A DNA stretch of 63,495 nucleotides, filler included, from Reticulomyxa filosa (GCA_000512085.1; 17 parts of 17 records of this genome joined end to end with filler, not necessarily neighbours in it), one strand, 5' to 3'. Positions 1 to 63,495 are shown, counted from the first letter of the whole stretch. Program-made: numbers and translations. The notes: a model not told the origin generated them from the letters alone.

Positions 1-282
1 GAAGAAGACAATGATATACATATCATTGGAGGATTAAATGATAATAATATATTAGTAGCAACTCACATGAAGACTAATGTGCGTGTATGGGATCCTTTAC
101 AGTTGGTAATGATTTATTTGTGTTTGATTAAAATAAATAATAAATAAACAAATTATATTGCTTGTAATGAATAGTTAAAGAAAGAAATAATATTTATTAT
201 TCAACATTGGGTTCGAATTTTAATGATCAAATTTGTTTGGATCGAAGATTTTGATAAAATTATTATTAAATATATCAGATAA
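1..282 (+). CDS. 3' end of a kelch-like beta-propeller protein with a C-terminal 'IIQHW...WIEDFDK' helical exon (5' truncated)
   Basis: Exon 1-105 EEDNDIHIIGGLND...THMKTNVRVWDPLQL; GT-AG intron 106-174; exon 175-282 LKKEIIFIIQHWVRILMIKFVWIEDFDKIIIKYIR*. Resembles the end of the 13160-14413 kelch ORF (VHIFG...AHIKTKV) and its following exon. Confidence 0.75.
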
Positions 283-1280
283 ACTATTGAAGATATTGTT
301 CACGAGATATACACGGTTGGTCCGCACTTTAGAGAAGTAAGCAACTTTTTGTGGCCATTCAAGCTGAACTGTCCTCGTGGTGGATACCGACTTAGAAAAA
401 GAAGACATTTCAACGAAGGTGGATCTTATGGCAACTGGGAAAATTACATCAACAACTTTGTTAACCGAATGTTGTGATGTGGATGTTTTTTTTTATTTGT
501 TTTTTAACCTGGATTATTTGGAAGGAGGAAAAAAAACATTCTAATTGCTCTCCTGCCAGTTTCGTAAGGAAGTGAATTTTCTCTAAGTTCAATAACACAA
601 TTTTATTGTGCATCCACGACTTTTTGAAAAAATTTCGCAATTTTATTTTACGTCCTGACCCCCTTGACACTCGTAACACGTTGGCAAAAAATAAACTAGG
701 ATTAACTCAATGCTTTAAAATGCAAGTTTATTTAAATATTGATTTTGCCACTTGAACTTAATAATATTGCTGTTTTATTTATATCAGCAAAGAAAAGAGC
801 TTTGATCTTTTATATTTAAGACGATACACTCTTTTTGTCCATTATACCCACAAAAAGGAGTAATTGTGAAATAATATGAAAATTCAAAAGGTAACTAATA
901 ACGTAATAAAAAAAACAAGCGGTGATTTAATATTAAAAAATAGATTTAAAGTATACATAGTTCGCAATCGATCTTGTAATTTGATTCGATGGCCATACTT
1001 GTTGTTCAACTCCTGAAGGCCTTATATACATATGGAACGCTCACAAGCACTATCATCATCATGAGCACCAAGATTGAGAACATTATCTCCAGAGACACGA
1101 GCTATGCCATTGTTTAGAATCAAATGCTTGTATAAAGTTGAGCAGATTCAACAAGAAAGTGTTACTTTGAAGATTAATAACATTTTCCCTGCAAAAAAAG
1201 TGTGATACATAATTTAGGCTAGGTATATAGATTAATAATTATATATAGGTCATCTACAGCAGTGTAGAAGACAAAACTCT

Positions 1281-1380
1281 NNNNNNNNNNNNNNNNNNNN
1301 NNNNNNNNNNNNNNNNNNNNNNNNTTAATTAATTAANNNNNNNNNNNNNNNNNNNNNNNNNNNNNNNNNNNNNNNNNNNN
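1281..1380. other. Artificial contig-joining spacer (N44-TTAATTAATTAA-N44), first of 16
   Basis: Identical 100-nt spacers with stops in all six frames at 1281-1380, 7901-8000, 9192-9291, 11056-11155, 17252-17351, 20151-20250, 21716-21815, 23378-23477, 25583-25682, 36547-36646, 37912-38011, 41009-41108, 42432-42531, 52982-53081, 55984-56083 and 62004-62103. Confidence 0.98.
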
Positions 1381-1619
1381 AAAAAAATTCGTTTGAGAAA
1401 AATTAAAAAAAAGAATGAGAAATAGAAAAGAAAGAAAAAAAAAGTTTGAAATAAAAATGAAAAAAAAAATTTAAAAATGATAATTTGAAAAAAAAGAAAA
1501 AAAAGATTAAAAGAGATAAAGAGAAAAAAAAGATAAAAAAAAGGATAAAAAAATTCAAAAAGGGAAGGGAAATTGAAAAGAAAAAAAGGGATTTATCCCA
1601 AAAATCATTGGAAAAATGC

Positions 1620-4100
1620 GCATTAGCGCATGGTTGAAAGAAGAAGATGATGGGCAGAATGATGTGAAGAACGCCCAAGAAAGAGATCAAGTTTGCTGTT
1701 CGGGCGAAGAACGGATTGTTTGGACTGGCAAGTTGAGGTCATTGGCAGTTTGGGCGACGAACACGAAATGATTGGTGTGGAAGTAAACTCATTGAATCAC
1801 ATTGGAACAATGGCAAAGTCCTTTTCACCGCATTCGACGATCTTCAGTATTTTGCAAAGCGCTCCGAAATCGTTGAAGTCATTAAGTAGGCGGCAGGCTT
1901 GGAGCAATCACAAATCCAACAGCAGCAACATAAGCAAATCTTCAATCTGCAAAAACATATACAAAAAATAGGTCAGATTGAAAAAAGTTGCGCTCCAGCA
2001 TCGAATTGGGCAATTGCGAGGTTTGACAGATCCTCGAACCCAATAATCATTCAGTCGAAATCGACGATATGGTCAGACGCGAGTCAAGCACAACCGGTGA
2101 TGGGTCAAAACGAAGAAAAAAGATCACATAGCAATTATCAATAATGCCGGGAACTGGTAATCGAATGCGAACAGTATGTGGAAAGACTTAGCCAAATGAC
2201 AAAGTCAAGTATCAAGACGATTTGTTTCATTTCAAGGTCGGAGATAGCACGCAGTTGTCAAAGCGCAAAATTGGGTGATTCGTATTACTTGAACAAGAGA
2301 TAGAGCAATTGGGATAATTCGTTTCTTAGGAAAATCGATTTTCCAATATCAAATCGCAACTGGCATTGCGTTGGATGAGTGGCAACTCTCTTCAAACAAG
2401 GTATTGTGAATAGCAAGGAGTAGCCGACGACCACTATGATTGGATTGACCCAAGAAAAAAAAAATCAAAGTTAGCGGCAGTGTTGAATTGGCTCGGGGTC
2501 GTAAAAGTGTTATGAAATGTATCGGCGTGGCTAGGTTTGTCGTTGCGAAGAAATGCTAGTAATCGAGCTCGATGATAGGTGGATCGATGGTCAATGATGG
2601 GATAAATGTTTCCAAGTTCACTACAAAAAAAAAACTATACTTACTTTGTATTATCATAGCTGTGTGTTTCAATATAGTGTGCGAAAAACGGTGGATACTT
2701 TGCTCGTTGGATTTCGGTGGCAAACACAACAGAGAAAGACGTGAAGAAGAAACTGATTTCACGAAAGGATAGATCGTTGGTTTGTATTTGTGCAAATGGA
2801 ACTCTTGCGGCACGATGGCACATTGTGAGGAAAGAATATTTTGAAGCCAACATATGTCGTGGTCACTTCACGCAAAAAGGCTTCATTTCTCAAGTGATGG
2901 ATCCGAAAACATCCACTGCGACTTCCAATTCAAGCCCAACAGTTGTATAGTTTTCGTCAATAGAGTGGTGACAGGTGGCGTTGAATAGATTGGATCAACC
3001 TTTTCGCTTTCGTCTCGTCTTGCAAAGATGCTGCTTCCAGGTAACGTGTCAAATGTGATATCACCATTGGTATTGCCATCGTGAGCGTTCGCGGACCAAT
3101 CATCCAACTCAATGCCAACAACTTCGCTCTCGGCAAAGGCATGGTAACCAGAGAAAAAGAAGACGGAAAAGGCAAAGACACAATTGAAAATTGAAGAAAA
3201 GGTCAATTCAAACAAGAATCGTTCCAGAGTGGTCAAGTATATTTGTTCGGACCACATCACTGACCGAGAGATCATTGGCATTGAATTAAGTCCGTTTGTC
3301 TGTTTAGAAATAATTTTTTTAAATATATAATGATATGTTGCGTTTTCTTATAGACGTATGGACTCCTGATGATTAATCAATACCGTCTTTCTGGTTTGTT
3401 TGTTTTTTGTCTTTGTTTGTTGTGTGATATTTGTTTGAAGTCAAAAGATATATATCAATTGATAGTAACTTGGCTCGAATGTAAAATGTCGTGTCCAAAA
3501 GGAATAGGTACGTTCGCCAAACGAAGATCATTCAATCGGTTCCAGAAACGATAGCAACAAACGACAGCAACGACAAAAAAAAAGTTAATCTGACTATATT
3601 TTTTTTTTTTTCAAACGATGTACAATATTGAACTTTGAAATTTTGAAAAATAGACAATACCGTACATTGGAAAAGATGCGAAAGTAGACGACGTATACGG
3701 CGTTGGATTTAGAAACGAATCCCTAAAGATACTGGTGGGCAAATGAGATACTTCACCTGCAGGTTTGTTATTAATTGTCAATTGCAATTGAGATAAAACA
3801 AAATTCAATAATTATGCTCTTTTTTTTTTTAAAAAAAAAAAGACCTCGACGGCAGAATCACGTAATCAAGATGGAGACCAAGCGAAATTGCGCAGTGGAC
3901 GATGGACACATAACATAAATTGAAGAAATGGATGAAGGAGAAATATATGGTATCGAGATCAATGGTCAACAAACGCTGATGTGGGACGAACAATGGAATA
4001 TCTCCAATTTCGAGATCGGCTCCAAGTTTATGGCGCTGAAGAACAATCGAAACGCATAGATGGACCACTCGAGTCAAAACTGGTCGTGTGCGTGCGCAAC
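1620..4100 (+). pseudogene. Decayed multi-CAP-Gly domain protein, probably with a downstream SAM-like domain
   Basis: Repeated broken CAP-Gly signatures: VIGSLGDEHEMIGVE (~1735), GIIRFLGKSIF..TGIALDEW (~2310-2380), VELARGRK.VMKCIG...EMLVIELDD (~2480-2575), TDFTKG*IVGL...KEYFEA..RGHF (~2750-2870), VVKYICSDHITDREIIGIEL (~3230-3290), CPKGIGTFAKR (~3490), YIGKD..DDVYGV..RYFTC (~3660-3760). W.PSEIAQW...IEINGQ at ~3870-3970 is SAM-like. Many stops and frameshifts. Confidence 0.7.
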
Positions 4101-6490
4101 TTTGGTTATTGAGCCATATGTGTGTTGGTGGGAGAAATCACGAGCTCGCAAGCGACATTGAGCATTGATAATTGACGAATAGAGGTAGATAGAGAGAGAG
4201 AGCTAGTGTGCGTTTTGGCTCAATTGCTACAAGAGTCAGTTACCTTGAGTCTGTCGAACAAGCGTCTGTTATCTGTGATGAACCGTTCCAGGATCGACTC
4301 TGTACTAACAGACGATGTATTGGATACGAAATAATTCGTAAGTTGTATTTTCCCAACATTTGGAGGACAATGAAGTACGAGTCGCCAATTTGCATTCTTT
4401 TTGCATTAATATCGTCTTTCTTGCTATCTTACGTGCCATGGTTCTTACGCGATTCAAAAGTCAAAATTCACGTCGACTTAAATCCAACGCAAACAAAAAA
4501 AAGAAGAACAAACAACTAATATTGTATCGTCTGTTCAATGTTGGATAATATTCTTTTTTGGGAATGCTTGCGTCCATTCGACAAGACCAAGGTGCGTCCG
4601 TCATCACAAGAGCGACCAGAACTGATATTATTGCAGCAGCGACTGAATTGGAAGACAAAGAATAAGAAGAAGATGACAACGATGATGAGGAAGATGATGA
4701 TAATGAAGAAAGCAAAGATTATTCCATTACCATACCGCATTAGATTTATTTTAAAACAAAGAAAGACCGCCTGTCGACTTTACCTTGGTTATGGAATGGC
4801 TATCCACACACACAAGTGGCGACTTTGCGCATCGTCAAATATATACTAACTTCACATAGTACGCCCCCACCAATTGAACTTGCTTGACTGTTGTGACAGC
4901 GCTCAATGATGATTATGATAATGGTGACAACGACTCAATCAATGTTCTTCTATTTATTGGTCAATTGTTTTGAGACATTGGACCGCAAAAACCGCATTAC
5001 TCGAATTCAAAAAATGAAAGGGTCTGATATTGACAAGACCGTCACTCAAAATAGTAGCTCTAGATGACGAGCTTTTCAATGAAACAAACTTCCTTCAAGT
5101 CCGTTCAATCGTCCAAAATAACAGAATACTTGATGGAAGAAGGGCCATTGAAATCAAAGCGCGCATTCTACATAAGAACCCAATGAATTGTTGTTATCCT
5201 GTTGGTCATTTGTGCGCCTTTCTCTTTCTTGTTACCATTCTATAATCGTTCCATTGCTTGAAAAAGTTTTTTTTTGTGTACATATCAACATAACATCTTT
5301 ATACGTATATTGATTATTTATTTGTATGTGGTGTGTGTTGTTTGAAATTTTTGAATAGATATTGAAAGATTTGCAAGTGGAAATGGACTTACATTACATG
5401 GGTTTTGTATTGCAGATGGGCAAGCTGTTGCTGTTTACATTGCTATTCGTGCTGTAGTGAGTTCCCAGCAATGATGGCAACGGTGTGCATCGAATATTGA
5501 TAATGATATTGCGCTTTGAACAGAGTATAATTTGAAAAAAATTGAAGATCCATATCGTGTAATGTTCCAATGATTTATTGAAAAGAAATGAACAATCGAA
5601 AGTGGAAAGCTGATCATTATCGTAATTCCAAGTTATAATGTTTTCTTATAATGTGATGGAAACACATATGATCAATGCACACGTACATAACATAGGTCAA
5701 TAACTGTCTGTGTATCAGTTGGAAAGTGCCAGCAAGCAAAGTTGAAGTAAAGTTCAAACGCCAAGTTGGTGGCATATTCAGTTGCAAGTATTTGACACGC
5801 CTCAAATTTTTTTAAAAATATCTGTCTTTTTGTTTGAATTTTGTTCCTCTTGATTTTTTTTTAAAATTAATTTCAACGCACTTCCTCCAGCTCACCTAAT
5901 ATCGAATTATATTCATCCTAAAAAATTTCTGAATTTTAATATTTTAAATGTAAAAGAACATCGAAAATATCCAGATAGATTCAATTTAATTTTCATTTGT
6001 GTCTTGAAAAAACTAGTAGTTGGAATTAATGATTTCTATTGTTTAGAGTTAGTATCAAGAAAAAAAAAAATAGATAGTTCAATTTATATCAAGTATTGCA
6101 AAAGAGCCAAACATTAGCATCGATTGTGCAAAATAGGAATTCTTGACAGAAAAAAGAATTATCTTGTAATACAAAAAGTATACCAAGTTTGCAAAAAAAA
6201 AAATTCAAAACTTGCAATGCCAGTTTATATTTAATTGTCTCCATGATTGGACTGAACTTTTGATTGTTGAATAGTTTACAAGAAAAAGAAAATCAAACAA
6301 TATGTCTGATCAATGCACATCCTTACAAACAACATATTTTTTGGTTATTGAGTAGCTCTAATCAAAAAAATGTTAAATTGCCACTGTAAACGATGAATTG
6401 AATTGTTCTCTTTTAGTTTATTCCTCGCATAATATCTTTAACCAGTTGAGTTCAAGTGTAGAGGCCATGTCCAAAAGGCTCCGGCGTCTC

Positions 6491-7900
6491 TCATATCCAT
6501 CTTTGGAGCATTTTTTTTGGAAGTTCGATAATAACAGCTTCAGTAGTGGTCATCAAACTAGCATCTTGCAAGGCAGTACAAACCACTTTAACAGGATCAA
6601 TGACTCCTAATTCGTGTAAATCACACCATTGATCAGTTGCACAGTCATAATGATATCTTGAACCTGCTTTTGAATTTTCCAGCAAATATACTTTCTTCTT
6701 TACGACTATTTCGAATAATTGCAATAGCTGGTAATTGGATAGCTTTTCGTACAATATCAATATCCACTCTTTGATCTTCATTATCGAATTCAACACTATC
6801 TAATATTTTGGTACTGTATAACAAAGCAATCAACAGCTGCTCTAGTGGCATTTAATGCATCATTTATTCGATATTTTTTTTCATTGAGAGTTACGCTCAT
6901 CAATGTCTTCACGTTTCCCAGATCCATTTAATATTGTCGTGTCATCTTTTGTTATTGCTATGCGTCCACAACGACCCAAGTCACCCAATTGCACATCCTC
7001 AATTTTTTGTCCAAGGTCTTCACTCACAACTTGGCCGCCAGTTAATATTGACATATCACGCAAGCTGTTTTTTCGCACATCTCCAAATCCCGGAGCATAA
7101 CCATCATTTTTTCAAACAATGTACAAGTTAGACTATAACATACAAATATATGCATATATACTTGTTCCATAAGACCGGCCAAAGCAGCACCACTTGACAT
7201 TTTTTTGTCGGCAAATAACAGGACGGGATTATCATATTCCACGATTTGCTTTCTGGCATCGGTGATGAACCAAGGACTCAAATAGACTCGATCGAATCTC
7301 ATTCCCTCCACCACTTCCAACGTATCATCAAAGGATTTTTACCGTCGACGACACGAAATATGCCTTGATTTCCCATTTTTTCAAATGCGTCTGCTATCAA
7401 CTGACCCAACTTGCGATCGCCGTTTGCCGAGATCGTCGCGACCTTAAATATCGAGTCTTTGTCTTGCACGAGCTCGGCTATTGATTTCAAGTGTTCCAAT
7501 ACTTTGCTTACTGCTTTATCGATGCCTCGTTTTACGTCCATCGGATTCAATCCCGCCGCAACTGCTCGACAGCCTTCACGGAATATTGCTCGGACTAATA
7601 CTGTTGCTGTTGTGGTTCCTTTTTATAATACAGTCATTATTACAACTACTCTTTGAAATTTCTGGAAATATCTAGTTTCATTACATGTGTTATAAATATG
7701 TCTATGTGTTTGCATACCGTCACCAGCTACGTCATTGGTTTTGGAAGCAACATGTCTGACAAGTTGCGCGCCTAAGTTCTCATACTTGTCTTCAAATTCA
7801 ATGTTCTTTCCAACTGTCACACCGTCTTTTGTAATTTTTGGCGGCCCATAGCTGCTTTCAATTGCCACATTTCGTCCTCGAGGACCGAGCGTGATTTCTA
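6491..7900 (-). pseudogene. HSP60: Group I chaperonin (HSP60/GroEL) pseudogene, intron-retaining, 5' truncated by the contig end
   Basis: [26 protein letters not shown]|TTTATVL (intron ~7620-7717), ATISANGD, VEGMRFDR, APGFGD, ITKDDT, DALNATRAAV and GVIDPVKVV motifs spread across several frames with frameshifts, a stop and internal deletions. Confidence 0.9.
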
Positions 7901-8111
7901 NNNNNNNNNNNNNNNNNNNNNNNNNNNNNNNNNNNNNNNNNNNNTTAATTAATTAANNNNNNNNNNNNNNNNNNNNNNNNNNNNNNNNNNNNNNNNNNNN
8001 AAAAATAAAAATAAAAACAAAAACAAAAACAAAAATCAAAACCAAGCGAAAATAAAGCAAGAAAATTCCAGAAATAGTCAGACCAAAGAAGAAACAAAAA
8101 AGAAAAAACGG

Positions 8112-9191
8112 GTGGCATTTGCAGACCCTCTGCCGATGGAGGAGGCGCAAAGCATTGTCCCATTCCCGATGCAAATGGAACACATGCAATCCCCTGAACC
8201 TTCAGAGCAGCAGCAGCGTAGTCGGAATGGCACATTGGAGACATTGAAACTGAAGCCGCAAGGGACGCTGAGCAGCTACAGTCACAACCGAAGCAAAACC
8301 CCAGACCCGGTGTACTATCGTCAATTTGCAGGCGTAACCCGCACGGGAACAAACACGATCACGGCCACTCGCACCGACACAGCAAACACAAGGTTCACTC
8401 CACTGACACTTGGGTTCTCCCATGTTGGCACCGTATTTACCAGTCCGTCTCAAACTGCCGGTGATAAGGCATCTTTGCATCAAATCAGCAGTTTGCAGTT
8501 GCCTAGCGCAAAGCTGCCCAAGCGTACTCAAGCTGAAAATAGCAATGGAAATGGACACAGTGGTGATGAAGATGATGACGACGAGGAAGAAGAAGAGGAA
8601 GAAGAAGAGGAAGAAGAAGAAGATAAAGAAAAAGAAAAAGAGGAAAGAATAAAATATGAACAACTCTACCACTTAACTGTAAATGACTATGATCGAGGGA
8701 AACAGCGGTCTCGTTCCACAGGTCGCTTGGAACGCCACACGCATCACGATCTCATGAAAGGCTCACATGACCCATCTTATGCACAGGCGAGCAGAGGTCC
8801 TAATGCAATTCAACACTCGGAAACAGATGTTGTTGCCAATGATCACGCTTCGCCAAATCGTAACAGTTTAATACATTAATGCAATCTCATTCATCATTGT
8901 ACACATATACATACATATGTGATAATGATGTGTGCAAAAAAAAAAAAAAAACACGTTATTTTATGTTGTTGTTATCATAATTGATTGCAAAAATAACCAA
9001 TGATTGACGATCAACATAAATCCAACAGAAAAGCAAAAGACAGAGCCACGAAGACAAGGCACGGAAAAAGGCATGGAAACATCGCACAACAATAGCGAGA
9101 GCGAACAAAGTAACTCCCATGAGAGTGTCCAAGACGATGTAGACAAGGAGAATGAAGAAGAAGAAGAAGAAGAAGAAGAAGAAGAAGAAGA
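8112..9191 (+). CDS. Partial low-complexity protein with poly-D/E tracts, function unknown
   Basis: 255-aa ORF with S/T-rich and DDDDEEEE segments, an AT-rich intron-like stretch at ~8865-9000 and a further acidic exon-like ORF running to the contig end. Confidence 0.5.
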
Positions 9192-9911
9192 NNNNNNNNN
9201 NNNNNNNNNNNNNNNNNNNNNNNNNNNNNNNNNNNTTAATTAATTAANNNNNNNNNNNNNNNNNNNNNNNNNNNNNNNNNNNNNNNNNNNNTTAAAGTCT
9301 CAATGAAGACTGTTGCCAGCAAACTGTAATCCACGTTTGGGGGTCCCAGGAGTTGGAACACACAGAAACAACATTTGTTTGATAATTTGGTTCTCGGAAG
9401 CCTTTGGCTTCCTCGCGTTCCGATGGCGGATGCCTTCGGCCTCCGCATTTCGAATGTTAGAAACTTTCTTTTTTGCCATCTTGCCATGGGAGATGTATTT
9501 GGACATTTGTCCCTTCCCTAAGACTTAGGCTTTGTTCCCCTACTTTTGGTTTGAGTTTGCCAATGATGATAAAGGGATATATATTTTTTTTTTTTTTTTT
9601 TAGCCTTGTTATCAGCGAGTGGGTTTTGGTTTTGCCCGAGGTCCATTAGAAATTACCAAACACAAAAAATAGGTATTTGCCTCGAGAACTAAGCGTCGAA
9701 CACTCTTAAGGCTAAACAAGGATCGCCCGTTGCTAGTAAAAGAGTTACTATCTCAGTTACCAGGAGTTTGCACCACGGTACGCGGTAAGTTTTAAAGCAC
9801 TTAACCGACGACGGAACCCCCAAAAAATGAATTGCAACAAAAGACGTTGCCACCTCAGTCCCAGGACAATTACGAGTACAACAAATGAACCAGAAACATA
9901 GAAAATGATCA

Positions 9912-10200
9912 ATGAACGAGTTAATCGTTTTCCAGAATAATATCAACGGCTTCGATTCGAAAGCTCACGGAGAAAAGAGTTATCGTAACATCCAAAAGAT
10001 TAGTATCCATTACAAGTGCTCTCAATAAGAAAGTGTCGTTGTTAGTTTCGACTTGGAGTCATTTGAAAAAGAAGTTGATTGAAGCAACGAAAGTAACAGA
10101 ACACTTTGCGGACTTTATTGTGAATAATTATCCATTCGATCTGCACCAAGGACCAATTACAAAAGAAGAGGTCATTGAATCACTGAGTGAACAAAGTGCA
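9912..10200 (+). mobile_element. Possible degenerate remnant of an APE-type non-LTR retrotransposon ORF2
   Basis: MNELIVFQNNINGF at 9912 resembles the APE endonuclease N-terminal motif (h-h-QxNhNG); GPITKEEVIESL at ~10150 resembles the pre-RT 'hTxEEV' helix. No intact RT motif found. Confidence 0.35.
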
Positions 10201-10609
10201 ACGATCCGATAAAACAAAAAAAATTATTTTAATATCCTTCATCATCATATAAACTTTTGAAAAAAAAGCTGTCTTTTGAAGGAAAAAAAGACAAAACAAC
10301 TAGATACTGCGATATCTAGCAGCAGTATCTGAAAGAAGATCGAAGTTAATCTTCGATTATTAACAACGCTTTCCGTCGTCAACAAGATTGTGACGAAAAC
10401 AGAACAAAGACCAAAGAAAAGAAACTTTCAACTATATAAAAAAAAAATTTCAACTAGTAAAAATTTTTTTATCATTGGCTAACTAAAAAAGCCAACAGGG
10501 GCAAATGCCGAAGCAAAAGGGAGTGGCAAAAATGCCAAAATACATCCTTCAATCACAGATCGGCATCTCATTAACGAAAGTTTTCGGACTAGGTGCCAAA
10601 AACACTCGA

Positions 10610-10790
10610 GAAGCCTATGGAGGACCGGAAACTAAAGAAAAGGCCTACAAAGGCCCGGAAATCAATGAAAAGACCCGGAAACCAACAAAAAGGCCACCGG
10701 AAATTACGGAAAAGCCCACAAAGGTCCGGAAACCAACGAAAAGGCTCTAAAGGCCCGAATCAACGAAAAGGCCTCAAAGGCCTGAAACAA
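10610..10790 (+). repeat. Degenerate ~20-30 nt tandem repeat (consensus ~AAAGGCCCGGAAACCAACGAAAAGGCCT)
   Basis: About 6-7 imperfect copies of ccggaaac/aaaggcc units are visible; they translate to KGPEINEK / RKPTKR repeats. Confidence 0.65.
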
Positions 10791-12046
10791 AAAAAAAAAA
10801 TGCTTCAACAATTTTTATGCTATAGTTTTATTTAATTTTGTAAGGATAACTGAGAATTTTTTTCATTTTAATTTGATTGATATTTAACCTTCAAAGCATA
10901 TGACGTCACTATTTGCTGAAGTTTCGTAGAGTCTGAGCGTGGTTCCAAAGGGATCCTTGGATTCCCTCTGAACTGCACAGAGGCGAGCAATGCTACTGTG
11001 TGATCAAAAAGTTTTGTGGTTAAATTGAGATCATTTTGAAATGATATAAAATGATNNNNNNNNNNNNNNNNNNNNNNNNNNNNNNNNNNNNNNNNNNNNT
11101 TAATTAATTAANNNNNNNNNNNNNNNNNNNNNNNNNNNNNNNNNNNNNNNNNNNNTTCATAGTGCCATTTAGGTATGACAGTTTTTTTTGCAATCTACTT
11201 TATATAAAAAATTTACTATAAAAAAACTTTTTTTATCAGCTTGTTTTTTTGACTTTTGTCTTATTTAGCTTTCGCAACGAACTTTACATAAGACAAAATC
11301 GTTGAAAATCTTTGAAATGATTTTTCAAATTCTTTTATATGTCTAGTTTTCATGACTATAATCTCATTCAAATAAAAATTTTTTGTTATTTATCAAAATG
11401 AATTTTTTTAATTTATTTTGTTTTTGAAAGATGCAATAATATCAGTGAAGATAATTCGTTTAGACTTACATTTTTTTAATATCAAACTTCATCCTAAATT
11501 TTTTTGGATTTCGGCTGAACGTTAGCACCCGTTGCATGCTTTGGTGTGTTTTTGCGATTAATTGTCTAATCAAAACACTTTTTAATCAAAGTTACAACTT
11601 ATTAAAATTTTATTAACAGATATGTGCAATTTCTGTTTTATTCTTTTTTCGTGCTAGACAAATAATATTCACATTTCTTTTTGGAAAGAGTTTATTAACT
11701 TTGATATGGTTTTTCAATAATATAAATATCGAAAGCTACCAATTAAATCAAGATTTCTAAATTAATATTTAGTCCTCTTTGTATATATTTGCTAGTGAAA
11801 CTACAAAATTTTACATACAAATAGGACAATAAATGTATTTACTCAGAATATCGCAATTAGATATAACTTCATTTTTTAAAATGCAATAATATTCTATCAA
11901 GGCAGTTGAGATTAGCATGGGAAAAAAATAATGACTAAACATATTTGATTACAACGTTGCTACTTGAAAAATTTTGTATGAAGAATGTTTTGTTAAAAAC
12001 TAAACAAAAATTGGGATTCTTGATTGGATTTATATTGTTGGTGTTT

Positions 12047-14413
12047 TTACAAAGCTTTCCACAATCGAATTGTTCCATCATGAGAAGAAGAGGCAATTGT
12101 ATTTCCATTTGATGTAATGTCCAGCCTTGCCCAGTTTTGTCCTTTTAATATTTGTATGTCCACTTCCAAGTCCAAATCCCATATTCGAACTGTGCTGTCA
12201 TATGAACACGACACAATTGTTTGACCACTTGGAAAAAATTTAACATCTCTTATCTCACTAGAATGTCCTAACAATTTTTTCAGTTGTACTCCCGATATTG
12301 CATTCCATATTCGAATTGTTTCATCTTTTGAAGCTGACACAATCAATTGACCATTTGGTGAAAATTGTGCTCTAACTACACTGCCAGAATGCCCTTTTAA
12401 TTCTTTTAGCATTTCACCAGTGTTTACATCCCATATCCTAATTGTTTCATCATTTGACGCTGAAACAACTTGTTGATCGTTAGGTGAAAATTGTACATCA
12501 GTTATACCCCTAGAATGACCTCCAATTCTCTTTATCTCTTGTCCCGATTCTATATCCCATATTCTAATTGTTCGATCGTATGAGCCAGATACAAGAGTTT
12601 TTCCATCCGACGAAAAGTGAATTTTTGTTACCCAATCAATGTGTCCTCCTAGTTTCCTTATTTCTGTCCATAAATTTGTAGACCATAATCGGATTGATTT
12701 GTCCCATGAGCATGAAGCAAATATATTTCCATCTGGCGAGAATTGTGCATCATTAATCCAACTAAAATATTCTTTCAAAACTTTAATCACCTCTCCTGAG
12801 CGTACATCCCATATTTGAACAGTATTATCAAATGAAGATGAAACAATCTTGGTACCATCAGGTGAAAATCGTATACAGCACACACTATCTGAATGCTTTT
12901 GTAGGACTTTTACTTGCTTGAAGTACTTTCTCTGTTTTGAGATGTCAAATTATTGAATGTATTGTCAAAGAAGAAAAAAAACACAAATAAAACACAAATA
13001 CCAAAATATAGCTTAAAATAATGTCGTTAAGCTCATCAATCCATTTACTTTTGGTGAACAATGAGCCAATCCAATGATCAATTATAATTTCAACTTCTTT
13101 TTTTTCTTTATATATATGTATATATGTATATATATCAGCAAATCTTAGTAAGCACAGTTTTATAGAATAAATGCGAATTTTAAGTTAACTTTCAATTTTT
13201 TCATACCAGATCCATTTTCTATTTCATTCAGCTCTCTCTTGATTTCGTCAATTTCAATCAATTGTCTCTCAAGCTGTGTCTCTTCTCTCATCCATATATC
13301 TACTTTTGTTTTAATATGGGCCGATGCATCTCTTTTTCCATATTGTCTCCCAAAAATGTGTACACACATGTCAGCTTCGTTTAATATCGCAAAGCAATCA
13401 TTCAATGCAAAGGGCAAATTTTGCTCAAATTTCATCCATGTATTATTTTTCATGGAATATTTGTGCACTTTTTCTGAGGTAATAAACTTGGTATTGCCAT
13501 TTCCACCAAAAAATAAGATACAATCACTGACACATACATATCCATATAAATTCACTGCAAGTGTTGTGCAAACTGGTACGTTGTGAAATTGAAAGCTATT
13601 GTTGTCTTCATTATACTCAATAGAAAATCCAATGCTCCAATAGAATAACATCATTTCATGTATTTTTTTATTGTCCTTTGATATTGGTAACCCATTTTCT
13701 GTCTTTAACACAAAGCACGGATATCTTATGCTATTATCCTTGTCAATTGGTAAAGTAGTTTGCTTCACATATTCAAATGTATTCAAATCAATCACATCAA
13801 TATTTCCTGGATAATACACCACAAATAATAAATGATTATTACTGCCAGCGATCAATGCACGTACTCCATAGTAGTCGTCTTCAGATCTTCCAATATGAAT
13901 CACATCATTGCTACTGTAAGTATAATTAACCATGTCACTGTCGCTATCTTTTTCTTCATCATCATCATCATCATCATCAACTTTTTCATTGCTATTGATA
14001 ACAAGAGGTATCCATTGATTGAAAAGTTCTGTAGTTTTACATTCATTTTCGTTTGCATCATCGTCCTTATCCCAAACACTCACATACTTCATCACCAATG
14101 TATGTCCGGACGTATATTTTGCTCCCCCGAAAGATAGCAACGTAATGTAATTTGGATTGCTGTCGTTCACACACTTTACTATACAATGTCCACCTAACTC
14201 AACTCCATCTGGGTAAAAGCAGATGTGTTTGTACTGATTTTTTTGTGTATGATAGGAATAACAAGCAGTTTCCTTATCTCCTGCACAAATAAGAATTTCA
14301 TTATTGTGCGTCACGCACTGAGTAAGATGAAGTGAACATGGCAAGGGAGGTAAAGTCTCAAAGCAAGTTGTAATATTGATGTCCAGTGCTTCTCTCGCTT
14401 TGCTGTCATCCAT
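12047..14413 (-). CDS. Kelch-like beta-propeller + helical linker exon + 7-bladed WD40 protein (3 exons)
   Basis: Exon 1 (14413 to ~13200) has kelch-like GG motifs (LLSFGG, ILFFGG). Exon 2 (13105-13002) is EVEIIIDHWIG...WIDELNDIILSYIL. Phase-0 intron 13001-12932. Exon 3 (12931-12047) has seven GH...FSPDG...IVSxSxDxTIRIWD repeats. The first donor is ambiguous; a phase-1 GTATGA near 13207 fits. Confidence 0.85.
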
Positions 14414-14938
14414 TTTAATAAAAAAAAAATGTGATATAACAATGGATTATGCTGATCTAGTTTTTTTTGTTGAAAGGTTAATCCTTAAAAAAAAGTCTGA
14501 CAAAATTTCCGTTGCTTAAAGAATGAAACATAACAAGACAAAAAAAAATTGGTACTTGCGTATAAGATTTTCATTAAAGAAAAGAAGGATATTGTAATAT
14601 GAAAATAGAGAATTCAAAAAAGTGAGCATTGAAAACCTGAAAAAATTAAAATATTAGCCCAAATCATTTCAATGCCATTCATAATATTAATTTTACAAGT
14701 TTGAAATGTGAATGATTTGTCATAGTTTATGTCTGCTCAAACATTGCGAAACCTATTAGAGAGCACCTCAATAGTGTAAACAAAAAGTAAAATAAGAAAA
14801 AAATATTGGCAATTAAGGCATCATTATAGGAAAGCATTTATTGTAAGCGAAAAAAAATCAAAATTCATTGCAGAGGTTAAAAACACAACAACAATAACAA
14901 CAACAACAACAACAACAACAACAAAAAAGCAGTTATCA

Positions 14939-17209
14939 TCATACTGACTTTTCACTCAATTCCCTCAGTTTTTGTTTTGCTCGCCATGTGACACCACTCC
15001 ATTCCCCTAGTACGGTACTAGCCATTTTCCAAGCCTCTTCAAAATGTTTGCATGCGGTGTTTTTTCTTCTATTTTTTCGAATAGACATCCCAAGTTCCAA
15101 TAAGTATTAGCAATATATCTGCTCGTGCTCCCGGATATCCCTTGCCTGATCTTCAATTCCTTTTCATAGCATTCGATTGCTTTGGGATACATAGTCTCGT
15201 GTTTGTAAGCAAGTCCCAGCTTGTGATATGAAGAGGCGACTTTGCTGTGATTGTTACCAAAAATGGTGACTCGAATTTGCAATGCTTTTTCATTGCATTC
15301 AATTGCTTTTTGATATTGTTTTGTATTGCGATAGATTTTTCCTAAGGCGTAATATAAATCAGCGACGTCACTGTGGTCAATCCCAAAAATTTTCAATCGA
15401 ATTTTTAATGCCTGTTCGTAGGATGCAATTGCTTTGTCATATTGTTTTTTTTTTTGAATGTGAATCCTAGTCTGCAGTACATTTTGGCGACATCCTTGTG
15501 ATCATTTCCAAAGAGTTTCAATCGAATATGTAGTGCCTTTTCATAGCATTCAATTGCCGTATCATACAATCTTTGATGTTTATAGGTGCGTCCTAAATTT
15601 TTATACAATTGAGCAACGAAATCACAATTACAATCAAACACATTCAACACAATGGTCAAAGCCTTTTCAAAAAATGTGATTGCCTCGCCATATCTTTTTT
15701 CCCAGCATGTGAGCGTCCAAGCAAGTTGTATGAAATAGCAACATAAGGATGGCCCAGGCCAAATGTATCCACACAGATTTGCAAATATTTCATCAAAGGA
15801 CTAATGGCATCATCAACAAGTCCCTCTTTTTTTTTGTCCTCAAGTTCTTGAAGTTGGATTGGAATATCATGATGCATTCTGGAGTCCCATGGAATGGGTG
15901 AGAGCAATTGTCTCACCCTGTCATCGACAAGTGCAGCAGTCTTTGTGACAAACACTTGTGTTGTGATATTGGCATTCTCTTTGCATTGGAGTTGGCAATT
16001 GACGGCATACACATTGCCATCAATTGTCACTCCATCCAATATTATCGATTTGCGTTTGATAACATAGAGCCAGTAATCCTCAATGCGTTTTTTTAATACC
16101 TTGTCACTGCTATTCACCAATGTCATAAAAGACGACGAAGAAACACAAGAATTGTCCATTGTGGTCTTCCATTCAAGGGCGTTGCAAGCGACAACAACCA
16201 ATCCTTTTTTATTACTGTCCATCATCTGCTGCACCACTTTTGCAGCCTCCACATTTGCCTTCCTCCAATTTCTGTTCCAATGTTTTTTGAAGTCCAATGT
16301 TTCCAATATGATATCCTTTCCAACCATTGATTGTGTCAATTGGATATCTCCCCCATTATTATCATAGTTATGTTGCTTCGCCAATCTTGGAAGCAAGTAC
16401 ATATCAGCGCGCGAGGACAAATCTGTTTGTATATCTTTTGTTTCCAATGCCCGACCAAACATGCTTTCCATCACAGATTCGAAACTCTTGTTCGTATTGT
16501 TTGCAACGGCCTGACAAAATGTCTCTGTGAAAAAATGATCTCGTTTTGTGTTTGCATTGTTTACATTATCAACAACAATCGTCTTTTCGGCTGTATTTGC
16601 AGAAAGTGTGAATATATCCGCGTCATGACTGTACCACACCTTTCTTGGAATTGTTTCATTTCCTTGATTCAATTCAATGGAATCAATCACTTCTTCTTTT
16701 TCTTCTTCTTTTCTTCCTTTGCATGTTATTTTGATAAATAGCTTCGGCTTTCCAACAAAATATGCTGTCTTTTTTACAAATTCTTCTTGAATATTCTTCA
16801 AATGCTTGGTCCTTTCATCACTGGTAATCAATATAGACTCATCCACTTCAATACCTCCATGTCCACACCACACAAAAATTAATCCGTCATAATCATTGCT
16901 ATTGCCTTTGCGACCATCCTTCAAATCCACACAATGCTTCAAAATAAAATTTTCCAATCCATTGAACGTCAGCGATTCTGTCTTTGGGTTTTGTGGGTCA
17001 TATGTTGTAAACACTTCGTAACCCAATTTCGATTCAAACAGCGTCTTCAATAACTCAAAGTCGTGCTTCACTCCTTCCAAATATTGTCGCTGCTCATATT
17101 TCATTGCTCCTGTCAATAATACTAATGGACACTTTATCTTAAATGGCATTGGCGCTGCTTCTTTGTTTTCTTCTTGCTTTTCCAAAGTCTCATCCTTTTT
17201 TGACATCAT
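14939..17209 (-). CDS. Caspase-fold (peptidase C14-like) domain + central domain + TPR array, with 3 apparent frameshifts in A-runs
   Basis: PLVLLTGAMKY...DFELLKTLFESKLGY, DGLIFVWCGHGG (catalytic His motif, ~16860), KPKLFIKITCKG (Cys motif like QACRG, ~16722). About 42-aa kinesin-light-chain-type TPRs follow (AIECYEKALHIRLKLFGNDHKDVA). Reading frame is restored by +1 A at 15695-15700, 15445-15455 and 15060-15065. Confidence 0.85.
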
Positions 17210-17212
17210 TTC

Positions 17213-17251
<39 letters not shown>

Positions 17252-17452
17252 NNNNNNNNNNNNNNNNNNNNNNNNNNNNNNNNNNNNNNNNNNNNTTAAT
17301 TAATTAANNNNNNNNNNNNNNNNNNNNNNNNNNNNNNNNNNNNNNNNNNNNTTTTTTTTTTTTTTTTTTTTTTTTGTAAACGATTTTTTTTTTTTTGTGG
17401 ATATGTTTTATAGACAAATTCACACATATATACACATCAATTTGTTTTGTAG

Positions 17453-18684
17453 GACAGTGCGTCAAGCAGCAATCGCAATTGAAAGCTTACAGACAAATCG
17501 CTACGAACAATTCAAAGATATGTACCAACGTGTGTTTCAACCGGCCGTGGAGAGCATTGCCGATTTTAGCAGTCGTTTGAAAAATCAATTGCAATACTTC
17601 AAAACGACGGGCGGACGTGTGACGAACAACTTGCAGCAAAGCCGCAGCAATTACGAGTCGCGATGGCAAAACTACGAGAAATCATTGCAAGACACATTGA
17701 CATTGCAAAGCAAAGGCGAGACTGCGCCCACAGATCCATTTTTACTTGGCAAAGAATTTGATCATGTTCAAAAAGAGTACACGCATCATCAAAAACGATA
17801 CAACGAAGAAATGAGTCGTTTGTTTCGTGAATTGGTGTTGGCCGACGGCCGACGTATTGACAGCATGAAATTAATTTTGGTGGATTATTTCTTGGCCGAA
17901 AAAGCCAAAGCCGTCAACTGTGTCAAAATGCTCGAGTCTTCATTGGAATATATCAAAGCGATCGACCGCGAACGTGATGTTAACGAATTCCTACATCGCG
18001 GAGAATTCTTAATCGCCGATTTGGAAAAAAATCACAAATCTCCTGTTTCTGGTCATCCTTTGCCAACTACAACTTCCTCTACTACTGCTAACGCCCCTTC
18101 CACAAATCCTACGACAAATCTTACCGACAAAGATGGAAATTCCACAGAGAGCAAAGATGCTACCAGAGATGTCCCAAATACCAAAAGCATCTTCGACGTT
18201 GGTGTCCATGAGTTTTCCAAAAGAACTCGGGAAGTATCCAATATGGTGTATAAAGACGTCGTTCGCTGGGGTACATTACATAGACCTGGCCGTATCATCG
18301 CTGCTAATTGGAAGCCTTTGTTTGCTGTCATCACAAAATTTGGATTCTTACATTTATTTCAAACTAAACAAGTTTGTGTCTGTTTGTTCACTTGTGCTTA
18401 CCTGGATCTATCTCTTTATATACACATATACAATATATGCATATATATTCTTTTTGCAATAGGATCTGAAACCAATGGTATCTATAATTTTATCAAATGT
18501 CGAAGTTGAAATGAAAAAAGATGAAAGTAGTCGCAAAAATCCCGCTTACACGTTTGAAGTTGTTGTCCCAAATACCAGTTATTGGTCACTAACAGGGAAT
18601 CCATCACGTTACTCGTTCAAATGTGACTCATTTGAAGAGTGTGTTGACTGGGTTGTCCAAATCAAAAAGTTCATATTCAAGTAA
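17453..18684 (+). CDS. BAR-like coiled coil + C-terminal PH domain protein (5' truncated)
   Basis: Long helical region followed by PH signature WGTLHRPG...WKPLFAVITKFGFLHLF | ...YSFKCDSFEECVDWVVQIKK*; intron ~18372-18462. Confidence 0.75.
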
Positions 18685-20335
18685 TTATTTCCACAGAGAT
18701 ATCTTTATTGTATTTTCTACTGTGCTTTATTTTAACTTTTCGTATTGATGAAAAACACAACAATTTTCAATCAAATGAAAAACAATTTTTGAGAGAGTTT
18801 TTCAGCTTTTTGTCCTCAAGGAAGAAAAATTCTCTATCTCAATTTGTTGTGTTTTAAAAATATTGTTTTTTTTGTTTGGTTTTTTAAAACAACAAATTAT
18901 GGAAAAACCAGAGTTTTTCTATTGTTTGCTTGTTATTTTTTTTCCATCTCCCTTTTTTGTCTTTGGGACAACATTTAGTGAAACAAAAATGATAATTATT
19001 TAAAACGAAGAGGTCCATCTATCGCTTAAGCAGAGCCTTTAAAGAGATGTCTCAAAGTTTAGTCACTGTAAAATTTTGTACAAGTCTTAGTAATAATAGA
19101 TGTTTTGCACACTTTAGGGATAAAAAGTACTTTACTCTGTAGCAGAAATGCAATTTTTTTATTTGTTCGAGGTTGAAAAAAATTTGTTGGCAGGTAGACC
19201 ATGCATGACTTTGAAGGTATAGGCATCCCTCTAAACAGCGCACTTTCGTTGTACAAAACTCTTTTCATTTGAAGCGAGAACATGTTTTTCTATTTCACAA
19301 CGAGCTGCTTCCCAGTTCTAAGTAAGGAACAAAAAAAAAGGTAAAACAAAAAACTCTTTAGATTAAAATGTCGAGACCTCAACATAGAAAAGTTAGTATT
19401 TCTCTGCTAATCTGGGGAAGGAGTGACTAAAGTAAACACTTGACTTTCTATATGTGTTTAAAGGATTTATTTGATGTACAGTACAAACAACTCAGTCGAG
19501 TAGATGAAATATTTGGATTGGTATATGACACAATTAAGTTAAATATATTTGTTGTGTGAAACTAAATATAAATAAAGATAAAAATAATAAACAAATAGCA
19601 ATTAAATCACAAGAACAAATATTAAAAAATAGAAAGAATAGACAAAAAAAACCAATAATAATAACGAAACAAAGCTCAAGCAATTGAATGTGCGTTTATT
19701 CGGCGAGCAAACAGAGACGAATCAAGACTGTAATACAAGTAAGTGCGACTTGATGATAAACAGCAAGCAACTGATAATCGACCGAAAGAACATAAAGACG
19801 TCGACGAAGCAAAAAGGTTACTACGTGGTGAAGTTGTTGGATATAAGCGAGCATGCGGACACTTGTATGTACATTGAGTTAGCAATCATAATACTTTCCA
19901 AGGTGTAGTGATCGTCTGGATCGTGATTGTGACAACATTGCAAGAAATAAAGCGTCGTGTGGAAGCAAGACAGACATTGTGTAAAGTTCATAATTTTGTG
20001 AATAAATGTGCCATTTGCGATCAGTTGAGCTGATTATCGTTGATGAATCATGTATCAAGAGCATGACATAACATTACAACATACTATTTGACAGTAGACC
20101 GAAAATATTAAGATTTAATATCGTACAATAACCACAATATTAATATAATANNNNNNNNNNNNNNNNNNNNNNNNNNNNNNNNNNNNNNNNNNNNTTAATT
20201 AATTAANNNNNNNNNNNNNNNNNNNNNNNNNNNNNNNNNNNNNNNNNNNNGATCGAAAGACAATACTATTGAAAAATAGTCAAAATTTCAAAGTTTCAAA
20301 TTAAATATTCATAAGTATTTTCTTTAACAAAATAG

Positions 20336-20672
20336 TTGACGGCATATGTGAGAGTGGATAAAAGAAAAATATTGATAAACAATGAAAGAATAGATATTTG
20401 AAGAACTATTTTGTCAAATTATTATTGTTTGGAATGGAAAGACATTCAAAAAATAAAAAATGAAAATGTAAGGTTTGAATTGGTCAATATGGAAAATAAC
20501 ACTATTGAATCAAACAAAGATGTGAAAAGAAAATTTTAAAAGAACAAACCTTCATTTAAAATAATTTAGACTCCATTTCAACCAATAATAATCGGAAAAA
20601 CGAAAACAATTAAAAATGTATTAGTAATGGTGATTGCAATTAGTGGATATATTGATAGCACAAAATGGCACT
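20336..20672 (+). pseudogene. Decayed N-terminal fragment of a caspase-fold family gene
   Basis: CLEWKDIQKIKNENVRFELVNMENNTIESNKDVKRKF*KNKPSFKII*TPFQPIIIGKTKTIKNVLVMVIAISGY. Two in-frame stops and a frameshift; the final strand (NVLVMVIAISxY) matches the first beta-strand of C14-like domains (compare CPLVLLTGAMKY at ~17120). Confidence 0.5.
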
Positions 20673-20928
20673 TACACAGATTTAATACAAAATTCAAAAA
20701 TAAGAAACATTCTATTTTTTAATTTCAAAGTTTTTACATTGTAAAATTGTTGTTACTGATTATTGTGATGCAAAGATATTTTACAAAATATAACATTGAT
20801 CTTTCATTTCAAAATGTTTTTTATGTACACATTAGTTCAATTTTTCCTTTTTAAACAAAAGTTCAAGTATTTTTTTCATCTTGCATCATCAAAAAACATA
20901 TCAAGAACAAAGTAAAAAAAGCTCAAAA

Positions 20929-21715
20929 ATGAACTTAAACTTATCAATGAAAGTTAAGTCTAAGTTGTCTTTACGTTTTTATTCTTTATTTAGCGTTATT
21001 ACATGTAATTGAAACAGTCGAAAGAAGAAGAGATCCAAATCATTATTCATCATTGGATTCGAACATTAAACATTAAATTAGGATGGATCAAAGATTTTGA
21101 CAAACTTGTTGTCAATTATTATGTCAGTTTATTTGTTTCTTTTTCATTTTATCAATCAAAATATTCAAATGTTTATTCAACATAGTCATCTACTGTCTTC
21201 ATATTTGACACATTTCGTTCATCATCTAAATTAATTAATACATTCATTGGACATACTAGCTATGTGTGGAGCATTGATTATTCAACATTTGATGATTGTC
21301 AATTCATTTGTTCTGGATCACAAGATAAAACAGTTCGTGTATGGAATGTTGATAACAACAAACAAATTGAATCATTCAATGGACATTCAAGTTATGTGTG
21401 TTGTGTGAAATTTTCATCATATCATTATCATAATCATCATCAAAATGTCATTTGTTCTTCATCGGGTGACAAAACCATTCGTTTTTGGGATTTCAAACAT
21501 AATAAACAATTACAAATATTCAATGGACACACATTGAGTGTTAATGGAATTGAATTTTCACCATTTAATGGTGGTAGATATTTGTGTTCTGGATCAAATG
21601 ACAAAAAAATTTGTTTATGGGATGTTGAAACATCAAAATTATTACATGTTTTCAATGGACATACACGTGATGTCGGGTGTGTTGATATTTCACCATTACA
21701 AAGCAATAATAATAA
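20929..21715 (+). CDS. WD40-repeat protein with N-terminal 'EEEIQIIIHHW...WIKDFDK' exon (3' truncated)
   Basis: Putative exon 20929-20952 (MNLNLSMK), exon 21018-21122 (SKEEEIQIIIHHWIRTLNIKLGWIKDFDKLVVNYY), intron 21123-21185, then GH...ICSGSxDKTVRVW repeats up to the contig end. Confidence 0.85.
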
Positions 21716-21815
21716 NNNNNNNNNNNNNNNNNNNNNNNNNNNNNNNNNNNNNNNNNNNNTTAATTAATTAANNNNNNNNNNNNNNNNNNNNNNNNNNNNN
21801 NNNNNNNNNNNNNNN

Positions 21816-21918
21816 CCGAGCCGATCTTCTCGTCACCCGTGCCGTAGATCGTGGCGCCGGTGAGAGTTTCGGGGGTGAGCTCGTCGGCCGTCAGGCGGAT
21901 ATGTTTGCTGTGGTTCAT
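21816..21918 (-). CDS. Bacterial PRC-barrel domain protein, N-terminal fragment
   Basis: MNHSKHIRLTADELTPETLTGATIYGTGDEKIG preceded by a GGAGG Shine-Dalgarno (21928-21932 on the minus strand); GATIY..DEKIG is the PRC-barrel signature. Confidence 0.75.
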
Positions 21919-22049
21919 GGTGGGGATCCTCCTTTGGATTTCAGGCACGACAACCCGCCCGCCATGTCTACGTTGCAACCGCATTTGGATCGGGAGACAT
22001 CCGATCGGCAGATTCGGTCGCTGCATCGAGGCGACCGAAGGTTGCTCCG

Positions 22050-22312
22050 GGCGGCCAGTGGGGCGCTGGCCTTCATGCTTTTCGTGCTGCTGCTGCTCGG
22101 AATGATGCCCCGGTGAGGATCATGCTGCTCACGCTGCCCGGGTCTTCCTGCCGGTGGTGGAAGCGTACGGCTGTGCCCCCATCTGGCTCGGCGCGATCTT
22201 CATCACATCTACTGGTCGGTCATCCCCTACGTGCTGGTGACCTTCGTCGGCGTGCTGATCCTCATCGCCTTCCCCGACATTGCGCTGTACTTTCCCAACC
22301 TGTTCTTCGGTG
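22050..22312 (+). pseudogene. Remnant of a bacterial TRAP transporter large permease (DctM) C-terminus
   Basis: Frameshifted pieces LLLLGM / IMLLTLP / FLPVVEAYG.PIWLG / IPYVLVTFVGVLILIAFPDIALYFPNLFFG match typical DctM C-terminal helices. Confidence 0.6.
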
Positions 22313-22359
22313 TGTCGAAGTGGGAGTCTGCGTACCCGCCCTTCGGGACCAGGGAAGGG

Positions 22360-23377
22360 ATGTCGATGGGATTGAAGCGCAAGGTCAGCGTCTTCCTGTT
22401 CGCGGTCATGCTGGCCGTCAGCCTAGGCGCGACGGTCGTGGCCTCGCTGGCCATGTACCGGCTGGTCTCGGAGAAGCAGGACGCCGAAATCCACAGGTTG
22501 GAGACCAGCCTTTCCGACCGCTTTGCCGTTTTCGAGGCGCTGCTGCGCTCGCAGCACGCGGAAATCGTCGCGCACATGGAAAAGGTCCTGCCGCAGATCG
22601 CGGCGGAACTCGACCGGACCGGTCGTGACCCCGCGGACCTCACGGTTGGCCGAGCTCGATGCGCTCACCCGGAAGTACGGCGTGCAGCACATCTACTTCG
22701 TCGATCGCACACACAAGGTGTTTCAGACCAACCTCGCGAGCGACATGAACCTGACCTTCCCCGAGAGCAGCTTCACGCGCTTCCTCGACACGGTCTATGG
22801 CTCGAACAAGGTGATGAGCGACGGCATCGACCTGTCGAGCCTGACGGGCACTTTGCGCACCTACAGCTACTTCGGGCCCGAGGGGAAGGACTACATCATC
22901 GAGACCTCGACCGAGGTGCGCGCCAGCCTGTCGGAGGGGAACTTCGGGTGGATGGGCGCCTACTTCTTCCAGGATCTGTTCGCCGACGCGCTGCGCTCCA
23001 ATCCCTATTTGAAGGAAGTCGACCTCTATCTGGTCACGCCGGCCGGCGCATGGTCGCTGCTGCACATCGGCCAGAAGCTCGAGCCCGCGCTGGTCGAGCA
23101 CCTGATGAAGGTGCGTCGCGAGGAAATCCCGGCCGGCGACGGCCGCTATCTCACCGTCTACAGCGGCGAGGAGACCGCGGCGGGGACGCAGGCCGGTCAC
23201 CCGGTCACCTCGAAGTTCGTCATCCGCAAGATCACCTACGACACGGGGCTCGCGCGGGAGGCGGTCCTGCACGTGCTGCTGAGTTCGATCATCGTGCTCG
23301 CGGTCATGCTGCCGCTCGTGTTCTGGATCGCCTCGCGCCTCCTGCAGAGGCAGCTTCTCGATCCCCTGTTCAGCCTG
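22360..23377 (+). CDS. Bacterial membrane sensor (TM-periplasmic domain-TM-start of HAMP), 3' truncated, one frameshift near 22647
   Basis: TM1 VSVFLFAVMLAVSLGATVVASLA, a long periplasmic region with HIYFVD, TM2 VLLSSIIVLAVMLPLVFWIA, then RLLQRQLLDPL (HAMP start); high GC3 codon usage. Confidence 0.75.
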
Positions 23378-23477
23378 NNNNNNNNNNNNNNNNNNNNNNN
23401 NNNNNNNNNNNNNNNNNNNNNTTAATTAATTAANNNNNNNNNNNNNNNNNNNNNNNNNNNNNNNNNNNNNNNNNNNN

Positions 23478-24030
23478 GCAATACAACCCAAATGTCATAA
23501 TACTCAGTGTAAGGCTTTTTCGACTGTGTATACTGCGATTTGAGCTGATCATAACGATCCAGTAACTGCAACTTTTCCATGGTTTTCATTTCTTCAATGT
23601 GCTGCTTTTGTAAATTATCCTGCTTGGATTGCAATTCTTGCATTTTTTTATCTTTTTCGATACGCTCCTTTTCTAGCTCTTGCAGGTTCCTTTCTCGCTC
23701 TTTTCGCAATGTCTCATCCAGCTTTCTTTGATGCTCCGTTTTGGTTGCGTCCAATTGCTTTGTAAACCACTGCGACTGGTCGCTCATTTGTTGTCTCAAA
23801 TTTTGATTCCCTTCTTCCAATGTCTTCAAGTCCCCATCCAATTTCTCCAATTCCTTTTGCTGTAGCTCTTTCATTTGTCTCTCTTGCGCTTCGTGCTGAA
23901 GTTGGAGTTGTCTTTGTCTTTCTTCGTGCTCTGCTTGCATTCTCTGAACTTGCTCTGGTGAAATGCCATGATGGACAATTATAGTTGTATGGCTACTCTT
24001 ACCCCCAAAAAATTTTTTTAACCGACGCAT
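23478..24030 (-). CDS. Coiled-coil protein, 3' truncated (possibly leading into a globular or GTPase domain)
   Basis: Intronless Q/E/K-rich heptad ORF ending in a hydrophobic strand YDIWVVL at the contig edge. Confidence 0.7.
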
Positions 24031-24984
24031 GGTTTTTGCTTTTCAAAGTGCACAGATGATTATCCCCCTTTTTTTTAAAAAAAGGTGTAGCTAAAGCAGT
24101 GCTTTGAACTGTAGATAAGCCTTTTATATGCTATTTGATTTTTTTCGTCTGCAAATTTGCCTTTATATTATAATTTAATCTTTTAAATATTAATATGTAA
24201 AGTTGAAATTTTTTGTATCAGAAATTGTGTGTTCAAAAACGAGTTTCTTTTTTTGTGAAGATCCCGTGACAAAAATTTTATTTTTGTTAGATAGAAGTTC
24301 GCTTAATATTCCTTAAATTAGATTAGCTTAGTTTTTTTTTGTAGGAAAAAACTTGTTGTAATGATGTTAGCAAACTGATGTATCTTGATTATCACACGTT
24401 CATAGATAAATATTTATTGTTAACGGAATGAACTATCTTCATTTATCTTTTTTCAATCAAACTAAACGATCTACATTTTAAAATGCAGTTATATATTTTT
24501 TTGTCATAAAAAAAGAAAAGTTTTTTATAGTGCGCATTCGCGAGTGACCAAAATCGTGACAATTTGGTTTTATTGTTCTTTTACAATCTTCACATAATTA
24601 TGTACAAGCAATTGATTGTAGAGAAAACATGAAAGAAGCAAATTTTTTTTAAAAAAAACAATATCATGATAACTACAGTAATTATTTATTATTATTATTT
24701 TTAGTTCAAAACAAATTATAATTTGATGTTAGCTTTTCGTTTACACCCTTTAAAAAAAATTGGACAATATAATATTCGTTAATCCGAACAACATGGGTAA
24801 TCAAAATACAACGCAACGTAAGCTCTCTTTGAAAATTTGATGGATTTGCTCACTTTATTTCATTAGTCTCAGTGTGTGACACGTAAACACAAACTTGATT
24901 TTCAAAACAATTGCTATTTTTATATTTTTAAAAATCAATTTATGTCTTTTTTTTCAATCCAATAAATTTAAACACAAAAAAGAA

Positions 24985-25582
24985 ATGACAGACCATACAC
25001 AACAAGTGCGCGAAATGGAAAGACGAATCCAAGCAGCGAAGGCACAACAGGCACAACTCTTGGTATCATGCTCAGAGCAGACAAAAAAGTTTGACAAAGA
25101 AATAAAAGAAAAATGTGATGTTTTGGAGACGATGGCCAAGCGATGCGAAACAATAAAATTGAGTCACGAAAATGATCTACAACAAAAGAAGGCAGAGCAT
25201 CTCCTTTTGGCAAAGCAAGTAGAAGCTGAAGGTACTTCATATCTTCCATATGTTTCATTTGTTCAAAAAAAAAAAAAAAAAAAACAGAGCCAATTTTGTG
25301 GTTGGATGAACAAAAGAAAAAAATATAGCAAAATTTAAAGAAGAGTTGAAAGACATGGAAAGTTTACGAGTGCTGTTATATAGTCCAACAGGCGAAGGCA
25401 AATCGACATTGGGAAATCGAATTCTTGGTGATGAATCACCGGACGGAAACAAAGGTCCATTTGAAGTGAGTGATGGTATAGACTCCAAAACTCAAGACAT
25501 TTCGAAGCAATTTCTTGCCAAGGGAAAGCTGTATAAACACTCGATCAGTGTGATTGACTGTCCGGGTACATTTGACTCGAAT
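24985..25582 (+). CDS. Coiled-coil + AIG1/GIMAP-like P-loop GTPase, 3' truncated
   Basis: Exon 24985-25231, phase-1 intron 25232-25328, then RVLLYSPTGEGKSTLGNRILG (G1), SKTQ (G2 Thr) and VIDCPGTFDS (G3). Confidence 0.8.
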
Positions 25583-25700
25583 NNNNNNNNNNNNNNNNNN
25601 NNNNNNNNNNNNNNNNNNNNNNNNNNTTAATTAATTAANNNNNNNNNNNNNNNNNNNNNNNNNNNNNNNNNNNNNNNNNNNNTTTTTATTCATTTGAAAC

Positions 25701-27310
25701 TTACTTTTTTGCCAGCTTCAAATCAATCGACTGCAACATTCGGTCCACCACCAAAGAAAACGAGCTGAAAAAGTCTTTGTAAAGGTTCCAAATCCGAAGG
25801 TGCCACAGGCAAATGTTTCCATTAAATTGGTCCAATAGGTATTTGGTCTGTGAGCTGTTCCACAAAAAATGCAAAAGGGCGTCTGCGTCCATATTAATGA
25901 TGAGGTTTTCGTCAATAAACAGGACGTAGTTTTTCCAATCGATAAGATTTTCGAAAGGCAAAGTCCAACCATTGGCAACGATGACAGGGATACAGCCCGC
26001 ACTCATGACGTCCATCAAACGATACGACCAGACCATGTCGCCTGCAATGACCAAGCAAAAATGGGAATGAAGTACCAGGTCGCTGTAATTGAAAAAATTG
26101 CCGGCGGTCTTGTCCCAATTTCCGACCGATATATATATTCCTTTCTCCAATGCACTTGAGTTGGCACCATTCAGTGCCTCGTTTATTTTTCTGCGTAAAT
26201 TCTGGACCCGATGGGAAAATGTATTCATGTACTGAGAATAGTACAATCTTTGTCGTCCTTGAAACACTACCGTATAGTGGTACCATTCTTTTAGCATGGT
26301 CAGATTATTCGGTGCAAGCATCTATCTTTTTTTTTCCCCCCCCCCCCCCTTTCATTGTGTGCACACACCGTTCTTAAGAAAAGGAAGGAGGGATTGATAA
26401 ATGATTTTTTTTTTTAATTAAAAAAAAAAAGCCACTTTTTTAGGACTTTGCAAACCTGGGTCTTGCGAAAGCAGATATTGCTTTGTTTTGCAATTTCAGA
26501 AAAGTCATTTTCGGCAACGGTAGGCAGACTAATGTCCAAATGAGGACGAAAGGCTTCACTGTAAGCGTTGTAAGTGATTTGGGCAATGGGCACGCCCGAA
26601 ATGACTCTCGTTTCTTTCCACGTAAAGCTTGCCATTGGAAAGTAAAAAATTTGTTGTTGGGTCGGGTCAAATTGGGATCTATTTCGCACAAGGTACTGAA
26701 ACGATTTTTGCATAATGAAATGGAAAATCTGCTTTTCTGTCAGATACGTAGGCCTTCGATAAGCGCTCAATGCTCCAATGTCGCGATAACACTTTCCTAA
26801 TGATTTCGACTTTGCCATTGTTTGAACCATTCCAAACGAAATAAATACTACGCGCGCATCCCTCATATCCGCTACTCGACATGGATGCACATACAACCAT
26901 TTGTACATCTCATAGATTTCATAGAAACCGCAGTTGCGTGGATCAAGGATTGATAGTCGTTGACCTTTTGCAAAATTATATCTTTGGGAAATGTTGTAAA
27001 TGTAAAAACGCGCATTTGCAAGTTGGCAAACTTGCTTTTGTGGATGGAGTCCTGTGAAATACGTTAATTGTGTTGGAAGACGTAAAAAATTGCTTTGGCC
27101 TCGCTCTCTACTTTTGTTCACTACTCCACTAGCGGTCATCTTTTTCACACTCTCTTTTATCTCACTGTAAACGTGATTATACGTAGGTGGTGTTTCTAGC
27201 GAACTCATCTTGCACAATGGGCACGGACGTCCAGTTGCATAGAAAAATAACAACAAACATGTCACGCACTGTAGTAGAAATACTATTACACATATCGTTT
27301 TTCTTTTCAT
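25701..27310 (-). CDS. Exostosin-family (GT47) type II membrane glycosyltransferase
   Basis: N-terminal anchor MKRKTICVIVFLLQCVTCLLLFFY, FYIYN, then HFCLVIAGD..WSYRLMDVMSAGCIPVIV..WTLPFENLIDW; intron ~26335-26457. Confidence 0.88.
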
Positions 27311-27587
27311 TCCCACTCCAGACAGATGGTCATACAAAAATAGTCTTTCTCTTTGAAATTCCAAAAAAAAAATTCCTTGTACTGTTAGTTTCCTTGTTAT
27401 TATTATTTTTTTAACATCAACAAAAGGAAAAAAGCTGTTCGTTGGACCATCATATAACATATATAACTAATTTAAAGTTTAGAAAGTAAAAAACTCGTGG
27501 CTGTGTTTTTTCAAGCTTTGCTCTTAAAAGGGGCCCATTCAAGGGGGGAAAAAACAGCTTTCTTATGAGGAAAAGAAAAAAAGAAAA

Positions 27588-29044
27588 ATGAGTGAGCTCA
27601 AGAAATCTCACTCCGAGTCGACACAAAAATCAAGACTAACTATGGAAGACGTGCCACTGACTCAGATATCACGAAAAAAAAAGATGACAAGTATTGCGAA
27701 AAAATAGTCGACGAAAAACTGCGATACAAAAAAGAAAAGAAAGCAGTGCCAGCAACAGAAACAATGAACAAAATAGTACAATTCCTGATTCATAAATGTC
27801 ATAGCGAGCGTTTCCAAAAAAACACGATATTTGAGCGTACCTACGGAGTGATGTCAGGAGACGGGATCCAAAGTCGATTAGCAGTGGATCGACATTTTGA
27901 CGCATCGATGGTAGTAATTTTCCAAATGGATGAGAGCGAATCTTGGAAAGTGGGGCACGAAACAGTGGAGAAGATGAAGAGCTGGATCCGCGACACAATT
28001 ACGAAAGAATTGAAGTCGTGGTTGGGCAGTGCATTCACAACTGAATGGCCGAATAAAGAAAAGCAAAGAGACAGCCGCATGTCGTTAACGCAAAAGGAGG
28101 AAGAGAAAAAAATGACACCAACACCATTAAGAGGTTCCAGTACAAATGACGAATCGAGAACATATGATAATATAATGACAGTAATGCAAATAAAATTTGA
28201 TGAAGGGACAATAGAAATCAAAATAGCGTTTTCGTACGACAGGCATATATACTTTGGGTTTCATTACAAGGGCCTACAACAACATGTGTATGAATACTCG
28301 TCGGAAGAGTTGGGAGCCCTGGCCAAAGATTTGCTCGAAGTCATGGCCTCTTATAGAGAAGCCATCGAAAAAGCTGATTCCATTCAGGAAGAGGCATTTT
28401 TAAGACAAAACATGATGACTATGTTCTCAATCGTTCGCGCGCATCGTTTGAATCCGTCGCAAGTCCATCAAAACGTTCGTCGCGCTATTATTCTACTCAA
28501 GTCTTGGAAGTACAAATTACTCGCTGCTAAACAGATCAAACAATTCATTCACAATTATACCATTGACACGCTTTGCATTGCTGCTTACTATTTCCTTATT
28601 CGCAAGAAAAAATATACATCGGTCGAAGTCTTGGACATTGTTCATTTTGTTTTTGATATCATTATTTGGACTTCCGAAAAAGTTATCAGAAATGATCTTG
28701 CCTGCGTCCTCTATTGTTCCTTTGATGATGGCGCTCATCTGTTGGTTAATTCAACCGATATTGAAAAATATCTTACCCATTGCAAAGAACCTCCTCGTGT
28801 TCTTGTCATTGATTTCATTGTTCCTGGTTGGTCGTTTTTTTCTATTCTTTTTTTTTCCCCATCAAAACACTTTTTTTTTTTTTGGAGCCACTATACAAAT
28901 AAATTAGAGTCACTCGAAAAAGATCAATCCTGCTGGGAGGAGATGAGAAGTCGTGTTAGAGAGGCTCAAGAAATAATGCGTAGTGAAGGACCTACTGCAT
29001 GGATTGACACTTTGATTCCGTTAAGTCATCAACAGCCATCATGA
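27588..29044 (+). CDS. OAS/cGAS/DZF-superfamily nucleotidyltransferase-fold protein with degenerate catalytic motifs
   Basis: Motifs in OAS order: VMSGDG...FDASMVVIF (vs GGS...SDADLVVF), IEIKIAFSYD (vs VEFDVLPAFD), RRAIILLKSWKY (vs KSLIRLVKHWY), HNYTIDTLCIAAY (vs PQYALELLTVYAW), PRVLVIDFIVP (vs RPVILDPADP), WEEM (vs WRQL). The start at 27588 needs +1 A in the A9 run at 27674-27682; probable in-frame intron ~28830-28887. Confidence 0.65.
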
Positions 29045-29973
29045 CTCCTTCATTTAAGTTTCTTTGTGTTGTTTGAATAGTCACTGATGAGAAAGTCCGG
29101 ATTATAAGTAATTTGTGCCATCTCGTTGTGCCAGTTCCTGCCCAATGGAAGATCTAGAACCTCAGAGTTACATCTGGATAAATTTTTTTTATTTATTGTC
29201 ACACCTTTTTGGTTTTGAAAAATCGATTTCAGCAAAAGGATAGACTAAAAAAGCAAATCCTACCAACTTGTATTTTCGTGTTTGTATATTACACACCAAA
29301 GCCAGATTTTTGGACCACTAGTAATAACAAAAAAAATGTTCTAAATAAATAAAGATTGCATGTTTTTTCGAAGTTTATAATTCAGGAGTGATAGCTAGCA
29401 TATTCAATTTTCAATTAAAACTTTAAGCACTAAATTAATAAGAGTTGTTTTTTGTTTACTTGGAAATAACGTATAACAGTTTGAATATGCAGTGAAGCAA
29501 AAATTGTAGTGGCTACGTTTGAAAAAATTGGAGGATTTGAAGTACTTAAATTTTTTTGGAGTCTTTGATTTTGCAGAGTACGACCTCCAAATTATTGGTA
29601 TAATTCATATAGTGGCTACGATTTGATTTCACCCAATTGTTACAATTGGCCAAAGTGGCTTAATATTGCAAACAGTTTGCATAATTGTAAGCGTTTTGAG
29701 TGCTAAGTTGTATATGTTGACAATTAGTGGTTATCAACAAGGCAAAATTTGCATAAAATGCAAGATGGAGATATTGTGCTCATTGAGAAGAAATGCTTTA
29801 TCATCCAAAACAACTTGTGTCAGACTTTGCAACGCTTTTTAAAAACAAAATACAGGCCCAAAAAAGCACATTTTTCTCAAAAAGTGCATTACACCGGGAA
29901 AAGTCCATCGAATTTATACAAATCAAACGCAACAAAGTTCCGTGTATGCGTTTGCGAAAACAAAACAAAAATT

Positions 29974-32900
29974 TTAATCCCAATCAAAAGATTTGACTGT
30001 CAAAATGTTCAACAAATCAGCGTGTGATTGTATCCACTCCGAATATTTGGTATTGAAATCATTTTTGGCAGATTCATGCAAATACGCGTTAAAAGCAATT
30101 AATACCAAATATCTTTCCAAAAAATATCCAGAAATTTCTTTCCAATAGGCTCTCCTTTCCATCGTTTCACGGTCATACCTTACAATAGCAATAATTATTT
30201 TTTGAGTTGTGATTGGCAAAAAGTAAAAAAAATAAATTAAAAAACAAATGAAAACATACCATAATTTGGTAGAATAAATGCAAACACGCATATTTTGTAA
30301 ATGTTGATTTCTGTTAATGATATCATCAACTTCACTCTTAATTTTTTCCCCATCTAATTTATAGTTGTTGGTCAACGTTTCCACCAGTTTTTTAACTAAC
30401 GTGTAGTTTCCATTTCTCATATCAATTTCGCTCAGCTTATGTTCACTTTGCTTTTCATCTTCCGGTTTTGTGTTGGTGGAAATATGTTGCAAGTACTGTG
30501 CATTGTCTTTTGCTTCTTCACTGGATACCAAAGGAGTGGCATTTGGCCATATTGTTGTATACTTACTCGTCATATTTTCCACAAATTCGCCTTCCATTTG
30601 TATTCGTTTGGTTTGTGTCGCCCGTTATGTGCAATGTGAGAAAACATAAACGCCAAGAGAAGGGGGGGGGGGAAAGATAATAAGTACATAGTTTTTGTTT
30701 TTGTTTTTGCCAAGAGGACAAACATACCGCATTGTTTCTTAATTAAGCAACTGCAAATCATTCCCACAGTGGTTCGACCTTTTCCCATTTGGCAATTAAA
30801 AACAATGGCGGTTTTGTTGTCAGTATAGTTTCTAACACGATCCACTAAGGTGTCAATATCTTCAGCGTCGGGTGCTCTTTCATCATTAACCGGCAGACGT
30901 TCCAGTTTTACGGGGAAAGAATTCGTGTTTTGTTCGGCATACATTTCCACCAGTGTTTTGACAGTGTCAGGACCCCTGACGGGTTCGGTCAATACCATGT
31001 CTTTGCGATCTGCAGGCAGCAAGGCATACGTGTCCTTGTGGTACTCAAACAAGCCATGATTTTTCTCATTCTTTATTCGAACGACATTGGCCAGTTCATT
31101 TTGCAATGTGTTCACGTCGTCGATACTCAAGGTTCCGCCTAATCGAATGTTGTGTGTCAAATGGTCTTTATCCCTTGGCGCGTACGACATACCGTTTACA
31201 TACAGCACGGGCTCCGATCTCATGTTCACCCATAGGCATTGTTCTAATCCAAACCTTTTTTTTTTTTTTTGTAGAGTCCCCAAACATACAAAAAAAAGTC
31301 ATATCAGAGAAAGAAAAGAAGGAAAGAGGAGATAAAAAAAATATATATGTGTACATACTTTTGAACTCAGAGAATATTTTGGCTAAGGCAAATACAGTCG
31401 GCTGGCCACATCCGAAAATCCAAAAGCCCTCGGTTTGTCGGAGGTTGGGGATGCCTTCGATCTTGGGCTCCAAGCGGTAAATGTTTTCGAAATGATCCAC
31501 TTTGACCACGCCTTGCTTCATTATCACCAGCGCCTCTTCGTACTCTTTCGAATGGACTTGCTTCTCTTCTTCCGTCATTCCTGCCTTTTCCAATATGTCC
31601 TCGCCAGAAACTGGCCTTGCCAATTGAATGTATTTCGACCAACTGTCGTATACGTCAGCCTCTGCCACAGATAAACAAAACAAAAAAAGGTACAAACAAA
31701 ATTACAATAATACATTACATATAAAAATAAGAAGGGGGGGGGGGAGAGAGGATCAAACCTGAAAACACATTTGCGGTATGTAGCAATCCTAACACCAAAT
31801 CTCCTCCTTCTTTTACTTCCCCTTTCAAATCTTGTCCTCTCATTTTCAGTTTCGATCGCTCATAGGCCATCACTCGACGTGCGTGTGTCACCCAAATGAT
31901 GTGGAACGTGATGAGCCATCCTAAGCCCACCCAAAATGTTATGCGATCGATCCGGTGCATCTTGTGTTGCGACGATGGAGTGCCCGTGTCACACCAGCTC
32001 AAGAAGCATGCTATGATCGATTTAAGTTATTCATATGTGTATACGTTTACATGTGTATACATATATATATAAAATGTGCACGCATGATATTCGATTGTCT
32101 ACAAAATGATGTTTGCCCCATTTTTGAAAACACGAAACTTTGAATGGCCACAAAGAACATGAAAAAGAACACGCTGCGGACATAAATGTCAAGGTGAGTT
32201 AGGTATGGTACCTATAAAAAAAAAGGGGGGGGGGGAAGAAAAAAGTTCAAAACAAGGCAAGAAAAAAAAACAAAAAAAAAACTTGAACTTACATCCGGCA
32301 TTTTGCTATCCACGACAAATTGAAAAGCGACCATGGTCAAGACCAATGTGAAAATGAAACCTTTGTGATTGCACACGAGTGTTGTGAATTCCAAAAACTG
32401 CACAAAACAAGAAAAAAAAGACAAAGTATGTGACACAAGCATACTTAATCGGTTGGGGAGATCGTCAATGGGACTCATTGCAAATGCACACAAAGTGGAC
32501 AGCGAAAACAAGGTGCAGTAAATGAGGACGTGATCAAAGTAGTATCTCCATTTTCTGGCTACTTTCAATCGACAAAAAAAGTTGCTATAGGAGATATTGG
32601 CTGCGGACTTTGTTGGGTCACTTCGAGAAAATTCGATTATCTGTTTTGTTTTTTTTTTTTTTTTTTTTTTTGAGCTCATAGTAAGTAAAAAAAAAAAAAA
32701 AGACCTCTTTTTTTATTTTTATTTTTTTCTTCTCCCCTCTCCCTTTGTAAGACCCAAACTGGGGTGTGCAATTGCCAATTATCCAATGACATGTTTTCAG
32801 TCACGATTCGAACCACTGAATTATTCCTACGTACCGACGGCGTCAACACTGCTTTGTCCACCTATCTTACCCACCAAAAAAAAAAGGCATACAAAAATTC

Positions 32901-34098
32901 GCGTGTGTTGGCTTTGATCCTTCAATCTGCAAAATTAAAAGCTAATATACATATACATATATGCATGCATGTATACTCAACAGAAAACTCGCTCCAAATC
33001 GGAATTGTCAAATCTTGGCAATCAAAAGGAAAATTCTTTAACTCTGATACATTTCCAAGACATGTCAACAAAACAAAAGTAATGAAACAAGACACAGATT
33101 GTCGATTACAATAAAACACGTATATCAATCACGGTGGTCGCATTGTAACATACCTAAAGGCTCCGCAAATGTTCCATGCAGCATGAACTATATTTTCCAA
33201 ACAAATGTTAAACAGCTTTGCTACCACACAACAACAACAACAACAACAAGGTTGACAAAACTTTCCATTCGGCCATGCGTAGACCGGTAGGTGATGTATT
33301 GGCACTTACAATACGCCACTGAGAGTTGGGAGAATCGGAATGGGCTTGAATTAAGTTCAACATATATATGCATATACATATATATTTATATATACATATA
33401 TATACATGTATATGTATATATGCTGTTTTTTTTTCTCTCAATGATTTGCAAAGATTTCGAAACTCTCCAAAAGTGTTGGAAATGATAGCTTTGGCTTCCA
33501 TAGCACTTGTTTCACTACATCGTCATATTCACCATCACCGTCTTCCTCGTCTTCTTCTGTCGCATTGTCCTTTCGTCGACCCAATTTGTAATTGGCTTCG
33601 TCGATGTTCCATTCCAACAATATCATCAGATTCTTTATTACGATATTTTTATTTGTGTTTTGGTATTTGTTATTCATACAGGTGTTTTTTGTTGTTTGTT
33701 TATTTGGTTTTTGTTTTCAATTACCACCAACAACATCGCATGTAAAACTATACCGCTTTGAATGTTTGCGCAGCTGTATTTTGTATTTTGTATTTTTATT
33801 TTTATTTTTTTTCTGTTTTAATGTTGCTAACTTCCTATTTTTTCTTTATTACAATACAGCCAAGGCAGATCAACTCACCAGTGTCCACTTCTCCCACTCT
33901 TCGGATAAATAGTGATAGTCCGATATTCACTGGACCTTCAGGGTAATTGTTCGACGTTACCACCTGCTGACTTACAATGCGGCTTAACGGTGGAAGTTTG
34001 TCAAATTTGAAATCATTTTTGGCTGTCAATTGGTATAGGGATTGAGAAAATTTGAAATTATCTGCATTTCGCAACGGCAAAATTTCTTGGACGGCCAT
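29974..34098 (-). CDS. Cys-less pentameric ligand-gated ion channel subunit fused to a C-terminal paladin-like (PTP-like, Cx5R) phosphatase
   Basis: Manually spliced exons: PVNIGLSLFIRRVGEVDT|AAQTFKA|NLMILLEW...WKPKLSFP|...|FMLHGTFAEPL|ELKNFPFDCQDL (Pro-loop)|...W|...LKVARKWRYY-M1-NRL|S-M2-MPD|VPYLTHLDIY-M3|...IDRITFW-M4...VFS|EADVYD...IPNLRQ..GCGQPT, WVNMRSEP, RLPVNDERAP, FNCQMGKGRTT, LERYLVLIAFNAYL*. Junction intron 31662-31758 is GT-AG and phase 1 at both ends. Confidence 0.8.
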
Positions 34099-34738
34099 TA
34101 TTGAACCAAAAAAAGGAAAAGCAAAAAAGTTCCCCAACAAATTATCAACTTTGATTCTAAGCTTTTTGAATTTGAAAAAAATATGAAGGAATTACTACAA
34201 TCGCACAAAAGACTTCCAATCTTTTGATGTCTAAAAAAAAATGAAAACTTTTTTTGCACAAATTGCCAAGCTGAAAATGCTTGCACCAAACTAACAATGA
34301 GCACAGTTAATTTCTGAAATTACGTCAACATCCAGTTTGGGATCTATAGACAAAAAGAGAATATAAATAAAATAAAAAAAATAAAAAATAAAAAATTGCT
34401 GTGTGAGGCGAACGGGATTGCTTTTGTAGTGAAGAATTCTGATAATTGGTCACTAAGAGAACCCCAAACAATAAAAAAATATCACCACAATGTTGCGCAA
34501 ACAACTTTTCCAAGTGAAGAAAACAAAAGCAAGGAACAATAAAAGTGTATTTGTGTTATTTTTTTAAAACTGCAAATCAAAAGAGGCAAAACAAATGGAT
34601 TTATTTTTAAACAGAATCCGCACATCCTCAAAACAATAATAAAAAAAAAGGTATGATGTTGATGCGTTATTGCAATTGTCAACTATCAATCGTTGGCTGG
34701 TTTATTTTTTTTTTCGATTGTTTGTTTGTGCATAGACA

Positions 34739-35890
34739 TTACTTTGTATCTTTTTCTTCATTTTCTGGATTGGTTGGCGCCTTACTGTTATCATCAGAAG
34801 TGGTTGCCCCAGTACTTTCGGTTACTTTCTTGGACTTTTTTTTTTTATTTTGATGTGCATTTTGTAGCTAAGGGAAAGAGACGAAAGAGGAGGGGATTAT
34901 TATAATAATCGTATTGATCTAACAAAAAAAAAGCACACAACATACACAAAAATGTCACCAATTGTATTTCTTCACTTACCTCTTCTTTAAAGTGATCTTG
35001 AATTCTTCTAATAATTTTAGATTGCAACGCACCAATGGGTAATTCCCACTCGCTCAGCAAATCAGATACTGCAATTGTCCCTTTCGAAACTGATTGCTTG
35101 AGTTTATCCATTGCAAATTTATTTTTTTTCAATACGTTAAATATTTGTTCTTCATCTTCAATGCCCACCAACGAAAACTATTTCCAACATTTTACAATCA
35201 CTAAATATATATATAATTATTATAAAAAAAAAGAAAAAATTTTAAAAAACTCCTTTTGTTTATTTGTGAAGTTAGTTTTTTTTTCCCTCCTTCTTCCTCC
35301 CCTTTTCGTTTTTCTTTCTTAGGTGTTCAGTTGCATGTTTTGTATGTATACGTACATTTTTTTCCTCTAATTTTCATACAAAACATGTAACCTCTAGTTC
35401 CTTACTAAAGTGAAAAAAAGTTTTGTTTTTATAGGACACATGGATCAATTGATGAAAAAGCAAGCTGAAAAAACAAATTCGTTCCAAAAAAAAAAAAAAT
35501 TTGCATGAAAGTAGCGAAAAAAAAAAGTACGAAACCCATTGCTCCATTACAACATTGACCACTTTGAAGTGCAATCTCGATGTCATTGGCAACCCGTAAT
35601 GCTCCATTATTTGGCTCACTTCAAATTTGGATCCCTTTTGTACTGCACTGATAATCAAACGTGTCATTTTTCGTGATTGCTCGATTGCGTCCAGTATTTC
35701 TTCTTCTGTTTCGCATTCTCCTAAATTTATCTGTAATTCACACGCACCCGTGTTTACCATTCATATCCCAAAATCAAACTCAGTGTTTTTTTTTGTCCGA
35801 GCAAATTCGTATACTCAACTCTGCGATGGTGATGATGATGGTCCATGTTCACTTTTCACCTTCCTCTTTTTCGTCAAAGGATTATCTGGA
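34739..35890 (-). CDS. Hypothetical multi-exon protein with short helical (possibly SAM-like) repeats
   Basis: Two similar exon-like blocks (EEEILDAIEQSRK...MEHYGLP and EEQIFNVLKKNK...LSEWELP) separated by AT-rich intron-like DNA; boundaries uncertain. Confidence 0.45.
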
Positions 35891-38011
35891 AGGAATCAAT
35901 CACAATACAAAGATTTTACAACTCTTGACACAAAATCTCACAATATCTAGGAAACCTCACAATGTCAAGAAATATGACACTAGTTTTTTGTCCTATTTTC
36001 CCTTTTACTGGAAAACACGTTTTAAAACTTGTTTCACAAATGGAAACAAATTTTTAATTACCTTTGCTATGCATATGCTTCTGTAGAACTAACTTCTCTT
36101 CTTTGATGGAGATGTGAGATCAATCACAAACAACAAATCATTGAACTTATTCTCAATAAATTATCCTATCGTGTACTATTAAAATATAATACTTTCATTG
36201 TTAATTTCTATCAATTCAGATCTCAATTATATCTGAAAAAAAATTTTTTGCAGTGTTTTTACCATTTTGTTGGTTTTTCTTGTGCATTGATTAAAGTTTT
36301 AATTCTTCTTGGCATTGACTCAACTAGATCATTTTGACATAGTTGAATGTCATTTTTTCCAAATATTTTTTCAAATTTTTCACAAAGTTTTTGTTTGTTG
36401 TTAATTTTTTTGCCTTTGTATAATTTTACTTTAATTATCCACCAAATGTTCTCAATTGGATTAGGTCTGGTGAATTATGAGTAAAATTTATAAGTTATAC
36501 AGAGGTTGCAAAGAAAACTGAACGCCTAAAACAATATCTTATGATGNNNNNNNNNNNNNNNNNNNNNNNNNNNNNNNNNNNNNNNNNNNNTTAATTAATT
36601 AANNNNNNNNNNNNNNNNNNNNNNNNNNNNNNNNNNNNNNNNNNNNTTATCCACAGACGGTAAAAAACGAGTACGTGAACAACCCTGGTATCAACGTTCG
36701 AAAGCATTTCAAAGAGGGCAATTCACACAATGACAAATTTGAGATTTTATATGACATTGAAACTATAATAAAAAACCATCATTTGTGGGCTCTCATTTGT
36801 GAAGGTATTGTGCATGAATATATATTGTGGCTCTATCTTTTGAATGAAAAAAGATTATATGCGATTTGAACACTTTTGTGATATGTCGTTTGTCGGAAAA
36901 GATATCTTCTCCCAATGGAATTGCGTTTTTTAATTTGAAACAAAACGGAAAAACGAACGCAGTGAATGAATACACAAACAATTGATATTTGACCAATTTT
37001 TTGTGCCTAGCTTGAACACGATTAAGTACTTCTTTCATGAGGAAGACATTTCCATTAAAGAAGGACTCTAATATCGGGAAAACAAAACAACACAAATGAG
37101 AGCTTGTGTTCAAAATCCACTCAGTGGTCTTTGGCAACTTTAATCACATGCTAAAGCGCTCACTTCTAAAGTCGTAGGGAACAATTTCTCTTGATTTTTT
37201 GTTAGTTCTAGTACAAAAACTAAGTTCGTTTTCTTCGTATGAAAGAACTCTTGCAATAAAAAAAAGCTTAATTCTTTGCTTTGGCAATTACCAAAAAAAC
37301 TTGCGTAAATGTTCAAATAAATTGTGCACGCCAATCATGTAAATTTTTGTTTTAGCCTAAACTTTTGCATTACATATCATTAATACTAAGTTCACCAGTT
37401 GGGATCATGTTTTTACATCAATACTGTACAAAGCATATTGACAACATAAAATTATCAATTTAAAGTCAGTATCTAATATTTTTGTTAATTTTGTGTTTAT
37501 TTGGAAAAACGTTAAGAACTAACAGTTACAGCAAAAGGGTCAACATTTTTCTTCCCATTTGAAGCATTGCTTTCAATAAGAAAGTTAAGGAAAATGGTAA
37601 CAGATTCCAATCCAAACGACGATAACATCACAAAAAAATTGCTGATTTTGGATGACACCATTAAAAGTTGATTGAGTGAACATTTTTTTAACTTAAAGTG
37701 TGACCATTTTTATTATTATTGTATTTTTAACAGAAGAACCCAACTGTGCGTCGAGTTTTTATACTCATAAAAATAACTGGTTTCATCGTGTTCGGGCTGA
37801 GGTTTTAACTCCCAATGACTGTATTTTCAATGAAACGGATGGTAACTTATACTTTCGATATGACAAAGCAGCCGAGACAAGCAAGATGATCGTGATCATT
37901 ATCATTGCAGTNNNNNNNNNNNNNNNNNNNNNNNNNNNNNNNNNNNNNNNNNNNNTTAATTAATTAANNNNNNNNNNNNNNNNNNNNNNNNNNNNNNNNN
38001 NNNNNNNNNNN

Positions 38012-40023
38012 CTTAGCTTTATTGTCTTTATCCAAGGTTTGTACTTGTACTCTTTTTTTTTTTTTTTTTTTTGATTTTTGTTTTCTCCACGAAATTTCTT
38101 TTTCTTTTCTTTTTTTTATTTTTTTTATTTTTTTAATAATATCATTAACAATAACAATAACAATAAGATATTATCTTCGCCGAAATCGGTGAATTTACAA
38201 GGGATTGAAAATGAGTTGAAATTAGCAAGTGAATCGATAGAAAAAATGCTGAGCAAAGAGGATCAGCATTCTCAGTATTTGTCATTCAGCAACAGTGTGA
38301 CGGCAACAACGTATGTGATGGAATCCGCTATCGCTTTGTGGGATGTGTTGTCCAAAAAGGATACACTTAAACCATATCTTCCCAAAACCAAGTTGGCTAT
38401 TTTCACTGACAACACTTATGTGGAACGATTGGTTCGGTATTATTTGCAATTCAAATATACCACAAGTTAGTTTTGCTTCCAACCTGGTTTCTGGGATATA
38501 TATACATTCAATTTATGCGTACAAAGTTGCTTACATATGTATATACATGTATTGACTATTGCAATCATTACGCTAATAAACACTGAATAATTAAAAACAA
38601 AAAACAAACTAACGTTCAAAGGTGCCATCAACGCTCGCCATGTTTTAGTCGTTTTTGATTTGTTGGAAAAATCATCACATGTCAAAGTTCCGGTGGCAAT
38701 AAAAGTGTCGAACCGAGTATTTTCTTGGGACTCGACAAGTCGTGGTGCGCCGCTGACTGTCCGCGTGACGGATGTGTTTGGTCGGCCGATATTGCACGGA
38801 CCAAGTATCAGCATTGAATCGAGCGGAAACAGTAAAGGCAAAGGACCTTCCGGCCCCTTCTCCGAAAAAACTAAAAATGTGGAATTTGTTTATGATTTCT
38901 TGGCCGAGCTGAAAAAGTTGGAATCGGAGGCCTTTGGTACTTATGATGTTTCTGTGCATGTTAAAGACTCTCAAGTTCTTGGTGATGACTCAATCGCTGT
39001 CAAAGTTTGGTTGATATATAATTTGTATATGTATATTATAATTTTTTTATGTTGAATATCTGTAATCATGCGTCTTATAAATGAAATGGAAATGAGGATA
39101 CGCACACACACACACATACAAAAAAAAAGTTTGAGGTGAAAGTGACAGTGTCAATCCGATCACTCACACTTTCAGTGAGAAAAGGTAAGAAAGGAGAAGA
39201 TGCAGGTGATAAGGTGACATATCCTGACACACTTAAAGATTCATACGAAATTGGACCAATGGCTAGGGTTATCTTTGAACTTAGCTTGAAATCTGCGATT
39301 AGTCCAAGACACATTGCCTTTGATTTCATTTCCAGAAAAACCAAACAAGTTAGTTGAATAATGGGAAAAAAATGATAATAATAATAAAGCCACAAACTCA
39401 TTTGTTTGGTGTTTGAAACAAATTCGAATATATAGAGTATAGTACAAATTGCGCCACAAGTTCGCCAAAATGTGTACTCTTTGTCTGTGGACACGAACAA
39501 ATCTCCATTTCATGAATTGTTGAAAGAAGGGGAATATGATGTCAATATATACATTGGGGATGTGCACTTGGACAAAAATGTGGAATGGTCAAAAGTGGCG
39601 AAGGTATTTGTGATTGAAGAGGAAGAAGCAGAGGCCAAGGATTATGAACCTGTCAATGATGAGGTACCCAAATATGCCCCAAAAGAGGATATCGAACATA
39701 CTTTTGCTCCTCCTCAATCACTACCTCCTGCTTTCTTTTCCATCACTTTTAATGCCTTAGTATTCTTGCCTTTTATTTTGCTGTTGTATCAAATATTCAT
39801 CGTATTAGAGGTTAAATTGGACTTGTTTAGCAGTCCTTATGCAATTCTTTTTGTTATATGCCTCCTGATCGATTGCTTCGCTCTATTTTTCTATTGGTAT
39901 CAATGGAATATTTTTGAAGCTATGTTATGGCTGTTTTGGCTATCACTTCCTACGTCATATTTCGGATATTCCATATTAAAAAAACACTTGGAAATACGAA
40001 TCTCGGCAAAAAAAAATGAGTAA
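38012..40023 (+). CDS. RPN2: Oligosaccharyltransferase subunit ribophorin II (RPN2/Swp1), 5' truncated, multi-exon
   Basis: GEYDVNIYIGD, YAPKEDIEHTFAPPQSLPP and three C-terminal TM helices ending YW..WNIFE...YFGYSIL are the ribophorin II C-terminal signature. Confidence 0.85.
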
Positions 40024-42959
40024 TGAAATATCTTGTATCCAAAAACCTTCTAAAAACAACAAAAAATATACTCCACCAATACAAGAAAACAATGTATTTG
40101 TTTTAATATTGTGGTTGCGTATTTTTGTGATTTATGTGGTTGTCGGTGTCACGATGGATTTGTTTCAAACAGAAACGTCATCATTCCCAACATTTCTATT
40201 CAAAAATTTCTTTTTGTCAATGAGCAAATGTAATCTTTCTAGCTTCAATTATTTAATAGTATCCGTCGGCTCAAGTACAAGAGTTTCACTTCTTTTCTCT
40301 TTGCTAACTATTGAAATTTATTACAAGACATCAATATTTCAAACTTCTGTAATAAGTTCGCTGTTTAATCGTTCAAATTCTATGTATTAATTCATTTTTA
40401 TAACAACTTATTTTCAAAAAATATACAAATAATATTGCCATATAAAGTTAACAAACCACAGCTCGAATATTACTAAAATTAACGGCAGAATCAAATTTAA
40501 AGTATTCGCAATTACAGTCATTAAGCTTTGTGATGATTAACTCATATTTCTCATTTTCATAACTAGTGCAAACTTGCAAATTATGACATTGTGCAAGTTG
40601 AAAATATGCATTTATATTTTCCTTAACTCTACATCGATAACAAAAACCACATGTATGATACCACAACAAATAATGCAAGCATCTGGCGTAAATGCATTAA
40701 ATATACATCTTTATCCACAAAGATATACTCAAGTGAATGCATTGTGATAACAAAATAAATTTTTTTTCAATAAGCAATAAACTATTAAATAGAATATAAC
40801 TACAAAATGTTTGAAATTTGCATCGTTGTATTTCAATACATTTTACAGTATGTTTGTTATTGCGCAACAAAAAAAGCATTTCGAAAAATTTACTTTAAAA
40901 AATATTTTTTTTATTTAAGAAAAATGAAAATATAAAATCATAATAATTTCTTGTTCTGCAGAAATAAATGTAATAATTTTCTAATAAAAAATAATTTTTT
41001 TAAAAAAANNNNNNNNNNNNNNNNNNNNNNNNNNNNNNNNNNNNNNNNNNNNTTAATTAATTAANNNNNNNNNNNNNNNNNNNNNNNNNNNNNNNNNNNN
41101 NNNNNNNNCATTTGAAAGAAGACCGAGGTTAGGAAATATTGATTGTTTTGTCTTTCTTTTAAGGCAGTTCGAATTGAGTTGTTGTTTGTTGTCTTTGTGT
41201 TTATGACACTAGGATATGTTAAGTCCATTGGTGGTGTAGATGATGGAGCCACAAATGAAGAAAAAGAAGTGGATGCACAGAAATGCAAAAGCAATAACTA
41301 CTATTTTGATTAGAACGGAGGTATCACAAAAACTACAAAAAAAAAAAACAATTGACGTGACCCTCCCATAAATAAAAAACATCCAACAACGGCGAATAGT
41401 GTTAATGCAAGAGACACATGGAGATGTTGAATCGGGAAATCATATCGGTCCGTCTACAATATCGAGAGTACCGTCTCCACTCGGTCAAATATAAATTGGT
41501 GGATCTTTTCCAAGGTGGCATGCGAGTCAAGAAAATATTAGACGTCCTTTGCACAATGCACAAACATTCAATACCATATCCCTTCCTTGTTGCAATACCT
41601 GCGTTCGTAAGGATCACTCCGTTTCGCAAATGCATGAACAGCCGTGCCATCGTAAATACGAGTACGGCCCATCATTTCGTGTTGGAACAATGCCGGCACT
41701 CCTTGCCCAGGGACAAAGCGACGACTCAACACATTTAATACAATGACCAAGTCATTGTATTCAATGTGAACAAAAATAAGACCGCAAATACTACCTTACA
41801 ATTGATAGTGATTTCCATTGTCACTTCTATTGGCTCCATTTTGTTGCTATTTCGTCATTGGACACTTGAGACTGCGTCGATGCCATGGTCTAATCTTGGG
41901 ATCACAGTTGTACCAGCGTATTTTCTCTATCTTCTTCGCTGATTGCATTGGTTGTTGCCAAAGACACATTCGATTGAATACCATTGTTATTATCGAGTAA
42001 AAAAGCAAAGCAAGACTAATCACGACCTCGGAGTGCACACAAGACAAAAATGGAAACAATATACATATATATATATTGTCAGTCTAATCTCTTCGTTGAT
42101 ATAACAAGTCAACGCATTGAATTGTCTTTCTTTTGTTGTTTTTTCAATGTGATTAGTTTCATTGTGTGATTTATCATCACTGTAGTGCAAGTGTGTTTTA
42201 TGTGCTCTGATGATTGTTGCTATCTTTCAATATAGCTGCATTTTTTTTTTTGAATTATTCTTTTCTGATCCATATCTGAGCCAGTTGATTTAAAAAAAGC
42301 AATCCAAATTTTAATACTTTCTTGCATTCTTTTCCGTTGGTGCAGTTGAAAACATCTTTCATCTCCAAGTATTCCCTCCTTGGATTGTTCATTTTTCTAT
42401 CTCAACAAAATTTTGCGATGAATAATGTTACNNNNNNNNNNNNNNNNNNNNNNNNNNNNNNNNNNNNNNNNNNNNTTAATTAATTAANNNNNNNNNNNNN
42501 NNNNNNNNNNNNNNNNNNNNNNNNNNNNNNNAATAACAAGATTTTTTTCTTTACTCTCTCCCTCACAGAAAGGCTACCTAATTTTAACTTGACAATACAT
42601 CTTGGTGTTATTTAAAAGTATGATATAAAGAATAATTCACCTATTTTTTTCTTTCTTATCCATTACCAAAGGATAAGATTTTGTCTCATTGATGCCGTCC
42701 CAAGTTGTTTCTATAAAAATGCTACTTTTCACATAAATTTATAACAAAAAATCGATGTGGTATTAGAGTATTTAAAAAATAACAGTTAGTAGCATTGAAA
42801 ATTTGCAAACAATAAGGTTTTGGTTTTGTTGTAACTTGTTTAAAAGGAGAAAGAATAGGAAAAAATGCAAAGTAATGCAAGTATGATCACAACTTTACAA
42901 GGCGGACTAAGTGTAAACGGAGTAAGATTGGAAAATGTATTGAAAAACAAAAATTGGAA

Positions 42960-44345
42960 ATGAATAGTGGCACAGGCGTGCTAACGATGATCGGGTCAAA
43001 AGGAGATAAAAACAACAGCAACAGCAGTAATTCGAACATACATATTATCAAAAACGATGATGATAATAATGAAATGGATGATGACAGTAATGAAGATAAT
43101 GACAACAGTGATAATAATAGCAACAGTAGTAATAATAGTAATAATAACAAGGGTGGGACTGAAGTAAGTATAGGAATACATACAAATGTAAAAAATAATG
43201 AAGAGATGGATAAGAAAAAAAGAGGAAACGAAACATCAATAGAATTACTAAAATTATCAGGACAAATATTTGTTAGTTTTTGGATTTGTGGATTTGCAGA
43301 AGAGAAAATGTTTTCACACAAAGAATTTCAATTTGTATGGTATTTAGCAACGTTAGAATTAATATTTTTTTGTGTTGTGACATACATACATGAGATTATT
43401 AAATATAAAGAAGAAAATGTGCATTTACATTCCCATTCAAATTCCAATTATCAAACTATCAACAATAATAATAATAGTGACAATAACAATAATAATAAAA
43501 ACAAAGAAAAAAAAAGAAAAAGAAAAAACATTGGTATGAAATAATACAAAGGAAATCGTCATTCAATTTACACGGAATAATAGCATTAGCAATGATAGGA
43601 TCGCGGAGTTTAACATTATTATCGTTATTGTACCTAAATTATCCGACTCAAGTTATTTTTAAATCAATGAAATTATTGGCGGTATTGGTTGGAAGTATAT
43701 GTGGATTAAAAAAAAGATATAATTGTTTAGAAATTGTCGGCCATGTATGCATGGTTATTGCTGCTTGTTTATTTAGTTTGGGAGATAATGAATCAGATAC
43801 TAAATTTAATGTTGTTGGTGTCATTTTGGTTTTATTAAGGTACATTTAATATATATGTATATAATGTATATACATATATTTACATACATAAATATACGTT
43901 CATATGTCTATTTATATATAGCTTACTTGCAGATTCTATTCACGCCAACAGTCAAGAGCATGCCCTCACTGTAAATCAATCATCTTATTATGAACTTATG
44001 TTTTATTCAAATGGTATTGCAGCAATTTGTTCTGCAATTGTTTGTATATCTACTGGAGAAATGAGTAGAGCTTTATCTGTATTTCAGCAATATCCAATTC
44101 TTTGGACATTATTTTTTATTCGATGTACCAGTATTTATTTTGGTACTCTGGCTTATTTGGAAATGACCAGAAAATTTGGCGCTGTTCTTGCTTCTGAAGT
44201 CACCACTGCGAGAAAAGTGCTTACTGTTGCCACTTCTTATTATTTTTTTCCAAAACCCTTCTTTTTTAAACATCAAATTGGTTCTTTAGCTTTTGTTGCC
44301 GCTGTTGCTTTTAGTTTTTTTGGAAAAAGAACTTCCATTTATTAA
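42960..44345 (+). CDS. UAA-family nucleotide-sugar/PAPS transporter (SLC35B3-like)
   Basis: SLLYLNYPTQVIFKSMKLL, KKRY, LFSLGD, MFYS, KFGA...VTTARKVLT..SYYFFPKPF; poly-Asn inserts; frameshift fixed by +1 A at 43507-43528; intron ~43840-43921; start uncertain. Confidence 0.85.
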
Positions 44346-45042
44346 TTACTTTTTCATTTGTTTTTTAATGTTTTGTTTGGAGTTCTTTTTTTGTTAACTG
44401 TTTTCAAGCTTTTCAGATTCGAAGAAAAAGTACAAATACCTATTGATTTTGTGTTTGTCCTTCTTTTTACAACACTTACAAAAATGAACCCTTCCAAAGT
44501 AATATACATATATTTTTCTAAGGTTTCAATGGATAACTAAGTGAACAATTTCTCAGCATGACAATCTTTAAAAAATCTTTCATTTCATAACGAGAAAAAA
44601 TAGGTTTACGAATGACTGATTTATTCTGAGTTTTAAATACTATTTTACTTAACTCGAAAGCTAGAAATGAAAATTGTGCAAAAGATACGAGAACTTTTTA
44701 ATTGCTACGTTATTTGAATAAGGCCGCATTAAACTGAGGAAAATGATATAGGCAAATTTTTTGCATAAGACTAAAGTGAAGTGAATGCATCAGAGCCGAA
44801 AGAGATAATACTTTTGATTGAAATTTTACTTAGAGGGACTGTCTAGCAAAGAAAGGAATTTCTCTCGCGATAAACAGGGATTCTACGGGGAAAAAAAAGG
44901 CATGAAAAGGAAAAATTATACGTCACAATGGTATGCACAACTTCCAAACGATCCACATTCTGTACAAGCTTTCATAGAAGAAAAATCTCAAGCAAAAAAA
45001 GGTCAATAGAAAACACGGGGAAGAAAAGCTTGTGAAAAGTCA

Positions 45043-48000
45043 TTATTTCTTGCTGTGCTTCGTTTTCCAATTTTGATAAGCGTCAGAGTAGTTTAATCCA
45101 TTGATAGCGACACGATATTGATATTCATTTCCAATCAACTCAATAGTGACAACAACAACATCCCTATCAATGTCAATACGAAATGATGAAGCAGTGGATT
45201 TATTATTATATTTTTCACCACCATCAACCCACAACATTCGTCGAGTCTTTGCTTTATTGTCTTGGGTGTGCTGCAATACAATAGTATGAGGCATGTCTAT
45301 GGTAAGGAGTTTTGTTTCAATACATTGTAAAAAGCATGATTGAAAAATGCGTTTTTATACAAAAATTATGTTTTACTCAACTGTCTGATGTGACAAAGTG
45401 CCATTCTACAAGTACTCTTTTTTTTGTGCCTTTTTGGCTGATCGTTTTTGTTTTTCTTCCCCAAATCTCTTGAACAGGCTGAGGATTCAATGGATCTCCG
45501 ATAACTTTTCTGACTTCAAGGTTTGATGCGTTTTGATCGTCAGATCCTTCCCCCAGCGCATCGTTATCTAAAACTCCTTCGCTAGCAGACAGATCTTCCA
45601 AACTGGATTTTTTAGACGAAGAATAAGCATGAGAATGAGGGACTGACTTGGACTAACAAAAAAAAAAAAAAAAAAAAAAGAAATAAGACCAAATAAGGGT
45701 AAGAAATAGAAAACTTTTTGTTTGTGTCAACATGATACCGGAGCAATTAATTTTGGAACCTCTTCATCCGACAAAATGTTCTTTTGCAATTTGGAATTGA
45801 TAGTGAGACTGTCACTCGAATGATTTTTATTTTTTTTGCGATCGTCGTTATTGGATGAATCGTTTTTTTGATTGGACTTGAACTGGGTCAATGCGGCTTC
45901 TTGTTGAGCTAAAAATTGAGCGTTTAGCGAGGCCATATCAGACAGCGCAGGACTTTCGGCAACATTTACCCCTGGATTTATAATGCCCAATGCCAAATTG
46001 GGCATATCTCCCACGACGTTCGCACTCCCTCCGTTTATAGCATTGTTCGATTTTGCCTGCTTCAATTGCTGTTGCAACTTTGTGATCATTTGTCGAAATT
46101 CGTTGTTTTGTTTTTTCAACGCCTCATTGACACGAGTGTATTCGCCATGTTGCAATTCCAATGTTTTAATGTGTTGTTTGACCGATTCATATTTTGCTCG
46201 GAACTTGTCGGCCAATTCTTGGTTGTCTTTCACGCGCTATGTTTGAAACACAAACATTGATTCAAATGTTGGAAATGTTACATTTCGGAAATCGATTGTA
46301 GACACACCTTTTCCCATTGATCTTGGACTTGAAGTGTATTGGCTTCGATCATACTCAATTGGTCCTGCAAATCTTTGATTTGCTTTTCGTATTTGATGTC
46401 GGAAGAGGCTTGATATTCCAACGCCACTTGTTTGGATCGTTCATTGGATAGGGCCTCACTCAAAACGTCCTTTTCATTTCGCAAATGTTCCAATTGCCAT
46501 TGCAATGATTGTTTTTCGGTTTCCATTTGCGCTTTCAAATGCCCGATTTCCTGTTTCATCCTTCGAACATCTTCCTTGTCGGAGCCTGTTCGCTCTTCCA
46601 TCTCGTTCATTTGCGATAGCAGCGCAGACATTTCGTCACGTGCGGATGTCAAATCTTTCTGAGACTCTGTCAATCGATCCATGCAAATGCTGCACCCTTG
46701 GCGCAAGCTCTCCACTTCATTCACTAATGTCACCACATGGCCACGATAATAGTTTACCTGTCGTTCTATTTCCTCTACGTATTGTCTGCTTTTTTCTGAT
46801 AACATCGATCGAATATCTGCGTTTGCCTTTTTTTTGTTTATTTATTTATTTTTTTTTAATAAAAAATAAATAAACAAAAAAAAGGCAAACAAACAAACAA
46901 ACAATGGATTTAATGTTGGATGTAAGGGATTTGTTTGCTTCGCGCAATCGAAGAATCTCTCGATTTAAGTCTTGATTTAATTGATATAATGGACGCAATT
47001 GAGTCAACTCTTTTTCATAGCTTCGACGCTTTTTTTCTAGCTCTGCCTTTTCTTGAATCAACTTTTCGTGATGAATTCCAAATAATTCCTTTTCATTTCA
47101 ATTTTTTTTTTTTTAATATTGCATTTATTGATTTACATTTGCATTGGGAATAATATATATATATATATTATTTTTTTTTTTAACTTTAAGTTTTTCTTCT
47201 CTTTTCGTCAAATCCAATTTTGGAAAATTCAATTTACTTTCTAATTGCAGTTCGATCAATCGACTATTCAAAAGTATGATGAAACCACATTGTCGATTGA
47301 GTTGAGCAATTTCCTGTTTGTCAAACGCAAATATACATATATATATATACTGATGAACACCCACAAACATGTAGACATATGTAAAAAACCGGATCAGCAC
47401 TAAAGTCAGGAACGTCAATCAAGTCCGGCACCTTTGGGACGTCAGAATAACCACTAATGTCATCCGACAAACTTGGGAAGGCATCTGAATGATTTATTTT
47501 TCTGCATTTGTGTGTATTGAAAACAACATGTTTTGTCTTGTTTTTGTTTTATTTTTTTTTGAGACGCAACTTTGTTGTGAATAATAATTGGCGTGACTAT
47601 TTGGATTTGCACTGTACGACGTAACGCGAAGTCGGACTTGTCCCATGTGTTCCTCTTCATCTCCGTTTGGATTGCTGTAACCCTCTTCGCCGAGGTAAGG
47701 TGAATCCAAGTTAGAATTGTTCTTGATATGGACGGTTGTGTTATACATTTCATTTTCAACCATCGGTGATTGAATATTGTCATCTCCCATTCCATTTGTT
47801 ATTTTCTCCATGTTTTGATTGTCACTGTTATTGTTGTTGTTTTTCTTGCCATTTTGATTTATTGGCTTTGGTGGTAACGAAAATTGTGGAGCACTTATTT
47901 CCTTATCGGGAGGACTTTCAAAATTCTCTGTCGAATTCATTTGAAAGCTAGTGTCGTCTTCTTCTGTTAAGTCAATGTCCAGCTCTTCAACTCGTTTAAA

Positions 48001-48639
48001 CTCCTCCTTCTTATCTCTCGCCACTAGATTGCTGCTACTATTCCCATTCACATTTCGATTTTTTGGTGGGGGTGGAGGTGCTCGGCCTGCTCTTTCTGTT
48101 GCACGGTTCATACACAACTTTACATGTTTCATACATTGTACACGTATACGTGTCATTATATATTACATTTTTTATTGTTTGCGTTTTGGTCCCTTTTTTT
48201 TTTTTTCACGTATAAATGAAGTTGTGTACTCCTTATAAATTTTTGTTCCTTTGCTCTGTCGAGTTCAGGTTTGCACACAATACATGTCCCAAAACAAAAT
48301 AATACCATTGCTCGATGATTGGTTTGGCCAAGGTATACCCTCGCTCGATTGATTAGATGTGTCTGTGCATGCAATACTCTCATTGATAACATTTGAAAAG
48401 AGTCAAATAACAAAAGTAGATAATTAGAAAACCGAACAAATCGCAATTAGTTTTACAAACTGTTTGATGGCGGCGGGGTGCGAATCTAAAAGTAACAACA
48501 AATATCGTTAAAAAAAAAAAGAGTGTACGAGGGGCAAGTAGTAACACGGCTATACCAGACGAGAGCTCTGGGATTGTTGCAAATTGCTATTATGTCCTTG
48601 ACGGTTGTTGTTCAGGTTTGCAGAATACCGCGGCTGCAT
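45043..48639 (-). CDS. Large multi-exon coiled-coil protein with a C-terminal FAIM-like beta-sandwich
   Basis: Low-complexity N-terminus (PPPPP, NNNN), long heptad exons at 45727-47061, and C-terminal VEWHF|..HTIVLQH...RRMLWVDGGE...YQYRVAING. 5' exons uncertain. Confidence 0.65.
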
Positions 48640-48995
48640 GGACTCTTGTTTTGTTATTGAAGATGAAAGGGGCACAGAACCGTCAACAAACAAAACCGTA
48701 CTTCGGTTACCTAAGCATTGCAAAAAAAGTCTTTGAAAAATGAAAATTACAATGCCATCAAATTTCTCATTCTCAAGTTTTTTGTGAAATAAGCTTGTAG
48801 GTAAAAATTTTTGAAATACGCTACTTTGATACGAGTAAAGTAAGTACAATGGAATCCATTGGAAATAATAAAAATACTCACTTTTAACAAACTCATATAT
48901 ACTTTCGACAAAAGGCCAACACTGGAACAAGGTTCGAAACGTCACACTGACGCAAAGAAATCGAAAAAAGGATTGCACCTTAATGTTTTAAAAGA

Positions 48996-49980
48996 ATGAC
49001 GGAAATAATAGATTTATTTCTCCAACAAAAAGCTTCAAATGAACACACAGCCGAGCCTCTCACAGACAAAATTTGGGAAAAAGTCCAAAAAGACCACAAT
49101 TTTGAGCAGTCTGAAAAGTACTTCGTTCTTCAAGAAGTGCAAACTGAGCTAGACGAAATCTTGTTACTTAAAAAAGAACTTGACTCACTCAAAATAATTA
49201 TTGAAGAAGAGACTCGTTTGGGCCAGTTGACTAAAAAAAATGATTCTAGCATCAACAACGAACGAAAATTTCTTGAAAGGCACGTTAAAATTCAATATGA
49301 CGAACTCTTTGAGGAGTTATCGCTAAAAAAACAAATTCCAATGGAAATGATACTGCCATTGACACGAAGGCAGCAACAAATTTTAGACAAGATATTGTCA
49401 AGTTTCAAAAGCAATCAGGCCCAACAAATATCGCAAACAACTCCTCAAACGACAAGAAGCCTCTCGACTGGCTCATTGCATACAAAAGAGTTTGCAGAAT
49501 GCATTAGACTCAGTTTTCAACAATGATTTTTCCTACCTCTTGAACCTTGACAGAAGATACTAAGGCGTGTTTTTACGAAAAAAATTGTGCAGTGTTGATA
49601 GAAGAAAAACGTCTACTCCTGGAACAAATCAGCAAATGTAATTCTGAATTAGAGGGTATGAAAAAAACTTTTCGAAAATCTCGGATACAACAATATTTTT
49701 ACATTAAATAGACACAATTCAATCACGGCTTAATTCAGTAACAGATGCCCAAGACTTGAGAGATCTTGACTCACAATTAAGCAAGTTGTGCACGGCGTTT
49801 CGCCTGTCTCAAATTAGTACGGAGAGACAAAGCGTGTCGTCAAAGTGTTCTGCCAGGAGATTAACTCCTTTACCTCCTCTCAAAACTTCGGTCCCGCTTC
49901 GTATAGGAAATATACTGTCAAGGCCAGCCACTGCCCCAATCAAACCGCTTACTCATGCTATTCCACACGGAGACGTCTGA
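48996..49980 (+). CDS. Hypothetical coiled-coil protein (multi-exon)
   Basis: 176-aa helical ORF plus downstream exon-like blocks (~49553-49654 and ~49712-49980) flanked by AG/GT sites. Confidence 0.55.
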
Positions 49981-50933
49981 ATGTTCGATTTTGAACATTT
50001 TTTATCCTGTTCCTTAACTGAGCACATCACATTTCATAAAGAAGTTTGTTTTTATTGATAACTGTCCATTTTGCAAAATTTTGCTTTTTAAATTTTTATC
50101 GAAATATACACGTTGCACAAAAAATAGGACAAAAAAGGCTGTCTTTGAGCAAATGTTAAGGTTTTTCTCAATTAAAACAAACATTCCTTTGTAAAATTTT
50201 GTTGTACTATAATCAAAGGATGTTAAATAGGATTATAATTAAAAAGAAAGAAAAGCAAACATTTTTTGTTTGTGAATTGTGTGAAATCCAAAAACGTGTT
50301 TGATAATAATAAAAATTTAAAAATCATGAAAAAATTGTAATTTTAGCATAACTTTTTGAAAATTTTGTGAAAAAAAGAATCTTTCAGCTATTGAAAAGTT
50401 TCCAATTTTTTGAGATTACATAGACATATTTAAAAAATTAGCATCACATATGAGTAGATGAGATAATAATGTTCCTTTATCCCTGTCTTATCAAAAAGCA
50501 CAATTATTCTCATAGGCACATAATTTGTATATCATTTTCAATTAAAGAAGTCCATTTTCTAAAAATCTACCATAATGCTAATTTTTTAATATCTGTGTAA
50601 TCCAAAAAGAAAATAGAAATTTTCCATAACTGAAAATTCCTTTTTTGTTAACATCGCTTCGAAAAGCAGCAATGAGAGTTATACACTTAAAACAAAACAA
50701 GTTATGAAATGCTAAAACAAATATGAATTACCCAAGCAAATTATCTTTGATCAAATCTACATTAACGTCTTAAATAATAAGATTAACTCCTTTTGCTTTG
50801 TTGCCTTTGTAAGAAAGAAAATTACTTTTTGTTGCTACTGTTTTCTTGTGGTAATCTGCAGAAGCTCTTCAGGTTCGAAGAGCCAATTTTGATGTAGAAA
50901 AATTGATATAAATCATATATAATAATAAAGAAA

Positions 50934-51732
50934 ATGAGTTCATTTCGATTTGCTTTCATAGCCTCATCGCGCTCTTTTTTGAGAACAGCACTCGCAACAT
51001 TGACGGTTGGAAGTGGTGTAATTTTGTTGCGCTCTAACGCCGCAGTTGAGCCGACCCCAAAAGAAAAAAGTACCAACGAATCATCCCAAAGTAGCACCGA
51101 GAACAACAGAAAAGAGAAAGAGCACTTGCCATACTTGTCAATATCACCTCAGGCCGCAACATCCACACGAAATCATTCGGCGAAGACAGTGTGGATAGTG
51201 AGTAATTCGGGCTTTAAATCTGGGAAATTCCCAAAAGGACACACTCTAATCTCATTGAAAAGGTCTTTGGAAAAGAGGGGGTTTGATGTGAAGATTCTGA
51301 GTACATATGATATGGACCTGTTCTTGGAAGCCGGCTTGAAGCAAGTGACCCGCGAACAAAGGATCGAGAATACAATTTTGAAACAAAGCCTAGCTCGAAT
51401 GAGAAAGATTGAATTTCAAAAAAAATGGCAGGCAAAAGGCAAACAATTACAACAAATCGATAATTCCACAAACAAAACAACTTTCGAACTGCCAAGGTTT
51501 GTCATTGCAAGGACGGGCAGCACTTCGAAATTTCGAGAATATTCGTTTTATCGTTATTTAGAAAGTTTGGGTGTGCCTGTTGTCAATTCGCCTATTGCAA
51601 TAAATTATGCCAGCAATAAATTTCTTACATACACGCTTTTGGCGGAACAAAACGTGGCAGTGCCTAAAACAATTTTATTGAATTCTACGTTACGTATACA
51701 TAAATTGATTAAACTTTTGTTTAGCAAAAAAT

Positions 51733-51764
<32 letters not shown>

Positions 51765-52445
51765 TGGAATAGTCGTGGCTTCAAATCAAAAGCAAGTGAC
51801 ATAACAAAAGTCCATAAAATGCAATATCCAGTGGTCTTAAAAATTTTAGTTAAGTAAACGGTCTTGGAAAAGAAAAGGGAACAGACGAATCTTGGATCAC
51901 AACGAAATTTGTTGCTTGTGCAGGATAGCAGTGGTGGACGTGGAGTTTTTCTAGCTCGTGATGAAAAAGAGCTTTCATCTTTGTTGCGTATGTCACAATT
52001 TGCAACATCGAACACACAAATGATTGCCCAAGAGTGCATGAATGAAAGCATCGGAATGGACGTAAGGGTTTGGGTAGTAGGGGACAAAGCTCACGGTGCG
52101 TGCATGCGTTATAACGAGAAAGATTTCCGATCCAATGTCGGTCAGGGAGGGTTTCCTCATCACTTCGACTTAGATGAAGAAGGAAAACAGCTTGCTGTTA
52201 GGGCGTCTCAAGTCCTGGGCTTGGACTGGAGTGGTGTAGACTTGCTATTGGATCACAAAGATCCGATCACTGGCAAATGTGTTTGGAGGGTTGGAGAGGT
52301 AAACAGCTCACCTGGATGGGATACTGACTCTGATAAGCTCATCGGCGTCAATTTGGCTGATGCAATTATCGAACATATTTGTCAACGATACAATATTGAG
52401 GTAGTCACAACTACACCAACTGATGCAACACAAACAAATACTTAA
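50934..52445 (+). CDS. RimK-family ATP-grasp ligase with a mitochondrial-presequence-like N-terminus
   Basis: ARTGS, LESLGVPVVNS..AI..ASNKF, VPKT, YPVVLK..SGGRGVFL, QE.....GMDVRVWVVG, FRSNVGQGG, GVDLL, EVNSSPG; introns ~51690-51772 and ~51835-51923. Confidence 0.9.
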
Positions 52446-53081
52446 ATTGGCTGCGTTTCTGTTTAAAGAGGAGAGGAATTTGTTGAACAACTCTTCGCGT
52501 TGATGGTCTTGATTTTGGGTTTAAAATGTAACATTTGGAAATTTCATGACATACACAAACTCATTTCTAGTATTCAATATTGGGACGTTGTTTCTGTTCA
52601 TGAGAGTTGGCCAGACCAAAAATTGTTACACTTTGTCCCTTAGCATGGTTTGCTTTGAAAATACTAAACGATTAATCATCCCCCAAAAAAAAAGTCAAAA
52701 ACAATGCACACTTGACTTGTCTTTCTTCATGACTTATGATATCAATGATAAACTTTTTAGCAGAATACAATGATCTTTCACTAGCATTTGTTTAGGATAA
52801 TAACAAGTTAATCTCAAGCTGGAGTGTTACGAGAAGCAAAAAAAAACACAAGAGAATTAAACCTTCAAAGTAGTTATGGGCAAAAATCACAAATACCTTT
52901 AATAGAAAAGCTGACAGCTTGGATTGCTGTAACAATATTTTTCTTTTATAAACGTGAAACATGCTTTTTTTTTTTTTTTTTNNNNNNNNNNNNNNNNNNN
53001 NNNNNNNNNNNNNNNNNNNNNNNNNTTAATTAATTAANNNNNNNNNNNNNNNNNNNNNNNNNNNNNNNNNNNNNNNNNNNN

Positions 53082-55983
53082 TTTGATCCTTTTTTTTTTT
53101 TTTTTTTAAAAAAATAAAAAAAAAATAAAAAAAAGAGAGAAACAATAATAGTGGAGTTAGACAACGACAAAGTACACGTTCCAGAAACAGTGAAATTAAT
53201 TGAACTGCCACAAAGCTTGGAAAAAAAACTGAAGAACCACTTGACCGACGAAGCCCACGTCAACTTTGTCGAACGGTATACGCACTCCACTTTGCAAAAC
53301 TTAGACTCGGCCTTTGCAGTCCAGGACATTATGGTTTGTTTGCAAAAAAAAAAAACATTCTTTTTTTTTTTTTTATATATGTGTATATAAAAAAAACAAA
53401 TATTCAAATACATGTGCTCTCTTTTTATTCCCTTTCCAAAGAAAGAAGAACAAAAAATAAAATTCAATCAATTCGCATGCCGCGTCGCGTTTTGGAAATT
53501 CTTTGCGTGTGGCATGGGCGCCGATTATATGAAACATTTGATATATCCCGATGACCCGTCGTCAATCCAAGGCATTGGCGATTTGATTCGAATGGACGAT
53601 TTCTTGAAATTGCGCAAAAAGTCACATCGCAAATTCTGGCAAACATTTAGCCAAACCCAAGCCTTTGAAAAGTTTATTGAAGAGGTGTCTTTTGGTACGT
53701 CTTTGCCGGATTCACGCAAATACCAATTGCAATGGTTTTATCAGTTTGGACTTTTCTCTACATATTATATATATGTATATAATAATCTGCTTTTTTTTTA
53801 AATTGCCAGATGTTGCACATTCGTAGCAAGCGAATCTCAAGACGAAAGCAATCCTTCAGTTGAGTACAAATTCTATGTGTTGTTAGCGCAAACAACGCAA
53901 ATTGCTCATTGCACACAAGTCGATCCACAAATATTGTAACGAACAAAAAGAGACCACGAAAGACAAGTGTAACGGGTGAGGCATTCCAGCGATGGTGTTT
54001 AGAACAGCAGTCGATGAAAACATCCAAACACCAGGTTCCGTCCGTGAACACACAAGATATCCCCGAAGACTACACTTTCAATCCGACACGCGCGTTCCCA
54101 GGCTTCGATCCCAACTTATTCAGTGAGCCACGCAGAGACGAAGAAAAAGAAAAAGAGGATCGCAAAAAGATGATTGTCCAAGTGGAATTGACAGATCAAG
54201 TTTGTTCGTTTGTTTATTTTTTTAAAAAAAAAAAAAAAAAAAAAACATTTGAATAAATCTTTAAACAAATAGGAATTTCCAGCAGACGGATTACGACAAC
54301 GCAATGGACGTGGGTTGTCTGTAAGCGCCAAGTTAAAAACGACGGAAGAAAAGGTAAAGTTTGAGCTGCTGCAAATCTACGGCTGCTGGTTTGCCACGCG
54401 AGTGGCGGCACTCGACTACGCTACAGAGATTGACCTGACCCCAAAGATTGCGGAACAAACGTGCAACTCCGTGCTGGGCGTTTTGTATCGCATGAGCGAC
54501 CCCACCAGTAAAAACTATGATGTGCCATTGAAACCAGACGAACTCATTTTCAAGTCTTGTCTCATCCTATGTGGCAAGTTGAAACGAGCAAATGTATATA
54601 TTTGTATATTGATGTGTATGATGTATATATAATCAATGAGTTGCAACATGTCCATTATATAAGACACACAAATAAAATAAAAAAATAAAAAAATAAAAAG
54701 GAAGCGAAAAAAATCTTTGGAGACTTGAAAAGACAAGGACTCCGACCTGACAAATTCACGTATGGAGCCTACACAAATGCCATGGCCAGCAGTGGCACTT
54801 CAAACTTATTGCAGTCGGGAGTGTCAAGTGGCTCTGGACGTAACTCGTTGGATCCAAGATCGGGCAATAGCTCGTTCTCCGGAGGGCATTCCAAACAAGG
54901 CTCGCGCAGTCGCTCCGCCATAATCCCCGCAAAGAGCAGTGGTCGCATCATCACCAGTGCAAACTCTTTTGATGCCATCAAAGAATCGGAGGAAACTGGT
55001 ACTGAATCATCACCTCCAAAAAATTTGGAAAAAGTTGCATTATTACATACAAATACATTGCATAAATAATATATACATTATAATGTATATATGATAATGT
55101 ATATATTATATAATATATTCAATATTGCATGCAAAAAAAAAAAAAAAGGTACAGTCAATAGAAAACGCTGACGACACAGCGCAAGGCTTCCTCATGGGCA
55201 AAAGCGACACAGTACGTAGCAATGGATCATCTGGCGATGCAGCGACGGTGGAAGAAGAGAAGAGTCCGACGATGAGGTTTTCTCACATTCGTACCGCGAA
55301 CCGACGCAAGACGACAGGTGGGAATAACGACGAGAACAAGTCGAAGAATGAGGATGTGGAGGAAGTGATAAAGGAGAAGAGCGAAGAGGTAATCGAGAAA
55401 ACGGCATTGTTGATTGACTACAGCAGTCTTCAAATGGATACTCGACAGCAATGCAAATGTGGCTACGTATTGTCCGACGCAGAAGTGATGGCCAGTTGGC
55501 CCGAGGAGTTCATTTCGACGAGTATCAATTGCAAAGTGTGCAACCTCAACTCGTTTGTTCCAAAAATCCGTGTCAAATGCAATGCAACGGAGATGTCGTT
55601 GGAACAGCAGATCTATCAACAAACATCGCTCGACTTCAAAGTCACGTATTTGTCCCCGCCGTACTTGCGACGATCCATGGAGACCATTGTCGGCAAGTAT
55701 CGACACCACTTGGAAGACAGCGAGAGTCTACGCAAAAACCATTCCGATGAGTACTGGAATTTGCTGTGGTACTTTGTTCAGCGAAGACTTGACTTGAATT
55801 GGCTTTTGGAAGAACTCGACTCCAACAAATTGCAAATTTCGCCCATTGTCGATTTGGAATTAACCAAATTTCCAACAAAAGACGAAGTTTTTTTTATTAT
55901 ACGTACTTTTTATCTTAATTTTTTTTTTATTATAAATTTCTTATTGTATCCTCTTTGGATCAAAAAAAAAAAAAAAAAAAAAA
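53082..55983 (+). CDS. DENND4/Crag-like Rab GEF fragment (dDENN, PPR-like repeat, C-terminal Cys-rich domain)
   Basis: FSQTQAFEKFIEE (dDENN), PDELIFKSCLILCG...GLRPDKFTYGAYTNAM (PPR-like), CKCG..LSDAEVMASW..CKVC..FVPK..YLSP..LRR..YWNLLWYF. Confidence 0.85.
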
Positions 55984-57031
55984 NNNNNNNNNNNNNNNNN
56001 NNNNNNNNNNNNNNNNNNNNNNNNNNNTTAATTAATTAANNNNNNNNNNNNNNNNNNNNNNNNNNNNNNNNNNNNNNNNNNNNCCAATTTTGTGTGTCGA
56101 TTTTGTCTTCAAAGGATGCAAAAAAAAAACTATGTCATTGACAGAAAAACAGTTGCGAAGACTCGCATTACTTGGAGGAAGCTGCTGACACAAAAATGAG
56201 GGGACAAAGAGAAAGAGGGGAGAGGGGAAGGAAAAGTTTGAAAAACAGAAACATCAAAATAAAATGTGATATACACAATCTTATATATATGTATACATGT
56301 ACATATGTAATGATATATGTTATATATGTATATGAATAAATATAGGTCAAAAGAGAACTGCCAACGCTTCAATGGAACTTGCTTCTTCTGTGGTCGAAGA
56401 CTGACTTTTCTTGTTTTTTTTTGGTCGGTTTGGCATTTCTTTTTCACTCGGTAAAATACCAACTGAACAATCTGCTTCGATTCAAGAAAAAAGAGGAATA
56501 TAAAAAAATCACAGCTACGGGCGAGATGAGAGGAATTAAGGCAATATAACAATCAGCACAACCAAGCTTTGTGTGTAAACAATTCTCAAAAAAAAAATTA
56601 CTGCCAAAGGAGATTATCTGTAACACAACAAGAGGATAGAACACTAAATGGACGATTTAGTTTCTCTGTCTTTTTTCAAATTTGAAACCTAAACGAATCT
56701 TTTTGTGTATTGATTATGTTTGCAGTATACTACCATCCATTAAACATTTTTAAAAGGCAATAAAAATCTATTATTTCCTCTATCACAAAAAAATAGTAGC
56801 ACGATATACTTCTACTTAGAAAAAATGTATTTTTTAAAGTGTCCCTAGTTTGTGCCACAAGTAAGTCTAGTTCAAAAAAAGTTGGGGGAAAAATATCAAA
56901 AAAAAGTTGTGCTCAACCGACAATTGCAATCAAATTCAAGTCGGAAAACTTTAAATATTTGGTGACTTTTTTGCGTGTGCTTACAAGAACATTCATTTTT
57001 CTTTTTAACTCAAAAAAAAGAAGAGTAAAAC

Positions 57032-57688
57032 ATGCCAAAGAAAAGAAAAAACGGTGGCAAGAACAGGCACAACCGCGGGAACAAAAGTTACGTTCGATGT
57101 GACGTAAGTGGCAGAGCGGTGCCTAAAGTTTAGTTTGATGGTGGCACAAAAACACGCAACAGTAAAAAAACACAGATTTTTAGTTGTTTTTTATTTTTTT
57201 GGTCCACAAATGAGATGTGGAATACCTTCGCACTTGTCTAGGACAAGGCAATAAAGCGATTTATAGTGCGCAATTTAGTTGATGCAAGTGGCGCAAAGGA
57301 TTTGTCCTTAGCTAGTGTGTATGACACTTACACTATTCCTAAAATGTATTACAAATCCTATTACTCAGTGTCTGCAGCAATTCATCAACGCATTGGTATA
57401 CTTCTCACTTTTGCATTTTTTTTTCTCACTTTTTTTTCTTTCTTTCAAAGAGCAGAGGGAGTGTCACGATCTTGCGTCTTGTTTTGTCGGACATGAACAG
57501 TTCGTCCACGAAATAGAGACGAAAGAAAAAATCGTGAACCCCCACGCCAAGTTTTGAAGAGATGGGAACAACAGCGACAAAGAGAAAGGGAAATTGAAAA
57601 GAAAAAACTTGAGTTCAAACAAAAACGAGCTGAGGCGGTCAGACAGAAGCAACTTGCCAAAGCAAAAGGCAACTTGGAACAAGCATAG
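57032..57688 (+). CDS. RPS26: 40S ribosomal protein eS26
   Basis: Exons 57032-57127, 57242-57395 and 57501-57688: MPKKRKNGG...VRCDVSGRAVPK|DKAIKRFIVRNLVD...PKMYYKSYYSVSAAIHQRI|VRPRNRDERKNREPP. Confidence 0.95.
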
Positions 57689-60600
57689 ACATTTGCTGGA
57701 GTAATTGCATGATCAACACAAAACAAGATTAGATAATATCTTTAAAAAAAAATTGTTGTTGAATATTGTGTTTATGGAAATATCGAAACGATATTTCCAA
57801 CATTTATTGTGCTTTAAGATAAGATTGTTGTAGTCTCTAGAACAAGACTAATAGAATTGTTTCTTTGGAAAATTTTTTAAGTAGAACCATTCTTTGTTTA
57901 GTCTTCACAAAATTGTTGAAACTTTTTCACTGGCTTGAATCAGATATTTTGTAGTTGAATTATCTGATTTCAGACATGACAGCTTTACAAATTATTCGAA
58001 CTTACTATCATACCTTAAATAATTTGTTAAACAAACGCTTCATATCCACTAAAAGAATGAAAAGATTTTTTTACGTTGCAGAAAGGTATTTGAAGATTTG
58101 AGAGGAAAACAATTTAAATTGTGAATTATTTTAAATAAAACGGACAAACAAAATTAACACATACACACCACGCCAAATTGGATAGTATAAAGTAATCATT
58201 GTTACCACTTTAAAAAAAACACTTATAGATCAACAATCATGGAATTCATTGGATGCGCATAAGAAAACAGGGCATTATATTGAGTGATTTCATCGTATGC
58301 GATGATAGACTGTGGTAGTTATGATATCCTTTGTATTTGCCAGCACAACCAAACTTTCGATCTCGTTGCGGCATATCCAATACAACGTATTTCTTTTCGA
58401 CTGCATCAGATCCTTTGACCTCCTGGCACTTTAGAGAGGATGGACACACGCTCACTGTTGTTTTTCTTGGACATCATTTTGTTGTGATGTTCATTTTATA
58501 AATGCAACCCATTGGAATTGCGCATCGCAATGAGACGATTTTTTTTACGGCTCTGAACACATTTGGCTATATATGCAATTTACACAAAGTTTCATCCAAA
58601 AATCTTTTTTGGTGAGGATCTTGGAGATCAACAGGATGGATGTATCCTTTGGGCGAATGAAATAAGTACTTTAAAATGAAAAAAAGTTATGGTATTTACA
58701 CGTTCTTCTGCTTAGTGACATCACAAATCTAGAAAGTGCCCCTTTTAAATAAACTAAAAAAAATAAAATCCTCATTAGCAATTGTGCGGTGATACATGGT
58801 GAAAATTCGTATTGAATTGAATCCTGTCGAAAAAGGAACATGGACTGTGCTGAAATGGAGCTTTAGCAAGTTTTCATACCACAAAACTTTTTTCCACTGA
58901 AAAGACAAAAAAAATGGTGAAAAACACAAAAGGACCATATGTAGTGATTATATCTAATAATTGCTTGGATTGTCTCGACATGTCTATGTTATGTCGGAAT
59001 GTAAACTTATTATCAGTACACGCATTAATGAAAAGTGAGTTTGTATATGTTGGGTGTAATCATTGAGAGTTTTTTTTTCTATTGTCTACCTTTATGGAAA
59101 ATTTTTTTAAAAGATAAAGGATCAGTGATCGATTATAAAGGATGATCTAGTTAAAAAGTGCTATATGTATATTTATATTTCCAAAAAAAAAAATTCAAAA
59201 ACAGGTGTCGCCGACATTGGAAAGTAAGTCATTTGATATGGAATCATACAAGAAGAGGCAAAGTTTGGTGAGTAGTGGCGAAGAGTCAAAGAAAGAAGAA
59301 AGAGCGGGCTAATTAACGACGAGAAACTTGACAGATTGGAACAAAAAGTGACAGATTAATTGGAGAGCTCTTTCGCAAAGAGCAAGTCCACAAGTGTTGA
59401 CAAGCTGATGCAAAAAGAGTCGGAGAAACCGAACAATCGAATAAGCTCGAAAAACATGTTTCGCTACTATGAAGAACTGCACATGTAATTGCAAATGTTA
59501 TACTGTCTGGATGAAGGCAGTCAGAGGCCAAAAACCAAACAGCTGATCCATCGTCAGAAGCCGCAAGTTTGAAGGATATGAAACTAAACAATGATGGCCT
59601 GAAAGCAATTGGGATTTGCTCATCAAATAATATAACGCAAGCTTCGAGTGCTTGGTTGTTTTGCCAGTCGAGTCTTAGGAAAATGAATTATATGTACATG
59701 TATGTATATATAAATGTGTATATATTTAATTATTTATGTTTATTCATTTAAATAGTGCTTTCATAAAAAATTATGTGGACAAAGAAACATTTGAAAAATG
59801 ATTAGCAACGATCCAACCAATGTCAAGATCCACAACGAAACTCCCAACAAAGAAGTCACAGAACGTCCGACAATCACAAACAACTTCTTCGCCAATCCAA
59901 CAGCAGTAATGTAGTCCAAGCAGGAACCAGACACGAAGCCACCCACAAAACCTACTAAGCGACAGACGGACGACAAATCTGTCCAAGTCCACATCACAAT
60001 ATCATTCTCGCTATCCAATAAAGCATCTGACCAATGCTCTGACAGTGGCTCCGACCTTTTCACTGACGCAGCGCACAAAGACATGCGCGTATAAGACCAT
60101 CGATTATGTGTTAACCCAAGGTATATCGACTCGGAACGGATGTGTATATATTTTTCTATATTCACGTATTTATGTAATTGAACATATTTAATATTCGCGT
60201 AGTGACTTACTGTCTATGTGAACACATCATTATCGTTAGTGTAGCCAGTCATCGACACTATGTCTGGAAGCGTTTTGCACTTTGAACATATCGGATAATT
60301 TGTGCAACTTCTTTGAAGTCACTAGTGTGACATTGTGTCTGGAAAACGTGCGGTTTTATAACATTTGGTATCGCAACTTATCATATTGGATCAAAGTTAT
60401 CAACCAAAATACTGCATGAGCTTATAGAATCAATATGGAGGTAATTGTTTGATTGCAATTGAATAGCTTACGACTAAAGACAAAACTTATTTAACAAATG
60501 TGATCTTTTATTCGAACCAAGAAAGTTAATGTGTGGATTAAAAATAACTAGATTACCAATATCAACATTCAATTCAATCAAATAATAATCAATGGAATCA

Positions 60601-62103
60601 TTATTTATTTTGTTGGCACTCCAGCGCAATGTTGAAAAATATATTGTATAGCCAATCAACTGATACAAATAACACGACTTGCCTCATTGAATGGCAAAAT
60701 ATCATAATATAAAAAAATTCAACATAGCAAAATGTAATCATAAATAAAATACCAAACGACAAAAATGACAAACGTTCAATGGTTGGATAATAAATGTGAC
60801 GACAATGCTTTCGAAACAACTTTTGCACACATTCAACGGTTCGGCATGGACAGTGGATGATAGCAGAATATCAAGGAATAATGTACAATCATTGACAGAA
60901 ACAAAAAGAAGTAAAGGCCACAAACCACTTTGTTCATCATGTTACTGCCCACAATATGTAGTTATTTAACAACTAGTTGCATATTTGTTGTTTCAACATT
61001 ACATTAATAAATTCACTTACAATTAGTTGTTGTCAGTGTCAAGTAGTAATCGAAATATTGTTAAATTTGCAAATTTCTATTAGTAACTGTACTATTTTGA
61101 ATAATACGGACTTGCTTAGTATTTTGGAAAATTCATCATATGAAAACAATTAAACAAAAATATATAATCAAAATACGATTGTTGAATTGTAAAACATAGA
61201 TGTCGAGATTGCAAAAGGAATTTTGTTGTATCGTGGTATTAGTGGGAGCGACGTGATTATTCACAATAGTAATATGGAATTTTCTGTTCGACATATGATT
61301 ATTATTCAAACAACATCGCAGTCGACTGTTCCAATAAAAAGAATATTAAATATCAACTTTCAGAATTGAGCTAATAAAACAAAAAGAAATTGTAATAATA
61401 GTTACAATAAAAACACCAATAAAAGCAATAATAACGAATATATTTATGTATAGATTAAAAGATGATTAATACATACAACTACGCTTTCAGCAAACATATT
61501 ATATTATATACAATAATAAAAATATAAAAGCAAATGCAATATAAATTTTCGAAAATAGATTACAAAGACAAAACGCGAAGTCAATATCGAAATTAACAAT
61601 AGCAAAGACAATAAAAATGGAAACTATGTAATAACAAATTTAAATATTAATACACCTTTAAACAGTAAACGCAAAATACACAACATTGTCCGACAATGTA
61701 AAAAAAATAATGCAATTCGCACAAACACATATTAATCAAACTTCAAATAAAAAAATAAAAAATACAAAAATTGTAATGTACGCATGACTATAGAATTTTT
61801 TAAGTAGAAAAAGTATGTGTTGATTTTAATGAGATTGCTGATACGATTGCGAATAGTATGTTTGAGGATATTGGTTTTAGACTTAGTTTTGAATAATTTG
61901 TTGAAATTTTATAGATCAATGAGTGAATATGACGAATAACATCAATATAAGATTGGTACTACAGTATATTGCAAAAAAAACTGCCATACATAAATGGCAC
62001 TATNNNNNNNNNNNNNNNNNNNNNNNNNNNNNNNNNNNNNNNNNNNNTTAATTAATTAANNNNNNNNNNNNNNNNNNNNNNNNNNNNNNNNNNNNNNNNN
62101 NNN

Positions 62104-62142
<39 letters not shown>

Positions 62143-62762
62143 GGTTGCAATTACCTATTGCCAATCCATAAAATTGATTCTTTGAGTTTCGTTGATCGGT
62201 TGCCACATTGAGTACTATGAACGCCAACAAAAACGTAAACACAAATTCGCTTTGGAAGACAAACCAAACATGCAGTCCGCCGACTGGAATGAATGGATCC
62301 TTTTGCACGTGTGGCCATTGGTGGGCCGTTTTGTGGCCGCCTATACTCCACGCGATAAACCCACCAGTAATCCCTCCCAAAAACTGAGACATCAAATAAC
62401 CAAATATATTGAATGCGTCGTGTCTGGGAAATTGAGGGATATTACGGACCAAGATCGCCACGGTCACTGCTGGGTTGAAGTGCGCACCACTTATGTGTCC
62501 CATAGCGTATATCATATTCATTAGTATCAATCCTTTTTTTTTTTTTTTTGTTCCCTCTTTTATCACCCCTCAACATTTTCTTTTTTTTTTTTTTTTGTCG
62601 ATTATCTTTTTTTTTTTTTTTTTTAATTATCTTACCTACTGCGATTCCTGCAAAACCTGGCATCGCTTGTGAACTTGCAACTTGAACTACACACACCAAC
62701 ATGCATGTTCCAATAAATTCGGAAACGAATTGTGACAGATAAGGACGATCCGCACAGCGCAT
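62104..62762 (-). CDS. Aquaporin / MIP channel, 3' truncated
   Basis: SEFIGT, GHISGAHFNPAVT (first NPA box), EFVFTFLL, YGLAIG; intron ~62532-62635. Confidence 0.92.
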
Positions 62763-63456
62763 TATATACCTTTTTCCGATGTTTTTGAAATGTTTTTTTT
62801 TGGTTCAGTCTTTTAAGCCTCTCCAGGAAAACCGACCTTTAAGCTTGTTTTAAAAAAATATTTCCAACAATTGCGTTTGTTTTTTTTTTTTTGGCAAAGA
62901 TTGGAAGTTATTTCTTTCCTCATTCTAGCAGAAGCTGTTCATTATATATCGCAGTCACAACTTTAAATGCATCAACTCGTCAGCAAAATATCAAAGAAGC
63001 CATTAAACAATGAAAAGAACTCGATACACAGCATTGGAAGGAAAAAAGAACTTTATCATGGTAAGAATAGACCTGATCAAATCTGCTCCCTCTGGCAAAC
63101 TCGTGAGAGGGTCTTGAACATGTTTATCATATCACATTTTTATTCTTTCAGGTGCCCAAAATAAAAATCGCCAAGTAATTATTATTATTATTATTATCAT
63201 TGAAATTTACAGTTCTATTCAGTCACTTAACAAAGACAGTACCCAGTGTGAGCTGACCCCCCCCCTATACGAGCCCACACAAATGGCATCCAAAAATCTG
63301 CAGTCAGCGTCAGTGCTATCAATCATAAGCAACATCGACACCAAATCGACACGCATATCGATGAACAGTAGAATTGCTGTTGCATCGATGTCCCATGGTG
63401 AAATAGACCCGTACGACAATCCCAAAGATTACAGTCACCAATTCATAGCAATTAAA

Positions 63457-63495
<39 letters not shown>

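What the first reader, a model, noticed from the sequence alone, without database searches (positions are those of the whole stretch)
29974..34098. Pentameric ligand-gated channel spliced to a paladin-like Cx5R phosphatase: a candidate channel-enzyme fusion
Seen in sequence: the ORF track splits this region into unrelated pieces, but GT-AG splicing gives a full Cys-less pLGIC subunit (QTF..W, WxP, GTF, FPFDxQ Pro-loop, pre-M1 R..YY, M1-M4, PYLTxLD). After M4 there is no stop before the donor at 31758. The 97-nt intron 31662-31758 is phase 1 at both ends and joins ...VFS|E|ADVYD... into a paladin/PTP-like phytase domain with an intact C-Q-M-G-K-G-R catalytic loop (~30775-30794). There is no room for an intergenic region or promoter between the two parts. 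Established: pLGICs assemble as pentamers, Cx5R enzymes of this clan act on inositol phosphates or phosphoinositides, and voltage-sensing phosphatases couple a membrane sensor to a PTEN-like domain. Inference: this could be a ligand-gated phosphatase or a phosphatase-regulated channel carrying up to five enzyme domains per pore. I am not aware of this architecture being described.
Basis: partly seen in the sequence, partly recalled or inferred. Interest (0 to 1): 0.92.

Follow-up and report, generated by a model that had tools for sequence, protein, structure and literature searches.

The report
Ligand-gated channel fused to phosphatase
In the foraminifer Reticulomyxa filosa, one 15-exon gene appears to encode a pentameric ligand-gated channel subunit joined at its C-terminus to a paladin-like Cys-based phosphatase; an old second copy keeps the same join, and I found no description of this channel-enzyme combination.

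Summary
The piece is R. filosa contig ASPP01020724.1. On the minus strand, 34098-29974 reads as a 15-exon, 877-codon gene.

- **Domains:** a Cys-less pLGIC subunit (N-terminal domain plus M1-M4), a basic 43-residue post-M4 tail, a 28-residue linker, then one PTPlike_phytase (paladin-like) unit with an intact CQMGKGRT loop.
- **Evidence for the join (intron 31758-31662, phase 1):** comparative only. A paralogous locus (ASPP01004759.1) is colinear over all 15 exons, although synonymous sites are saturated. It keeps the donor, the acceptor and the phase.
- **The junction intron behaves as an intron:** in both copies it has diverged like the other 13 introns and carries an in-frame stop if retained.
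- **The linker is coding:** the 28 codons between the acceptor and the first possible Met show a coding pattern (identity by codon position 0.61/0.82/0.21). Neither copy has an in-frame ATG upstream.
- **Gaps:** no RNA run was listed. The N-terminal domain is supported by motifs and spacing only. The architecture was found in no other organism.
- **Topology:** foraminiferal relatives of the phosphatase are standalone and begin with N-myristoylation-type motifs. A pLGIC C-terminus lies on the same side as the ligand-binding domain, and neither copy has a signal peptide. The whole soluble mass may therefore face the cytosol.
- **Prior record:** the GenBank model RFI_24133 already contains the join, but it is unnamed.

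The parts
33879..34098 (-). Exon 1: ATG at 34098, N-terminal helix region and beta1 (..GLSLFIRRVGEVDT). No signal peptide.
   Evidence: The paralog starts at the homologous ATG (L001 202). No conservation upstream, and an in-frame stop without ATG upstream in both copies.
33754..33773 (-). Exon 2: 20-nt microexon encoding (A)AQTFKA. It restores the canonical VD-x3-Q-x4-N-x6-W spacing of beta1-beta2.
   Evidence: Same 20-nt exon in the paralog with AG/GT flanks; all its differences are synonymous.
33464..33632 (-). Exon 3: beta2, an acidic insertion and the WKP motif (33500-33492).
   Evidence: Same length in the paralog, 169 nt.
33262..33344 (-). Exon 4: ..HSDSPNSQWRI VSANTSPTGLRMAEWK. Runs past an internal GTAAGT (33309-33304) to a GTTTTG donor.
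   Evidence: The paralog lacks the GTAAGT but keeps the 16 downstream codons and the GTTTGG donor.
33154..33187 (-). Exon 5: FMLHGTFAEPL.
32982..33043 (-). Exon 6: Pro-loop with FPFDCQ (33032-33015). Glu and Leu stand where the Cys-loop cysteines would be.
32760..32861 (-). Exon 7: beta8-beta9 (VDKAVLTPS..DNWQLHTP).
32445..32640 (-). Exon 8: loop C region, beta10, basic pre-M1 (RLKVARKWRYY, 32571-32539), M1 (32538-32476) and the start of M2.
   Evidence: Nearly identical in the paralog.
32293..32360 (-). Exon 9: M2 pore helix (P-N-R at -2' to 0', Thr 6', Leu 9').
   Evidence: The M2 join ..NRL|S|FIFTLVLTM.. is confirmed by the paralog. PDB GABA-A/GLIC matches at E 2e-5.
32139..32211 (-). Exon 10: M2-M3 loop (PYLTHLD) and most of M3.
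31759..32010 (-). Exon 11: end of M3, a short M3-M4 loop, M4 (31951-31889) and a 43-residue basic post-M4 tail (31888-31760) ending ..DLVLGLLHTANVFS at the donor.
   Evidence: The tail has no indel between the paralogs, 72% aa identity and pN 0.20.
31662..31758 (-). Intron 11, the domain junction: 97 nt, GTTTGA..GCAG, phase 1, with an in-frame TAA at 31717-31715 if retained.
   Evidence: The paralog has an 87-nt intron, GTTTTG..TCAG, same phase, with a stop if retained. Identity is 0.52 with gaps (z 2.1), like the other 13 introns.
31359..31661 (-). Exon 12: a 28-codon linker (31759/31661-31579), a conserved internal Met (31578), then the start of the paladin-like unit (VKVDHFENIYRL, 31506-31471).
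   Evidence: Linker codon-position identity is 0.61/0.82/0.21, Fisher p 2e-5. Only this frame is open in both copies, and there is no in-frame ATG upstream.
30728..31243 (-). Exon 13: PTPlike_phytase core with NMRSEP, the NDERAP acid loop (30887-30870) and the CQMGKGRT P-loop (30794-30771).
   Evidence: Pfam PF14566 at E 1.6e-34. The catalytic loop is also intact in the paralog DNA.
30260..30590 (-). Exon 14: variable insert and the helical C-terminal part of the paladin-like unit.
29974..30178 (-). Exon 15: end of the paladin-like unit (..KSFDWD) and the stop at 29976-29974.

Best explanation
This is a real, intact 15-exon gene of Reticulomyxa filosa encoding an 877-residue fusion protein. 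From the N-terminus it has a Cys-less pentameric ligand-gated channel subunit (about 260-residue N-terminal domain, M1-M4, very short M3-M4 loop). Then come a conserved basic 43-residue post-M4 tail and a roughly 50-residue linker. The C-terminus is a single paladin-like (PTPlike_phytase) Cx5R phosphatase unit with an intact P-loop and acid loop.

Shown here:
- the reading frame and the splice sites;
- their conservation in an ancient paralog;
- coding constraint on the tail and the linker;
- family membership of the transmembrane domain and of the phosphatase.

Inferred origin: the ancestral foraminiferal enzyme was a standalone phosphatase carrying an N-terminal myristoylation-type membrane anchor. 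In the Reticulomyxa lineage that anchor was replaced by a channel subunit, and the old start Met survives as an internal Met.

Inferred mechanism: subunits assemble as pentamers, placing up to five phosphatase domains at the membrane rim, on the same side as the ligand-binding domain. There they probably dephosphorylate phosphoinositides or inositol phosphates next to the pore. The post-M4 tail is peripheral and sits next to the Pro-loop in known pLGICs, so it is the likely coupling element between ligand-domain or gating movements and the enzyme. Because there is no signal peptide and the charges favour an N-in/C-in orientation, I think it more likely than not that both soluble domains face the cytosol.
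For: - **Identity of the piece:** R. filosa contig ASPP01020724.1.
- **Gene model:** 15 exons totalling 2634 nt with consistent phases. All introns are GT..AG and 74-137 nt long.
- **Paralog:** locus L001 (ASPP01004759.1) is colinear over the whole gene. Twelve of its 15 exons have the same length and AG/GT flanks at the same positions; exon 1 is 9 nt shorter, and exons 13 and 14 are each 12 nt longer.
- **Divergence:** synonymous sites are saturated (pS about 0.75). pN is 0.10 in the N-terminal domain and TMD, 0.20 in the tail, 0.30 in the linker and 0.13 in the phosphatase.
- **Junction:** donor G|GTTT, acceptor CAG| and phase 1 are conserved. The intron is 97 vs 87 nt, diverged, and has a stop if retained in both copies.
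- **Linker:** codon-position identity 0.61/0.82/0.21, p 2e-5. The other two frames have stops in the paralog, and neither copy has an in-frame ATG upstream.
- **Donor type:** GTT-type donors occur at 6 of 14 introns of this gene, so the junction donor is typical.
- **Transmembrane domain:** Neur_chan_memb scores 28.8 bits against a cutoff of 28.1 on the imperfect GenBank model. PDB GABA-A and GLIC chains match at E 2e-5 over M2-M4. The Atlas structure neighbours are Neur_chan clusters, TM 0.62-0.63.
- **Phosphatase:** PF14566 at E 1.6e-34. Both copies are equally close to outgroups, so neither is decaying.
- **Relatives:** Ammonia, Nonionella and environmental homologues are standalone and start MGN(K/S)xS or similar.
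- **Substrate lead:** paladin is reported as a PI(4,5)P2 phosphatase (PMC7857541).
- **Independent prediction:** the public gene prediction made the same join.
Against: - No transcript evidence: no sequencing run was listed, and no transcript-derived protein of this architecture turned up.
- The architecture was seen only in R. filosa. The closest relatives in other foraminifera are standalone.
- Metagenome scans for the channel exons found nothing.
- A Met conserved in both copies (31578) lies about where standalone relatives begin. A separate phosphatase product from an internal start cannot be excluded.
- The N-terminal domain gave no Pfam or PDB hit exon by exon.
- With canonical pLGIC topology, a Cys-dependent enzyme whose relatives appear to be cytosolic would sit outside the cell.
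- The exon 13 acceptor differs between the copies. Ours sits 12 nt downstream and lies next to an A16 homopolymer that could hide an assembly error.
Confidence: 0.68

Rival explanations
1. These are two adjacent, separately expressed genes. A pLGIC subunit ends at the TAA at 31717-31715 after reading into the 'intron'. A standalone phosphatase begins at the Met at 31578. The apparent join is a gene-prediction coincidence that was copied when the whole block was duplicated.
For: The Met at 31578 is conserved in both copies and aligns near the N-termini of standalone relatives. All relatives outside R. filosa are standalone. No RNA evidence is available. Canonical pLGIC topology would put the enzyme on the wrong side of the membrane.
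Against: - The 28 codons upstream of that Met show a clear coding signature (0.61/0.82/0.21, p 2e-5). They have no indel, and this is the only frame open in both copies.
- They have no in-frame ATG.
- The 43-residue post-M4 tail is conserved right up to the donor, after which similarity collapses.
- GT, AG and phase are conserved although synonymous sites are saturated.
- The gap would be about 140 nt, whereas the nearest upstream ORF on the same strand is about 750 nt away.
- Standalone relatives carry a lipidation-type N-terminus that is absent from both loci.
Confidence: 0.1
2. The fusion is real, but the pLGIC part no longer works as a ligand-gated channel. It serves only as a pentamerising membrane anchor that replaced the myristoyl anchor of a constitutively active phosphatase.
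For: - Relatives use interchangeable N-terminal membrane or targeting modules: myristoylation-type motifs, MORN repeats, a hydrophobic anchor, SIR2_2 and Dpy-30.
- The N-terminal domain is too divergent for HMM detection exon by exon.
- M1 lacks the usual conserved Pro.
- There is no signal peptide.
Against: The N-terminal domain and the TMD are the most strongly constrained parts of the protein (pN 0.10, 84-85% aa identity, with saturated synonymous sites). That is more than a simple anchor would need. The pore features are kept: Leu 9', Thr 6', P-N-R at the intracellular mouth, the FPFD Pro-loop, the pre-M1 Arg and the PYLTHLD M2-M3 loop.
Confidence: 0.2
3. This is a decaying pseudogene or an assembly chimera with no product.
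For: The draft assembly has short contigs. There is an A16 homopolymer next to the exon 13 acceptor. The GenBank models at both loci are fragmented.
Against: The reading frame is intact across 15 exons in two independent contigs. pN is far below pS throughout. Both copies are equally close to outgroups. The catalytic loop is intact in both. A chimera would not occur twice with saturated synonymous divergence.
Confidence: 0.02

Closest known systems
Cys-less 'Pro-loop' pLGICs of protists and prokaryotes (GLIC, ELIC; inventory of Jaiteh, Taly and Henin 2016, PMC4795631)
   Same: FPFD Pro-loop with a polar residue and a hydrophobic residue where the two Cys-loop cysteines would be. Pre-M1 Arg, four TM helices and a very short M3-M4 loop. 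M2 has Leu 9' and Thr 6'. The TMD matches GABA-A and GLIC chains.
   Different: A 450-residue C-terminal extension carries an enzyme. No signal peptide in either copy. The pre-M1 and post-M4 flanks are strongly basic. That survey lists Stramenopiles, Chlorophyta, Opisthokonta and Alveolata, and its text holds neither 'Rhizaria' nor 'phosphatase'. The only extra-domain pLGIC that turned up in the paper search carries it at the N-terminus (DeCLIC, PMC9897478).
Paladin (PALD1) and single-unit paladin-like PTPlike_phytase proteins of protists
   Same: PF14566 domain with the CQMGKGRT P-loop and an NDERAP-type acid loop, plus the flanking VKVDHFENIYRL and C-terminal helical parts. It is 49-52% identical in the core to foraminiferal and environmental homologues. 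The intron after ..FK is shared with a TARA contig.
   Different: Those proteins are standalone, with N-myristoylation-type starts, MORN repeats or other small modules at the N-terminus. Here a whole channel subunit takes that place. My recollection is that metazoan paladin has tandem units; this protein has one.
Voltage-sensing phosphatases (Ci-VSP)
   Same: The concept: a four-helix membrane sensor module followed directly by a Cys-based lipid phosphatase on one polypeptide.
   Different: The sensor is a voltage-sensor domain with both ends in the cytosol, and the enzyme is PTEN-like with a C2 domain. Here the module is a pLGIC subunit whose canonical C-terminus is extracellular, the enzyme belongs to a different Cx5R family, and the assembly would be pentameric. 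It resembles VSPs only in logic and is not a member.
Channel-enzymes (TRPM6/7 kinase, TRPM2 NUDT9-H)
   Same: An ion-channel subunit with a C-terminal enzyme-type domain.
   Different: Those are tetrameric TRP channels with cytosolic C-termini and kinase or Nudix domains. No pLGIC example turned up in the literature searches.

Membership tests
pLGIC / Pro-loop receptor superfamily | Transmembrane domain matching Neur_chan_memb (M1-M4) | tested here: met
   PF02932 scores 28.8 bits against a cutoff of 28.1 on GenBank model P0001, which wrongly retains intron 8. phmmer against PDB gives GABA-A and GLIC chains at E 2e-5 to 5e-3 over M2-M4. Atlas structure neighbours are Neur_chan clusters.
pLGIC / Pro-loop receptor superfamily | N-terminal beta-sandwich ligand-binding domain matching Neur_chan_LBD | tested here: inconclusive
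   Exon-by-exon Pfam and PDB searches gave no hit. The exons are 7-73 residues long. The joined model was not searched. Motifs and spacing fit: VD-x3-Q-x4-N-x6-W, WxP, G-x22-FPFD, and about 78 residues from FPFD to the pre-M1 Arg.
pLGIC / Pro-loop receptor superfamily | Conserved Pro-loop (FPFD) with its central Pro | tested here: met
   F-P-F-D-C-Q at 33032-33015, identical in the paralog.
pLGIC / Pro-loop receptor superfamily | Cys-loop disulfide pair (defines the Cys-loop subgroup only) | tested here: not met
   Glu and Leu occupy the two positions, so this is a Cys-less type. The N-terminal domain has only two Cys.
pLGIC / Pro-loop receptor superfamily | Secretory signal placing the ligand-binding domain outside | tested here: not met
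   Both copies start at a homologous ATG with a polar N-terminus. There is no conservation upstream and an in-frame stop upstream. An unseen upstream exon cannot be fully excluded.
pLGIC / Pro-loop receptor superfamily | Pentameric assembly and ligand-gated conductance | not testable with these tools
   Needs expression, cryo-EM or native mass measurement, and electrophysiology.
PTPlike_phytase / paladin-like Cx5R phosphatases | PF14566 domain above the curated threshold | tested here: met
   119.7 bits against a cutoff of 27, E 1.6e-34, profile positions 1-158 of 158.
PTPlike_phytase / paladin-like Cx5R phosphatases | Intact C-x5-R-(S/T) P-loop and acid-loop Asp | tested here: met
   CQMGKGRT at 30794-30771 and NDERAP at 30887-30870. 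Both are conserved in the paralog DNA and in homologues.
PTPlike_phytase / paladin-like Cx5R phosphatases | Phosphatase activity on inositol phosphates or phosphoinositides | not testable with these tools
   Only by analogy with paladin, reported as a PI(4,5)P2 phosphatase (PMC7857541).
Voltage-sensing phosphatases | S1-S4 voltage-sensor domain plus a PTEN-like phosphatase-C2 | tested here: not met
   Pfam finds Neur_chan_memb and PTPlike_phytase, with no voltage-sensor or PTEN family.

The most novel reading that the evidence does not exclude
This is an 'inside-facing' pLGIC. With no signal peptide, the roughly 260-residue ligand-binding domain stays in the cytosol. The four helices insert N-in/C-in, and the C-terminal phosphatase is cytosolic too. 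The protein would then be a channel-enzyme gated by a cytosolic ligand, with five lipid-phosphatase domains working on the inner leaflet around the pore. That would make it a ligand-gated counterpart of voltage-sensing phosphatases.

Support:
- Both copies lack a signal peptide.
- By my count on the sequences, K+R residues number 13 in the pre-M1, M2-M3 and post-M4 segments, against 4 in the M1-M2 and M3-M4 loops.
- There is no Cys-loop disulfide.
- All close relatives of the enzyme start with N-myristoylation-type motifs, which I read as cytosolic-face anchoring.
Probability: 0.3. Interest if true: 0.93.

Novelty: new variant of a known kind. Interest (0 to 1): 0.74.

Why it matters
pLGICs are among the best-studied receptor families. 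The extra domains that turned up here are N-terminal and bacterial, and I found no description of a pLGIC with a C-terminal enzyme.

- **A direct link between ligand sensing and lipid or inositol-phosphate signalling.** A natural fusion to a paladin-like phosphatase, kept in two copies over a long time, would join pentameric ligand sensing to that signalling in one polypeptide.
- **A natural test of M4 coupling.** It would show how movements of the M4 C-terminus can be passed to another domain.
- **A handle on the substrate.** The substrate and regulation of paladin-like enzymes are poorly understood, and this fusion may help.
- **A possible break with the assumed orientation.** If both soluble domains face the cytosol, the assumption that pLGIC ligand-binding domains are always extracellular or periplasmic would no longer hold.
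- **A wider taxonomic range.** It adds Rhizaria to the groups with pLGIC genes.

Tried and rejected
- **RNA evidence:** The look-up of sequencing runs listed no run.
- **N-terminal domain:** Pfam on single exons or ORFs, PDB phmmer on exons 3 and 8 and Pfam on the paralog's GenBank fragment P0153 all gave nothing. tblastn of the TMD against plasmids, tried in order to obtain a bacterial pLGIC for a local profile, also gave nothing.
- **Same architecture elsewhere:** 20 further single-domain hits from the top 150 (scanned by Pfam) and 25 precomputed rows showed none. A word search with the TMD of P0001 returned only itself. Two metagenome scans with exons 8 and 11 found nothing.
- **Literature:** no paper combines Reticulomyxa with ligand-gated channels, or pLGICs with a phosphatase or enzymatic domain.
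- **Exon-model alternatives rejected on paralog evidence:**
  - the GTAAGT donor inside exon 4;
  - an 11-residue extra exon (LKDQSQHTRIF, about 32937-32904) between exons 6 and 7;
  - the TGG|GTCTTA donor for exon 7;
  - later donors for exon 10;
  - a GAA|GTAAAA donor paired with a cagag| acceptor at the junction (possible in our copy but not conserved).
- **Hidden first exon:** a search of both loci for a myristoylation-type first exon for the phosphatase found none.
- **Joined model:** Inside scripts the exon-wise codon alignment was concatenated only to count substitutions, charges and hydropathy.


Full report
**What the piece is.** An exact look-up of the best database match shows that window 25683-36546 is Reticulomyxa filosa (Foraminifera, Rhizaria) contig ASPP01020724.1 of assembly GCA_000512085.1, 10,864 bp. 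GC content is 30-43%. The genes are split by many short GT..AG introns.

**Check of the observation.**
- The ATG is at 34098 and the stop at 29976-29974.
- The frame is open from M4 to a donor whose GT starts at 31758.
- An acceptor AG ends at 31662. The intron is 97 nt and phase 1, giving ..VFS|E|ADVYD...
- Without splicing the frame hits a TAA at 31717-31715.
- The C-Q-M-G-K-G-R loop is at 30794-30774.
- The core exon (30728-31243) matches Pfam PTPlike_phytase over the whole profile at E 1.6e-34.

**Gene model.** I rebuilt the model as 15 exons, 2634 nt and 877 codons, with consistent phases and introns of 74-137 nt. The decisive help came from a second locus in the same genome. The protein search with the phosphatase exon returned two R. 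filosa proteins:
- the local GenBank model ETO13244.1 (RFI_24133, 689 aa, window 32679-29974), which already joins M1-M4 to the phosphatase at the same junction;
- ETO31707.1 (RFI_05413) on contig ASPP01004759.1.

That contig (L001) is colinear with our gene from the start codon to the stop. Aligned exon by exon, 12 of its 15 exons have the same length and AG/GT flanks at the same positions. The exceptions are exon 1, which is 9 nt shorter, and exon 14, which is 12 nt longer. The exon 13 acceptor also lies 12 nt further upstream in the paralog.

The paralog confirmed three points:
- the 20-nt microexon (33773-33754, AAQTFKA), where all differences are synonymous;
- the M2 join ..NRL|S|FIFTLVLTM..;
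- the M3 join ..VAIQ|T|CFLSW...

It also corrected the model. Exon 4 runs past an internal GTAAGT to a GTTTTG donor, and exon 6 splices directly to exon 7. GTT-type donors occur at 6 of the 14 introns, so the junction donor (GTTTGA here, GTTTTG in the paralog) is normal for this gene.

**Is the join real?** No RNA run was listed for this stretch, so the evidence is comparative.
- The two copies are old. Synonymous sites are saturated (pS about 0.75), while pN is 0.10 in the N-terminal domain and the TMD, 0.13 in the phosphatase, 0.20 in the post-M4 tail and 0.30 in the linker.
- Against that background, any sequence still alignable is under constraint.
- In the alignment of the junction, the tail is conserved without indels up to the last codon before the donor (..DLVLGL-x-HTANVF-x), with synonymous third-position changes.
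- Similarity collapses exactly at the GT and returns exactly after the AG.
- The intron is 97 nt against 87 nt, 0.52 identical with gaps (z 2.1, like the other 13 introns), and holds an in-frame stop in both copies.
- The 28 codons between the acceptor and the first Met (31578) have position-wise identities of 0.61, 0.82 and 0.21 (Fisher p 2e-5). They have no indel, and only this frame is open in both copies.
- Read back from the acceptor without splicing, both copies meet a stop with no ATG in between.

These codons are therefore translated, and they can only be reached from an upstream exon. The M4 exon, 97 nt away and in the matching phase, is the obvious one. A search of both loci for a hidden lipidation-type first exon found nothing. 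Both copies are equally similar to outgroup phosphatases, so neither is decaying. I put the probability of a genuine fused open reading frame at about 0.8.

**What the parts are: transmembrane half.** The GenBank model wrongly retains intron 8, yet it still reaches the Pfam Neur_chan_memb threshold (28.8 bits against 28.1). It matches GABA-A and GLIC chains in the PDB at E 2e-5 to 5e-3 over M2-M4. Its structural neighbours in the ESM Atlas are Neur_chan clusters. M2 reads P-N-R at -2' to 0', with Thr 6' and Leu 9'. The P-x-R mouth resembles the anion-type signature discussed by Jaiteh et al. (PMC4795631). That is a weak inference.

**What the parts are: N-terminal domain.** It could not be confirmed by HMM. 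Its exons are 7-73 residues long, and single exons gave no Pfam or PDB hit. Its assignment rests on direct reading:
- the beta1-beta2 pattern VD-x3-Q-x4-N-x6-W;
- the WKP motif;
- G-x22-FPFD;
- a Pro-loop with Glu and Leu where the Cys-loop cysteines would be, the pattern described for Cys-less receptors;
- about 78 residues from FPFD to a basic pre-M1;
- its strong constraint (pN 0.10).

**What the parts are: C-terminal half.** It is one complete paladin-like unit. It runs from VKVDHFENIYRL through NMRSEP, the NDERAP acid loop and the CQMGKGRT P-loop to the C-terminal helices.

**Relatives and origin.** The closest relatives of the phosphatase outside this genome are standalone proteins of 350-510 residues. 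They come from the foraminifera Ammonia sp. and Nonionella stella and from environmental contigs. Nearly all the complete ones begin MGN(K/S)xS.. or MGxxxS followed by lysines, which I read as an N-myristoylation plus polybasic membrane anchor. A TARA contig (L003) shares the intron position after ..FK. More distant relatives carry MORN repeats, a hydrophobic anchor, SIR2_2 or Dpy-30 at the N-terminus. R. filosa also has a standalone copy, RFI_05794. Similarity to all of these begins near the internal Met at 31578. The simplest history is that a membrane-anchored cytosolic phosphatase lost its lipid anchor to a channel subunit, and the fusion was then duplicated. No other Neur_chan plus PTPlike_phytase protein appeared among the hits checked for domains, 45 in all. 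Two metagenome scans with the channel exons found nothing.

**Topology and mechanism (inference).**
- Hydropathy finds only the four expected helices.
- In every known pLGIC the N-terminal domain and the C-terminus lie on the same side of the membrane, normally outside. So the phosphatase sits beside the ligand-binding domain, not at the cytoplasmic mouth as in voltage-sensing phosphatases.
- Both copies start at a homologous ATG with a polar N-terminus and no signal peptide. Upstream sequence is not conserved and has an in-frame stop.
- By my count on the sequences, K+R residues number 5 in pre-M1, 1 in M1-M2, 1 in M2-M3, 3 in M3-M4 and 7 in post-M4. That is 13 against 4 in favour of N-in/C-in.
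- The enzyme needs a reduced Cys, and its relatives appear to be anchored on the cytosolic leaflet.

I therefore think it somewhat more likely than not that, if the fusion is made, both soluble domains face the cytosol. I rate this at 0.3 as a stand-alone claim. Either way, a pentamer would hold up to five phosphatase domains at the rim of the ligand-binding ring, close to the membrane. From general knowledge, the post-M4 segment packs against the Cys/Pro-loop in known structures. It is thus the plausible route for coupling ligand-induced movement to the enzyme, or enzyme state to gating. Paladin is reported to dephosphorylate PI(4,5)P2 (PMC7857541), so a local phosphoinositide or inositol phosphate substrate is the best guess.

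**Rivals.**
- *Two separate genes* (0.1). This fits the conserved internal Met and the standalone relatives. It does not explain the coding linker with no start codon, the tail conserved up to the donor, or the conserved splice sites.
- *A non-conducting anchor* (0.2). This fits the modular N-termini of relatives, but the channel part is the most constrained part of the protein.
- *Pseudogene or chimera* (0.02). Two intact, diverged copies on separate contigs exclude this.

**Novelty.** The join already sits in GenBank and UniProt as an unnamed hypothetical protein (RFI_24133, X6MH70). I found no paper linking Reticulomyxa to ligand-gated channels, or any pLGIC to a phosphatase or enzymatic domain. 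The 2016 survey of pLGICs lists no Rhizaria. I rate it a new variant of a known kind, namely channel-enzyme and sensor-phosphatase fusions. It has a possible, more radical twist in its topology.

**Limits.**
- There is no transcript or protein evidence.
- The N-terminal domain is not HMM-confirmed.
- The exon 13 acceptor lies next to an A16 tract.
- The architecture is known from a single species.

Noticed in passing
window 32679-29974 and 34625-33438; L001 202-913, 2387-3060, 3136-4340: The GenBank annotation fragments and mis-splices both copies.
- Our gene is split into a 241-aa model and RFI_24133, and exons 4-7 are left unannotated.
- RFI_24133 retains introns 8 and 14 and skips 26 residues of exon 13.
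- The paralog is split into three models. RFI_05413 loses the catalytic loop through mis-splicing, although the DNA encodes an intact CQMGKGR.
   Followed up: yes
window 31244-31275; L001 3060-3085: The exon 13 acceptor differs between the copies. The paralog uses tgttag|AA 12 nt further upstream, adding 4 codons (LGLE). In our copy a TGG-to-TAG change makes that reading hit a stop and at the same time creates the gattag| acceptor used in the model. An A16 run lies just upstream and could hide a homopolymer length error.
   Followed up: partly
window 33309-33304 (inside exon 4) and about 32937-32904: Our copy has two in-frame alternative splice options that the paralog lacks. One is a strong GTAAGT donor that would skip 16 conserved codons. 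The other is a possible 34-nt extra exon between exons 6 and 7. Either might give isoforms specific to this copy.
   Followed up: partly
all 14 introns of the gene, window 33878-30179: Six of the 14 donors begin GTT (GTTTCG, GTTTTG, GTTGAG, GTTTGG, GTTTCG, GTTTGA), and most are GTT in the paralog too. Many introns carry long C or T runs and TATG/CAA-type microsatellites. This may be a feature of R. filosa splice sites that gene predictors handle badly.
   Followed up: partly
L003 299-1877 (TARA metagenome scaffold): An environmental homologue (55% identity in the core) starts MGNSKSKK.. and has an intron at the same position after ..FK as exons 12/13 here. It probably comes from a marine foraminifer or a close relative.
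   Followed up: partly
proteins P0058, P0059, P0076, P0100, P0109, P0140, P0123: Single-unit paladin-like phosphatases occur with various N-terminal modules in other eukaryotes or metagenomes: MORN repeats (several), SIR2_2 (P0140) and a Dpy-30 motif (P0123). The family seems prone to swapping N-terminal modules.
   Followed up: partly
window 25701-27460 (minus strand): The downstream neighbour is an exostosin GT47-type glycosyltransferase (PF03016, E 1.5e-25 for 25704-26321). The 348-aa ORF just upstream of it has no Pfam hit.
   Followed up: partly
window 27746-29044 (plus strand): A long uninterrupted 432-aa ORF, convergent with the fusion gene, has no Pfam family. GenBank calls a 460-aa gene here.
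   Followed up: no
window 34845-35760 (minus strand): The upstream neighbour has two ORF pieces of 108 and 128 aa. The first has a sub-threshold zf-CRD match (E 1e-3). It ends about 750 nt before the ATG of the fusion gene, which gives an idea of intergenic spacing on this contig.
   Followed up: no
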